A stretch of DNA of 60,676 nucleotides, counting the filler, from Asterionella formosa (lineage: Eukaryota), in NCBI GenBank assembly GCA_002256025.1. It is 8 parts of 8 records of this genome, joined end to end, with 100 filler letters (N's around TTAATTAATTAA, not from the genome) between each part and the next. Parts side by side here need not be neighbours in the genome. Positions count along the whole stretch, not along the records: positions 53,196 to 60,676 come from NKIB01012440.1; 7 more parts are not named here. One strand, 5' to 3'. The translations under genes and the position numbers were made by a program. Below the pieces are notes generated by a model. It did no database searches and was not told the origin of the DNA. It worked only from the letters and a program-made list of their open reading frames with translations. Positions 1 through 60,676 of this stretch are shown piece by piece (position 1 is the first letter of the stretch; the number at the start of each line of letters is the position of its first letter).

Positions 1-764
1 GGTACCAGGTACATACTACAAGGTCCGGGTAGCTACCTACTTCCAACAAATAAACGTCACAAATGGTCGTAGGAGTACATTTGCACAGATGTACTGGTAC
101 ATGGAAGACTACCGGTAACAGTTGTCTGACAGGTACCGTTAGGGAATACCATAGTTTGCTAGCCTGCTGCTAAAGGGACTTTTGAATTGTAAACCTACCT
201 GGTACCTGGACCACTCTGAGTGCCGGTACCAGGTGCCAGGTACCTGGTAGGAGTACCTACTCAGGTACCTTGTACCAGGAGAAACTGCGTAGGAAGCCTT
301 CTTCTAATTTTATTTACTGACTACCGGTATACTATGCACAGATGAACACTACATACGAACGAGCGAATGTACAAATTTCGATATATATTTGCAAGCACGA
401 GAAGGTGGTACATACTTCTTTGCAGGATTCATATAGATACAATCATCAGACATTTATATAAATGATACACATTTGAAGTCTTGGGCTTCAATCCTGTTGA
501 ATGCCGGCCTGCGCCCACATTTTCACGGGAATGAAATGTACCTTACTTCAATGTATTGTTTGGATCACCAGGGTGCTGAAAACAAATGCCGGTACCGGTA
601 AGATATGTACCACAGCATCGATTGTCCCACCGGACCCTGGTGCCAGGTACTGGTACCAGGTACTGCAGTTTCATACGTACACTACCATAGTCAGCATACC
701 GGTACTGGCGTGGCTTGGCAATATGGCTCCTCCCCTACATACCGGTACCACATACAGATATGAA

Positions 765-2076
765 CGAATTCATTCCGGCCCATTAGGCTGATTTCAGTCT
801 CTTTGAGGCTCAATTTGAAAACCTTATGGTTACTTTCCTCTAACTTTAGAGACATCATTGGATAATAATTTTTCTCCTGATTAAAAGTGCTAAACATGTT
901 CAAGACGAAGAATTGGAATTTGAACAACTCATATCTAGTCATGAGTCAGTCAAAAAAGAAAAACTGTGCAGACACAGATCAGTCTGGACTGGAAGGACTC
1001 AATGCTGCTTCAATGGAATGATGTAAAAAACAATCAACTCATCGAATCATACCCATGGACCATACGCAACATGTCCTATTCATCATTTTCCAGTCTTCAC
1101 ATGTACTTTAAAGGTGGGAACTGTCAGAACCACAACCTCTATCCTTAAAATTTTCTTGCCTCTGGTGCTGGGTAGCTGGAAAACTATGTGCTCAGCATTT
1201 TTAGTCAATTTTGAAATTTTAAATCAAATAACTGGAAGGCATTCGACTTCAAATGAATTGGAAATGATGAAAATATTGGATTGCTCTTTGATCCCCCATT
1301 CAACTGGCTCCTGTCGTAAATTCCTGACTTATCCCACTCATTGACAAACAATTTTTTACAATTTCATTTTAAATTTTTACAATTTCATTGTTAAAAATCC
1401 TTTTCAGATGCTGGGGAATTGTCAACACCAATATCAACAAATCCAGCTGGTATGGCGATTTGTTCATCATCAGTGTCTAGAACTCCACCAGTTCACTTTA
1501 CAATTTTGAAAAGCTCGCCTAAAGGCATTACTTCACCTTCTGCTGCCTCCTCAAGTAAATAATCATTTTCATTTTAGTAAAAGTTGTCTGGATCACCATT
1601 GGAAATGATCTAGAAGTGATTTTCAAGGGCATACAGCTCAGTCATATCAACATCATCTACAGTCCAGCTTACCTCTGATTTTCTTGAGCTCGTCCCTCTG
1701 CCAAAATGTCATTCTTTCAAGTCATTGGTCTTTTGCGATGTTCACATGATGATTTCGGACCCACAGATATGGGTGAATGTACTTGGAAAGTCATGAAACG
1801 ATGGCACCTTTACCCATTGTAAAATTTTGTTTTCACACTATCATCCTGCAAAGATACTTTTGAGAGATTTTGGCAGGCAGACTTCTCATGTATCTGAATT
1901 TTTTAAACCTATATAAGCTTATTGCCATTCATACATCCAGAAACATAAAGTTCTGTAGATTTAGATTAACTTTTCAGAAATGAAAGGTCCGTTGAATTGA
2001 GCTAGGGGCAAGGGATTGAAAACCCAGACTGAATCCAGTCTATTAGACTGAAATCAGTCTTGCCGGAAAGAATCCG
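765..2076. mobile_element. Putative degenerate TIR DNA transposon, family unassigned
   Basis: Imperfect inverted termini: cgaattcattccggc..aggctgatttcagtct (765-800) versus agactgaaatcagtcttgccggaaagaatccg (2045-2076). Further tcagtct/agactga motifs lie near both ends. The interior is stop-riddled. Confidence 0.45.
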
Positions 2077-2236
2077 AACATAGATGTACCGCATCATGTG
2101 TGATCCAATACGACATTTTTAGCACCGAAGTTCCCAAGATCGCGCAGAACGAAGTAAGAAATGCCTCCATCACTAACATGAAGATAGGGCATCAAAAACC
2201 AGGTTGATTATCACAACTGGCGAAAACATCAAACAC

Positions 2237-3301
2237 ATGGGCATGTTACCAAATTCAGCCGCTGTTGGGTACCTCCTGGTAGCTGCAGTTTCCATTGTTT
2301 TGTATCAGCAACGGCCTTTTGAATCTAGATTCTCAGAGATTGTCCCAATTGAGAGTGCAGTGTTGGGGGCAGTTCCGGTAGTCAATCTACTCGCTGACGA
2401 TGCTGCAACTACAATGGACTCTGGGCTCAGACAGTTTGGATTCTTCTACCTTAAAAACCATGGTGTTTCTCAAGAGCTCATCGATGAGCAATTTCGACAA
2501 AGTCACGCATTGTTTGCGCTTCCAGAAGACATCAAACGAAGTATGGCGTTTGTCCCACATCTTGACATCGGCTACCAAGGATCTGGAGATCAGGCGCTGG
2601 ATGAATCTTCCAAGTTCAAGGATACAAAAGAAGGATATCTTATGACTAACAACGCAGTCATGCAGGCTGACTTTGAATTAGATCCCGCAGACCCCTTGCA
2701 GGGATCCACACTTCACCTGCCTCCTGTGACTCTTCTTCCCAAATATGAAGCGACCTTGCGTAAATATGCTGCAGCCATGACATCAACAAATCACAAGCTC
2801 AATAAGCTATTGTTTCAAGCACTTGGATTATCTGAAAAAGATCGCTTGCAAATAGCAAAACAGCCGTTCACGGTGGTCAAGCAACTGCGGTATCAGCCTG
2901 ACGGAGCAGGAGGGACCAATGCCTCGGAACGCCTAGGTGCAGGTGCACATACCGACTGGGGATCCTTTACGATATTAGCTACGGATCAAACACCAGGTCT
3001 GCAAGTTGAATTAGATGGAGAGTGGATCAATGTACCTCCCCTGGAGGGATGCTTGATTGTAAATGCAGGTGATCAAATAAACTTTTGGACCTCCGGCATG
3101 TACAAATCAGGCAACCATCGGGTACAAACCATTTCATCCAAACCACGATACTCCACTGCCTTCTTCACGTATTTTGACTATCATGCGATGGTGGTTCCGA
3201 TTTTAGCTGGAGAAGGAGTCAAGACTAAGGATTATTTTGCCTTTAAACTGTGCCAGTCCATGCATCTTGGCAAGGAGTCTTGCGACCTCCCAGGGACATG
3301 A
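2237..3301 (+). CDS. 2-oxoglutarate/Fe(II)-dependent oxygenase (IPNS/DIOX_N family) with N-terminal hydrophobic anchor
   Basis: GFFYLKNHGVS (DIOX_N), HTD...H iron triad (GAHTDWGSFTIL; NHRV), RYS 2OG-binding motif and VNAGD. Intronless. First ATG at 2237; the ORF is open from 2204. Confidence 0.9.
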   Translation: MGMLPNSAAVGYLLVAAVSIVLYQQRPFESRFSEIVPIESAVLGAVPVVNLLADDAATTMDSGLRQFGFFYLKNHGVSQELIDEQFRQSHALFALPEDIKRSMAFVPHLDIGYQGSGDQALDESSKFKDTKEGYLMTNNAVMQADFELDPADPLQGSTLHLPPVTLLPKYEATLRKYAAAMTSTNHKLNKLLFQALGLSEKDRLQIAKQPFTVVKQLRYQPDGAGGTNASERLGAGAHTDWGSFTILATDQTPGLQVELDGEWINVPPLEGCLIVNAGDQINFWTSGMYKSGNHRVQTISSKPRYSTAFFTYFDYHAMVVPILAGEGVKTKDYFAFKLCQSMHLGKESCDLPGT

Positions 3302-3702
3302 GGATCTATTGACTTACAATCTATGTAGTTTTTCATGCAGTTTATGTTACACATTGCTAATCGCAACGCCGACTTCCAGTTTCCATGGAAACGACTTGTC
3401 TAAGCACCATCCCTTTCCTGCTCCTCAACGCCTTTATGATGAGGTTCCTATTTAGTTGTGATGACGTTTATTCTTTCAGCACCAATCAATAGTCAAGCAT
3501 CTGCCTGTGACTTTAATATGACTTGTGCTCCTTGGCATGTGGCATGTTAAGCCTTGAAACCGTAAAAAATAAAATGATGTTGGACATGGCATTCTTTCAT
3601 TGACCAACCAATAGATATGAGGGGCAATCTATTTTTGTTAGCCAAGATCAACAGTACAAACGAAACAAAAATGCATTTTTTTCTTCACTCTCACGGGCCA
3701 AA

Positions 3703-5082
3703 TCAGACCTTCGACTGTAACAACATAGGTAAAGCATTCTCTTTCCAATTCTCAGTCCATCGCTTTCGACCCTTCAAGTTCTCAGAGAAGATACTTAAAT
3801 CGCCATACGAATGTGGTGGGGCTGCTTGTCTTGAAAGTGGAAGCAGCAACTCATACAATTGGTCTGAAAGCTCGTTGCATGTTTGAAATACTCGGCTGTT
3901 CACATTGTTTTGTACCAGCTCGGGTAGGCACTTGAAACCAATTGCACAAACTGGAGTTTCACAACCGAAGAGATCTAGCACCTTCATTGGAAGATCGAGT
4001 CCAGACGTTGAAGTGTGGAGAGATATGCCCACATCTGCACATGCCAGGAGTTTGGGATAGTCGCAGGGTTCCAACCACACCGTCGTTACTACGACTTGGG
4101 TTAAACTCATTTTGGAAATCTTTTCTTCGTAGGCCACCTTAAGAGGGCCTTTTCCAGTGACGAATACCATCACACGAAGATTGGATGCCTCTGATATGAT
4201 TCGTGTGTCCAAAATTGTCAAAGCTTCAAGTAACACACCGAAGTCTTCGTCTTCTGTCCATGAAGTCGAACTTGTCACCATAGCTGGCCTGTTTGCCCGG
4301 GGTTTGACCTTACCATCCACTTCCTCTGTGAACATAGTCAGTTTCGTTAGCTCTAAAGATTCGAACCACGATCGAGGACACCCTTTCATTACATCTTGCT
4401 GTAATCGAAGCAAGAACTCGTGTTGTTCAGCTGTAGATAGCGGTCGAAACATTGCAGGGGGGCAATCATACAAAACGTTTGTGTTCCGTTCAACTTTCAT
4501 TTCGCATTTTAAAAAATCTTTCATCGCGGATGTTACGCAGAGATGACCATCGGCCATTGGAGCCATCTTTTGTTCGTACCATTGTGCAATCTGTCGGATT
4601 TTTCCTTTCCTGAGCATGGAGTAGCCCAGGTTGTGCCAATCAATAATAAACGTAGGCCTTTTCGTGGACGTAGCCTCAAGGAACCAGCAATATATACGAG
4701 CAACCAGAAGTAGAGGAATAGCTGGAGGATTTTGCACTAGAACACAATCGACTGGTGGGCTGGAGGCCACGCCAACCCACAGCGCCCATAAAAGGTTGGT
4801 AACCAAACTGATCAACCTCCAAAGAAAGTAGACTGGGAGGATCGTTCTCAGCCATTTTGGAGAGGATGCTGAAAATCTGACTATATGTAGCCTGCCTTGG
4901 CCATTCTGAAGATCAGGAATCAATTCTTCTCCATCGTATCCTACCAAAGATACGGTGAAGCCCTCTTGCAGTAAGGAGAGCGCATGATACTGCATTCGAG
5001 GAGAGCGACCAATGTCGCCCAAAACGACGACCACAACATGCGTCGACTCGGCGGTTCTTCGTTCTGGCGCTACAGCATTCAT
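3703..5082 (-). CDS. ALG1: Chitobiosyldiphosphodolichol beta-1,4-mannosyltransferase
   Basis: VLGDIGRSPRMQYHALSL, QNPPAIP, IDWHNLGYS, SSTSWTEDEDF and LHTSTSGLDLPMKVLDLFG are hallmark ALG1 motifs. Confidence 0.95.
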   Translation of the reverse strand: MNAVAPERRTAESTHVVVVVLGDIGRSPRMQYHALSLLQEGFTVSLVGYDGEELIPDLQNGQGRLHIVRFSASSPKWLRTILPVYFLWRLISLVTNLLWALWVGVASSPPVDCVLVQNPPAIPLLLVARIYCWFLEATSTKRPTFIIDWHNLGYSMLRKGKIRQIAQWYEQKMAPMADGHLCVTSAMKDFLKCEMKVERNTNVLYDCPPAMFRPLSTAEQHEFLLRLQQDVMKGCPRSWFESLELTKLTMFTEEVDGKVKPRANRPAMVTSSTSWTEDEDFGVLLEALTILDTRIISEASNLRVMVFVTGKGPLKVAYEEKISKMSLTQVVVTTVWLEPCDYPKLLACADVGISLHTSTSGLDLPMKVLDLFGCETPVCAIGFKCLPELVQNNVNSRVFQTCNELSDQLYELLLPLSRQAAPPHSYGDLSIFSENLKGRKRWTENWKENALPMLLQSKV

Positions 5083-6802
5083 CTCGACTTCTTCGATCGG
5101 TAATTTGCGAAAGAAAGGGTTAACGATCGCCGAAGAAAAGACAAGGTCGAAACAGGTAGTGAAGTTTCAAGCCCCATCGGGTTGCACAAAGAAAATATGC
5201 ATCATGTAAAATATGCTACGTAAAAAGGTGTAATTATATTATCATGCCGTGAGGATATCGGTAGCCAGCAGAGCAGGCATATCGCTACGGGAGAAATATA
5301 AGTATGTGAGGCAAATGAAACCAATCACAGACACGACGACTATTGATGCTGTGACCAACATCCACAAAGAGAAACCCACTTTCCCAAACACAACAATTCC
5401 TATTGCTTAAGATGCTGAAGTTGATTGATTTGTTGTTTCCCTCATATTTCCTGATGACTTTCTTGAGCTTGGCTGATATTGATAGGAACCACCTGTTTTA
5501 GATGTCCATCAAAGGTGTTGAAATAGCTACCTGGTATACCATCTCGCTTTCTTGGTTGTGTCAGGTTCCACATCTATTAAATTTGCTATAACATTGTTGC
5601 CAACCTATGCCTTTCATGAGATTATAGACATTCATGACACTGCTGCATCATCATCAAAATCTTCAAGCAATTTCAGTTTTAGAAAGAAGGGAAGCAAGTC
5701 AAGACATGCAATCATATTGACACAAAAAACTTCAACATCTGCTGATAAAATTGCAAGTGCATTGGAGTCTTTGAAAAGTCAAATGTTACTAAACTGAAAA
5801 TGTTAGACTCTACAAATGAACCACAGTGAGAAAATGATCTGGCCAATGTCTTGGATAAGTATATGGTCTTGATTTTGGCTAAATCTCCTGGATGTCATCT
5901 GCCTCCTCATCACTTACATAGGCTACTGGGTAGGAGTAGTACATAGACGTGTCCCGATTCTATTTATCAATATGTAGCTCAGTGTCCTGTATAGAATGAG
6001 ACATAAATGTATGTGATACTCCACAGCATTATTTAGTATTCCATGCAGAATTAGAATAGGTTCTACATGACGAACTGTATGCCAGCACCAGTATGATTCC
6101 ACTGTAACAAAAACATGAAGATTCGCCCATGATGATGTCGAAGTGTAGCCAACAGTTTGTATGCTGTACATACATCACCGGCATCACACAGATGGCTTTT
6201 CGGATTATACCAGCCAGGTATGTACTAAAGTACCGGCAATGAGAAAAGATAGGATAGTACCAGTAAATACATCCGAGCATTTACCGGCGGTATATCCACA
6301 ATGATACCTGGTACCAGGAAGGTCTGGTAGGAGCGCACATTTTCAGTTTCGACTCAACACCAATGGATCGTCTCATGCCTGCCAAACGAGATAGGCCACA
6401 GCTTTCGATGATAATAATATTCCTTAAGTAATTTATGAAAATGATGTTATTCGTATGGACCGATGAAAATTTGTATAGTAAGTCTCTGAACACGACTTGG
6501 ATTTGCTGACTGATGAACGGGTTCAGCAAACCGTCTTCTAGTTTCGGAATCCTCATAGGAATCCTACATTTCTATGTTTAGAACTTGCTGACAATGACTA
6601 TGACAGGTAACCCTTAAAGAAAGTTAGTATATAATTATTTAGTCTAGATGTTGCGAATTTTTCTCTATATAAAACGCTAGACTGTAGGGTCTTGTGCATG
6701 GCTGGAGAATCCTGCATCATGCTGTCTCCGCATCTTGCTGACCCTGTCGAAAATAACAAATTTCTCCATGGAAAATGAAAATGATGCTATGCTATCTGGT
6801 TA

Positions 6803-7523
6803 ATATATATATATATATATATGGTAACTAAATTTTTAAGTACGCGTTATTGAGCCTCGACTAAAGTGTGGAGTTCGTTGGGTCGCACGGGGGCGCGAAG
6901 CGCCCGGTTCGATTAGATGGACTTAGACAGGTGAAGAGGGACGGCGAGGGGTCGCGCGACGGATAAGAAATTTTCGGATTGTGCCCTGGCGGCGTTTGTC
7001 TTGACATAGGGCTATTTGGGATGTGAGGCGTAGTTGACCCGCATGATAGATTGCCAGCCAGGCCATCAGTGCCAACGGGGAATGAAGTAAGCGTTGAGAG
7101 AGATGAAGGCCAAATATATGTCCTCGTTCATCAGCTGGGACAGAGATCTGGTTTGAGTAAGCTGTAGTTGTCTGTGTTCGAAGCAAGAATGTGATTCGGC
7201 GTGACTGAGGAGGAGAGTGGCGCCATAGACAAAATCATTGCGATTATTCCACTGTTCCATGGCATAGGCGCGTAAGGAGTTGATTAGTTGACTTGTCCAA
7301 AGAGAGGATTCATAGCGTTGGTCTGGATGTCTGATGGAGTGATAGGTTGTCATGGCATGGGCCCAAGAAACTGATAGATGTCCCCTTAGGAGGTGATTCC
7401 ATCCTATAGCTGTTTGTTGGACATATGCCTGATAGGTCGTCCAAAGAAGAGGGTCGGTTGGGGAGGGATCTGGAAGAGGCCAAAGTGGGGGAAAGTCACC
7501 ATTTTCCCACGATTGTAGACCAT
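6803..7523 (-). mobile_element. 3' end of a non-LTR retrotransposon (LINE), frameshifted and cut by the contig end
   Basis: QTAIGWNHLLRGHLSVSW...WTSQLINSL...EQWNNRN is typical of the C-terminal region of diatom LINE ORFs. A frameshift leads into ORF 6923-7186, followed by a short 3' UTR and a (TA)n tract at ~6803-6821. Confidence 0.65.
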
Positions 7524-7623
7524 NNNNNNNNNNNNNNNNNNNNNNNNNNNNNNNNNNNNNNNNNNNNTTAATTAATTAANNNNNNNNNNNNNNNNNNNNN
7601 NNNNNNNNNNNNNNNNNNNNNNN
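7524..7623. other. Artificial contig linker (N-TTAATTAATTAA-N). The same linker occurs at 15132-15231, 22736-22835, 30335-30434, 37926-38025, 45513-45612 and 53096-53195.
   Basis: Identical 100-bp six-frame stop linkers separate contigs of monotonically decreasing length. Confidence 0.97.
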
Positions 7624-7625
7624 AT

Positions 7626-9790
7626 TTTGTCGCCCCTACGCACCATCATGTTCAAATTGTAAATGAGCATGGTGTACAAGCAGAGTACGCAAGGAATGGA
7701 TTCTGTCCTCATCATGCAGACATTCAGCTTCGCAAAAAGAAGAGATTTGGAGGTTGGAAGACTGTGCGAGACAGCTGCCCTAAATGCGATCGTCTGAATA
7801 CCCAAGGGCCCACTTCTCCAGTGACTCCAATGCCTCAGCAGTCTCCTTCTTTGCCAGCATTCCAAATTCAAACAACTTCAAGTTCGTGTAAAATTGCTGC
7901 AATTCTTTCAAAGATGCAAATGAATGAACGGAATGCTGACATTCAAATAAAATGTTGTTCAGAACTTTGTGACTTGGCTGCAAATAATGACAAGAACAAG
8001 GTAACGATTGCTGAAGCAGGAGGTATCATTACGATTCTGTCTGCGATGAAGACTCATTTCTCAAATGCTAATGTGCAACACTATGGTTGTGAAGGGCTTA
8101 TGAACTTGGCTGTTAATGACAAGAACAAGGTGACGATTGTTGAAGCAGGAGGTATCACTACGATTCTGTCTGCAATGAAGACTCGATCCTCAAATGCTAC
8201 TGTGCAAGATAATGGTTGTGTAGCACTTCAGAACTTGGCTTTGAGAAATGACAAGAACAAGGTGACAAATCTTGTAGCAGGAGGTATCACTACGATTATG
8301 TCTGCAATGAAGACTCATTCCTCAAATGCTTATGTACAACAGTATGGTTGTGGAGCACTTTTTTACTTGGCTTTTAATGACAATAACAAGGTGATGATTG
8401 CTGATGCAGGAGGTATCACTACGATTCCGTCTGCAATGATGACTCATTCCTCCAATGATGTTGTGCAACACTTGATGAAGACTCATTCCTCAAATGCTAA
8501 TGTACAACAGTATGGTTGTGGAGCACTTGGGACCTTGGCTACTCATAATGAAAGCATCAAGCTTATAATTGCCGATGCTGGTGGAGAAGATGCAATTATA
8601 TCTGCTATTCGAAATCACTCATCCAATGCTGGTGTCTATGAAAAAGGTAATGAAGCACTTCGTATCTTTCAACCAATCTCAACAACATCCAAGAGAGTGC
8701 ATCTTCCTTCCTTAACAACTCCAACACCAAGCAGTAGTAATTCAACTGATCTCATTTCTGAAGGTCAATCGAAAATGAAGGAAGCTATGGACAATGTGAA
8801 ATCAAGACCAATCGAGCTTTCTGTTGAATTCATTACATATTGTACAAACAACTTTGCTGAAGTCAGAAAACTTGGTCAAGGAGCTTTTGGTGTTGTTTAC
8901 AAAGGCCAAGATGACAATTGGGATTTTGCTGTTAAATGTATTCTGTTCAATATTGCTGTTGAGAAAAATAAGGTGGAGGAAGTTACCAAGGGTTTTAAAA
9001 GAGAATTCCAGGTGAGCTCATTTGTGGTATCAAATATTGCATTTCGTTTCAAGTCTTTATGTTTCTCATTCTACTTTCATACTGTTTCAGGCATTGAAGA
9101 GGTTCCGACACCCCAATATTATAACTTTGTATGGCTATCATTTGTCCTCTGGTTCACCTTATCAATACCTTGTGTTTGAGTATGCATCCAAGGGTTCTCT
9201 TGATACATTTTTAAAAAGTGAACAAAGCAGAGCAACTCTCTCAAGTGAGACCCGACTTCAAATCTTGTCAGACATTATTTGTGCCATCCACTACCTTCAT
9301 ACTGGTACAAAGGACAACCTTGGTCTGTTTCATCGTGATATCAAGTCAGCTAATATCTGCCTTGATCAGAACTATACTGCCAAGCTGATTGATTATGGTT
9401 TAGCCAAATTTGTTCTTGTGGATGACTCCAATGAAACCAGTGCAAATTCGTTTTCAGTACAGATCACATCAAATGGTGGAGTCTTTGGGTCACGTGGCTA
9501 CGTGTGTCCACGGTATTCTATGGGAGTTTATAAATTTGAAGCATCATGTGATGTTTACTCATTTGGCATTGTCATGATTGAGCTTGTGACAGGCTGCATC
9601 CAAAATGATAGGACAAGGTTGGGTAATTTCTCTGAACACTACTTCCCAAGTGATTTTGAAGGAAGCGCTAATGAGGCATTGGAATTGGCAATTCCAAAAC
9701 TGGTGAAGGATGTTGATCCTCTAGCATGGGAATGGGACAATGGAATTTTGTCCTCTGTGTGCTCATTAGCCATTCGTTACATTCAGTTAA
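7626..9790 (+). CDS. Zn-finger-like / armadillo-repeat / Pelle-IRAK-RLK-like Ser/Thr kinase. 5'-partial, intron 9012-9090, C-terminus apparently disrupted.
   Basis: Frame is open from the contig edge (GFCPHH...W...CPKC). It has 43-44 aa ARM repeats and kinase motifs LGQGAFGVVYKG, FAVK, HPNII, HRDIKSANI, DYGLAK, GSRGYVCP and DVYSFGIVMIEL. The GT..AG intron 9012-9090 joins the two ORFs in frame (REFQ|ALKRFRHPN). No subdomain XI R-P is seen after LAIRYIQLN. Confidence 0.85.
7984..8580 (+). repeat. Coding tandem repeat, 129/132-bp units (ARM repeats)
   Basis: ggaggtatca recurs at 8019, 8148, 8280 and 8409. One unit is internally deleted near 8470. Confidence 0.9.
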
Positions 9791-10237
9791 ATATGAACTA
9801 TTATAGTGAACAAGACTTCACTTTGAGTTTTTCATGTGATGGTTCAGAATCATACAGTGGGCGCACTCTGATAATAATAAATTATTATATCATGTGTATT
9901 ATAACACAAATCGTTGTACCCATAACCCCAAAATTTGTGTTTATGTTGACCAAATTTGGTAAACCTGGTAAGCACCTCGGGGTGCCTACCAGGATTACCA
10001 AATTTGGTCAACACAAACACAAATTTTTTACAGTTATAAATAACAGTGCATTATATAAAAAGATGTTTAGACATGAATGACTAGATAGAATTTTCCGGAA
10101 TATTTCAAGACTTGCTTGCTCATACTACTCAAAATGGCTTGCTCTTGCCTAAATAGGTATGCATAAACATATGCATATCGTTACATATCAATCAACCTCC
10201 TCAATAAATCGATCGTCATCGCTTTTAGATTTCGGCC

Positions 10238-10890
10238 ATGTATTCATCTTCTTCTGGTCAAAGGAGAGCAGCCAGGGAGGGCTTCCCTTCCTCTCCAAGG
10301 CTGCTTGAATGTCGCCGTCACCAGCAACAAGAACAACAACAGACTCAACCAGAAGAAGAGGAGGAGGACGACGACGAGAATGAAGATGACACTGGTGCTG
10401 ATGAGTTTGCCAGTGACGATGAGGACAGTAGGATGGGTGTCCCATGAGGTGTTTCTCAGATTGGTATTTCTGGGGTTACTCAGTCCCCATCAAGGAACAA
10501 CAACGATTTTTCACGTGCTCCTACTAGTTCAGTTTCAAGAACGGCAACTGCCAGGCAACCACCAACGTTTCCAAGAGCTCGCCGAAGCATGCAGAGTCTC
10601 GGGGTCAACAGTTCAGGATCAATGAGATTCTCTCATTGCTGGAAACCATTTCTACTCACCTGCCAATTGGGTCCCATGAATGGGAAGTTGTTGCATCACA
10701 GCACAATGAGAATTTCCCAGACCTTCACTTTGCCGAAAGTTTTCACAACTGCACAAAGTTAAGAAACCAACTGGGGACCCAACATGCCCTGCTGAGGTGA
10801 GATATGCCAAACAAATTTTTCGAAGAATCGAGCAACGAGCAGATGCAAGTGCTGAGATTGAATCCACTGATCTTGGAATAGAGAGAGAGC
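10238..10890 (+). pseudogene. Harbinger accessory Myb-like (DUF6818-type) gene, disrupted
   Basis: Across a stop and frameshifts: EILSLLETISTHLPIGSHEWEVVASQHNENFP...RKFSQLHKVKKPTGDPTCPAEVRYAKQIFRRIEQR. Confidence 0.7.
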
Positions 10891-11941
10891 CCATTTTGTC
10901 TTTGATTCTCGGAAATGATCCCTGAAGGCATCGCATTCCCCATTCCGACAGCTGTCGGAAGGAGGTGGCTTGGCGATTCATACCAAATCTTTGTCGAGGA
11001 TTACCATTTGCGTCAACATTGTTTTGATGTGATTTCAACATTGCATTTGATTTCATAGATGCCAATGCTGAATCCACAACAACTTTTTTGCCTGTATCCC
11101 TGTAAACTGTTTCAATCTGATCATAGATCGATTACCAAATTTCCATGGTGGAGTCATGTAGAACACCAGGAGCATTGAAATATGAGCAACGAATTTTTCC
11201 ATCAGGCGAAAAAAGAAACAAGTTTGTCACAAAGTGTTCATGGGTCCATCCATTGTAGAAGTTGTTCTGCTGTGTTTCATTTCCAGCCTGTTGCAGGGTC
11301 AGTTTCAGACCATCCATTGCTCCCCAACAATTTGTTATAAGTGGGTATTTCTGATTGATCATGGTTGCAAACAAGGTGGCTTCGTCTGCAGTAGGCAGTC
11401 TCACACCGGCATCTTCATGTGTCAGCAGTACTTTTACAATCATTCGCCTTGAAAACCTCAACCAAACACTCAAAGAACCATGAGTTAATCCGAAAATAAT
11501 CTGAAGAATCATATAGGAACCACGAGTCCTGGTCCATGCTAACCCAAGCGGTAGACAACTGATGGAACAGAGGTATCTTTGCCGACCTTTCTTTGTTGTT
11601 GAATTTCTAACAATGAAATCCGTATTTTTCCTACAGGGATTGAAGGAATAAAAACAAGGTTTGAACAGCTGGTGTAGGAGCTCGAAAGAAGCATGGTCAA
11701 ACCCACACGAGGTAATCAGAACATCATCATGCTTGCTGTTGAACAAAGTCCAGAATGGACTCGATAATGGATGCTGTAGTGCGTGGTGACGGATTCTGCC
11801 ACTTCTTCTTCTGACCTCATCAACAGTCAAACTTTCCCTGAACAATGGCGTCCTATTAACTGGTGGATAACACATTGCTAACAGTAGCAATGTGATCATA
11901 ATGTCATCATCATCATCAGGAGATGGGATGAAAGTCGACAT
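10890..11941 (-). pseudogene. Harbinger DDE transposase (DDE_Tnp_4/HARBI1-like) with a premature stop and 3' truncation
   Basis: CWGAMDG, FYNGW, NAPGVLHDS, VVVDSA and RQLSEWGMRCLQGSFPRIK. An in-frame TAA at 11132-11134 splits two same-frame ORFs. Confidence 0.9.
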
Positions 11942-12387
11942 GGTCAGTGACCATCGATGATGAATATATAGAACTCATGCATATAATGAACAAGAGGCGG
12001 CATAGCATACAAGAGGATGCATCGATATGAAAATTTAACTGTTGAAAATTAAAGTTAAAAATATATATAATGTCAGAGAAGTAATCTACAATATCTCTAT
12101 TATCAGAGCGCAAGGACGATATTATGTAGCAGATCACCAGAATAATTTGTGTTATAATACACACATGATATAATATTTTTTTATTATCAGAGCGCGCCCT
12201 GTGATTTCCAAGACAAAACTAGTTCATGTTATTACTACATATTTTAAAAGTTATTAAAAGTTCAAGATAAAATTGTTTTAGAGGATTAAATCATTGCGAA
12301 ATGCAACTTTCCGAAAACATAAAGTCGTGTAGTGTAAAAAATGGAAGTAAGTCTCGTTTCTTGTTTGACTGATCCTTTCCATGAAAT

Positions 12388-12899
12388 CCGTGAAATGCCA
12401 TTTGGAAAGTTGTCAAAGGAAAAGAAGATAATGATGTAAAAAAGTGGAAGGGAAACGCGGAGTTTTTCGGGGAGCTTATTGCGGCGCTTGTGGAGGTGGA
12501 ACTGGTGTGATGGTAACCCCGTGAAATGCCTTTTGGAAAGTTTTCAAAGGGCCAGAAGACAATGATGTAAAACAGTGGAAGGGAAACACGGAGCTTTTCG
12601 CGGAGCTTATTGCGGCGCTTGTGGAGCTGGAACTGGTGTGATGGTAACCCCGTGAAATGCCTTTTGGAAAGTTGTCAAAGGTAAAGAAGATAATGATGTA
12701 AAACAGTGGAAGGGAAACGCGGAGCTTTTCGCGGAGCTTATTGCGGCGCTTGTGGAGCTGGAACTGGTGTGATGGTAACCCCGTGAAATGCCATTTGGAA
12801 AGTTGTCAAAGGGCCAGAAGACAATGATGTAAAACAGTGGAAGGGAAACGCGGAGCTTATTGCGGCGCTTGTGGAGGTTGAACTGGTGTGATGGTAACC
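12388..12899. repeat. Minisatellite, 4 copies of a 131-bp unit (last copy 119 bp)
   Basis: ccgtgaaatgcc at 12388, 12519, 12650 and 12781, with highly similar units. Confidence 0.95.
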
Positions 12900-14354
12900 G
12901 AGTGTAGTAATTGTTGAACAGAGCACAGTGTAATATGTATGTTCCGCCAGCGTAGTGTTTACACAATACACATGCTGGCATATATATAGCTAAAACAACG
13001 AAAGACGACACAACAATGATCGTGATGGCTGGTTGTTGAGGATACCGGTATGTGATATGCATCAATCCATGTCACAAATCATATTGTAGTGATGTACATA
13101 TCAACGCATCCGTATACTTAGATCCTATCCACAGTATAATACTATCATATTAACTGTTGACTTTAACTGTATACATTAAACGACAAACATATATATTAAT
13201 TAACATACTTTATGATTGCTTTGATTTATTTTCTATGATGTCTTGGTAACACTTGCGTACATATTTTATCGTATTTTATTGTCATTGTACTATTTTAACA
13301 TAATCATATTTTGATCAAAATTATATCATTAACATTTTATAAAATCATCATAGTTTTATGATCAATGTATCATAGCTATGTGATGTACTTTATTCAATAT
13401 TATGTATCATACTTTGGCAATGTATGCATCGATGTAACCCTATCATGATATCACATTTTCCTCTTGTCAATCATGATGAGATGATTGGGAAGCAACTGTA
13501 TTCTGCATCGTGCTACTGGGTATATTATTATATCACGCCATTTAGTAGCTAAGTCACTCCGCCTGTACAGAGTAGTCATAATACCGGTATTGTAGTTCAC
13601 CTGTATTCATGACCAGGTTCCCCCCAAACAATAACAAGACGATATATTTAGAGTCACGAGCAATTCCTGCTCCAGCTGTCGTCTTGCCATTCGGGTACTT
13701 CAAGGTAATTTTAGGCTCTAATTAATTTCTTTTGTAATTTGTTTCTAGGGGCAATATTGTCCCGAATTTTTCGGGATAAAAATTGCGGATTTTAGCATTG
13801 ACCGCCAGAACAATGGTAATTTAGTCCCGCTATGTAGAAATTTTAAAACGCCCGGAACTCCCTGTCCGTTGAAAGTAAACCTTGAACGAAGAACGATTTC
13901 GCGATTTCTGCTTGGTCTAGAAGCTCACCGGCACCGGTACCGGAGGACAAAGTATGGTACCCGGTACCCGGTACCAGGGCGACACCAGGGTAACCTGGTG
14001 CTCCTACCAGGTAAAAGCACCTTCACCAGGAAACAGGTACCGAGTACTGTGCAATTATAGCAATGCATCATGTCGGGTCAACAAATATACTGTCCATGCA
14101 GAAACAAGCCTTGAAAGAACGATTTCAAGATTTCTGCCTCCAGGATAAAGCGAAACATAGCCTTCTTATGCCCATGGTAATAACCTTACGGAAAAAAACT
14201 CAAACCAACAATCTTCATTTCCCGAACCTCCCTTGAGCAATATTGCATCCGATATTTTGCTGGTTTGATTTATTCTTTATATTATATTCTTCACATAATC
14301 TTGTCTTACTGTTGTGGTTATCCTGTTCGTTAAACACACTATTCAATCAGCATT

Positions 14355-15131
14355 ATGAACGACGATAAAAAGGATATCAAGAAAGGCAGCCAATGTGATC
14401 ACGTAAGTGCAGTAAAACCTTCTCTAACTGCAAAAAAGAAGAGTATTGATGCCACCTTGCCTTTTGCTGACGAAGCAAAGGAGGAAGAACGAGCACGGGA
14501 CTCTGACTCTTCTCATGGACAAGTGTTTGATGAGAAGGAACATGTTGACCACAAGGCTGGGCGAGGGACTAAATTTTCGTACCAGGATTCTTCCAAGGTG
14601 GCGGTGGAGCATGAAGAACCAGCACCTCCACAAACACTTCCTGGAGCAGTTGCGGTGGGAGCGAGAGATCGTGCAAGTCCTAGTGCTGAAGCTACAAACA
14701 ATGAATGGAATGTAGAGGAGTCCCATGGAATCAGTCAACAACCACTTGCCATTCCTGGCATAGAGGGAGGTCAACAGGAGACAGTGAATGCCACTCTTGT
14801 TGATGAAATTGAAACCTTTATGCCTGCCACTATTATGACTGCCACTGTGACGGCCATCGACACTGAGGCTGAAGCGAAGGCGCAACGTCACCGTGGCATG
14901 ATCAACATCATGGTATCTTGCGCTTTCACAAGTCTTGTTGCCATTGTAGCTGTTGTACTTGCAGTTGTGCTTACTCAGAACAACAAACCGAATAATCCAA
15001 CATTAGTTCCAACATCATATGTTCCGGACAATCAAACGTTGGCTCCCACATTTGTAATTCCCTCTACACCATTGTATTTGTTTTTGTCTAATAACTCGTT
15101 TGATAATGGGGTTGCACTTTTGACCAATGGC
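14355..15131 (+). CDS. N-terminal part of a single-pass membrane protein, probably of the diatom LRR receptor-like family. 3'-partial.
   Basis: Disordered N-terminus with a PGAVAV motif, a TM helix (FTSLVAIVAVVLAVVL), a P/T-rich stalk, then LSNNSFDNGVALLTNG. The LRRs themselves are not visible because the contig ends. Confidence 0.55.
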
Positions 15132-15698
15132 NNNNNNNNNNNNNNNNNNNNNNNNNNNNNNNNNNNNNNNNNNNNTTAATTAATTAANNNNNNNNNNNNN
15201 NNNNNNNNNNNNNNNNNNNNNNNNNNNNNNNGTCGATCATACCGGTAAATCATTAATATTTACGGTACCGGTAGTCTACAGGTTGCTGCATTTGAAACTT
15301 ATGTTAGGGTTTGTTTGCCAAATTCCCTGGCAGAGGGAGTACGGTGCTGGTACCTGGTACCGTTGTTTACCCGGTAGCAAGAGGGACCAAGTACCAGGTA
15401 CGAGGTACCACCGGTGGTGTACCAGGTACTCCTTGTACTCCTTCCAGGTTGGAACGGACACCCTGCTGGTTACCAGATACCGGTACGGTACCAGGTAGTG
15501 GTTTCAAGTTATAACCAGTGTCCCTCGTGGAGTACTCCGAGTATACCGGTATTGATATACCGCTAGCCTACTGGTAGTTACTATGGCGCTAGTAAGGCAG
15601 CGTGCGTCACCTTTTTCAGCTCATGTCCTGATATGTGATGGTTGATGCACTTCGTTTTTCTGCGGCCGCGGTTGTAATTGACAAACTTTCGGTTGACC

Positions 15699-16229
15699 AT
15701 GAAGTCCATCCTTTCCCTCCTGTTGTTGGCTGTTGCCATCGCGTCTACTTCTGCCTTCGGCGGATACACTCCAGTGTTCTCGAATGCTCCTTTGGTACGT
15801 TGATTGTATCGAATTAAGTCCCCATGGATTGTTGGGCTTCATCGAAGAACGTGGTATGTCCGTCAGCCGATCAATTGAAGCCTGTGCACTCACCTAGCGG
15901 TTTCGTCCTCATTTTGTCCTTTGCCACAATGATCTCCTTATAAACAGAAGGCTCCCGTACGAAGCGGCGCTGGAAACATGGAGATGAGAGCCAGATTTTG
16001 CGACTTGTTGGATAAGAGGCCAAACCGTCAAGCCCGAGTTGTCACGTTCTCCCACAGGAGAATCAAAAAGGTGCAAGAAGTCAATCTTCAGTGGAAGCGT
16101 TTCTTCAGCGAGGAGTTGGGTCGCACTGTCCGTCTTCGTCTCTCTACCAAAGGAATTAAGACAGTCAACAAGTACGGTTCCATCGATGCGGCTGCTAAGA
16201 AGTTTGATGTTGACCTTGCCAAGTTTTAA
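15699..16229 (+). CDS. rpl28: Plastid-targeted 50S ribosomal protein L28 (intron 15795-15947)
   Basis: Exon 1 is MKSILSLLLLAVAIASTSA-FGG (signal peptide plus ASAF-like cleavage motif). The gtacgt..aacag intron is in frame. Mature part: RFCDLLDKRPN...VTFSHRRIKKVQEVNLQWKRF...LRLSTKGIKTV. Confidence 0.9.
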
Positions 16230-16360
16230 TTTCCCAATAGTAGAAACAGAATGTTCTCCTTGCACTTTTTTGGAATTTCGAGCCGCTACTGTTTCAATGG
16301 AAAAGCTACTCACAAACCTTTATGATACTTGCTCTATTACAATTATTCTCATGGACAACA

Positions 16361-19263
16361 CTATGATGAGCAACTTAAGCAGACATCGTCGTCGTTAGCG
16401 GCTCGAACTTGCGCCGTGGTAGGCTCGTTTTGGCCTTGTTGTTCAACCGTGTATTGGATTGCGTTTACTGCAGCTTTCGTTCTTAGGTAGTACATTCCAG
16501 TCTATACAGCAGCAAGCAAAGTTAGTAACGGTAGTCGCACAGCAGACACTATATCGTAACAGCAACAAACACAAAGGTGCAAAACAAATTTTACCTTCAG
16601 TCCCTTCTTCCACCCGTAAAAATGCATTGCTGTCAACTTGTCATAGTTTGGATCCGCAATAAAAAGATTCAGGGACTGGCTCTGATCGACAAACTTCCCT
16701 CTGTCAGCAGCCATATCAATGATATCTTTCATCTTCATTTCCCATACAGTCTTGTATAATTCCTTCAGTCGGGCAGGGATGCAATCAATATTGGCCACCG
16801 AGCCACCATCGCGCATCAGCTGATTTCGTACAGATGGTGTCCACAACCCTCGATCGGACAAATCTTGGAGCAAATGAGGGTTTGTCATAATGAACTCTCC
16901 AGCTTTAACTCTCCGGATGTACAGATTGGAGCTGAACGGCTCAAAACACTCGTTCACACCAAGGATCTGCGAAGTCGAGGCGGTTGGCATGGGAGCCAAA
17001 AGAAGGGAGTTTCTCAACCCACTCGTCATGATTCGCTCTCGTAGGGCTTGCCAATCATAGCCGCCGTTTTCGTATTGCGGGGCATATTTTTGCAATGGTA
17101 TACTAGACCGACCACGTTGACTCGGTGTTTCCTTGTCAGTGATCCCCCAAAGATCAAATTGAAGCTTCCCTTCGCTCGCCGGGCTCCCGACGAACGTTTC
17201 GTAGGCTCCACATTTCTCTGCCAGTTCCGTGCTTGCTTCTAGCGCGGCATGGTAGATGGTTTCGAATATGGCTTCGTTCAACTCTTTGGACTCTGCTGAT
17301 GAGAAGGCAAGTCCAAGGCGAAGAAAGGTGTCGGCAAGACCCGATACACCAATTCCAATGGGACGGTGCCTGTGATTGGACGTCTTGGCCTCCTCAACAG
17401 GGTAGTTGTTGACGTCAATAATCTTGTTCAGATTCCGAGTCACAATCTTTGCAGCCCGGTGTAACGCCTCGTGATCGAAGAAAGCCTTACCTGACTCTTT
17501 GTTGATCGAGCCAACTGGTCCTCTTTCTGAAACGACAAACTTGGGAAGGCAACTACAGATATTGTGTGAGATATGTCAAAAACAGTTCAGGAAGCGAAAT
17601 TGAATGCAACATACATACTGGCAAGGTTGCAAACTGCAACTTCCTCTTTGTCCGTGAATTGAATGATTTCGGTGCATAGATTGCTACATTGAATTGTTCC
17701 CAGATTCTTTTGGTTGCTCTTGGCATTCGCTTGGTCCTTGTATAGCATGTAAGGAGTTCCCGTTTCAATTTGAGCATCCAAGATAGCGCTCCATAAATCT
17801 CTTGCTTTGACTTGACGCACAAAAGTGCCTTCCGCCTCATACTTTTCGTAAAGTTTTTCAAATTCCTTACCATGGCATAAGGAGAGACCCTTACTCTGGT
17901 GGGGGCACATCAAACTCCATACACCATCTTCTTCTACACGCTGCATAAACAGGTCTGGAACCCACAGTCCGTAGAAGAGATCCCTAGCTCGCTGTTCTTC
18001 CTTTCCATGGTTCTTTTTCAAGTTGAGCAAATCAAAGATATCAGCATGCCAAGGCTCTATGTATACAGCGAAAGCTCCGGGTCTTTTCCCTCCTCCTTGA
18101 TCCACATATCGAGATGTGACGTCAAAGACTCGCAGCATGGGTACTAAGCCATTCGAAACACCTCTTGTCCCCTTGATGTACGTACCACGAGCACGAATGT
18201 TGTGAACGGAAAGGCCGATACCACCAGCGGATTTCGAGATGACAGCACATCGTTTCAGAGTATCGTATATACCACTGATGGAGTCTTCTGACATTTGAAC
18301 CAAGAAACAACTACTCAGTTGAGGATGAGTGGTACCCGAATGGAAAAGAGTTGGGCTCGCATGTGTGAAGTACCCCTCGCTCATCATGTCATAAGTTTCG
18401 AAAGCATCGTTTAGTGCTTCTTCTTCATTTTTAATTTTATCCGAACAATGTATTCCCAGAGCCACCCTCATGAACAGATACTGCGGTCTTTCGATAATCT
18501 CGCCCTTTTCTGTTTTGAGCAAGTATGCACGTTCCAAAGTTTTGAACCCAAAGTAGGTCAAGGACAGATCTCTGTTAGATTTCACGCGAGCATCAATTTC
18601 AGTTGCTCTCCTTTTGACTAGATTCGCAAGGTTGGGGTCAATAAATCCATTTCCGTCTTGATATAATAGTTCGACTGCTTCTGAAAAGTTGTTTGGGGTA
18701 ACCTTGTGAACATGCGCAATACAGATTCTAGCAGCAAGTTTGGCATAGTCCGGATGTTGTGTTGACATAGATGCGGCGGTCTCCGCAGCAAGGGTGTCAA
18801 TCTCACTGCTGGTGACGTTTGGATACACTCCCCTCAAGATTGAATCTGACAATGCTTCCAAAGCAACATATCGCTCATCCAACCCTTCCGACAACGACGA
18901 TAGTCTAGAAAAGATCTGGTCGTGCAGCGGTCAGTGAATGAATCAAATGTTTTATGAGATCGCTATAGATTTTTTTCTTACCTTTTTCTTGTCGATTAAC
19001 TCCCGTCTCCCGTCGCGCTTTGTAACATAAAGATCCTCGTCCTCTGTGCTTGTCCTGTCGGTGGCAGCTGTGAAGAGCAGGGAGCCCTTTGCTTCCTTTC
19101 CTCGGGATACTTTTGAAATCGCCCCTCCAGGACCAATTTTGGTTCCTTCACCAGTCTTGTGCGTCCAAGGAGCTCCTGACGAGGAAGCCTTGGTGGCTAG
19201 AGGGGCATCTAGGCACCAAAGTGCTGTCAAAGGCAGCACCAACAATCTGGATTCGAATTTCAT
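16361..19263 (-). CDS. RNR1: Class I ribonucleoside-diphosphate reductase alpha subunit (introns 18916-18981, 17553-17614, 16502-16594)
   Basis: ATP cone (VTKRDGR), [66 protein letters not shown] and C-terminal CLSCSS. All three GT-AG introns preserve the frame. Confidence 0.95.
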
Positions 19264-20074
19264 CTGGTGGTGCACACAACTCTCAACTAAGAACAGATCC
19301 CTGTGGCTGAAGAGACAAATTATATCCTGTTGAATCAGCAACTTAAAAGCTCGAAGGATCGTCGGAGGATGGCAACGCAGCCAATAAGTGAAGCTATTGA
19401 TCACACACTGATGCCGTTGTGATCAAACTTGGTTGATGGATGATGGCGGATTGATACTAAGTTGGCCATATTTATTCTTGACGGTACCGGTATGGTACCA
19501 GGTACCTGGTACCTGGCACATACGAGAGTACCAGCAAGGTCTGGTGGTACATAAAATTAGCTTAAAGTTCTTCATAGTAAGAACCGTCGTTTTCTAAAAA
19601 TATAAAAATATGTATCAAATATGTGGTATCGAGTCGAGGCATCAGCAGCCAGACGACGGAAACTACCCGTACAGCATTGCTCATTGGCTGTTTACCAAAT
19701 ACTCCTCCTTCCGGTATGTATTGCCGGTACCATATGGTTTCATTTTTTTATTTGTGCTTGCTTGCAACCACCCATTTTCATCCTTTATGGTCGCTCAACG
19801 TGATGAAAAATGGCAAGAAATGCTAAATGCCAGTGTATAATGTACCGGTAGTAAACTCTCCCCCAACTACCGCTACCTATATGTTAACCTTTTGGCTGTG
19901 GTACTGCTCCATGCATTATTTTTTCATTTCACAGATGTGTGTTCCTTCGAACATCCCATTCAGTAGCATAATATAAATCTATAGAATATCGATTTCCACG
20001 ACAGGGTATCGCAAGGCGAAACCCAGAATTATTGTGCCAGCGGAAGAAGTACATCTCTTTGAGCTGCGACCACC

Positions 20075-21178
20075 ATGGTGTTCCTTCCAAAAGAGAAAAA
20101 ATTGCCGAAGAAGCGAGAGAAGCCAAGCTCTGTGGGAAACATCAACGACGAAGCCACAACAGCTTCGTTTCCAATACGCGATCATGCCAAACTGTTTTGC
20201 GCTTCGACCACGCTCCAGTGTGCCCTCACAAACTGCGTACCGTGCGGATACAAGATTGGACTTTTTGATGTTGCTCTGGACAAGGATTTTACAAAATGTG
20301 TCCCAAATCAACGACCGGAACAGTGTCCTAGACTCAAAAGCGACTCGGCGGCTGTGGACGGAACTATGGGCTTTCGATGCGGAATGAAGGTGCTCACTGT
20401 CGGGGATGGCGACTTTTCTTTTTCTTTGGCTGTGGCCAGAATAGTCAATACAAAACCAGAAAGTCAACAGAGAGTCATTGCAACAAGCTACGAATCTGAA
20501 GCTACTTTGCGAAATTGCTATCCTAACTTTGACGAAATAGTCGATGAGATGAAAACCAGAAATGTAACTATAGCCTACCAAGTCGATGCAACCAGCATTG
20601 AAGACACGTTATTATCAAAACTGAAAGACAAGAAACTCCCGAAGTTCGACCGAATTATTTGGAACTTTCCGTGTACCGCCATTGGGGAGGGTCAAGATGG
20701 TCAGAATGATGCAATGGAAGCGAACAAAGAACTGGTTAGAAAGTTTGTCCGAAATGCAAGACACCTCTTGACCCCAAGCGGTGAGATTCATATGTGCCAC
20801 AAGACGAAACCTCCGTTCAATCAATGGTTATTGGAGGACGTGGTCATGGAAGCTTGCAAAGACAACCAATGCTTATCTTACCATGGTCGGATCGTCCTGG
20901 ATCGTGCAAATTTACCCCCTTACATTCCTCGAAAGGCGTTGGACAAGAAATCCTTTCCTTGCCATGATGCGTGTATCTATGTGTTTGGAATGTCATCAGA
21001 CTCAAGTTCAACGATTCAACCTCCTGCCGAGAAAGATGCCACAAATCTTAGTGTTGGCGTCCATAAGCGAATGACTGTTCCAGTTGATCAAAATGTTATT
21101 TCCAAGATCAGAAGAGCTCTAAAAAATTTTGAATCCGGAAAGAAAAAGGGATCAAACAAGAAACAAAAACGATTTTGA
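20075..21178 (+). CDS. DUF2431 / BMT5-like rRNA (uridine-N3) methyltransferase domain protein
   Basis: VLTVGDGDFSFSLA, IATSYES, VDAT and FDRIIWNFP motifs, with a lysine-rich C-terminal tail. Confidence 0.8.
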   Translation: MVFLPKEKKLPKKREKPSSVGNINDEATTASFPIRDHAKLFCASTTLQCALTNCVPCGYKIGLFDVALDKDFTKCVPNQRPEQCPRLKSDSAAVDGTMGFRCGMKVLTVGDGDFSFSLAVARIVNTKPESQQRVIATSYESEATLRNCYPNFDEIVDEMKTRNVTIAYQVDATSIEDTLLSKLKDKKLPKFDRIIWNFPCTAIGEGQDGQNDAMEANKELVRKFVRNARHLLTPSGEIHMCHKTKPPFNQWLLEDVVMEACKDNQCLSYHGRIVLDRANLPPYIPRKALDKKSFPCHDACIYVFGMSSDSSSTIQPPAEKDATNLSVGVHKRMTVPVDQNVISKIRRALKNFESGKKKGSNKKQKRF

Positions 21179-21254
21179 TGACACATAAAAAATTAAGCGA
21201 TGGAATAAGTATCAAAGTAATTTGATAAACAAATAGTTGCAGAACCCAGAACAA

Positions 21255-22735
21255 CTAGAACTCATATTGCGATGGGATTGCTTGTTGACTGTATTGCTGC
21301 TGCGGCGGGTGCTGGATAAATGCTTGTTGTTGTTGTTGCTGAGAATATCCCTGCTGCTGGGGATATCCTTGATGGGGAGCTGGCAGTGCTACCTGCTGTG
21401 GTTGCGGAGGGTATCCTAGGTGGGGAGCTGGCGATGCTACCTGCTGTGGCCGTGGAGGGTACCCTTGATGATGAGATACCTGCTGGTGTTGTGAAGCGTA
21501 TCCCTGTGGTGCTCGCTGAGCTGATTCAAATCCGTTCACGCCATAGAACCCGGGGCCCTGACTATAATTACTAATTGATCCATCATCGTCACCATCAAAG
21601 CCACCTAATAAGTCGACTTCTTTAGGTGGAATAGTCTCAATGGGGGATGGAGCACCTTGTCCCCCGTAAGCATCTGTAGAAAGATCGGATTAGAAAATAA
21701 ACGTATCAATTACAAAATCAAACGCTCAGTTGCACTCACGATTGTTTGAATAAGGATGGACATGAGAATCATCGTCTCGCGCTTCGTATGACCGTCGATT
21801 CTGAGCATACTGCTCCGTTTCTTCACCATATGATTGTTCTTGGCGTACAGCGCCAGTTGCACGTATGCCATCACCAAGAGGAGTATTTCTCATGCATTCC
21901 ACAATGGCTTGTCGCAAGTCATCAATCTCGTTGGCATCATGCGATGCGAACGCACCAGCAATAGTTGGGCCATAGTCCATCCAACGCTCCAACTTGAATT
22001 GCTTTAGCATTTTCCTGCCATACGCCTTTGATCGAGCTTGAGTCACCTGATATCCTCGCACATTGGGTTTGTACAAATCATGGACGAAATTGACTGCTAA
22101 CTTGATAAGATAGTTGCGTTGATCCTGGGTGAGATAGGGATTATTCAACCAGTCGTCAAAATCAGCATACGAACGAAACCAGAGCATAGTGTGAGGTCCG
22201 TACTGGACCCAATATACCTGCTTCCATTTCTTCATCAATACAGTGCGAAATGAAATACGACCTAGAACATATCCAGACTTGAGGACAAGGTCACCCTTAG
22301 GTAAAGGAGCGGAACCTGGAGGAGCATTTTGCGCCAAAACGTGACTGTATTTGTTGATAGGCGAACCAATAGGTGGCTCGGGTACGCCACCAACGACAAT
22401 GTCAGTGCCTAATTCGTTTTGTGGCTGATAGGGGAAAATTTCACCACGTGATTCGATATTTCTATGTTCACCCTGCACATCATATGGAACTATTGCTTCG
22501 TGATGGGGTGGATCATCAAAAGTCACGGGTTCTGGTGGAGCGGCGAGCTGTTGCGGTGGTTGCTGGTAGTTATTAGGCACCAATTCCATCGTCAAGGGTA
22601 CTTGCTGGTGCGTATCATAGTTGGGTTGCGGTTGTGGAGGGTTAGCAATAGATGCAGGCTGAACTGGGGCAGCATACGGATCAAACAATGCTGGTTGTGC
22701 AGGGGCATTGGCCCATTGGTTGGTCCCCGCAGGTG
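21255..22735 (-). CDS. Q/P-rich protein with a PH-like domain. 5'-partial, intron 21674-21739.
   Basis: VLKSGYVL..KKWKQVYWV..LWFRS..IDDLRQAI fits a PH-like pattern. The gtgagt..tacag intron joins ORF 21726-22688 in frame to a DLLGGFD segment and the GYP/QQ repeat tail. Confidence 0.7.
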
Positions 22736-22984
22736 NNNNNNNNNNNNNNNNNNNNNNNNNNNNNNNNNNNNNNNNNNNNTTAATTAATTAANNNNNNNNN
22801 NNNNNNNNNNNNNNNNNNNNNNNNNNNNNNNNNNNATTCAGATAATATATAGACATGTTCAACTACGTATTTTGATGTATTCAACTAATTCATGTGATGC
22901 ATTCAAAATCAACTAGGCTTATTTACGTGATGGTCACTTCACGTAATACGCGGCTTAGATGTATAACAGAAATTGTTGTACTTG

Positions 22985-24145
22985 TAACCCTGAAATTTGT
23001 GATTGTTTCAACCAACTTTGGTCCACAAACAAAGAAATTTCATTATAGTTATAAATAACAGGGCAATATACAAAAACATTTTTGTCCATGAATGAGTGCA
23101 AAAAATTTACCAAAAACAACAACTTCCACTTTCAGCACTGACCCCATTCAGGCAATGATAAACTCGATGATAGCTTCAAATATGATATCACTAAAACAAC
23201 ACATTCAGAGTATGAATCAATTGCAACCTCTCATCAACAGCAGGTACCAACAATGCATGGCAACCAACGTCTGGTGCATCATTGAATTACTAAGTGTCCT
23301 AGTTCATACCCCAGACAACTGATCGAACAGGAATCTGGGCCGACCTTGCTGACAATAAAATCCGTATTTTTCTTACAGGGAATAATATAGGAATGAAAAC
23401 AATGCCAAAATACCTGATGTAAGAGCTTGAACAAGGAAGCATGATTACAACAACACAATGTGATGAGAGAGGCATCATCATGCTTGCTGTTGAATAATGG
23501 ACTTGACAGGAGTAGGTGCTGTAGTGCCTGGTGCCTCCTGGTGTCTGCTGGTGCCTGGTGCCAGATTTCGCCACTTCCTTTTCTGACCTTATCAACAGCG
23601 AAATTTCGCTAAACAATGACATCTTGTTTACTGATGGATCACATGCTGCTAAAAGTATCAATGGGATGATCATCTCATCATCATCATAAGTAGTATCATT
23701 ATCATGATCATCAGGAGATGATGACATTATGCAACTCAATGATTATATATATACATCCTCAGCGGGTTCAATTCCCTCATTCTCCACCTACTTTGTTTAT
23801 GTAGTCCCTTGGGTTTCGGGTGTGGAGACAAACAACAAGCAGGTCCTCTGGGGGCCAAGTGCTACGACTTCATAAACTTCACGATTGTTGAGTTTGCTTG
23901 TTGACATAATTTTATAAATACATCCTCATGAAAAAGATCAGGCATAACAAATTAGAGGATGCATTGCTATGAAAATTTTACAGCTAAAAATCATTGTTAA
24001 ATTTATATTTCATGTCAGATAAGTTATCAAAATTAATTTGAATATCACAGACCAACGACAATATAATACATCGAATCAACAAAATATTTTTATGTTATAA
24101 TGCATGTTGCATTAATATGAATTAATTATCATCAGAGCATGCCCA
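22985..24145 (-). mobile_element. Diverged non-autonomous derivative of the same Harbinger family
   Basis: TIR atcagagcatgccca followed by TTA (ends 24145). Carries a decayed transposase N-terminus (MSSSPDD...IIPLILLAACDPSVNK). 23010-23090 resembles 10000-10075. Confidence 0.7.
23762..23912 (+). mobile_element. 5'-truncated tRNA-derived SINE-like insertion
   Basis: Begins gcgggttcaattccctcattctccacc (B-box/T-arm plus acceptor-like 3' strand). Flanked by the direct repeat atacatcctca (23751-23761 and 23918-23928). Absent from the homologous position of the Harbinger copy near 11970. Confidence 0.6.
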
Positions 24146-24497
24146 TTAAGGTCGAATTTGGGGAGATCCCTAATAAATCTCATCATGTTGGGATGCTCCC
24201 CAAACTCTAGGTGCAAATGTCATCAAGTTTATACAATCCCAAGTTTTCTTTTTTCTCTTTTGGAGTAGCTCCCAAACTGGAGGCCCTTTTACCTTTTTAG
24301 TGCTCATGGAGGAAACTGGTTTTGGCACAACTAAATTTTGCAACAGGAAAACTCTAAACCAATAAAAGCTTAGATCTTGACATCGAATAACCTTTAACTA
24401 TGTTTAATCAAAATGATGTTCTAAAATCATCTTGATGCTTTGCAATGTCATGTGCAACATGCACATTTAATGACTCGAGAAAGTGTCGTAATGCAAC

Positions 24498-27400
24498 TTA
24501 GGTCAACTCCCACACAATTGAGTCTACAATGTCACTTCCATTACTCTTCAAGTATTCTTTGATAGATAACAGCTTTTGCTTCAACAAGTTCACCTCGTTT
24601 TTAAGTTTTTCCTTTTCATCCACTTTGAGTTCCTCCCCATCTGTCACTTCGCCGCCATTGTCATCATTATTTTCATAATCATCGGCATCAATAATATCAT
24701 TGGAGGACGTGAACCTTTTCGGGCCAAATTTATGGGTCATTAGGAGTCTCTTTGCGTTGACCCGATCAATAGCTTTCTGTTCGGGTGTTACGATTTCTTC
24801 ATCACCTTCATCTTCATTAACACGGAAACGTCGAAGCCATGGCATCAATGCCATGACAAAAATCAGCCTCCACGCACTTCCAGCTCGAGTAGCAAAGTCG
24901 TCTCCATACCTCAGCTTTAACATATACATGACACCAAGACGTTCCATATATGGATGACGATGGGCGTCATGCAGCAGCAAGTCTTTGCGAAATTGGATGG
25001 GGAAATCATCCAGAGGGACTGGTCCTATATTGCCAACACCCCTGGCTAGCATGGGAGTGTCCAATCGGCCAACATAAAATGCAGTCACCAGCATCAACTT
25101 GACAAGACGCTGCAACATGGATAAAACCGTCAATGCCAAATTCCAACATTCCATGCAAACCATCATACAATTAGCGAAGGCAGGAGATTTTCGATAAAAA
25201 CCCTTAAAAAGGATTTTCCTCAAAGACATGAGTATAATAACCTTAACTCCGACTGTGACAAGGATACCGATCAACTGAGCAAGAACCTGTATGAAATAAG
25301 GTCTAGTGATTTGATAAACAGCCAGGAAGACAACAGTGCCAACCATGAAGAAGAGGGAACCACTTGCAAATAAGGACCCCCAAAAGGCGGCTCCAAATAG
25401 AACTCCAGTCAAGTCTGGTGCGGCTCTAGAATGAAAACAAATATTTCACATTTGTTAGATCTCGAATTATAAAGAATTCTGCGAGCCGAGCCGACACGAC
25501 ATTCAACCACAAGATGTACTTTGAACACACGTACCTGTAACGACGAAACTCAGGGTCGCGTAAACTCCCAATCACGCCACTTCGAAACTGAAGTACTGTA
25601 GCCACAACAGATGGAATCCAAATCGCAAATAGAGAAATGGCAGCACAAAAGGCCGTGAGCCCGCCAAGAAAAACTGCAAGATACCCCTGCCAGCGCGCGG
25701 GCGTCCAATCTGTCGTCTCGCCCTGTTGCGAGGGCGCAGATGTGGGGCTAGTTGTCGTCTCGCCCTGTTGCGAGGCCGCAGATGTGGGGCTAGTTGTCGT
25801 TGACTGTAGGTTTCGTTGACTAGTCGATTCAATCAGCAATCTGCCAGTGGTATTAACAAAACTGGTATTTTGAATTCCCAACACGACGTCTTGTTGAAGA
25901 AGCTGAAGTGTATCGCTATCAAGATTTTGCACAGTGTATTCCAAAAGTTGGTCAGGGAGCGAATTAAGGAGGGACTCAGCAAACTCAGTGGCAAACGTTT
26001 CGTTCACAAAATAAAGCCAAAGGTAGGAGGAAAAATTTTCATACTTGCTTTGTTGAACGAGATATTCACTGATGACTTGGTTCATATAGATGGACAACGA
26101 GTACGCAGAATTGATTGCCCCATCGTCAATCGTAGTCGGGGACGATGTCGGAGTCGATGAATAATCGGAAGGACTCGATGACGAGGGTTCATAAAGAGAA
26201 ACAACTACTGTGTAGAAAACAACCATGAGAATGATGAAGAGAACGCCCACGAAGATCTGAGCAGCATTAATGGCATAGATGCGACTGTGGATCCAAATAC
26301 CCTCTTCAGCCACGATCGTTCCTTTCCACATGCCCTTCCAACACCAGAGCACTCCACCGTATCTTTCACGATCATCAACCGTCGCATGAAAGTTGAGCAA
26401 CGCATCACCGAAACCTTTGGCTTCTGTGTTGTCAGTGTTGGTGACGTTTCGATTCTTTGAAGTGCGCAGCGACGATCCTGCTAGTGTTCCATCGTGAAGA
26501 GCAATTGCGTCAGTAACCATCTTGGCCGTCTTAAACGATGCAGACTGCTTTGTTGCTTTCTCTGCTTTGGCCATGCCGGGGACCAACAACTTAGAAAAAA
26601 ACGACAATTTTCCAGTTGAAACCGTAGATTTTGGTACGACCAAGAAGAAGAGAGCCTTTACCTGAAAGAACAACAAGAACGCCCCGAGAACAACGATGCT
26701 GTAAGACTGGAATTCTTTTGCAGCAGTCAACAAGGTTTGATCAGGTCTGGTCGTATTGATGATCAGAAATCTGAATTGAAAAATGTTGGACAAGATGGTT
26801 GTACAGACCACGGTTGTGATTCCAACAAGCAGGTACAAGAAATCACCAATACTTCGAGTCGCGTAAATGGAATTTCCTGCACTTGTCATGAACACAAATA
26901 AGAATCCGAGAATACTGAAGAAATTCTTTGGTGAGTCTCATTCTCGAGGCAAGCCATGGACACACTATTACAGCATACCTCAGTTGAACAAAAATGAGCA
27001 ACCAAGCAACAATGGAATTGACAACTTTACATGCGAAGTCATTGTTGAATTTGCTGCAATCCAAAGCACCAAGGAAGCTATTCAAATTAATCACATAAGA
27101 AAAGTATAACATCACAACCAAAAACCATACGATAGCTACGAAAGCCTTCGAACTGTAATTCTCTGCAATTCCGTCAACGCTTGCAGCAGTGTAGACCCTC
27201 TTAACCTGCTGGCCTTCATCAAACTTGCTCTTCGATTTGTTGACTTCTTCGTCATCAAGTTCCTTGCTCCCGTCTGTATTTTGATTCTTACTGGAGCCAG
27301 CAATAACTTCAACGTCCAGGGTGGTCCCTTGAAAGACGTCGTCGAAGTGGGTCGTGGCTGTTTCGTCCCAATCATTATTGTACTTCGCAATGTCATCAGT

Positions 27401-28091
27401 ACAAGCCTTCATGAGAAGCGCCGCACTCAAACGAGTGGGTTCTTGGAGAGCGCCAGCGGCCAACAACATTTCATCAATGACTACGGGAGGGACATCGAAC
27501 TCCCCGTATGTCTCGAGAATGTTCTGCATTGCAGCTCGGTCTAAGATTGGTGTGTCCGTTGAGGCCGTGGAATCCTTCAATATCATCGTGAGGACTTTGC
27601 TGAAGATATTATCGTCATCATCAACCGATGCACTCGCTTTCTTGAGGTAAGGTATCAAAAGGATGCTGACGATTTCAACAATATCAAAAACGGCAGCTGG
27701 ACTGTCGCCGAGAGCTCCGGCAAGGCCAGGCATTAAGTTCTCCTTGACAAAATCTAAGTCAGCTTTAAGGCCATGCCGAGATAGCAAAAAGCGGACGACA
27801 TCCTTGTCTGCAAAGTTTAAGTGACAGAGAAGTGCGAAAATGAGCAAAATCTCTATTAAAAGGAAGCAATTCCACTCGCCATTTCGAAGATCGGTCAGCC
27901 GTGCGGATTCATTTGACTCCACTTATTGCCAAACATACGGTATACACAACACAGCTCATCCTAGGAATGTACTCACCTGTAATTGTTGCATCTGGTCGAA
28001 GATTCTTTCCCGTCTGGTGCAACGCCGATAAATACTGCAGCTCGTTGATGTCCCGATGGGCACCAATCGGTCGCTCGAACGTGATTGTCAT
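24498..28091 (-). CDS. Large multi-pass membrane protein with a STRA6-like C-terminal region (introns 27808-27976, 26915-26978, 25426-25534)
   Basis: Four ORFs are joined in frame by canonical GT-AG introns. Many TM helices. VGRLDTP...LD..F...L....HRHPY resembles the STRA6 family C-terminus; the tail is coiled-coil-like. Start codon is inferred. Confidence 0.7.
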
Positions 28092-28439
28092 CTTCGATTC
28101 ACTGGCCTCTCCTTGACGAATACGCTTAGGTGATGCCAAGCGAAGGTCTCGCTTGTGTTTCCGGATGGCTACCAGGGGACCAGTACCGGTACGGTAGTTC
28201 AATAATATCTTACTTACACTCTTACTTCAGATTGACACGCTTTGGGAAAAGCCACATCTTGGTTTTTGGCACGAGCATCTTTATTGGAATAAATTAGCCC
28301 TTCCAGTGAAATCGATTGTGTGATGATGCATCTATGTTTATAGACATGCATGAATACCAGTTCTATGTAGTTGTACCAGGTACCTGGTACCTGGTACCTT
28401 GCAAGTTCTGACCATTTTGAGTAAGGTTCCTGCATTTGA

Positions 28440-30334
28440 ACCCCTAAAACGAGGTAGGGTTAAAAATTATATTAAGTCAGAGTAGTCAAACATAGACTTC
28501 TTACGAGTAAAACGTAAATGTATATCGCTAAACAGAGCTTTCACCAATACACACCCTTTCCATATGCTTAAATACAGTCATTTATCAAAGTAGGGGTATA
28601 GGTCAACGCTATATATCGTCAGGATATAGGATCTGGCGAGAAACTGCAGAAAGGAACTTCGGTTTTTTAACTATGCTGAAAATAGTGGATTTTACTGGGC
28701 CAACTCATTTATTTGGCCTAGTAAAAAAACCGAAGTTCCTTTCTGCAGTTTCTCACCGAAAGTTAACTTCTGGGGCTATATGAAGATTACCTATGTACTT
28801 AACTCTTCTTCAAACCCTGCCAACGTTGAGCTATCGTTGTCCAAAAATTCGACAATATCGGCCTTTTCAATGGTCACCAAAATGTCAGAATCAGAATCAC
28901 TAATCGCCAAAATGTCATCATCGGAATAGGAGTCTTGTGATTCGATTTTTCGTCCTACAATCGCCTGTACAAAAAATTCCATTGTAAGTGCACCACGCTT
29001 CACTATAAATATTTTGATTGGTCAAGTTCAATTACTTTCCAACAATTGATTGGCCTGGTTTGCGTGGTCTTGCAAACCCAAGCTCCTGGCCACACTGGAT
29101 GCACATGTAACATTTTCTTGGGTGTTGGCCAGTACAATATCCACAGTAGTAGGTAGCTGATCATCATTGATCATACGCATACCAGTCAGTGTGATCAGGC
29201 ACTGTTCCTTTCCTTCTTGTTTCCTGATGTTCCCTCCTTCTGGAGAGCGCAACACCAGAACCGTAAGTCTTACCTGATTTGTTACCTTGCCTTTCCTGTT
29301 TGACTGTTTCGAATCGTGCTGCATGTATTTTTTCGCCTCGTTTCCTCTTTCATTTGAATTGTGCTTTATAGGCTCCATTGTCACTTTGTCGCTTTTCTTT
29401 TTGTCTCCAGAAGGATTCTTGCAGTGCTGACATCTGCATTCCAAATTGCTTGTATACATTCCTTGTGTATTGTGTTGCTCCTTGTGTGTGTGTTGCCCAG
29501 CAACCAAAGCCACTCGATATTGAAGGCCTCCAGATCCCGCAAACACCTTGTTTTTTGGACATTGTCGCGACAGGCCACTGCATTGTTCATTGCCTCATTA
29601 ATCTGTGTGTCAAAGGGATGATGCAACGATAGTAACTTTTCGCCTTCGACTGTCGTTGCAACATGCAGCATTAACCATTTGTGTAAATCTTTTTCCTTTT
29701 CCTTGTCATGATATTTTCCGTTACTAACCATTATTCCTGCTTTTCCAGGGCACCATGTCTCAGAGCAGTAATCGTGGCAGCCAAATAAATGGTTGATTGG
29801 TGCCTTGGATGAAATACTAAATTCGGCCAGAGAGAGGTTCCGGTTTTTTTTAATCCAAGCGCCATAGTAAACTTTCAACCGGAGACAATCTGCTTTTGAG
29901 GGACGCTTGAGGGAGACTGGGCCATTGGATTTCATAAAAGCTGGGCGGAGAAGGACCTGTACTCTGTGGGATGGGTCAGACAGAAATGTAGGTTCGGGTA
30001 CTGTCAGTAGAAGGCATCCTTTGTCCGATTTTTTAAATCCTTTCTTGGCCATTGGAAGGATGACTGTAGTTTCAATAATTATAGGACCACTTAGAAACAG
30101 CTCGAATAATAGAATCATCATCACAGATGATTGTAGAGTAGATAACATTGTTTTTCATTACTGCATCAATCATCATTTCTACACCAGCATCTGGTTCCAT
30201 TGCTTTTGAACTACCAGTTACATGATTCTTGGGACAAACATGTTCCTTGATTGATTTCTTGTACCGTATAGCCCTGTCGCACACATTACAGACCTTAGAT
30301 TTCACTCTGTAGTCTAGTATCTTTTTCGTGTAGC
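28440..30334 (-). mobile_element. Degenerate DDE DNA transposon with a Mutator-like (PF20700-type, possibly Kolobok-related) transposase
   Basis: CNVC..HVCPKNHVTGSSKAME, YSTIICDDDS, DPSHRV, HLFGCHDYCSETWC and DTQINEAMN occur across frameshifts. The left boundary is approximate. Confidence 0.75.
28635..28757. repeat. Near-perfect ~38-bp inverted repeat (hairpin)
   Basis: gagaaactgcagaaaggaacttcggtttttt versus aaaaaaccgaagttcctttctgcagtttctc. Confidence 0.9.
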
Positions 30335-30799
30335 NNNNNNNNNNNNNNNNNNNNNNNNNNNNNNNNNNNNNNNNNNNNTTAATTAATTAANNNNNNNNNN
30401 NNNNNNNNNNNNNNNNNNNNNNNNNNNNNNNNNNTAAAGCACAATTCAAACGGAAAATGAAACGAAACAAAACGAAAAACTATATGCTGCACGATTTGAA
30501 ACTGTCAAACAAGAAAGGCATGACAATAAAATTGGGAGGGCTGCTTGCTTACAGCTCTGAGGTGGGGTTATTAGAAGACCAAGATCAGGAGGCCACAATG
30601 AAGAATGCAAATGCGCAATGAAAATTGTGGCCGGAATGATCATCAGAGAAACAGCAACGCGCTCTGTCCATTCTTTCAAGTCAAAGCGATTTATAGAAGT
30701 ACTGGTAAATGTATGGTAGTCGACACAGTACCACGCACCAGCCAACACCCTAAAAAATAATATATGTGCATCCAGTGTGGCTGGCATAAGTTTGCAACG

Positions 30800-33700
30800 C
30801 CCTGCAGATCAGGCCAATCAAACAGAGGTTACTAAGCCATGGATACGTTCTTTGGGCACACGTCAACTGCCGGTGATGGCGTAATGCTACTCAGAGCAAT
30901 TAAAGAGTTCACATACAACTTTCAGATCCAGAAATATTTGACACACTCCTTATACAAATCTAAACGAAGTTTTACATGCTTTTCCAAGGAAGGACAGCTA
31001 GTACAACTCAACAGTTCCAGAACATGATAGACATAATTGAGCGCAGTGGTGGAAGTATTGGCGAAGAGGATATTGGAGTTGAGAAGATGATTCTTGGGAA
31101 TAAAAACAAAGCCAGCATCTCAGAAGCGGAGTTGATTGATTTAAAAGAAGAGATAAACAAGCAGGGTCAATCAATGGCAGTGGCATTCCTACTTGGTGTT
31201 GATCGCCTCCAATATGGGAAACTTGTTGAAAATATGGAAATTGATAACCTACAAGGGCACAATAACTACCCAATCACCGCGTCAGCTGCCAATCATCTAT
31301 TAATCAATCGGAAACATGATCCTTGACAAGGTCTCCATGAAGTAGGCCCAATAAGCCATGAAGTGTCATTCAACACTAGTAATGATGGAGGCGACTCAGT
31401 TTTGCTCAATAACAGAGAAAGGGTGAGGCCTTAAGGAAAACTAATGTCACTTGCAATAAATGCCAGAAGATGGGGCAATATGCTAATGAATGTAGCGAAG
31501 ATAAGACACCAGCAGCACTAACAATCATTTCTAGTAGTGCAGAGCCATCGGTTGAGAATCAGACTGCCACAACCCTACTTATGAATGGAGTATCCGATGC
31601 TGAATTCAACAGCAACTTGCACTTCCAATTCTTTAACCAAGAAACTGATATGATGAATGATGAGGTCATCATGCAAATCGGTAGCGATGGACAGATGCCA
31701 AAAAGCTGGATTCTCCTTGATAACCACCAGTCTACCATAGATGTGTTTCATAGTACTAAGGAATTCCTTATTAATATTCGTAAACACCAAAATGAATTGG
31801 ACATCCACTGCAACACAGGGATTGCCACAACCAAGCTCATTGGTGAGCTGCCTGGATATGGAACAATATGATACAACGCAAATGTAATTGCTAATATTTT
31901 ATCCTTGGCCCGCGTGAGGGAACAAGGGTACCAAGTCACTTATGATAGCTTGGAAGGAAATGCTTTTCGTGTGCACAAGCAAATCAGACGGATCTGTGCA
32001 AGAGTTTAAGGAAGAATCAGGCAAAGGACTGTACTACATGGATACAAACACGGTAAACAATAGCCCCCGTGTTAGATATTCACGGCGATACTACTCCAAA
32101 GCGTTATTAGCTAGCTCGTAAAATACAGAAAATAATTGGACAACCAGAAAGCACTCAAAAATATATCAAGCAAGATTGTTGAAAAGAATTTACTGCCCAA
32201 TGGTCCTATCACCAAGGATGATATTCTGGCTACAGAGCACATGATCTTTGGACCAGATTTCGAATCCCTAAAAGNNNNNNNNNNNNNNNNNNNNNNNNNN
32301 NNNNNNNNNNNNNNNNNNNNNNNNNNNNNNNNNNNNNNNNNNNNNNNNNNNNNNNNNNNNNNNNNNNNNNNNNNNNNNNNNNNNNNNNNNNNNNNNNAAA
32401 TTGGACCAGATTTCGAATCCCTAAAAGTAAAACTGTCCTTCAGACGAGGCCAGTGCCAGTGCAGACACAACATGCAGATGTTCCCGGATCTATAATGAAT
32501 CGGTACCATGAAATTACCATGGCTGGTTACATCATATCAGTTAATAAACTCCCTCTTTAGTCACAATATCAAGGCATATCAAATTCAGTACAGCCAATCT
32601 ACTCCAAAACCAACAACATGGTACCATCATAGCTAGGTGCAAAAAAGCATGAATACTAACTGTATTCGCAATGAGGATTCAGAAAGACGGCAATACTCAT
32701 GGATGGAGAATTTGATGGGCTGCGCGGAGACCTGGCCGAATTAGGAATTATGCTTAATACTGCTTCCAATGATGAACATCTAACCAAGAAGATCGAGCGG
32801 CACATCAGAACTATTAAAGAGCGGGTCTGAAGTGCTGCTGTATACATGATGCTGCCATTCCAACGCATCCCAACGCGTATCATCATTGAGTTGATATGCA
32901 TATTACTCTTTGTTCCGGCTCAACAGTTTTCCTGCCCCCGGGGGCATATCAGACACTATGATCACACGCACCATAGCTGTGGGGATCCACCATTGACTAC
33001 ACACAACACTACCGGATCGAGTTTGGCATGTATGTGCAGACACACGAAACCCATGATAACAGCATGACTCCTTGCACAACCGGTGCTCTTGCTCTACAAC
33101 CCACAGGCTGCTATCATCAGGGTGGACACCTATTCTTTAGCCTCACTATGGGAAAAATCATCAACCGAAATCACTGGACAGCCCTCCCCATGCCGTTGGA
33201 AGTTGTGGACCAAGTAAATCCCCTTGCAGCAGGACTTGGTCTAGCTACTCAGACTCGTCTCACTTTTGCCAACTCACAATAACAATAACGATGAAAACAA
33301 TTATAATGGTGAAGATGACCACACTGGAGACAGTCCTATCCATACTGGGTCTCACGAGATTGCAGGATTGGATGAAAACTATGTAATAAGCCAAACTGAA
33401 TATGAAAACCACCATAATGAAAAGGACACAGAAAACCAAATGGCTGAACATACTAGCTAGAAAACGAGACAGTAAGTCAAAGTGAAGATCAAAATAACGG
33501 TGAAGAAAATGAGGACATCAAAACTGAAGATGATGACATTCAAAATCAGATGGACAAGAGATACTACGGTATGCAAAGTTATCCAGACAGTATGACTGCT
33601 TGCTCGGAAACCTCGAGACTATGGGCATCTACATTGCACTCTCGAAAGCATTGCCATGACTCAGCAGAGTATTAAAAAAGGACTTAAGCTCTTTGGAGAA

Positions 33701-34640
33701 GCCGGGACTGATGCAATCATGAAAGAATCACACCAACTTCACGATGGAGGAGTGCTTGAACCTATGACTGCCACACAATTGGCTGTCCCAGGAACAGCAC
33801 AAGGACGCATTGTTGCAGTATCTCATGTTTCTTAAACAGAAGACGAATGGAACAATCAAAGGAAAAAGCTGCGCTGATGGGCATAAACAGCGTGCGAAAA
33901 CAACAAAAGAGGAGGCTAGTTCACTAACAGTGGCCATCGAATCTGTTTTGTTGTCCTGTGTCAGAAATGCAAAAGAAGGACGCGACGTGGCAACCGTGGA
34001 TATTCATAGGGCTTTCATGCAGGCTGACATGGAGGATATAGTACTTATGAAGCTGGAAGGTAAAATGGTGGAACTGATGGTTTGAAATACCCTAAAATGT
34101 TCAGGCAACACATTCAAATTGAGAAAGGAAGAACAGTTTTGTACGTGGAGCTCAAGAAGGCATTATACGATATACTAAAGGCCGCCCTAGTGTTCTGGAA
34201 CATGCTCAGTTCAAAACTTCTTCGATGGCAGGGATTCAACGCGAATTGGTATGACAGATGTGTAATGAACAAAATGGCGGATGGGAAACAATTCACGAAA
34301 CTATGGTATTTGGATGATTTAAAGATATCCCACGTCAAGAACCCAGATGTGGTAAATGAGCGACATCATAGAGAAGCTCGAAGATGTGTTCGGCAAAGAA
34401 GAACCACCATAAACTAAACATGAGGAAAGGTTCACGAATATCTAGGAATGAGGATCGACTTCAGTGAGGCAAGAAATTCAAGTTCACTTTGGTGGATTAC
34501 TACATAAAGGAAATGTTAGAAGAATTACCCAAGGATATGAATGGGACATCCCCCACACCTGAAACATCACACTTGCTTGTTTGATGTGAACAAAGCTGCA
34601 GAGACACTACCAAATGACATTGCTGACCTATATCATCATA
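30800..34640 (+). mobile_element. Degenerate Ty1/Copia LTR retrotransposon (CoDi-like) gag-pol
   Basis: Order is gag Zn knuckle (CNKCQKMGQYANEC), protease (WILLDN-QST), integrase (MDGEF, IERHIRTIKER), then RT (KGKSCADG, DIHRAFMQAD, LKKALY, YLDDLKISH). Many stops and frameshifts; RNase H and LTRs not seen. Confidence 0.9.
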
Positions 34641-37599
34641 ACACACGTAGAATGTTGAGAACACCATTCGGTGTAGCAAAAAGACAGTCAAAGCGCAATT
34701 CTTCTGGAAAACAATGGCCAAGCATCATCGAGCAGTCGCCAAACCAGACACATTAACATACGATTTCTTTCGTAACAAACAGGATAGCTTCTGGGGAGGT
34801 TTCTGTGAGATACTGCCCCTGATGTACCGAAGAAATGATCACTGGCTATTTTACAAAACCATTACAGGGGTCCAGGTAGCTTCAGGAAGATGCGCAATTC
34901 TTTTTATGAACTTCAATCCATCCATTTTCTACAATTACGCTACTATGGAGGACTGCAGGATTGTGTTAGAACTAACAGGCATGGCAAGACAAAGTTGCCA
35001 GATGATGAGACAAAATTAGCAGATGCTAGGACAAATCATTAGGGCACGATGTCGAAGGGGTCACAGTTGAAGCAAGGAGAAGAAAAGGAGCAAAGTACGC
35101 AGGAGCAAAAACAAGACTGGTGGCTACTAGGAAGGCAAACTATTTACTCTACATGTTTGTAGAATTTGAATTAACAAGCAAATATAAATGTTATAGTGTT
35201 CATCAACGCATCTAATGCTCCTTGATTCACAAGAGTAGCTGTATTGTTATTAACAAGAGCAACCATCATGGATCTACTATCAAGTTGTTGCAACAAGCAA
35301 ACCGGCTTGCAAGTTACCATAATGGTACCACCGAGCAACTTCGGCGGTTACACCAGCCATCATTGGAGGGGGGGTCGTGAAAAGTGAAGATATTTGACTA
35401 AAGAGAAAAGTGAAGAAACGATAATAAAAAATTTCTTAAATAACCATTGGCCTAAATGACATTCCCATAGACAACATAGTACTAGTACCGGAGAAAATCT
35501 TCCATCCATCATGAGGACTGCTCCATGTGGATATATAGAGTGGATCTGCACCCCTACTTTGACAGAAGACTGTATGTAAGCATATGGAAAGGGTGTCTAC
35601 TGGGAAAATCTCCAATGAGCGTTATACATCATATTTATTATATACATGCGTGCTACCTCAAGCTTCGTGTTCAAATTCAGCAACCTTGAGGTTTGGGCCC
35701 CGGCTTAACTCGCCTACTAGTTTGGAGTAAAACATCGCTAGCTAGGGTTGAAAAAACCGTACAGAATAAGGAATTTGCTTCTATGGATTCCCATGATTCA
35801 GGTTCCTGTTTGAATATCTGAATTGAATAGGAATTGGCGCCAGATTGATAGAGTGCTATTTTAAACAAACAAAAATGATATTTAAATGTTTATATTGTAT
35901 ATACATTGCTATATGTAGATAAAATTTACCCCACGCCAAAAAATGTATAAATCGTGAGTATGCCAATATGTATACTCATGGTTCTTGTTAAAACAATAGA
36001 AATGATATCATTTATGAGTTTATATTATGNNNNNNNNNNNNNNNNNNNNNNNNNNNNNNNNNNNNNNNNNNNNNNNNNNNNNNNNNNNNNNNNNNNNNNN
36101 NNNNNNNNNNNNNNNNNNNNNNNNNNNNNNNNNNNNNNNNNNNNNNNNNNNNNNNNNNNNNNNNNNNNNNNNNNNNNNNNNNNNNNNNNNNNNNNNNNNN
36201 NNNNNNNNNNNNNNNNNNNNNNNNNNNNNNNNNNNNNNNNNNNNNNNNNNNNNNNNNNNNNNNNNNNNNNNNNNNNNNNNNNNNNNNNNNNGTCTTCCAA
36301 GCAAGCAAGATGAGATTCATGGAAGTCTGTGGAAGCTTTGTTGATTGCTGTGAGTTAATTCCATGACATTGTCTAACCTCCAGCAAGAAATACTTTCTTT
36401 CTACTCCAAAGGTGCCTTAAAGTAATCGCCTTGTCCGAATGGATGAACGTTGCAGTAATCCCAGATGGTCAGCCCGATAACAGTTTTGATGATGCCATGG
36501 TGATGTTGTTGGATGTGCAACTTTTTCTTCTTCTTCAGGATAGCTTTCAATGTCAGCATCAGTGGATGCGCTGATACTTGACAAAAGCATTTAGCATTTT
36601 TATTATGGAACCTCGGAAACTGTCTCAAGACCAGGAATAGACTTTTCAAGCTCATGTATCATCCGGACGATCAAGACAAGACTTTGACCAAGGAAGATTT
36701 AATGGTGATTGCAGTTTGCTCTATGCTCGATGTGTGGCAAAAACAGTTTGAATTGTAAAAAGAAATCAACACAGACCAATCGATTTGCTCGGTTTCGACT
36801 TACTTTGAGAGTCAATAATCATTCTAAGATCGTCTCAAGTACATCCCCAAGCATGGATTCTACCATGATACAAGGGCGTTGAAGGCAATCATGTGATTCA
36901 TCAAGAAACCAAGCGGGACTGGTGTCAATTTTTAACACGAAATTGTCCTTATATAGTTAAAGTTGAAGGCAACCATATTATCCATCAAGAAACCAAGCGT
37001 GACGAATTGTATAATGCATCAAGAAAACAAGTGTGTGAATAAACAAAAAATTGAACACAATTTTTTTACACAAAGCGGTTGTGGCAGCGCACATGCAAAC
37101 ATGATCGCAGCCAGCCATGCATGCAGTTGTGAACCAACGGCTAAACATAAGGCCCTCAAGTTATCTTACTACTAACACTAGTACTTACACTACTAACCCA
37201 CTTAATGTTCCTCTAGCGTAAAAATTCTATGCAGGGCGAATTATCATACTGACACCGCTAACCCTATTCATGATCTTTTCTGCCTTGCATACATTTTTTT
37301 CCTACAAATGCATGGGTTAACCCTATGACGATGTCTGGTTAGGGTACTGTGCCGAGGGCCATACCTGCCGACTTTTTTGAATCTGCCCAGGAAATTTTAG
37401 TGGTCATGAACCCTCCTGTTGGTCAGCTAATGGCCTATGTGCCTAACAAAAACCAGCCGAATGCTGAACAGATTGCACAAGTGCAACAATAGCAATGCTA
37501 TTATTATATATACATGACAAAACATTGAAAATGTCTCATGTCAGTCATCACCTGGATATCATTTGTTCTTTACAGGATAATTACAGTCTGGGCGGATAC

Positions 37600-37925
37600 C
37601 GCCCTTTTTCTGTTATGTGGGATAATCCAATTGCATAGCAGGATTCATGTATCCCATGCATGATATCACTGAACTATACCTACTTCTGAACGAATTAGTA
37701 TATGTCATATCAAACCTTTTCATAGGTGAAAGATTTTCCTTGGTGTGGGAGAGTGAGCGATCTCGCTCAACTACAGATATACCATTAAGGTTAGGTTTAC
37801 ATATATATATCAGAACTCTATCAGGAGAGAACTCGACTAACACTTTCTTGAATACTTTAGTGTCAACCTAGGAGATCGAGTTGCACACAAGAGTTAACAA
37901 ATAAGCTCATACATTCAAAAAAATA
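37600..37925 (+). mobile_element. Gypsy remnant: integrase 3' end, PPT and start of the 3' LTR
   Basis: atcaaaccttttcatagg...gtgtgggagag|tgagcgatc matches the reverse complement of 43425-43485. Confidence 0.7.
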
Positions 37926-39573
37926 NNNNNNNNNNNNNNNNNNNNNNNNNNNNNNNNNNNNNNNNNNNNTTAATTAATTAANNNNNNNNNNNNNNNNNNN
38001 NNNNNNNNNNNNNNNNNNNNNNNNNAAGATTACCCACTATGTAGCGCTTACAGCTCATGTCGATAACATGAACTCCATTGCCTGTGCGGCGCCTCCTGCC
38101 ATTCAGGGACAGCAACAGTCTCAAGTTGCTCAGCATGTCCTCCCAAAGCCATTAGTGGCCCCGCCCCCCACTGTGCTGCTTCCTGGAATTCCTGGGCATG
38201 CCCAAATTGCATCACCTGGTGTTCCTCAACTAATTGCTACTTCTCAAGGCGGAGCACCACCAGTGATGACGTTTTACCATCCCCAACCTATCCCAAGTAT
38301 GCCTGGGATGCTGCCATCTTCAATTCCAGCAGTGGTTATGTCAGCATCAGCTATTCAGCATTGAGGCATTCGTGAATTGGGGGGTTCGACATACACTGAA
38401 CATAACACTTCATACTCTCAATTGGAATAACAGGATTCTTACTTGCCTCATGCATTATGATTGTCCATATTGCTGGAACAAGTTCACATCTGTAAATTTA
38501 TAAAATCAATTTATATCCATCCAATGCAAGTAGATTCCAACCAGGTACTACTACTACTTGTGGTCTTAACAACAGCCAGATTGTGCCCACTGGGATGAGG
38601 CAGACAAACATCTTACTTGATTCTCTATCAATTTTGTCTTTGTTCCTGATGATCATCTCCACTTCATTCAGTTTAAATCCAAAAGGTGAAACCCAAGTAC
38701 TGAGAACAGTCTATTTTATGTTGTCAATTTATTAGCTTACTAGGTTGCTTCAACATGCCACCACCTGCAAATAAGATATGCAAAGTTGCAAGTGTTGGCT
38801 GTCCTCATCAATTTTGATGAGACCTATTTGTTTGAGCAGTCTTTTAATTGCTTGCAGACATACCTACTGATGCAAAGTTGACAGATGACTTGTAAGGTGA
38901 CAACAAAGTGAACACCTCAGCTACCACATGAAATGATGTATTTGCACAACAAAACCATGTTATCTGTCATGCCATTGTCTCATGGCACCTGTATACATTA
39001 CAGCAACCAACTTGGCCTTCACACGCCTTTGAAGTGTTATGATTGTTGATCGCTCAAAAAGAAAAGGGAAGAGAACAACATATGATGGTTAGTCTTGTTC
39101 GAAAAGTATGCAAATGAGAAGGTGGTGGTAAGAATGGACAACTAAGCATTTTAGCAAAGTGTAAGGGCGGTTCTTATCATTCTGTTATTTGTCATCACTG
39201 GTGTATCATCGCCGAAATATGATACAAAAATGGCGGTTTGGTTTTTTTGTGTATAACCAACGGTTTTTTTGGTCTGATCACTGGTGTATCATGGGTGTAT
39301 CTCTGATACAGTTTTTGGACCCCTGACCAATGCTGTATCAGTGATACAGCCGTTGATCACTGTGTATCATGTCTGTTGGCACTGATAAAATAACTGTAAA
39401 AATGCAAGCACAGCACTATTAAATATTGCGCCAACTATTTTTTGCTATATATGTACAGTACTCTGTATACACTACTACCTTTCAGCTTCGTCAGTGAAAC
39501 AAGAATCAGTAGTAAGCTCATCTCCATACCTATCTTGCTTCCAACATCGACTATATCTCGACTAATTGGCGCA

Positions 39574-40260
39574 ATGAGCAGCAAAGTAGTGGATACAGCT
39601 GAAACTTCTGATTCTGCCGATATTCCCATTTCGGAAAAGAATCGATGCCTTGTAGCTGATGAGATGTCGACGATATTGTTGAGTCGTCTACAGCTGGTCC
39701 AACCGACATTGACGAGATGGGTTCACCTGAAAAGAAAATACCTCCAACTGCTGGTACACTTGACGTTGACGAGATGGATCCATCTGAAAATAAAATACCT
39801 GCAACTGCTGGTACACTTCTTGACATTGACAAGATGGATCCATCTGAAAATAAAATACCTGCAACTGCTGGTACACTTCTTGACATTGACGAGATGGATC
39901 CATCTGAAAAAAATACCTGCAACTGCTGGTACAAATCTTGACATTGACAAGATGCATCCCCCTGAAAAGAGGAAAGTCTTTCCCGGTTGTCTAGCCAATA
40001 TTGATGAGTTCGTCAACTCACTCATAGTACCAGATGACTTTGTTCTGGATGAAAGTGGGCTGGGATTGATTCATATAAAAGAAATTGGCATAAAACATAT
40101 ATCTGTCAAGGTACTTCGAAAAATTTGCGTGAGATTTAAAGTGTCAGGGTACAGGAATGGCAAGACGGACTTCACTATTTCCTTAATTATCAGTTTACTG
40201 AAAAGAGACTGGCTGGGTTGTTCAACTATACCCCCCTTCTACTATACATCAAAATTATGA
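39574..40260 (+). pseudogene. Frameshifted ORF with 20-aa repeats, probably a transposon accessory gene
   Basis: MSSKVVDTAE..., then (DIDEMDPSENKIPATAGTLL)n, then VLRKICVRFKVSGYRNGK. The frame shifts within the repeat block. Confidence 0.35.
39705..39968 (+). repeat. Tandem repeat, ~60-bp unit, ~4.4 copies
   Basis: gacattgacgagatggatccatctgaaaataaaatacctgcaactgctggtacacttctt is repeated. Confidence 0.9.
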
Positions 40261-41289
40261 AAGGAGCAGAAAAGAAGGACATGCATGTATATTTACATTT
40301 TAAATATCAATCCAATATCTACAGCAAAATCAAGCGCCTCATTACCATCGTCCTTCCAGGAAACCAAAATCTACGTTGACAAATAAAAATTAGAACGCTT
40401 GGATGGCGTCCGAATCAGTTGGCCATTTCACAAAAGCTATTTCGCGGTCTCAAAGGCTGGTACCAAACAGAGGATAGAGGATCTAATGATATTAGATAAA
40501 ACAGAAAAGATGGGTTTGCCAGCACCGAAGCCAATGAATTGAATTTGTACAATTTGAAATAGAACTAAAAACCTTTGCTTTCGTAATAAGCGCCAGTAGA
40601 GCAACGGCTAAACTACCCAACCATGGTAAAGGTGCTATCAACAAGGTCTGACAACAGTATCTGCTTTGTAGGATACCAAGCCTTCAACTTTGCTGCAGCT
40701 CAAGATAATGTTGGAAATGACGGACAACACTGGCAAGAACTGTCTAATGTGCAGTGCTGAAAACACCACATCAGGCATCCCGATTATCACCTACTACCCT
40801 GCAGCATTGAAACAAGCCACACTGCTAAATCTATGGAAGATCTACGCCAGGTACTAAAAGCGCTCCTATTCGATTCAAGAAGCATTGACTGCCAATAGCA
40901 TGTGCCCCCATCCAGAAAGATGCTACACAATTTCCACAAAAGACAATGCTGACCTTCAAGCACACTCCATCTTATGCCAGCAAAGTGACCAAACACTCAT
41001 CTCAGATCACAGAAGTCACGAATCAATTAACATTTGATGCCGTCTGCAAATAACAAGTATCATGCATATAGAATCGAGGGTATCCTATGTTGAGTAGCAC
41101 AGGATTTTCACATGTAAGATAGTTTTTGAATCAAAACTATGATCAATGTATCCTATGCCTATGATGATTTATTAATATTTTACCGACCTTGAAGTATAAT
41201 GATAATAAGATCATTATCATCATACAATGTATATCAAACTGATCAACAGCATTTCTTATCAATATCATAAACCTTCTCATTTTATATTA

Positions 41290-42995
41290 ACTACTTGTGA
41301 TCGCCAAATGTAAGTTAATACTACAACGCATCCTACAAATAGCTAAACTCTTTACTATCAAGTCAATTGTTTCATCATATATCTATCTTAAACATGATCA
41401 TAATTCTTCTAATCACAAAAATTGTTCAAAATAGATTGATATGGATTGTAATTTAACCATCAAATTTAGCAATGCTATTTCTGTTCCTTTAGCTAACCCA
41501 AGGAATGTCTCTTTTACTCTCCACTCGTCTCAATCTATATTCCTGTCTCGCCCATTTATTCCTCAATTCTGAATCAAGTGCCAGGCAGTGCGTAATGTTG
41601 CGTCTCTTTCCCTGCTGTTAGTGTCACTCTGAACTCGCCGACTATTCCGTTGTTTGATTGGTTTTATTGTCCTAGCTATGCAGTTACGGTAACAATGAGA
41701 AGATATGACTTGTTAGCTAGTCGTGTTACACTGACACAATATCACACAATTCCATCGTATCCTCTTGCTTCTCTTACCACAAATCCAAGCAACTGATGCA
41801 TATGTATGTACTAGTAAATTGTCAGTCAATTATTGAAAAAGTATATTTCAGGTATCCAATTTTGTCAAATAAAACTTAGCGATTCATTTTCGATAGCTTA
41901 AGTTTGAAAGAAGGTAAACATGTCCGTCATTTATGTTCCAGCAGTAGTGAATAGGTCCAACGACAAGAGCACTTTACCAATTTTGTTTTGTTTTACATTG
42001 GTGCTCCCCTACAAGCGAAATCAGCTATTGAATCAACTGAGAAGAAAAGAAACGTGCGTTTAGTTTACTTTTTGATTTGTCCTCCCAATGATTGTCATCC
42101 ACATAGCACATTGATGGCTTCATTACCTTAAACATACTCCATCTTTCGAAGGCGCAATGTGTCGAAGCCACAATGTTTTTCGTTATTGCGTAAACTTTCT
42201 TTTGCAAAATGTTACTACAACATTTCTTTTCACAAAGCAGGTATTGTTTGTTAACATGTCAGAACGATTTAAAATATATCTGCCATGTATAAGGCTATAA
42301 AATTTGTGAAAATATAAAAATATCAAGTGTCATAAATTTATAAATTCAAAAGCATTCGATCATAATATTTGCATATACATAATTCGAAAATATTCAATGC
42401 ATGATATGTCCTTTGTTTTCCACGACCTCGTGTACTGGTACTGTTTCTGAAAATTGTTTGCATCAATATTTTCAACTTTCTACATCAGTTGTTTCTAATT
42501 ATTTAGGCCATTCAATTGGCGGAAGTAGCAACCCATTTGTATCAATATTTATACACAAGGTTTTGGTATCTTAATTATTTAAGCCCCTCAATTGGTGGGA
42601 GTGATGAAGCAATTTACATGCTGTGTACATCATATGATCATAACATTTTATCATATGTATACAGATTACCAGTAGAAGGTAGGAAGTGATATACTGGGGG
42701 AAGTCGGAGTAGTAAGCGAGCAACAGAGCACCATATGTTCAAGACTGTTGCTACTGCAGTGGGACAGTAAATTATCATAGTTTCAGGATCATATGATTGT
42801 AAAATTGAAAGGGGGTAGTCGGAGTAGTAAACGTGCAACAGAACACCGTATGTTCAGGACTGTTGCTACTGAAACAAGACAGCAAATCTAGGAAGTGATA
42901 TACTGGTACTCGGAGTAATAAGTGAGCAACAGAACACCATATGTTCAGGACTGTTGCTACTGCAGCGGGACAGTAAAATCATCATAGTTTCAGGC
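41290..42995 (+). repeat. Dispersed non-coding repeat, copy A
   Basis: Colinear reverse-complement similarity to 49827-51357, e.g. ccttaaacatactccatc.ttcgaaggcgcaatgtgt and cgggacagtaaa.tcatcatagtttcagg. Contains a 3-copy ~100-bp tandem at 42700-42995. Confidence 0.85.
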
Positions 42996-43210
42996 TAGTG
43001 TCATCGTAATATTGAGAGCAAGATATGCAATTACTCAAACTCGGTTCTGATTTTGTATGTGATAATGCAAATAGCACTGTTGGTCTTATGTTATTGTATC
43101 TAGACAGCGTAAAATATTATACGTAGTGGCTCATGATTCATTTAATTGTAACAACACCTGATTTTAACTTTTGAAAAGGAAAACGGGGAGTTGACGGAAA
43201 CTCCGAAGTA

Positions 43211-45085
43211 TGAAAAGTCACGTACAAAAACGGTGTATTATCTGAAATCGACCTCGCATCACGTTTTCCCAAAAGACCTCAAAAGAACGCGAAGTTCGCA
43301 AAAGTTCGCAAAAGACCTGAACTGACATCAAAGTATAGAAAAGGGGTAAGTCGAGTTCTCTTATTATTGAATTCCGATATATTTGATACATCCCTAACCC
43401 TATATACATCTGTATCAACGTGCAGGATTGCTCACTCTCCCACACTTGAGGGAAAACCTTTTACCTATGAAAAGGTTTGATACGACGAATGATAATTTGT
43501 TCTGTAATGTGCATAGTGCGTTGAAAAGTAACTGTACCATTGGCATGTACTTGAATAATAGTATAAGGACCTCGTCCATGATCATCCAAAGTAGTAGGAT
43601 TATCCAATAATATTAAAATCTCGTCACCCACTTTGTAATCATAAGATCGACGACGGAAATTAGCACGATGTAAACGTTCGTCAATTATCACTTGTCGACG
43701 TTGATATATTAATTGTAAATCTGTAATCAAAGGAATATTTAATATCATATCACGTTGAAAAACCCATGCTCCTGGTGAAATACGTAATATACTATGAATA
43801 GTAGCTCGAGCTGCATATGACGCAGCTGCAAAACATGTATCCACAATATTTTGGGCTTGAATTTCATTGATTGGAGGATGAGCCTTTAACATAACTCGTA
43901 GGCTATTGCTGATAGATTGATATAAATGTTCACAGATAGCATTTGCTTGCTTGTGGATTCTTGACTGTAGTAGTCACATCTTTAATTCCATTCAACATTA
44001 ACATGTGAAAGAAAGGAACACCAGTAAATTCACCTCCATTGTCATGTATACAACGTTCTGGACGGGGATATCTGGCTAACCAATCATTTTCAAATTTCAT
44101 TGCTATATATTCTGCTGTTTTGTTGGTGACACGTGAAATTTCGGCTAAATTGGTGACTGTGTCAAGACAAGTTAGAGCACGAAATTCAATCGCTTGAGCA
44201 GCCACTGTTATCTTCCATGGACCAATTAGATCCACTGCAACTTCTGACCATGGTAATAACAATGCATTCCTGGGTGGAAGTTCACCAAAACCAGCACCAG
44301 GTAATTTTGTATGTTGACATGCTTCACATATGCTTACAATATGTTCCACTTTTGCTTTTAATGTAGGGTGATAAAAATGTGTAGCAATTGTAGCATTTAA
44401 TCTTTTCATACCCACATGACTGATGATACCAATTAATAATAGGATCCAATAAAGATGTAGGAATAGCAATACACCAAGTATCTCCTGGATTCTTCACAAA
44501 ACATATTAAAAATTTAATCATGAAAATTGATAGAAGGAAATTTTAATGGATGTGTTTGTTGATTGAGAATCAATTGTATATCCAGCAATTATCGATCATG
44601 TATTAAATTATAATCCAGAGGATATTGAATATTGTCTGTCAAGATGGGATGATTAAGGAAACATGTAAGCAAAGGTTCATCATCTAATTCAATTGAAAAA
44701 GTAGAAGTGGAAGTTGATGTTGGAGATCATCTAATTCAATCGAAAAGTAGAAGTGGAAGTTGATGTTGGAGATTTCGGTCCAATATCAATATCATCTCCC
44801 ACCAAAGACTCAAGCCTCGGGAGGCGAGATATGGAATCTGCAAAAGCATTGTCAGTCCCTTTCACGTAGTGAAAAGTAGGATGATATTCTTCAATGGAAA
44901 GTCTCCATCGTAGCACACGTTGAGTATGTTAAGTATTATTAATAAGATTTCGATGATCAGTGTGAACATGTAGAACTGCGCCCAATAACATACAGCGAAA
45001 TTCTTTGAAAGTTTCTACCACAGAAAGTAATTCTTTTTCAATAGTAGCATAATTCTTTTGAGCAGCAGATAATTTGCGAGAATAA
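43211..45085 (-). mobile_element. Degenerate Ty3/Gypsy LTR retrotransposon: RNase H, integrase, PPT and 3' LTR (43211-43434)
   Basis: [27 protein letters not shown] (RNase H). H..H..CEAC zinc finger, VAVDLIGPW, IHDNGGEF and KNPQA (integrase). PPT gtgtgggagag is followed by a TG...CA bounded segment. Confidence 0.9.
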
Positions 45086-45512
45086 TGGGCGTGCTCTGAT
45101 AATAAAAAATTATTATATCATGTGTGTATTATAACACAAATTATTCTGGTGATCTGCTACATAATATCGTCCTTGCGCTCTGATAATAGAGATATTTTAG
45201 ATTACTTCTCTGACATTATATATATTTTTAACTTTAATTTTCAACAGTTAAATTTTCATATCGATGCATCCTCTTGTATGCTATGCCGCCTCTTGTTCAT
45301 TATATGCATGAGTTCTATATATTCATCATTGTCGGTCACTGACCATGTCGACTTTCATCTCATCTCCTGATGATGATGATGATGATGATGATGATGACAT
45401 TATGATCACATTGCTACTGTTAGCAATGTGCTATCCACCAGTAAATAGGACGCCATCGTTCAGGGAAAGTTTGACTGTTGATGAGGTCAGAAGAAGAAGT
45501 GGCAAAATCCGT
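45086..45512 (+). mobile_element. Harbinger copy (terminus and transposase start) inserted in the Gypsy RNase H region
   Basis: Near-identical to the reverse complement of 11790-12199. Preceded by TAA (45083-45085), the canonical Harbinger target. Confidence 0.9.
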
Positions 45513-48500
45513 NNNNNNNNNNNNNNNNNNNNNNNNNNNNNNNNNNNNNNNNNNNNTTAATTAATTAANNNNNNNNNNNNNNNNNNNNNNNNNNNNNNNN
45601 NNNNNNNNNNNNAAGAACAAGACTAGATAGACTATTAACAGAAAGCTCACAATATTACAAAGTGTAAAGTGAAAATACGTTTTCAGCTTTAGAGATCTTA
45701 AAAGTAAGATCTGTGATATTTCAACTAGACAATTTAACAAGGAGTAACATGACAGGTGCCATCATCAACATTCTGAAGATAGAGAAATCTTAATTTAATT
45801 AGTATGCTTGACCATGGCGGGAAGTCAAATACGACAACAACAATCAACAAGCACATATCTGTCCTCTTTTCCTTGTTGAATACATGTTAATGCAGAGCAC
45901 CAGTTCTTTCATGTTCCGTCTGCGTTGCTGAGTTGTTGATCATAGCTCATTGAGATTGACGTCTTTTCTTTGTCATTGTAGAAAAATTATGAAGAAGTAA
46001 CAAAAAATAAATTGTGATTAGAAATAAATAAAACAATACTATTGTAGAGCAGCGAAAAAACCAACACATGAGCACTAAAACTTGCTGCCGAGATCTGATG
46101 AGAGACAATGTAGGACACGTAGAAAACATACTACCAAAACATAATTAAATTTTAACGGATGATTGTATCTCACGAAAACTACCAGTACAATGACAAGTTT
46201 GAAGTCAAACTTTGACCTACCATAGCGTATTGATTTTTGATACCCAAGGACTGATTGAGGTCGCTTTTCAACAATCATTAATTTATTTGTCACTATTTAT
46301 CAAATCTAGAGAAGGAGTTGGCCGGAAAGGCTATCAGAAATCAACAGAAAGGGTTACCAGAATTTTTGGCGCCACTGGGATGAAGCAAGCATGATGCAAC
46401 AACATGAATCCCATGAGAAGTTGAATTATCCAACAACAAGCCAGATCCATTTGATGAAGAGTCAGCACTTGAGACATCAATGAACCGATTTGTAATATAC
46501 ATTGGAGCATGCTGGAAGATAGCTAGCAGGGATAAAAATAGCAGTGGAATTGCAGTCAACACTTAACAGAAAGCCATCATTTCGTGCCTTCACGTAGCTC
46601 ATCCTACTCTCTTAAATTTTCGGCAGTCAATTTTCTTTAAAAAAAATGGTAGTCCATAGGGGGCAATTGATATGAGTAATCCATTTCCCTTAAAAATGGC
46701 AGTCCATTTCGACAGGCAAATCTAGGGGCTATTGAAAATATTGAAAGTAGTTTGGCAGTCCAAAAACAGAGCATATAAAATATACAAAATATGGTTTATG
46801 TGATGGGCAATTGCAGGATTGAGTAATCAAAAAACTCTACAGGATATCTTCCAAAAAATTCACACATTCGTGAAGAACTGGCACCAAAGCACCATTGCAG
46901 ATCATCATGGCCAGCACTGAACATGATGACATGTTATTTCAACCAGAAGATGATAGCGGATGGTCATGTGGACCATTTACAATTGTATTGGAAACTCTAT
47001 TGCAACTAGAAAGGAATGGCAAAACCAAATTTCTTGGCGACCGGGCTCAATCCCGTTTGTAGACGGAGTCCTGGAAAGTTTTAAAACGTCAGGTGGTAGC
47101 AACAGATCGAACAGACAATTTGTTATCTGCTAAATCTGACCACCAACCAAGTCAATATTCTTTCATCTTGGAACAGTTTGGCCTCAACTGACAACGACAA
47201 ATTCTCGTGAGAATATGTTTCAGTTGGAAATAACTGTTCTTCAATTTTGTATCGACAAAATTTTGAGCTCCTATGATGTTGTCTACGTGAAATCCATGAC
47301 CCAACAAATAAGTGAAAAAGTTTCTCTCTTCAAATCGTACAATCATGCACCGGTTGGCCACTTTTCTGGATGCATCAAAATTGACAAAAAGTTGAAAAAA
47401 TATTTTGTAACTGATGATAGCCCTTCTGGAATCAAATAGAAAAAGTTTACAGACTCATACGAACTGCGGTTGACAAGTGAAGAAGCAAAATTTCGGACGA
47501 AACGAGAAGGACCATCTTAGGTTCTTTGGGAGTGAAAAAGAACAAAGAATGGATCATTGGGATCATCCAATGTCATCATTCCTTAGGACATTGTAGTTTG
47601 TGAAAACCTCCTAATAACTTAACTAGTAGACTATGCGAAACTATTTTATCATTATCATTTATATTATTCTTGTATATTTATCAACGTTCGCTTGTTCGTT
47701 TTTGGTCACATCCAATTGATTTCCATAAATGATGTGGTGGTATGGCAAGAAAAAAATTGTTTTTCTGTATCTGTTCCAAAACTTCTTGCGGTTTTCAGAG
47801 ATTCCCTTGATTCCTGCTGTCGTTTTAAAGCAGGTACAACAAATGCTGCCGAAAGTATGTTATGAAATTCAACAACGCTCAATTCAGTTGTATCATTGCA
47901 TAAGGTATGGAAGGAGCAATTCCACTAGGATTCCTTCCATATTCAGATCGATTCTTTTGTTTAAGTCCAGTGTAGATTTCCTTATAATAACCGAGTAAGT
48001 CATCAGTCCATTGATCAGTGAGACCATTTGAAACTGAACTTTCTTCCCTCACACTTTTTTGATAAGTGGTTTCCCACCAATGTCGACAAAATCAGTAGAA
48101 TGACGAATATCGTTCTCTGAAATTTCATGCGTATCTCGATTGAATCTCAAATATTTTTGTTGCAATTGGAATTTTCCTTTCAGCACCAAGAAGCAAAATT
48201 ATTCTGTACTGGCATTGATTGGCAAACCAACAAAACGTGATTGCAATTCACATTGTGCCTGAAGACTGAGTTGAAATTTGGTCACACCAGATTTTTCTCC
48301 CGTTAGAAATGGTTCTCCATGGCTTGTCATCCCTATAAAATACACTGGAGCAAGATCATCACGGCATACTTGGTATCCTTGGCTTCCCCTGTCATTGATG
48401 TCCTTTGACTGCGCAAAACGATAAAGCGTGAACGCCAACCTAATAAAGTCATCAATATCCATAGTCTGGAAGTTAGCTATATTCTGTTAGACCAGCTGGT

Positions 48501-49826
48501 GTGTCATGAATTATGTTAGCATTTTTAAATTGAAACATATTTGATAAGAATATAATCAACAAATCAAAACATCATGCGTTGGGAGCATCTCCCTGGAACT
48601 GACCTAAGGTTCCCTTAAATTGATTATTCAATACATTCTGACATTCTCTCAACTTTCTAATGCACATACCACCAAATATGTTGATTTGATGTAATCTAAA
48701 CGTGCTTCGTTCATAAGTTCAATGGTCTGATTCATCGGAAGTAATGCATCAGAACCATTCCATATGAAATCGGCAAGCGCTGGGTCACTCTCCACTTACT
48801 CCGGTTTCAATGTGTATAGCCGAGTTAGTCAGGTCAACATTGGGCAAACCAATCCTGTTTGTGATTGGAAATGCCTTTCATACTACTTGGACCAGATAGG
48901 GCGGGATGTTTGATTCTCTTTTGGGACCAGAAAAAAGCACATTTGATTGATATTCTGTTTTACAGTACCTGCAATTCACGAATTATAACATCAAACTTTC
49001 ATGTTCACAGCAAAACTTCTTGGTCTTGAAATTAAAACTCACAACCTTCGTTACAATTGATGGTTCAATTTTAACTAAGCGGTAAGCGGGAACGACGTTC
49101 TAACAAGGCTGCTGAAATTGAAGATTCTTGATAACCTCGTATGGACGAGTTTTGAACCGAATTACGACCTTTGCAGTGATTGAGTTATTGACCAATTGAT
49201 AATTTCCTTTGGCAAGTGCAAAATGTTTTCCCTTAGTTTGTCATGTACTTGTTGGTCCTTGCGATTAGAAAATTTATGATATGGTACCATGTCGTCCATC
49301 TGCATCTGGGAGTTATTAAGGGTATCATCGACAGGAGACATTTTTCTTGCAGCAAAAACTGAAGAAGAACGTCATCATCACTTTCAGTATCAATTAGGGG
49401 ATCCTGTATGCTAGTTGCTGATGGTGTCCCCATCGATGATGGGGTAGTACCCCCACTAACTCCCTGTTGCCGATTGGGCTCCTTTGGATAATCGCCTATT
49501 CGCTTTTTCTTTGTTAACTCATTTTGGTACTTGCTTCTTTGTTCCATACCGGAAATATTTGCCATGTGTCGCTTGTTTCCATAAACCTATTTATTGGTTT
49601 TTGAAGACATTGTACTACTAGATAACTGTTGTCGTCGTCTTAACTTCGATGATCTTAAAATCAGTTGTTGCTACATTGAAATGAATCATCAGCCACTACA
49701 CATAATATTTACGCTGTCTAGATATGATACCAAAAGACCAACAATGCTATTTACATTTTCATATACAAAATCAGAACCAAGTTTTAGTAATAGCATATCT
49801 TGTTCTCAATTATACAATCATACGAT

Positions 49827-51357
49827 CCTGAAACTATGATGATTTACTGTCCCGCTGCAGTAGCAACAGTCCTGAACATGTGGTGTTCTGTTGCTTGCTA
49901 ACTACTCCGACTACCCCCAGTTTATCACTTCCTACCTGCTACTGGTACTCTGTATATATATTATAAAAATTTATGATCATATGATGTACATATGAAGAAC
50001 TCCCGCCAAATGTGGGGCTTAAATAATTAGTTACCAAAACCTTGCATATAAACAATGATATAAAAAGGGGTTGTGACTTCTGCCAATTGAATGGTCTAAA
50101 TAATTATTTCCAACGGACGTATAAAATATTGATGCAAACAAATTTCAGAAACAGTTAAGGTACACGATGTTTTGGAAAACAATGGACATATGGCCTGGTG
50201 CATTGAATATTTTCGAATTATCTTTATGCAGCCAAACATGATCATCTCAACAATACCAGACGCGCCATGTTGAGAGTGCCATTGAATTTTATAAATGTAT
50301 GACACTTGATATATTTATTTATTTATTTACAATTTTTTTAACTATATACATGGCAAATATATTTTAAGTCTTTCTGTCATGTTAACAAACAATGCCTGCT
50401 TCATGAAAAGAAATATCTTAGTAAAGCATGTAACAAGAAAGGAAAGTTTACGCAATGATGAAAAACATTGTGGCTTCAACACATTGCGCCTTCGAAGGAT
50501 GGAGTATGTTTAAGGTAATAAAGTCATCAATGTGGAACTTGGATGACAATTGTTGTCAGGGCAACAACAAATTGTAAACTAAACGCACGTTTCCTTTTTT
50601 CTCAGTTGATTCAATAGCTCATTTCGATTGTTGGGGAGCACCAATGTAAAACAAAACAAAATTGATAAGTGTTCTTGTCATTGGACCTATTCACTTCTAC
50701 TGGATCATAACTGACGGACATGTTTACCTTCACTCAAAGTTAAGCTAACGAAAATGAATCGGTAAGTTTTATTCGACAACAATGGATACCTGAAATTCAG
50801 CCACATATTCAAGAATTAACTGACAATTTACTATTACAGACTTATGCATCACTTGCTTGCGTTGATTTGTGGTAAGTGAAGCAAGAGGATATGATGAAAT
50901 TGCGTGTTGTTGTGTCAGTGTAACATGACTAGCTAACAAGTCATTCCTTCTCATTGTTACTGTAACTACATGCATAGGACAATAAAACCAATCAAACAAC
51001 GGAATATTCGGTGAGTTCAGAATGACACTAACAGCAGGGAAAGAGACGAAGCACTGCTTGGCACAAGATTCATAATAGAAGAAGAAAAGGGCAAGACAGG
51101 AACAATATGCATTTAGCCGAGTAGAGAGAGAAACGTTGGGTTGCTGGCCTGCAGAATCATAGATAGCATTGCTAAATTTGTTAATTAAATTAAGATCCAT
51201 TCCAATCCTTTTTGAACAATCCTTGTGATTAGTATTATGATCATGTTTAAGGTAGATATACAATGAAACAATTCACGTAATAGCATAGAGTCATAGAGTT
51301 GAGCTGATTTTAGGATGCGTTGTAGTAATAATTTACATTTGGCAATCACAAGAAGTG
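49827..51357 (-). repeat. Dispersed non-coding repeat, copy B
   Basis: Reverse-complement homolog of 41290-42995. Confidence 0.85.
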
Positions 51358-51771
51358 AAGACAGGATGTAGTACCTGGTACTGGTAGCACCGGTACTGAT
51401 TTTGCCAACTGGTAATTCAGTGCATTCAATACGTGTGGCTCAAGTGTGGATTGCGAGTTTTTACAAGACCGGGATACTTCAGCGAATCTGAAGCAGGTGA
51501 ATAAATTCAATTCAACCAATCAGAATATGTGTAATGATGCGGGAACTTGCCCTGGAGTCTTTTCGGACTTCGAATTATTCAGCGAAACATACCTACGCAA
51601 GACTCCAAGTATACGAGAACGTTTTTGCACGTACAAATTCTGATTCCAAAATTTTGGCGACTGTTGAAAACGCCGATCGGGTCTTTTTTTGGAGGTGGAT
51701 TGCTCTACATCTACTGGGTTTCATGAAGAATGAAATAGATAGCCATGTACCCTATAACGTCAGGATTTAAC

Positions 51772-51892
51772 TTCTGCAGAGAAGTGGCAGTTATCCCTTG
51801 TAGATTTTTTTATAAGCTTGATTGCCCCCTTTTTTGACTATTTTTTGGATAGTTACGATTCCAAGAGGGATAACTGCCACTTCTCTCCAGAA
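51772..51892. repeat. 27-bp inverted repeat (hairpin, 1 mismatch)
   Basis: ttctgcagagaagtggcagttatccct (51772-51798) versus agggataactgccacttctctccagaa (51866-51892). Confidence 0.9.
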
Positions 51893-53195
51893 ATGAGGTC
51901 CTTACCATATCTGTAAATAGTCATACCCCTAGGTCGACCCATGACTGTATCTAAGCGTATGCAAAGTGGTCGTATTGGTGAAAGCTAATTTTACCTTTAA
52001 CTATTTTATTTCGTTGCTCATACTTTGTGGATTGGAGTACATAATAAAATTATTTTGGAAAGAAACAGACCTCGTGACGTGTAACTGCGGGGCCGCAACC
52101 TTAAAACCCTACTCGGGAGGGCCAGTTACGAGAATACTCGCAGGCAGTCTCCACCCTCGGTTGTGTCTTACCTTCAGTACCTGGTACCGGTACCTCCTAA
52201 AAACTGAGAGTCATATAAAGTTTACCCCATGTTTCGACTCAAACTATTTTAGTCAAATTTCATGGTGACAACAAATCAAGTACGTAGCTAAATATAGAAC
52301 AGGCTCTCCGCTTTCAATAGGTCTGTTTAATTAGTAATGAAGCTTCATAATTCAAGAGATATGATGTTTTTAAAGTTGATGATTATGGTTGTTTTGTATG
52401 ACTATCAATACATATTTTTTACTACGTACCTGAAGAAAATTTTATATTCAAATTCTGGTTTCAATTACCCTATTGTTCACTCTAAAGCTTTTTCCTGCCA
52501 CAATATTATTTGTCCGTTGCATCATCTACCCATTTATTATTCATTGTTTTCATTTTTTAAACCTTAAATAATAATGCGTTTGCCTTTTAACTCAAATATT
52601 ATTTCAGTTTTTGTGTCAATAATCTTACTTTCATTCGTTTTGATGATGGTTTGATTTAGATTTATATAGGGATTATTTACGTTTGTCACTAATTAGTGTT
52701 CTGCTTACATCAGGCTACTGGTTTGGTATTACTACTATGACAGATGTCAGCCAAGCGAGAATTTTTTGTTTGATTGCTTGTTTGCTTCTCCACCTTGCTC
52801 CGCTTCCGCCTCTTTGTTTCGTCGCTTCCTTCATATTTCTCCTCTCAGCCAGCCACCCTTCATACTATTCTTCCTTGCCCGAAGCATGCAAGGCAGTGCG
52901 GCTGGAATTTCAATTTCCCCCTTATGTGCCAGCACAATTGTCAACTCCAGGCCAAGGGGGGAGAATAGGGGGGATTGGACTCGCAGCAAGAACCACAGCA
53001 GTTTTGATCTCTTCTGCTGGCGCCTGCTGGTCTCCTCGGTGTGAGGTCTCTCCCAAGCGGGTAAGTATGGCTTGTCTTGTTTGTGGTACCGGGAANNNNN
53101 NNNNNNNNNNNNNNNNNNNNNNNNNNNNNNNNNNNNNNNTTAATTAATTAANNNNNNNNNNNNNNNNNNNNNNNNNNNNNNNNNNNNNNNNNNNN

Positions 53196-55690
53196 TTTGT
53201 TCTGAGAATATCGACATTGTCCATGACGACATTTATCTCGTGTACATTGAGTACTTTGCTTGATAGAAAGCAGCGTTAAATTGGTGAAGAAAGATGGTTT
53301 GGAATACTGGTCATGCAGCAGCCCACAAGAACTGAAATTTTACACATCCTGATGACCAATTTGATCAATATACTTTCGTTCCGAGAATATCGATATTCGA
53401 AATGACGGCAATGATCTCGTGTAAATAGAATACTTTGCCGAACAAAAATCAGCCTGAAGTTGGTAGAGAAAGATGGTTTGGAATTTTTGTTGTCACAGAA
53501 CTGATGATCAGTCCACATGCATCCGAAAATTTACACATTCTCATGCCTCCATTGATCAATATATATTCGTTCTGAGCAAATTGACATTGGCCATGATGAC
53601 ATTGATCTCGTGTACATTGAATACTAGGCTGGATAGAAATCAGCCTTAAAATGGTTGAGCAAGATGGTTTGGGATTTCCGCTGCAGAAGTAAACAGCAAG
53701 CACAAAAAATAATTTATACACAATCCTGATGACCAATTTAATCAATAGATGTCCGTTCTGAGAATATCGACGTTCATAATGACAGCATTGATCTCATGTA
53801 CATAGAATACTACGCTGGATAAAAATCGGCCTTCAATTGGTTAAGAAAGATGGTTTGGAATTTGTTTTGCCACAGCACTGATGATCAGTCTACAAGCAAC
53901 GAAAATTTTACTCATCCTGATGCCTCCATTGATCAATATATAGTCGTTCTGAGAATATCGACATTTTACATGACAACTTTGATCTCGTGTACATTGAGTA
54001 CTTTGCTTGATAGAAAGCAGCGTTAAATTGGTGAAGAAAGATGGTTTGGAATACTGGTCATGCAGCAGCTCACAATACCTGAAATTTTACCCATCCTGAT
54101 GACCAATTTGATCAATATATGTTCGTTTTGAGAATATCGATATTCGAAATGACGAGACTGTTCTCGTGTACATCGAATACTTTGCTGGATATAAATCGGT
54201 CTGATATTGGTGGAGAACGATGGTTTGGAATGTTTGCAATCACAGCCCTGATGATCAGCCAGTTCACAGCAAGCACCGAAATTTTATACACCATCCGGAT
54301 GACCGATTTGATCAATATATGTTCATTCTTAGAATATCGACATTTGCCATGACGGCATTGCTCTCGTAGACATCGAAAATTTTGTTGGATAAAAGTCGGC
54401 TTTAAATTGGTGGAGAAAGGTGGTTTGGAATTTTTGTTGCCACAGCACTTATGATCAGTACACAGCGAGCACCGAAAATTTACACACCTCTTGGCTGATG
54501 ACCAGTTCGATTTATATACGTTCATTCTAAGAATATCGATACTCGAAATGACGGCAGTGATCTCATGTACATTGAATACTTTCCTGGATATAAATCGGCT
54601 TTTAATTGGTGGAGCAAGATGGTTCGTAATTTCCGTTGCAACAGCACTGGTCATGCAGCGCGCAGTCCACAGCAAGCACCGAAAATTTACACACCATCCT
54701 GATGACCAATTCGATTTATATATCTTCATTCGAAGTATATCGACATTCTCTATGTCGGCATTGATCTCGTGTATATCGAATACTATTCTAGATAGAAATC
54801 AGCCTTAAAATGGTGGAGCAGGTTGGTTTGGAATTTTTGTTGCCACAGCACCACTTACAATCAGTCCACAAGCACCGAAAATTTATTTCACATCCTGATG
54901 CCTGATGAACAATTTGATCAAAATATGTTTGTTCTTAGTAAAACGACATTCATTATGACGTCATTGATGTCGTGATCATCGAATACTATGATTGATATAA
55001 ATTAGATTAAATTGGTGGAGAAAGATGGATTGGAATTTTTGTTGCCACAGCGCTGATGATCAGTCCACAAGTATCCGAAAAATTACACATCCGGATGTCT
55101 CCTTTGATCAATATATGTTCGTTCTGATCATATCAACATTCAACATGACTGCATTTATTTCGTGTACATCAAATACTATGCTAGATAGAAATCGGCCTTA
55201 AATTGGCTGGTTGAGAAGGGTTGTTTGGAATTTTTGTCGCTTCTGCACTAATGATAAAGCCACAAGTACCGAAAAATTACTCACCATCCTGATGACCAGT
55301 TTGATCAAGGTATGTTTGTTCTGAGCGAGCATATTGGCATTGATCTCGTGTAAATCGAATACTATGCTAGATAGAAATTGACAATGAATTGGTAGAAAAG
55401 ATGGATTGGAATTTTGGTTGTTAAAGCACTGGTCATCAGTCCACAGCAGACACCTAAAATTTACACATCCTGATGCCTCCTTTGGACAATATACGTTCGT
55501 TCTGAGCATATCGACATTCGACAAGAAGCCTTTGATTTCGAGTACATCAAATAATATATTAGATAGAAATCGGCATCAAATTTATTGAGAAAGAAAATGA
55601 ATTGGAATTTAGGTTGCTACAGCACTGGTCATCAGTCCACAGCAAGCACCGAAAATTTTACGCATCCTGATGACGAATTTGATCAATACT
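53196..55690. repeat. Satellite array, 13 monomers of 179-204 bp
   Basis: A gttctgagaatatcga-like anchor occurs at 53199, 53378, 53569, 53755, 53946, 54125, 54325, 54524, 54728, 54931, 55121, 55318 and 55499. Confidence 0.95.
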
Positions 55691-56439
55691 GACTAAGCAT
55701 AGACTGCGCCAGCTTTTTCTGAAGTACAATATACACAAATTTAGTACAAAATGAATGTTGGCAAGGAGGACCATCCGCGCCAGTTTTCTTAATGAAAAGC
55801 AGCTGCTGGAATGAAAGGAACAAAATATCACATTCATGGTAAAATGAAATTATTGTTATTGTTATTGTTGTCGTTTTTGTCGTCTTTTCTGATATCATGG
55901 TTGTGTTCTCGTTGTCGTTATCGCTGTCCCTGTTGTTTCTGCTGTCATTTTTCTTGTTCTTATTCTATTCTTCTTTCATTGTGGTTACTGTGGCTGTATA
56001 CCCTTCTCTTCCTTGGTGTTCCTCGCCCTGCGTTTGAACTTGAACATGCATTGTTTGATATGGAATGTAAAAATGACTTGTTTGTTAAAAACCAGCCATC
56101 ATCTGACTCTGTGAATCTTGTTCTTCACTTCCAGATAACAAGGACTCTGTTGTAGGCCGGTTACTCTGGAAGAAACAGGCAGGCATTTTTTGTTTCTCCT
56201 TGTCATCACAACCAAGGGTGCATCTGAAAATTCGAGAAAAATGTGGTAAGCAGTTAATATTTTGGGAAATGGAAACAGGTCTTTTGTCACATTGTTGTTG
56301 TTCTTTTTGTTGTTGCCCTGCACCGTTGCTCGTTTTCTTCGTCTTGTGTTCGGAACTATGTTTGATTGTTGTTGTAGTTCCTTTACCTAAATTTCGTTCT
56401 TCCTCTTACTTGTGCCGTTTGGAATTGGAAAAGTGGTCA

Positions 56440-57140
56440 GTCATGAACTTACTCTGCGAATCTTGTTCCTTTCCTACAGACAATCAATCTGTTTTTGGTA
56501 GGACAGGGTTGAACCTTGGGAATAATGAAATGCGTCCTCGTGCTCTGCCTGTGTCAGGAAGGCTATCCTGTGTGAGGTAGGCTATCAATAATTTGTTATT
56601 CGCATTGTTGAAAGGATTCCTCTGGTGCATAGGGGAAAAATATATACATGGTAAGCAAGTGCAATGTTTTCTTGCCTTCTGCTGATATTGTTTGCTGTTG
56701 CTTATTGTGGGCGGATCTCCTCTCCAATTCCCCTTCGTCTTTGTTCGGAATTGTTAGCGCAGGCATTGCCTATTTGTAATGAATTACTAGAAGAAGGGCT
56801 TGATTGTGTGCTTGTTACTTGCTGATCACGAACTTACTCTGCAAACTCTGTTCTTTGTCTACAAACAATCAATCTGTTGAGCAAGGGATTTGTTGGGAAT
56901 CAGGCGGCATGGTAAGCACAACGAAAACGATGCCTTTGTAACAATTGTTTGTTCATGAACTCACTCTGCAACCGTTGTTCACTGATTGCATACAATCAAT
57001 TTGATGAGTGCTGGGTTGGACATTGGGGAACATGGTAAGGAGCACAACAGAACCGAAATCATGGCTTCGCAACTTATGCTTTCTCATCAACTCACTCTGC
57101 AAATGTTGCCCTATTTCTACAACAGACAATTAATCTGAGC
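56440..57140 (-). repeat. Four related cassettes resembling 21-nt micro-exons with splice sites
   Basis: Pattern on the minus strand is (g)attg/aattgt..tgtag|21 nt ending gcaga|gt(a/g)agtt, at 57096-57116, 56965-56985, 56838-56858 and 56453-56473. Confidence 0.6.
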
Positions 57141-57813
57141 AATGAGAATGAGCAGCCGGCTCATTTGCTATGAATTGATCTACCGATAGTAGCAACAGGG
57201 ACTCCTGCAAGTATGAGTAGCCAGGCAGCAATCTTGGGAGTCGTTACATCGTCCAGCTGCAAGAATGAACATCAATTGCTTGTCGTATTGGTTTGAGAAT
57301 TAAGTTCCATAGAAAGTATCAATATGAACTATATAGCGAAGCGATTAATTTGATTGATTTTGCGATCATTGTAGCTAGAATTTATATTAAACATTGATTG
57401 GTTACACATAATTATTTGTTTGACTAAAATATATATTTGTTTAACCTTGAGGTATTAATGTGATCAAAGTAAAGATAAAATGGGAGCAAACTAACAGAAT
57501 TCATGGTAGGCAGAGTGAAGAATATTTGTGAACGGAAATGTTGCAAATTGTAGAGAAAAGTACCGTATTATACAGATTATTACTGAACAAATTTTTCTTC
57601 GTGTTGCCAGAAAATATTGTCAGTTGGCCCCAAAAATTATGTGTGTTTCTAAAATAATTATGGAAGTTGTCGAAACTATTTTAGTTCACTCCATTCAAAT
57701 ATATTGTATGATGCATCATATTTTTTCTGTGATGTCATACCCTTAAATTATGTACGTAGATAAATTCATCATATTGGGCCACCCAAATAATTAATTTGGG
57801 TGATCATATTTGA

Positions 57814-60668
57814 CTAGCGTTTTTTTGTGACGGCTGTACCAGTAATCGGCGATGTAGATGTATGCTTGGTTGGAGACACAGGTTTCAGACCAGGTTGGAC
57901 ATGATCCTGCTGGAGGGAGATAGAATGTGGGAGCTTGATGATAGACCAGGTTTCACCTAAAGTTTCATCTGGGTTCCTATCTCGCTGGAGGGTAAGATGT
58001 GGACCCTTCTCCACCTGCTTATGATCCTTGCTGTTGACCCCAAGCAACTTCATATTCGATTTTTCAACAGACTTGAGAAATTCCAAGGAAGGACCAGCAT
58101 CTGAGGCATCCTCTGAGGCGATGGAAATATCTTCTTCGTCTTTGCCTTGTCGATTAGCCTTGGTGGTGTGCTTTGTTAAGGGCACAGGTTTCTGGGCAGG
58201 GTATAATACTGGAGGTGGTCAATGAAAAAAAACCACAGTGGCATTGTCACTGTTTTCCTTACGCGCATTTTTCTTTGATTGAGCTGCTGATTTAAGAACT
58301 GAATCATGAGTATTTGAATCATAATTCTTGGTGCTCCGGTCCAATCTCAAGTGGACATGATTTTTGACTGGACTAGGAATATTGTTAAGCAAAGCTGGTG
58401 GAGTTGGGACCGCAGCTTCTTTGGTCTTTACAATGTTCTTTTCCTTGGAAGAAATCAAGATTTCTTGCTCGATGTTTTTACGCCCCTCATTGTTAATGTT
58501 GGTCAAAGGTGGTGAAGGTAGGACCTGAACATCAACAATTCTCTTGGAGTCAAACCTGTTGGAAACGCCAAAAGTAGGGTCTTGAAAACTGTGCATCCAC
58601 TTTGCACTCTCTTCCACACCCTTGCTCCCAGTGAGAGGCCACTTGCTATTATTTTTCGTCAAATCTTCATTTGATGATGGGGACAACACTCGTACAGCAT
58701 ACTGCAAGCACTCCTGACGAAATTGGTGGTAGGCTGCATCAGCCTGATAGAGCAAGCTTGAAATATTTGCTGTGTTAGCTAGTGACACCCTCCTTGAAAC
58801 TGCCTTGAGAGCTGAACCTTTGAGTGTTGATTGCTCGGCGTGAAGCAAGAGTTCCTGCTAGGTCAAATTGTTTCGACCTTATCCCATGATGGGACAGGAT
58901 GAGTTCCAGCTTGATCACATTCTGGTTACTTTTGTCGAAATCGACAACAAAGGGTAGTTCAGGATTGACACAATGGAGGAGGTCATTTTTTGAGGCAGTT
59001 GCCTTTGACTCACTACTATCATCATCTGTTAGACTAATCACATCATTGACCTTGGAAGAAATTCGTGATTTCTTGGAAATAGAACTAGAAGGGGGCCAGG
59101 TACTAGCCTTCGATCGTTTCTTGATTATTGGCACAGCAACTTGTTTGGACTCCGGTTTGGAGACCATTTTGCTGGAGGTGGCAGCTGATTTGGAATCCGG
59201 TTTGGATACTTTTTTCCTGTTCATGGCAGCTGGTCTAGAGTTTGGTTTCGATACTTTTTTGCTGGGAATCGAGGCTGGTTTGCAGTCCGATTCAGATTCT
59301 TTGTAAGGATTAGTTACAGGCATTGATGCAACATCTCGGCTCCTGGCTGTTTATGCAGTGTTGTAAGCACCTGCCTTGGATGTGACGGCTTTGGTAGCAT
59401 CATGCTTGGGAGTAGCCTTGGCAGAAGGCTTGAGTGCAACAGCTTTCGCAGCAACAGTTCTTGGAGGAGCCTTCATCCTCGTCTTTGCAGCTTTCTTTGG
59501 AACACTCTTCTGCAAGAACACTCGCGATTGGGCCTGTGTTGATCCTGCTGTAACCATAGAAGCAGCCTTCTGTAAAGTGCCTCTCTTCGCACGCTTTCTG
59601 AGCGCATAAGAAGGAGCTTCCAAGCGGGATACTCTGATCCCATAGCTGCCTTTGCATTCATCACCTCTGTCAGGCGACGAATGCAAAAAAAGAAATGTGT
59701 GAATGAATAAATGAATATGAATACAGCACATATAGTAAACGAACGTACCTTTTGGTTGCTTGTAGATGAAACCCCCAATGGGAAGAACCATCGAGTACAT
59801 ATAGGCTGGCATACCGCGGAATCAGTATGTACTTGGGCGAGACGAAGTGGTTGATGCGGATGAGTTCAACATGCTCTTCCAATTGATGATGAGTGGCTGA
59901 AAGAAGACTCCCAGCTATATTTGTTCGCAAACACACGATAGGAAAGGTCTCGAAATTTACTGGTTCTGGCATATCAGGTCCATATTTTTATGTATCAAGA
60001 TCGCCATTGTTCTTGTTCCTCTCATCATGAAGAAGGTTTTCAAGAGGATGATTGATCCTTTCCATCCAAGGAATAGGATTGCAGTGTATAAATCCCAAGG
60101 ATTTATACCACTCAACCGCATTGCCCAGCACCTGCGCAAAAACTGGTTGATGTTGGGAAGGACATCCTGGGAATGCACAGTTCCAGGCCTCCTCATCAAT
60201 ACGAAGACGAGTAGCAGCTTGGATCAGCTATTGACCCATTCCACGTTTTTTGTACTTGTGCAAATCATGGGTTGAGTTATGATTACTTGTCACCAGATAG
60301 TGAATACAAGCAATAGGAGTTGGAAACTCTTTTTGCTCCACAACAACCATAGCTACGGGCTTGAACTTCTTCTCCAAGTTCTCCCTCTCTTCAATGGTAA
60401 TGACGAAGTTGCCATGAAGCTTCTTCTGGAGCTGATTTGCGTATAGAGCTTGGTTGGTAACAACGGAATTCCAATCGTTACCAAAAGATTTGGACAAGAA
60501 AGTCATAATCTCATTGATCTCCAAAGGGATTTTAGAGGTGGCGAAGGTGTCAAGGGGAATTTGGGTGATCCTAACTTTCCACTTGTACTGCCTATCATCA
60601 GCATTAGGGTCATGTACATTGATGCAACCAATGTACAATCTTCCTAAAGCCTCGAGACTTTTGCTCAC
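57814..60668 (-). pseudogene. Long decayed gene: GNAT-acetyltransferase-like region followed by a K/S/A-rich low-complexity region
   Basis: The frame reads through stops at 60228, ~59988 and 59351. KKRGMGQ*LIQ resembles GNAT motif A and NAVEWYKSLGF resembles motif B. Probable intron ~59680-59748; frameshifts near 58850 and 58225. Confidence 0.5.
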
Positions 60669-60676
60669 ATGAGTGA

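Follow-up and report, generated by a model that had tools for sequence, protein, structure and literature searches.

A gene at positions 7626 to 9792 of the window (the whole 60,676-nucleotide stretch of Asterionella formosa DNA analyzed here) joins a Cys/His motif, a run of Armadillo (ARM) repeats, and a protein kinase. On first-pass annotation, it was proposed to belong to a diversifying sensor-kinase family of diatoms and, as such, to be a candidate immune or nonself receptor. The question that it raises is whether it fits that description or is instead a decaying gene copy, an ordinary signaling kinase, or a product of the transposon that adjoins it. Chytrids, oomycetes, and viruses kill diatoms in large numbers, and we know of no pathogen receptor in diatoms, nor of any immune receptor in their lineage. 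We favor, with moderate confidence, the interpretation that the locus codes for a sensor kinase, soluble and modular in build, and that freshwater pennate diatoms have a large family of such genes that is young and recombines.

Gene structure and domain architecture

All exons, domains, and motifs of the gene given below lie on the plus strand. Its 5′ end is lost at an assembly linker (an N run, TTAATTAATTAA, and a second N run; positions 7524 to 7623, read directly), upstream of which the DNA belongs to a different contig; the 98%-identical protein P0003 has just six additional residues up to a Met. Exon 1 (7626 to 9011; 5′ partial, 462 codons), delineated by its open frame and Pfam matches, codes for the Cys/His motif, the ARM domain, a linker, and the N-lobe of the kinase. 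A 79-bp GT..AG intron within the kinase (9012 to 9090) separates it from exon 2 (9091 to 9792), which codes for the C-lobe and was identified by its Pkinase match, matches to solved structures, and a motif survey of 41 relatives. The end of exon 1 at 9011 is backed by spliced RNA contigs: the 79-base skip is present in runs X15 (n = 1) and X16 (n = 2) and in 0 DNA contigs, a lake metatranscriptome contains this junction too, and the related protein P0279 is spliced at the identical position. A polyA run from the sample of the best DNA run contains the junction as well as RNA contigs nearly identical to the gene, with 0 to 2 differences over 124 to 174 nt. About 700 codons are open along the gene, and its splicing is correct. 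The gene is real, transcribed, and spliced. RNA cover in X15 and X16 fades after about position 9884, with the DNA runs continuing beyond; the runs consist entirely of contigs, so that this gives no more than a faint indication of where the transcript ends.

The N-terminal Cys/His module (7662 to 7787) has the pattern NEHGVQ ... C-x2-H ... W-x2-V ... C-x2-C. Within it, the CPHH...CPKC motif noted at the outset reads F-C-P-H-H ... C-P-K-C at 7704 to 7787, with C27, H30, C51, and C54 (numbered along the exon 1 translation) as putative zinc ligands. These positions are kept in six of seven sequences (the window gene, L001, P0003, P0004, P0006, and P0007) and are degenerate in P0018. No Pfam family matched the module at an E value of ≤0.1; its AlphaFold2 model (pLDDT of 53) is too weak for a fold assignment, and its ESM Atlas scores of 0.77 to 0.79 provide leads at best.

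The following region (7857 to 8675) was resolved by TRF, Pfam, AlphaFold2, and Foldseek into six units contained in one continuous exon: an N-terminal cap, U0 (7857 to 7985); four internal units, U1 (7986 to 8114), U2 (8115 to 8246), U3 (8247 to 8375), and U4 (8376 to 8546); and a C-terminal cap, U5 (8547 to 8675). TRF detected a period of 129 with 3.8 copies and 83 to 85% matches (score, 664 to 742). The identification of these units as ARM repeats is borne out by Pfam, both by ARM_LRRK2 (1.7e-12; 46.9 bits against a cutoff of 26.2) and by Arm (2e-9; 37.6 bits against a cutoff of 20.6), as well as by the AlphaFold2 model (pLDDT of 90.7 and pTM of 0.88), in which each unit forms three helices at unit positions 2 to 10, 13 to 23, and 28 to 41. 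The best Foldseek matches of this model are designed ARM proteins and importin-α (TM of 0.76 to 0.78), and the repeat region is, as modeled, an Armadillo solenoid of the importin-α/designed-ARM type.

The earlier description of the repeats as near-identical in their DNA (129/132 bp) proved incorrect: the internal units are 83 to 86% identical in DNA (109 to 111 of 129 bases), 129 and 132 bp being the unit lengths, and 70 to 77% identical in protein (U1 to U4). Seventeen of the 43 columns vary among the four internal units. The residues originally reported as variable after VQ, GC, L, and LA are all correct in their letters but account for only 7 of these 17 columns, the other 10 lying on helix 1, helix 2, and the loop. 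The same list also covered the extra residue present in the two longer units. Unit alignment further revealed a 13-codon in-frame partial duplication in U4 (8436 to 8474), extending from the end of helix 2 to the start of helix 3; it is shared by P0003, and the confidence of the model is low at this point (pLDDT of about 50 at model residues 187 to 206).

Between the solenoid and the kinase lies a linker cassette (8742 to 8855) that is S/T rich and then reads ...SRPIEL..EFI..CTNNF, a motif conserved among relatives that aligns with the segment preceding the glycine loop of IRAK1. As originally noted, a kinase follows the repeats (Pkinase in Pfam, 2e-26), and its core motifs are present: the glycine loop GQGAFG, the lysine of FAVK, and the glutamate of KREFQ in the N-lobe (8856 to 9011), followed in exon 2 by the HRD-containing catalytic loop HRDIKSAN (9331 to 9354) and the Asp of DYG (9391 to 9399), which stands where DFG is expected. 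The position of APE is occupied by CPRY. With exon 2 alone as the query, the best matches among solved structures were plant RLCK/RLK kinases and IRAK1; the N-lobe retrieved IRAK1/4 in 25 of 26 solved-structure rows. The P0279 kinase, which is complete and 80% identical, matched plant RLKs/RLCKs or IRAK1/3/4 in 57 of the 59 solved-structure rows with E values of ≤1e-15, the remaining two being CTR1. Named kinase matches from outside diatoms are mostly from plants, several of them labeled RLK-Pelle. Apart from these and the diatom proteins, the two kinase searches yielded a few other proteins, with no Raf, MLK, LRRK, RIPK, or STKR reference among them. By this similarity ranking, the kinase is closest to the IRAK/plant RLK-RLCK group, in agreement with its initial designation as Pelle/IRAK-like.

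Across the 41 family kinases surveyed, none has a canonical DFG or APE; the former position reads DCG in 31 and DYG in 6, and the latter reads CP-x-(Y/H/F). The catalytic loop is non-RD (HCD, HHD, or HGD) in nine and HRN in one. Given these departures, the activity of the family kinases is uncertain. A Kyte-Doolittle scan (19-residue windows, threshold of 1.6) found no transmembrane-like segment in the homologous part of the protein, in agreement with the first-pass annotation, and windows above 1.6 occur only inside the nonhomologous tail described below. Pfam and hydrophobicity analyses detected neither a death domain nor a signal peptide with a transmembrane ectodomain; Pfam likewise matched no Roc or COR domain in either exon and no NACHT or NB-ARC domain in the window gene or 33 relatives. 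The architecture thereby resembles that of a soluble RLCK or a kinase-fusion protein.

Homology to relatives stops at 9792 (...LAIRYIQ), about 20 residues before the point at which the kinase domain normally ends, and the last helix is replaced by an unrelated read-through sequence (9793 to 10080) that ends at the first stop codon (10078 to 10080); RNA cover is silent on the translation of this tail. Among the 28 relatives that extend to the IQ motif, 24 have the normal tail, and short-query tblastn searches for its RP[TK]..ELVEKL signature, downstream and across the whole window, recovered nothing credible near the gene. P0194, a 99%-identical sequence from another assembly, has the identical junction between homology and tail. 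Adjoining the gene is a Harbinger/PIF-like transposon (9859 to 12199), recognized by its 50-nt terminal inverted repeats (9859 to 9908 and 12150 to 12199) and by a transposase open reading frame on the minus strand (11132 to 11941; DDE_Tnp_4, 5.7e-5), with a 47-nt hairpin inside it (9930 to 10027). DNA contigs cover the transposon in very large numbers, RNA contigs hardly at all. Tail-less and with one malformed repeat, the window copy may have become weakened or decoy-like, or it may be decaying.

Family organization and variation on the repeat surface

The window contains a single copy of the gene as judged by tblastn. A search with the C-lobe returned 97 matches, 39 of them at least 60% identical and all of these ENA/JGI records, and 279 representative clusters were obtained at E values of ≤1e-30. 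In run X1, 52,704 contigs at least 90% alike cover the 3.4-kb stretch examined around the gene, a figure that is not a copy number and that is in part due to the transposon. Among named proteins, the closest relatives are kinases of Fragilaria crotonensis, Epithemia, and Amphora. The strict linker-cassette motif was found in 9 of 380 collected proteins, behind ARM repeats, another kinase, or an unknown domain. More generally, close relatives join the linker-kinase cassette to ARM repeats, LRRs, a second kinase, or an unannotated domain, and more distant diatom kinases (40 to 51% identity) have ANK or Kelch repeats. In the kinase-kinase forms (P0025, P0036, and P0203), the first kinase is non-RD (HCD). 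Paralogs are mosaics of one another, the relatives L001 and L002 have flanks different from those of the window gene, and dS within the family is about 0.2. These comparisons point to a large, young, recombining multicopy family whose nearest named members are from diatoms; the paralogs expected at the outset are thus in evidence, and the gene is not a single-copy, invariant one.

A metagenome scan yielded just 2 related loci from 93 pattern matches, and for this reason the codon analyses use the window gene and L001. Pairwise Nei-Gojobori counts were made over five independent unit pairs from these two genes (10 units and 16.5 synonymous differences, a basis on which recombination can distort pairwise counts). 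Columns were ranked by their entropy over 45 ARM units from other proteins and placed on helices via the DSSP string and the repeat register rather than by measured solvent exposure. The top 12 entropy columns have a pN/pS of 2.65 (Fisher P = 3.7e-5), with 3.28 for their helix-3 subset (P = 1.5e-5) and 2.66 for the helix-1 columns; the other 30 repeat columns have a pN/pS of 0.79. In L001 alone, the helix-3 columns singled out in the first-pass annotation gave values of 2.0 to 3.1 over all 15 pairings (P ≤ 0.029). The ratio at the helix-3 columns is therefore above 1. Over whole units, the ratio of 1.45 falls short of significance (P = 0.065).

At the ARM surface columns, amino acid replacements accordingly outpace synonymous changes by two- to threefold, most strongly on helix 3. 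The hypervariability originally ascribed to helix 3 is thus real but not confined to it: helix 1 varies as well, and in the family-wide entropy, helix 1 and the end of helix 2 are as high as helix 3. The signal is surface-wide rather than groove specific. Comparison of the window gene with L001 gave dN/dS values of 0.61 for the Cys/His module, 0.86 for the linker and N-lobe, and 0.42 for the C-lobe; since dN/dS is high throughout the gene, much of the variation may reflect relaxed constraint.

Alternative origins and functional interpretation

From the N terminus, the C-x2-H...C-x2-C module is followed by the six-repeat ARM domain, the Ser/Thr-rich linker cassette, and the kinase. In the mechanism that we propose, the groove formed by helix 3 would bind a protein or peptide ligand, the specificity of this groove would be under diversification, and ligand binding would be reported via the kinase. 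The ligands would probably be biotic, namely, parasite, virus, or nonself molecules, by analogy with plant kinase-fusion and brown-algal LRR receptors; on the same analogy, we hypothesize an immune or nonself function. Sequence comparisons make this a candidate diversifying sensor-kinase family, and the original proposal survives in its architecture, its family, and its surface pN/pS but loses the confinement to helix 3 and the near-identical repeats; this particular copy, moreover, lacks the kinase tail.

The alternative that fares best, although we regard it as unlikely, is that the locus is a transcribed pseudogene, decaying within a family that was amplified recently, and that the variation among repeats and paralogs results mostly from relaxed constraint after duplication together with gene conversion rather than from adaptive diversification. 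Such decay would account for the kinase tail swapped for unrelated sequence beside a transposon, the 13-codon duplication in U4, the dN/dS of 0.42 to 0.86 in every nonrepeat part, the value of 0.79 at the 30 less variable repeat columns, and the catalytic-loop variants of relatives, HRN included. It is harder to reconcile with some 700 open codons, correct splicing, and RNA contigs in a polyA run, or with the occurrence in other assemblies of the same allele, tail and duplication included, at 98 to 99% identity; moreover, the pN/pS of 2.6 to 3.3 at independently chosen columns exceeds neutrality.

It is quite improbable, in our estimation, that the product is an ordinary endogenous signaling or scaffold kinase, comparable to the ARM/HEAT-containing Fused, ULK4, and MAP3K-epsilon and without any part in the recognition of foreign molecules, with the family size due to a ready expansion of TKL-type kinases in diatoms. 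Similar ARM repeats are indeed widespread in unrelated eukaryotes, including Salpingoeca, Cavenderia ("Aardvark"), and Rhodomonas, and a kinome survey describes ANK or ARM accessory domains in oomycete TKL kinases (PMC3019232). The kinase of the window gene, however, is IRAK/RLK-like rather than Fused/ULK/STE-like, its ARM domain is N terminal to the kinase, and a young, mosaic, fast-evolving family with a nonsynonymous excess on its repeat surface would be unusual for housekeeping signaling. Amplification as mobile-element cargo, with copy number arising from transposition, is highly implausible despite the Harbinger-like element at the 3′ end and the very many DNA contigs covering the stretch, given that the inverted repeats (9859 to 12199) leave the gene outside, the flanks of L001 and L002 differ, and contig depth over the kinase is about 10 times below that over the transposon (one run).

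The sensor-kinase interpretation that we favor offers a concrete candidate family that is expanded, transcribed, and modular, has an IRAK/RLK-like kinase, and has a repeat surface that outpaces silent sites. It would also bring ARM repeats into the small set of repeat types (LRR, TPR, ANK, and WD) known as fast-evolving recognition surfaces. A much broader conjecture, which we consider unlikely on balance, is that the soluble receptor kinases of pennate diatoms form a repertoire that recombines and is combinatorial, with ARM, LRR, ANK, and Kelch domains and tandem pseudokinase-like units mounted interchangeably on one IRAK/RLK-like cassette and the ARM groove diversified to recognize molecules of chytrids, oomycetes, or viruses. 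If true, these would be innate immune receptors that evolved convergently with the tandem-kinase and kinase-fusion resistance proteins of plants. If only relaxed constraint is at work, the family would still exemplify unusually active domain shuffling and mosaic recombination in diatom kinases. In the 2010 kinome survey, no IRAK-like kinase was reported from Thalassiosira pseudonana (PMC3019232). We found no description of the family in the open-access literature, which does not imply its absence from print.

Comparison with known systems

The closest parallels by sequence are the plant RLK/RLCK and animal IRAK/Pelle kinases, which provide the best similarity for both kinase lobes and share with the diatom gene the HRDIKSAN loop and a prekinase ...T-N-N-F segment that aligns with IRAK1. 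The diatom gene differs from them in lacking a death domain and a transmembrane or extracellular part, in the D(C/Y)G and CP-x-(Y/H/F) motifs that its family has in place of DFG and APE, and in its apparent sensor, an N-terminal cytosolic ARM domain; the likeness is one of similarity only. The tandem-kinase and kinase-fusion resistance proteins of plants consist of a soluble RLK/Pelle-type kinase joined to a further kinase or to a nonkinase domain. The diatom relatives similarly include kinase-kinase forms with a non-RD first kinase, whereas lineage and partner domains differ, and a genetic link to resistance is not known for the diatom family.

In its modeled fold, the repeat domain is comparable to importin-α and designed ARM proteins, as noted above. 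Unit columns 36 and 40, in the register of the Pfam Arm model, are what we take to be the Trp and Asn of the peptide-binding helix 3 of importin-α. Unlike in importin-α, the Asn is kept in only two of the four internal units (U1 and U2), although it is the commonest residue at column 40 (30 of 56 family units), and the Trp position is variable, with E, V, G, and G in the internal units. With LRRK2/ROCO proteins, the gene shares ARM_LRRK2 as the best Pfam match of its repeats and the placement of the ARM domain N terminal to a TKL-type kinase, but it lacks the ANK-LRR-Roc-COR and WD40 regions.

Among stramenopiles, Phytophthora infestans is credited in the kinome survey with five IRAK-class kinases and with TKL kinases that have ANK or ARM accessory domains (PMC3019232). 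These are comparable to the diatom proteins as TKL-type kinases with repeat accessory domains, but their ARM domain is C terminal and they form an oomycete-specific subfamily. Fungal NLRs, according to Dyrka et al. (2014), also have internally similar repeats with variable surface positions under positive selection, varying repeat numbers, and combinatorial domain architectures (PMC4986451). The diatom gene has no NOD domain, and its repeats do not qualify as internally conserved in the sense of that study, which defines highly conserved repeats as at least 85% identical over at least 100 residues (PMC4986451), a level that the 70 to 77% protein identity of U1 to U4 does not reach.

The LRR-ROCO, LRR-kinase, and NB-ARC-TPR proteins of Ectocarpus are described as candidate pathogen receptors (PMC3341825; follow-up study, PMC11378527). 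Their LRR or TPR repeats are encoded one per exon and shuffled as exons, in contrast to the ARM units of the diatom gene, which occupy a single exon and are accompanied by neither Roc-COR nor NB-ARC. The two systems are nonetheless alike in being stramenopile algal families that couple a repeat ligand-binding domain to a signaling domain. Both gain and lose members quickly and have repeats that bear signs of diversifying selection, and in both, the immune role is a proposal (PMC3341825).

Gene structure and domain architecture

The first exon, an open frame of 462 codons on the plus strand running to position 9011, begins directly after an assembly linker (7524-7623) that reads directly as two N runs around TTAATTAATTAA, which supplies stops in all six frames. 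The window is concatenated from contigs at this point, and the sequence to the left of 7524 need not be what adjoins the gene in the genome. The 5' end of the gene is cut off by this gap. Since the window frame begins only six residues short of the start of P0003, a 98% identical protein from another assembly, and the starts of two further relatives, P0006 and P0007, lie about 20 residues ahead of the Cys/His module, the gap is likely to conceal no signal peptide and little coding sequence. On the same strand, exon 1 is followed by a 79-bp GT..AG intron (9012-9090), with the frame resuming at 9091. Exactly these 79 bases are skipped by RNA contigs in two runs from different studies and by no DNA contig, and P0279, a relative whose kinase is 80% identical, joins the same two exon ends.

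The frames, together with Pfam matches for the ARM and kinase regions, bear out the order proposed in the first-pass annotation, namely, a Cys/His motif, ARM repeats, and a kinase. The product comprises a Cys/His module, a short Ser/Thr/Pro/Gln-rich spacer, the ARM units, a linker rich in Ser and Thr that closes with a conserved cassette (...SRPIEL..EFI..CTNNF), and the kinase; as had also been noted, it has no transmembrane segment, hydrophobic segments being absent from the homologous part of the gene. The Cys/His module, with putative ligand residues C27, H30, C51, and C54 (exon 1 translation), is conserved in six of the seven sequences compared; it matched no known family in Pfam and yielded no usable fold model.

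Pfam recovered ARM_LRRK2 (1.7e-12) and Arm (2e-9) in exon 1, and unit alignment resolved the ARM domain (7857-8675, plus strand) into six units, of which the first and last are the N-cap and C-cap and the four internal ones measure 43, 44, 43, and 57 residues. An AlphaFold2 model built from 25 sequences (pLDDT 90.7, pTM 0.88) has three helices per unit, at unit positions 2-10, 13-23, and 28-41. Foldseek searches with this model retrieved importin-alpha and designed armadillo repeat proteins, the latter in several cases as peptide complexes (TM 0.76-0.78, rmsd about 3 Å). Columns 36 and 40 in the Pfam Arm register we take to be the Trp and Asn positions that hold the bound peptide in importin-alpha-type repeats. 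The unit alignment further revealed a 13-codon in-frame partial duplication within unit 4 (8436-8474, plus strand), which the model does not place (pLDDT about 50).

A Pelle/IRAK-like kinase without its tail

The Pfam kinase match spans both exons (Pkinase 2e-26 in exon 2), and the core motifs GQGAFG, the Lys of FAVK, the Glu of KREFQ, and HRDIKSAN are present. The window kinase has DYG at the DFG position and CPRY at the APE position. Across 41 close relatives the former position reads DCG in 31 and DYG in 6 (4 not covered) and never DFG, and none has APE; the noncanonical motifs are a family trait. At the catalytic loop, 28 of these relatives have HRD, 9 are non-RD (HCD, HHD, or HGD), 1 has HRN, and 3 are not covered. 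By similarity ranking of solved structures, the kinase is Pelle/IRAK-like, in agreement with the first-pass annotation: exon 2 alone is best matched by plant RLCK/RLK and IRAK1, the N-lobe with the ...TNNF segment retrieves IRAK1 and IRAK4 in 25 of 26 rows, and the complete P0279 kinase retrieves plant RLK/RLCK or IRAK1/3/4 in 57 of 59 matches at E<=1e-15, the other two being CTR1. Named nondiatom matches in large protein searches are likewise mostly plant kinases, several labeled RLK-Pelle. Because neither a death domain nor an ectodomain was found in the window gene, the protein would be at most an RLCK-like soluble member.

Similarity to all relatives ends at ...LAIRYIQ (9792), a motif reached by 28 relatives, 24 of which continue with a ...RP(T/K)..ELVEKL helix. 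Past 9792, the window frame continues for 95 unrelated codons, in the course of which it runs into a Harbinger-like transposon, and stops at 10078-10080; sequence searches found no remnant of the tail near the gene. Because this junction recurs in P0194, a 99% identical protein that comes from another assembly, the truncation is real and shared rather than an assembly error. The Harbinger/PIF-like element (9859-12199) is bounded by 50-nt terminal inverted repeats (9859-9908 and 12150-12199, 84% complementary) and carries a DDE_Tnp_4 ORF by Pfam (11132-11941, minus strand); it is covered by very many DNA contigs in runs X1 and X2 and by almost no RNA contigs. It also contains a 47-nt inverted repeat (9930-10027, 94% complementary, loop of 4 nt), part of which recurs in the window at 22945-23092. 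Exactly within this hairpin P0194 diverges from the window, a sign that a small insertion may be polymorphic there. Elsewhere in the window, two ORFs, presumably separated by an intron, together make up a ribonucleotide reductase large subunit (16502-18894, minus strand), a gene that could help in taxonomic placement.

Variation and selection on the ARM units

The four internal units (7986-8114, 8115-8246, 8247-8375, and 8376-8546) had been described as near-identical in DNA, at 129/132 bp. These figures are unit lengths rather than an identity count; the units share only 109-111 of 129 bases (83-86%) and are 70-77% identical in protein. Every variable residue listed in that description is correct, and all seven of its columns (32, 33, 36, 37, 39, 40, and 43) fall on or just after helix 3. 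They make up 7 of the 17 columns, among 43, that vary between the internal units, the other 10 lying elsewhere. In an alignment of 56 distinct units from 17 close relatives, the most variable columns (39, 23, 29, 36, 3, 10, 7, 22, 15, 25, 32, and 33) map in the model to what appear to be the exposed sides of each of the three helices. Helix 3 and helix 1 have about the same mean entropy; thus, at the family level variation is surface-wide and not restricted to the groove.

Codon comparisons used DNA from two genes only, the window gene and L001, a full-length metagenome relative 56% identical to it overall. Unit similarity between the two genes (75-88%) is as high as within each, so within-gene homogenization is absent. 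Synonymous divergence is about 0.2 in every part, and dN/dS reaches 0.86 in the linker plus N-lobe, against 0.61 for the Cys/His module and 0.42 for the C-lobe; the family is young and fast-evolving throughout. Because sites should not be chosen from the data under test, the entropy ranking of columns was taken from 45 units belonging to other proteins, and differences were counted in five independent unit pairs. The top 12 columns gave a pN/pS of 2.65 (Fisher p 3.7e-5) and the other 30 gave 0.79. The five of the top 12 on helix 3 gave 3.28 (p 1.5e-5), the three on helix 1 gave 2.66 (p 0.007), and the four on helix 2 or the loop gave 1.75 (not significant). Whole units gave 1.45 (p 0.065), and the previously listed columns in L001 alone gave 2.0-3.1 over all 15 possible pairings (p<=0.029).

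The main rival explanation is that much of the variation, and the window copy in particular, reflects decay, as would fit a copy that lacks its kinase tail, has a malformed unit 4, and adjoins a transposon, in a family whose dN/dS is high everywhere. However, the nonsynonymous excess on the ARM units is beyond what relaxed constraint predicts and is greatest on helix 3, although it is calculated from uncorrected pairwise counts with 16.5 synonymous differences in a clearly recombining family.

A modular family and its parallels

Among 97 matches to the C-lobe, the 39 with at least 60% identity are all unnamed records from ENA or JGI assemblies. At E<=1e-30 there are 279 representative clusters, some of them plant multikinase proteins. 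In the best DNA run, 52,704 contigs at least 90% alike fall on the 3.4-kb stretch, most densely on the ARM units and the transposon, a tally of contigs and not a copy number. The nearest named relatives are Fragilaria crotonensis "serine/threonine kinase" entries (40-51% identity), many with N-terminal ankyrin repeats, together with Epithemia Kelch-kinases and an Amphora ANK-kinase.

The linker-kinase cassette stands behind ARM repeats in the window gene, L001, P0009, P0010, P0015, and P0016, and behind RNI-type LRRs in the metagenome locus L002; in P0341 (41% identical, RNI-type LRRs), the linker is divergent. At the end of the L002 contig, a minus-strand ORF (1574-2065) resembling methionine aminopeptidase by eye may be a neighboring gene or mark a chimeric contig. 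P0279 (759 aa) carries a cassette almost the same as that of L001 behind a 400-residue N-terminal region without a Pfam match and looks like a recent sensor-domain swap. P0025, P0036, and P0203 are tandem kinases, in which a non-RD (HCD) unit with DCG precedes the cassette and a second kinase N-lobe, while P0210, P0218, and the F. crotonensis protein P0228 have a Cys/His-rich segment directly after the kinase and then 200-300 residues matching no Pfam family. In other proteins, this type of ARM unit is combined with a TAZ finger, a BTB domain, or LRRs. Over 9091-9792, P0195 matches the window near-perfectly in the activation segment (1 change in about 90 residues) with differing flanks; P0198 shows the reverse, being near-perfect over the N-terminal third instead, and the two share one C-terminal third. 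These segmental mosaics point to family members exchanging sequence by recombination or gene conversion.

The best-supported reading is that the product would be a modular sensor kinase, soluble and belonging to a young family that recombines and evolves by birth and death, and that the repeat surface of this kinase is under diversifying pressure. On these computational data, and with the window copy itself defective, the family is a concrete, testable candidate for diatom recognition receptors. A 2010 kinome paper (PMC3019232) states that an IRAK-like kinase was not detected in Thalassiosira pseudonana. We found no description of ARM-repeat IRAK/RLK-like kinases in diatoms in the searchable open-access literature. 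A repeat sensor fused to a signaling kinase is a known kind of protein, of which the diatom ARM plus IRAK/RLK-like form would be a variant. Plant tandem-kinase or kinase-fusion resistance proteins are parallel in design to the window gene. So are the brown-algal LRR-ROCO and LRR-kinase candidates (PMC3341825), and fungal NLR repeats parallel the gene's own repeats (PMC4986451). Because its design parallels these brown-algal, fungal, and plant systems, we infer that the family might sense foreign molecules.

Follow-up and report, generated by a model that had tools for sequence, protein, structure and literature searches.

A tandem array of exon–intron-like modules in the probable 5' end of a Plavaka-type DNA transposon of the diatom Asterionella formosa

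Introduction

In the maize transposon En/Spm (CACTA), the 5' subterminal region contains the promoter, the first exon is untranslated, and the TnpA/TnpD transcript is alternatively spliced. Elements of the En/Spm type also possess repeated subterminal motifs that are bound by TnpA. Plavaka elements form a described group of DNA transposons for which, in a 2025 survey, two kinds of termini are given: 5'-TGT..ACA-3' in PlavakaA, and 5'-CATCA..TGATG-3', with target duplications of 2-3 bp, in PlavakaB (PMC12730594). The micro-exon genes (MEGs) of schistosomes represent a different kind of system, namely, host genes that encode secreted proteins and consist of exons of 3-81 bp located between introns of up to 5 kb (PMC10526429). 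Our literature searches found nothing in print on Plavaka elements in diatoms and nothing in print on micro-exons in diatoms.

Here we describe a locus of the diatom Asterionella formosa (GenBank assembly GCA_002256025.1) that can be compared with all three systems. The window, that is, the whole stretch of DNA that was analysed, comprises 60,676 nucleotides and consists of eight genomic parts joined by filler letters; the locus lies in the last of these (positions 53,196 to 60,676, from NKIB01012440.1). The initial annotation of this DNA, made from the sequence alone, described four 21-nt cassettes flanked by splice-like sites and interpreted them as micro-exons of a gene for variant heptapeptides analogous to the schistosome MEGs.

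Sequence data and comparisons

Relatives of the locus were identified by scanning metagenome contigs with the length of the cassette left free (gap of 10-40 between the flanking motifs). The scan yielded 26 loci, of which 18 are chance matches and eight are relatives of the locus (L005, L007, L008, L013, L018, L022, L025 and L026) with 81-93% identity over up to 3.6 kb. The RNA data consisted of four metatranscriptomes (X1-X4), kept as contigs, that contain parts of the stretch (shares 0.27-0.11). As a local standard for introns, we used the four introns in conserved genes of the window that could be verified by eye, the output of automatic intron finding being noisy.

A family of direct repeats with exon-like cores

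The four 21-nt cassettes are indeed present on the minus strand at the positions originally assigned to them. They are preceded by TAG in cassettes 1, 3 and 4 and by CAA in cassette 2, and followed in all four cases by GTGAGT or GTAAGT. A fifth, degenerate copy that was absent from the initial annotation is located further downstream:

Cassette 1: 57116-57096, minus strand; 21 nt, 27 nt in L005, L007, L013 and L026; TAG and GTGAGT kept in 6/6 relatives.
Cassette 2: 56985-56965, minus strand; both upstream AGs changed to AA (CAA at -15 and -1); stop codon in frame 1; donor GTGAGT intact.
Cassette 3: 56858-56838, minus strand; 21 nt, TAG and GTAAGT in 8/8 relatives.
Cassette 4: 56473-56453, minus strand; 21 nt and TAG in 5/5 relatives; donor GTAAGT, replaced by GTATGT in L026 and L018.
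Cassette 5, decayed: 56128-56108, minus strand; 76% identity to the cassette 4 module; acceptor position GAA; donor position GTCAGA, GTAAGA in the L022 group.

Each of the first four cassettes forms the core of one member of a family of 59-nt direct repeats, which show 63-76% identity to the reference copy and are spaced by 385, 127 and 131 nt. All copies of the module motifs are direct and lie on the strand of the transposase identified in relatives (see below). With at most one mismatch allowed, the donor-side pattern ACTYACTCTGYRAA matches four times within the locus and at one other place in the 60.7-kb window, compared to an expectation of 0.16 matches, and five matches were reached in none of 100 shuffled sequences. 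The number of modules differs between copies of the locus: L005 lacks the segment 56819-56086 (a 733-nt deletion) and hence cassette 4.

The proposal that the flanks of the cassettes are conserved whereas the cores vary is borne out by the alignment of the four paralogous modules. Invariant positions account for 9/12 of the donor side (+1 to +12), 6/9 of the last nine core bases and 4/12 of the first 12 core bases, and for only 2/35 and 2/48 positions in the distal part of the intron-like sequence. Thus, the paralogs are most alike over the last bases of the cassette together with the donor, GCAGA|GTRAGTT. This distribution bears on one possible explanation of the array, namely, a functionless tandem duplication of DNA that happened to contain an AG and a GT, such that the present similarity reflects only shared ancestry and chance. 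The variable number of modules agrees with this explanation, as does the comparison with the relatives, which are so close (81-93%) that everything is about equally conserved. The paralogous modules, however, are old, with a mean column identity of 53%, and nevertheless retain nine invariant positions of 12 in the donor, compared to two of 48 downstream, a contrast that neutral decay would not produce. We therefore consider functionless duplication to be distinctly improbable.

The array probably lies at the end of a mobile unit

The following features were delineated around the array:

5' terminus of the mobile unit: 57860-57848, minus strand; reads 5'-CATCTACATCGCC downward from 57860.
Unit of 2.2 kb shared by all relatives: 57860-55686, minus strand; single-copy in the window; read as the 5' subterminal region of a transposon.
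Hairpin with a perfect 9-bp stem, some 60 nt inward of the terminus: 57802-57780, minus strand; -9.7 kcal/mol, z -3.3, not equalled by any of 200 shuffles.
Tandem array of about 190-nt units in the place of the transposase region: 53196-55688, no strand assigned; staggered self-matches in steps of about 190 nt.

The relatives cease to match the window at 57860/57861 (L005, L022 and L025) on one side and at 55686 (L022, L025 and L007) on the other. At 57860, four mutually unrelated flanking sequences, those of the window, L005, L022 and L025, meet one and the same boundary; L022 and L025 share 99.5% identity as far as this point, past which they are unrelated. The copies accordingly occupy unrelated insertion sites, as a Plavaka-type DNA transposon would. 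The unit starts with 5'-CATCTACA, the first five bases being CATCT in the window, L005 and L025, and CATTT in L022; CATCT shares four of five bases with the PlavakaB end. The region that encompasses the hairpin (57818-57771) contains no variable column among the relatives. With respect to the flanks themselves, that of L005 can be read as the end of a copia-type polymerase, the only Pfam match being a sub-threshold one to Pilin_GH, and that of L022 gives weak retroelement leads (Atlas score 0.86) and no Pfam match. A Helitron end, suggested by the hairpin and a CTAG near 57815, was also considered and rejected because the homology among the relatives runs 45 nt further, to 57860.

On the inner side of the unit, L022 and L025 contain open reading frames (ORFs) on the same strand, approximately 0.8 kb past the unit, the second of which encodes a Plavaka transposase (L022:3-653:-; Pfam PF18759, E-value 4.3e-12, 46.3 bits against a cut-off of 26.3); the transposase ORF of L025 is 99% identical to that of L022. 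L007, like L022 and L025, continues after the unit with sequence that differs from that of the window, and the array of about 190-nt units, which is present in L005, L018 and L026, is missing from all three. The transposase was found in relatives only: the window, in which the copy runs into the array and an assembly gap, yielded no transposase and no inverted copy of the terminal 150 nt, only chance-level matches. A search just upstream of the transposase ATG in L022 revealed no acceptor.

Taken together, the terminus, the unrelated insertion contexts and the transposase linked to the unit in relatives indicate that the cassette array is very probably part of the 5' subterminal region of a DNA transposon of the Plavaka type. 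Its similarity to the described Plavaka elements includes the PF18759 transposase downstream of the unit in relatives, the CATC terminus and the several unrelated insertion contexts. It differs from them in the fifth terminal base (CATCT instead of CATCA) and in its host, the families described in the accessible part of the survey being fungal; a leader made of tandem exon–intron-like modules does not appear in the published descriptions, as far as these were accessible (PMC12730594).

Splice-site-like signals in and around the modules

Apart from the cassettes, the minus strand of the unit contains several candidate elements of a spliced transcript:

Conserved block: 57575-57437, minus strand; TATA-like TATAATA (57572-57566); donor-like TCT|GTTAGT and CAAG|GTTAAA.
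Candidate exon 2 (exon B): 57256-57184, minus strand; acceptor-like TTCATTCTTGCAG| (AG at 57258-57257); donor-like |GTAGAT (57183).
Acceptor region of cassette 1: 57137-57117, minus strand; two candidate acceptors, CAG (57137-57135) and TAG (57119-57117).
CTTACCATG motif, recurrent upstream of the modules: 57039-56647, minus strand; copies at 57039-57031, 56916-56908 and 56655-56647.

The conserved block could be a promoter with a first non-coding exon; between 57544 and 57437, the fraction of variable columns among the relatives is only 0.00-0.08. A start codon at 57504, which would turn this region into a first coding exon, was rejected given that all five covering relatives have ATT at this position.

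The paired acceptors of cassette 1 have counterparts before cassette 3 (CAG at 56876-56874) and cassette 4 (CAG at 56491-56489). The second AG, a CAG, precedes each TAG by 15 nt (18 nt in cassette 1) and is broken, to CAA, in cassette 2 only. Altogether, three AGs are found before each module donor: CAG at -36 (-39 in cassette 1), TAG at -21, and CAG at -1 (TTGCAG|A|GT). Cassette 2 has lost the first two and kept the third along with a perfect donor; an AG located 4 nt inside this cassette (aatcAG|) would yield a 17-nt exon. Candidate branch points are CTTAC about 55 nt upstream and CTCA about 19 nt upstream, and depending on which of these is used, the exon would be 36, 21 or 1 nt long. If the TAG is the acceptor, the first candidate intron is 67 nt long. 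For comparison, the four verified introns in conserved genes of the window span 64-76 nt, with GTATGT, GTGAGC, GTAAGA and GTATGC donors and YAG acceptors, and the cassette-type acceptor tctgtag is identical to that of one of them, the bona fide intron of the ribonucleotide reductase gene. A search of the region 53000-58300 against Rfam produced no matches.

The CTTACCATG motif is conserved among both paralogs and relatives, and variants of it occur at 57510-57502, 56250-56242 and 55843-55835; all copies within the unit are on the minus strand. Judging from its sequence and position, the motif resembles a branch point on the minus strand; on the plus strand, it reads CATG|GTAAG, and the plus strand of the unit likewise carries GTAAG donor-like motifs. 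The relevant transcript might run along the plus strand, outward through the terminus, with donors of the form CATG|GTAAG and with the pyrimidine-rich complement of the cassettes serving as acceptor tracts. Six motifs of the (C/T)TACCATG type in the unit read CATGGTAAG or GTAGG in this orientation, the complement of cassette 4 makes a good acceptor (TTGTTCCTTTCCTACAG|), and cassette 1 gives CAACAG|. However, the acceptor AG exists in only two of the four modules, cassettes 2 and 3 reading CAA; the exons implied would, by our own reading, be of unequal length, 26-47 nt; the best-conserved block consists of the minus-strand donors; and the promoter-like block, like the transposase, is oriented along the minus strand. 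Transcription of this kind appears highly improbable.

A second alternative dispenses with RNA processing altogether: the repeats could be subterminal DNA sites, for instance, transposase-binding sites as in En/Spm, and their likeness to splice sites would be coincidental. The location of the array in the subterminal region of a CACTA-related element and the conservation of blocks among the paralogs are both compatible with this possibility, and so is cassette 2, which retains the blocks without the AGs. The arrangement of the repeats argues otherwise: there are only four to five copies, all direct, 127-385 nt apart and 740-1750 nt away from the end of the element, and no copy is inverted or close to the terminus. 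Furthermore, the best-conserved block is an exact U1-type GTRAGT following AGA, with a YAG fixed 21 nt upstream, and a yUnAy motif and a C/T-rich stretch further up. Binding sites of this type are, in our judgment, unlikely to account for the array.

Conservation among close relatives

A check proposed with the initial annotation was that homologs should conserve the 21-nt length of the cassettes and the flanking AG and GT. The eight relatives pass it; however, the result carries little weight because they are so close to the window that the introns are conserved as well as the exons. Among the covering relatives, the length of 21 nt is found in 7/7 for cassette 2, 8/8 for cassette 3 and 5/5 for cassette 4; cassette 1 is 21 nt long in two relatives and 27 nt long in four, always a multiple of three. 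The GT of every cassette and the TAG of cassettes 1, 3 and 4 are kept. The cassette cores vary more than the introns, with 19 variable columns of 90 compared to 96 of 754 (introns 2-5).

Cassette 2 had been singled out as the one copy that combines a broken acceptor with a stop codon. The coincidence holds in frame 1, where the CAA at the acceptor position and the stop are both present in 7/7 relatives. It is, however, a property of that frame, since frame 2 contains no stop in any of the five copies (IGQHLQ, SEQRLQ, KEQSLQ, KEQDSQ and EEQDSQ).

Does the array encode a protein?

The translations originally reported for the cassettes, NRATFA, Q*TTVA, QRTEFA and KGTRFA, were reproduced in frame 1. 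A Cys-rich ORF of 30 codons begins in this same frame at 57272, the only conserved ATG, and raises the possibility of a small transposon-borne coding gene with mini-exons. The putative product would start with MFILAAGRC.. (six Cys in 30 residues) and continue through cassettes 1, 3 and 4, with cassette 2 skipped; the exons would be either 21 nt long, encoding heptads of the NRATFA type, or 36-39 nt long, starting from the upstream CAG and encoding 12-residue LIVCR..FAE repeats.

Several observations are consistent with a coding function. The ATG at 57272 is kept in 5/5 covering relatives, and exon B is in phase with the originally proposed frame of the cassettes. The alternative frame of exon B is stopped in L022 and L025 and has no ATG, so frame 2 was rejected as its coding frame. 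The window and its relatives retain six cysteines, the loss of one TGC being compensated by an R>C replacement. Indels in exon B and cassette 1 measure -3, +3, +3 and +3, with one of +4 (L005, exon B), whereas in the introns, by our own count, 5 of 15 are multiples of three. The 15-nt stretch ATTGATTGTYTGTAG between the paired acceptors reads LIVCR in the originally proposed frame only, and its differences are mostly synonymous changes at third positions (TTA/TTG, GTC/GTT/GTA, TGT/TGC, AGA/AGG). Models that skip cassette 2 are open over 94-115 codons in all four sequences tested, and the stop and the broken acceptors fall together in this one cassette in 7/7 relatives.

Against these points, a profile of the peptide, which with 29 positions has low power, gave no match at E<=0.001 when compared with 1.84 billion representative proteins. 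Over the C-terminal 45-60 residues, the reading frame of the window type differs from that of the L022 type. On inspection, the conceptual product (MFILAAG, followed by a Cys-rich part) contains no hydrophobic segment resembling a signal peptide. Changes in the cores are, by our own count, evenly spread over codon positions (three at position 3, four at position 1 and three at position 2), and the cores evolve faster than the introns. Several changes that seem synonymous are C/T exchanges within what may just as well be a pyrimidine tract. Finally, the ATG itself is located within the pyrimidine tract of the acceptor-like site at 57257, so that the ORF starting at 57272 and a spliced leader are mutually exclusive. 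On balance, we regard a coding gene within the transposon as quite unlikely.

The analogy with a schistosome-like host MEG is not supported and was abandoned. There are similarities: the candidate exons are short and symmetric (21 or 27 nt), the cores are more variable than their surroundings, and one copy would have to be skipped. There are also differences: the locus lies in the end of a transposon, the introns would be 106-364 nt long, and a secreted, conserved protein family of the MEG kind was not found, given the lack of a signal-like segment in the peptide, of a protein match and of protein-level conservation, and the different frames of the tails in the two subfamilies. What survives of the micro-exon proposal is that the modules resemble exon–intron units and that the relatives preserve their length and flanks; a host gene for variant secreted heptapeptides does not.

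A multiplied leader module as the preferred reading

The reading that we prefer, and to which we assign about an even chance, is that the array consists of tandemly multiplied exon–intron modules of a mostly non-coding leader of a Plavaka-type transposon. It builds on the observed repeats with their conservation pattern, the transposon terminus and the linkage to a transposase in relatives. The transposon in question would be a cut-and-paste element of this freshwater diatom, CACTA/EnSpm-related and of the Plavaka type, with a module of approximately 130 nt present in four tandem copies and one decayed copy, 740-1400 nt inside its 5' end. In the presumably autonomous relatives, the 2.2-kb unit precedes the transposase ORF by about 0.8 kb and shares its strand; in the window copy, a satellite-like array takes the place of the transposase. 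On the strand of the transposase, each module displays an apparently strong donor, GCAGA|GTRAGTT, together with one or two YAGs behind a T-rich stretch and a yUnAy-type motif upstream, and we infer that such an exon–intron unit was multiplied via tandem duplication. The first exon (approximately 57540-57444), exon B and the modules would then form a multi-intron, essentially non-coding leader of the transposon transcript. That the splice signals are used, which AG is chosen and that the leader serves the transposase gene are parts of this model predicted from the sequence.

Several observations run counter to the leader reading. The conservation of GT and AG among the orthologs weighs little, the introns being equally conserved, and cassette 2 has lost both AGs yet retains a perfect donor, which a pure exon model would not predict. 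No acceptor was found directly before the transposase ATG of L022, neither a transposase nor a second terminus was found in the window copy, and GTAAG donor-like motifs occur on the plus strand too. In addition, none of the metatranscriptome contigs is spliced (see below).

Among the described systems, En/Spm offers a parallel to such a leader: a promoter-like block that faces inward a few hundred nucleotides from the end, candidate untranslated exons before the transposase, and a repetitive subterminal region. The difference is that the repeats of En/Spm are 12-bp protein-binding motifs, whereas the repeats described here resemble whole exon–intron modules.

If the modules are spliced, the transposon would be building its leader by tandem multiplication of an exon–intron unit, which would join the birth of introns and micro-exons by duplication with the tuning or protection by a transposon of its own expression. 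A more specific, and in our estimate rather unlikely, version is that the mini-exon–intron module of the leader has been multiplied to three to five copies, depending on the copy of the element, and forms a battery of short introns, recognised with high efficiency, ahead of the transposase. Should this be true, such a battery could raise expression, or it could mimic a spliced host message and so escape silencing directed at foreign transcripts or those that lack introns; the number of modules would serve as a dial that evolves quickly, and the dead cassette 2 along with the CAG/TAG pairs 15 nt apart would yield alternative forms of the leader. If the modules are not spliced, the array is an ordinary subterminal repeat region. 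For genome annotation, arrays of this kind can pass for exotic host genes, and the sharp homology boundary together with the CATC terminus provides a simple marker of Plavaka-type ends in diatom assemblies.

Contigs from metatranscriptomes

The RNA-derived contigs were compared with the locus, and among 312 contigs, four joints were detected, none of which coincides with a cassette border or shows GT..AG or CT..AC ends. Two are skips of 129 nt and 56 nt (TT..GG and TG..GC), one is a rearrangement of a tandem repeat in the upstream ORF, and one is a 64-nt skip with GG..CA ends. All contigs that cross the array are colinear with the genomic DNA, among them contigs that run through the candidate introns in three of the data sets: X2 (record 9, 56363-57075), X3 (records 17-20, 56330-57227) and X4 (record 27, 56794-57166). 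The absence of spliced RNA among these contigs is in line with the repeats being DNA sites; the contigs are, however, DNA-like, and possibly represent DNA carry-over because intergenic DNA and an intron-like stretch of a neighbouring ORF are covered as well, so that they carry no weight for or against splicing, the presence of spliced reads being the other check proposed with the initial annotation. The 129-nt skip, observed in one X1 contig, corresponds to about one module. The 261 contigs from X1 fall into three identity classes (48, 90 and 123 contigs), which fits a multi-copy family.

Variation in module number among element copies

The tandem modules that carry the 21-nt cassettes differ in number between copies of the element. 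The related metagenome locus L005 is without cassettes 4 and 5 owing to a deletion of 733 nt (relative to window 56819-56086), the junction of which shows short homology of the AACAA type, and one contig of the RNA library X1 (joint 56783>56913) is short by 129 nt, that is, by about one module.

Ends of the element and its apparent insertion site

The following features lie near or beyond the two ends of the shared unit, which is read as the 5' subterminal region of a Plavaka-type DNA transposon:

57861-58221, ORF with an apparent insertion of the element
57780-57802, perfect 9-bp hairpin, CACCCAAAT / ATTTGGGTG, ~60 nt inward from the transposon terminus
53196-55688, tandem array of ~13 units of ~190 nt
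about 53090-53200, run of N (assembly gap), directly past the 190-nt array

The hairpin is unchanged across all relatives of the unit and is followed by CTAG. The ORF in which the element appears to reside has an in-frame stop at 58219-58221 and includes a tandem duplication of ~306 nt, such that 57860-57894 resembles 58166-58200. In a single contig of the RNA library, the contigs of which behave like DNA, a joint with 38 additional letters leads from 58149 back to 57861, and this contig resembles an element-free variant.

At the opposite side, the start of the array coincides exactly with the end of the shared unit. The array is also found in the metagenome loci L005, L018 and L026; L022, L025 and L007 have the transposase region in its place. 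The assembly gap adjoins the array, and the far end of the element copy in the window is unreadable. The array contains ORF-like repeats, the ends of which read ...IDQIGHQD(V/G)*.

Two transposase ORFs are present in L022, with an in-frame TAG between them (L022:654-656, minus strand) that closes a 45-nt stretch whose last letters are CCTCTTTAG. This stretch could be a tiny intron or, alternatively, the mark of a dead copy.

Other genes and mobile element remains

Further remains of mobile elements were observed at 43461-44493 and 11132-11974 of the window, which additionally holds an ORF with oxygenase domains:

43933-44493, minus strand, integrase zinc-finger and rve domains
11132-11974, minus strand, DDE_Tnp_4 fragment
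2177-3301, ORF with 2OG-Fe(II) oxygenase domains (PF03171, PF14226)
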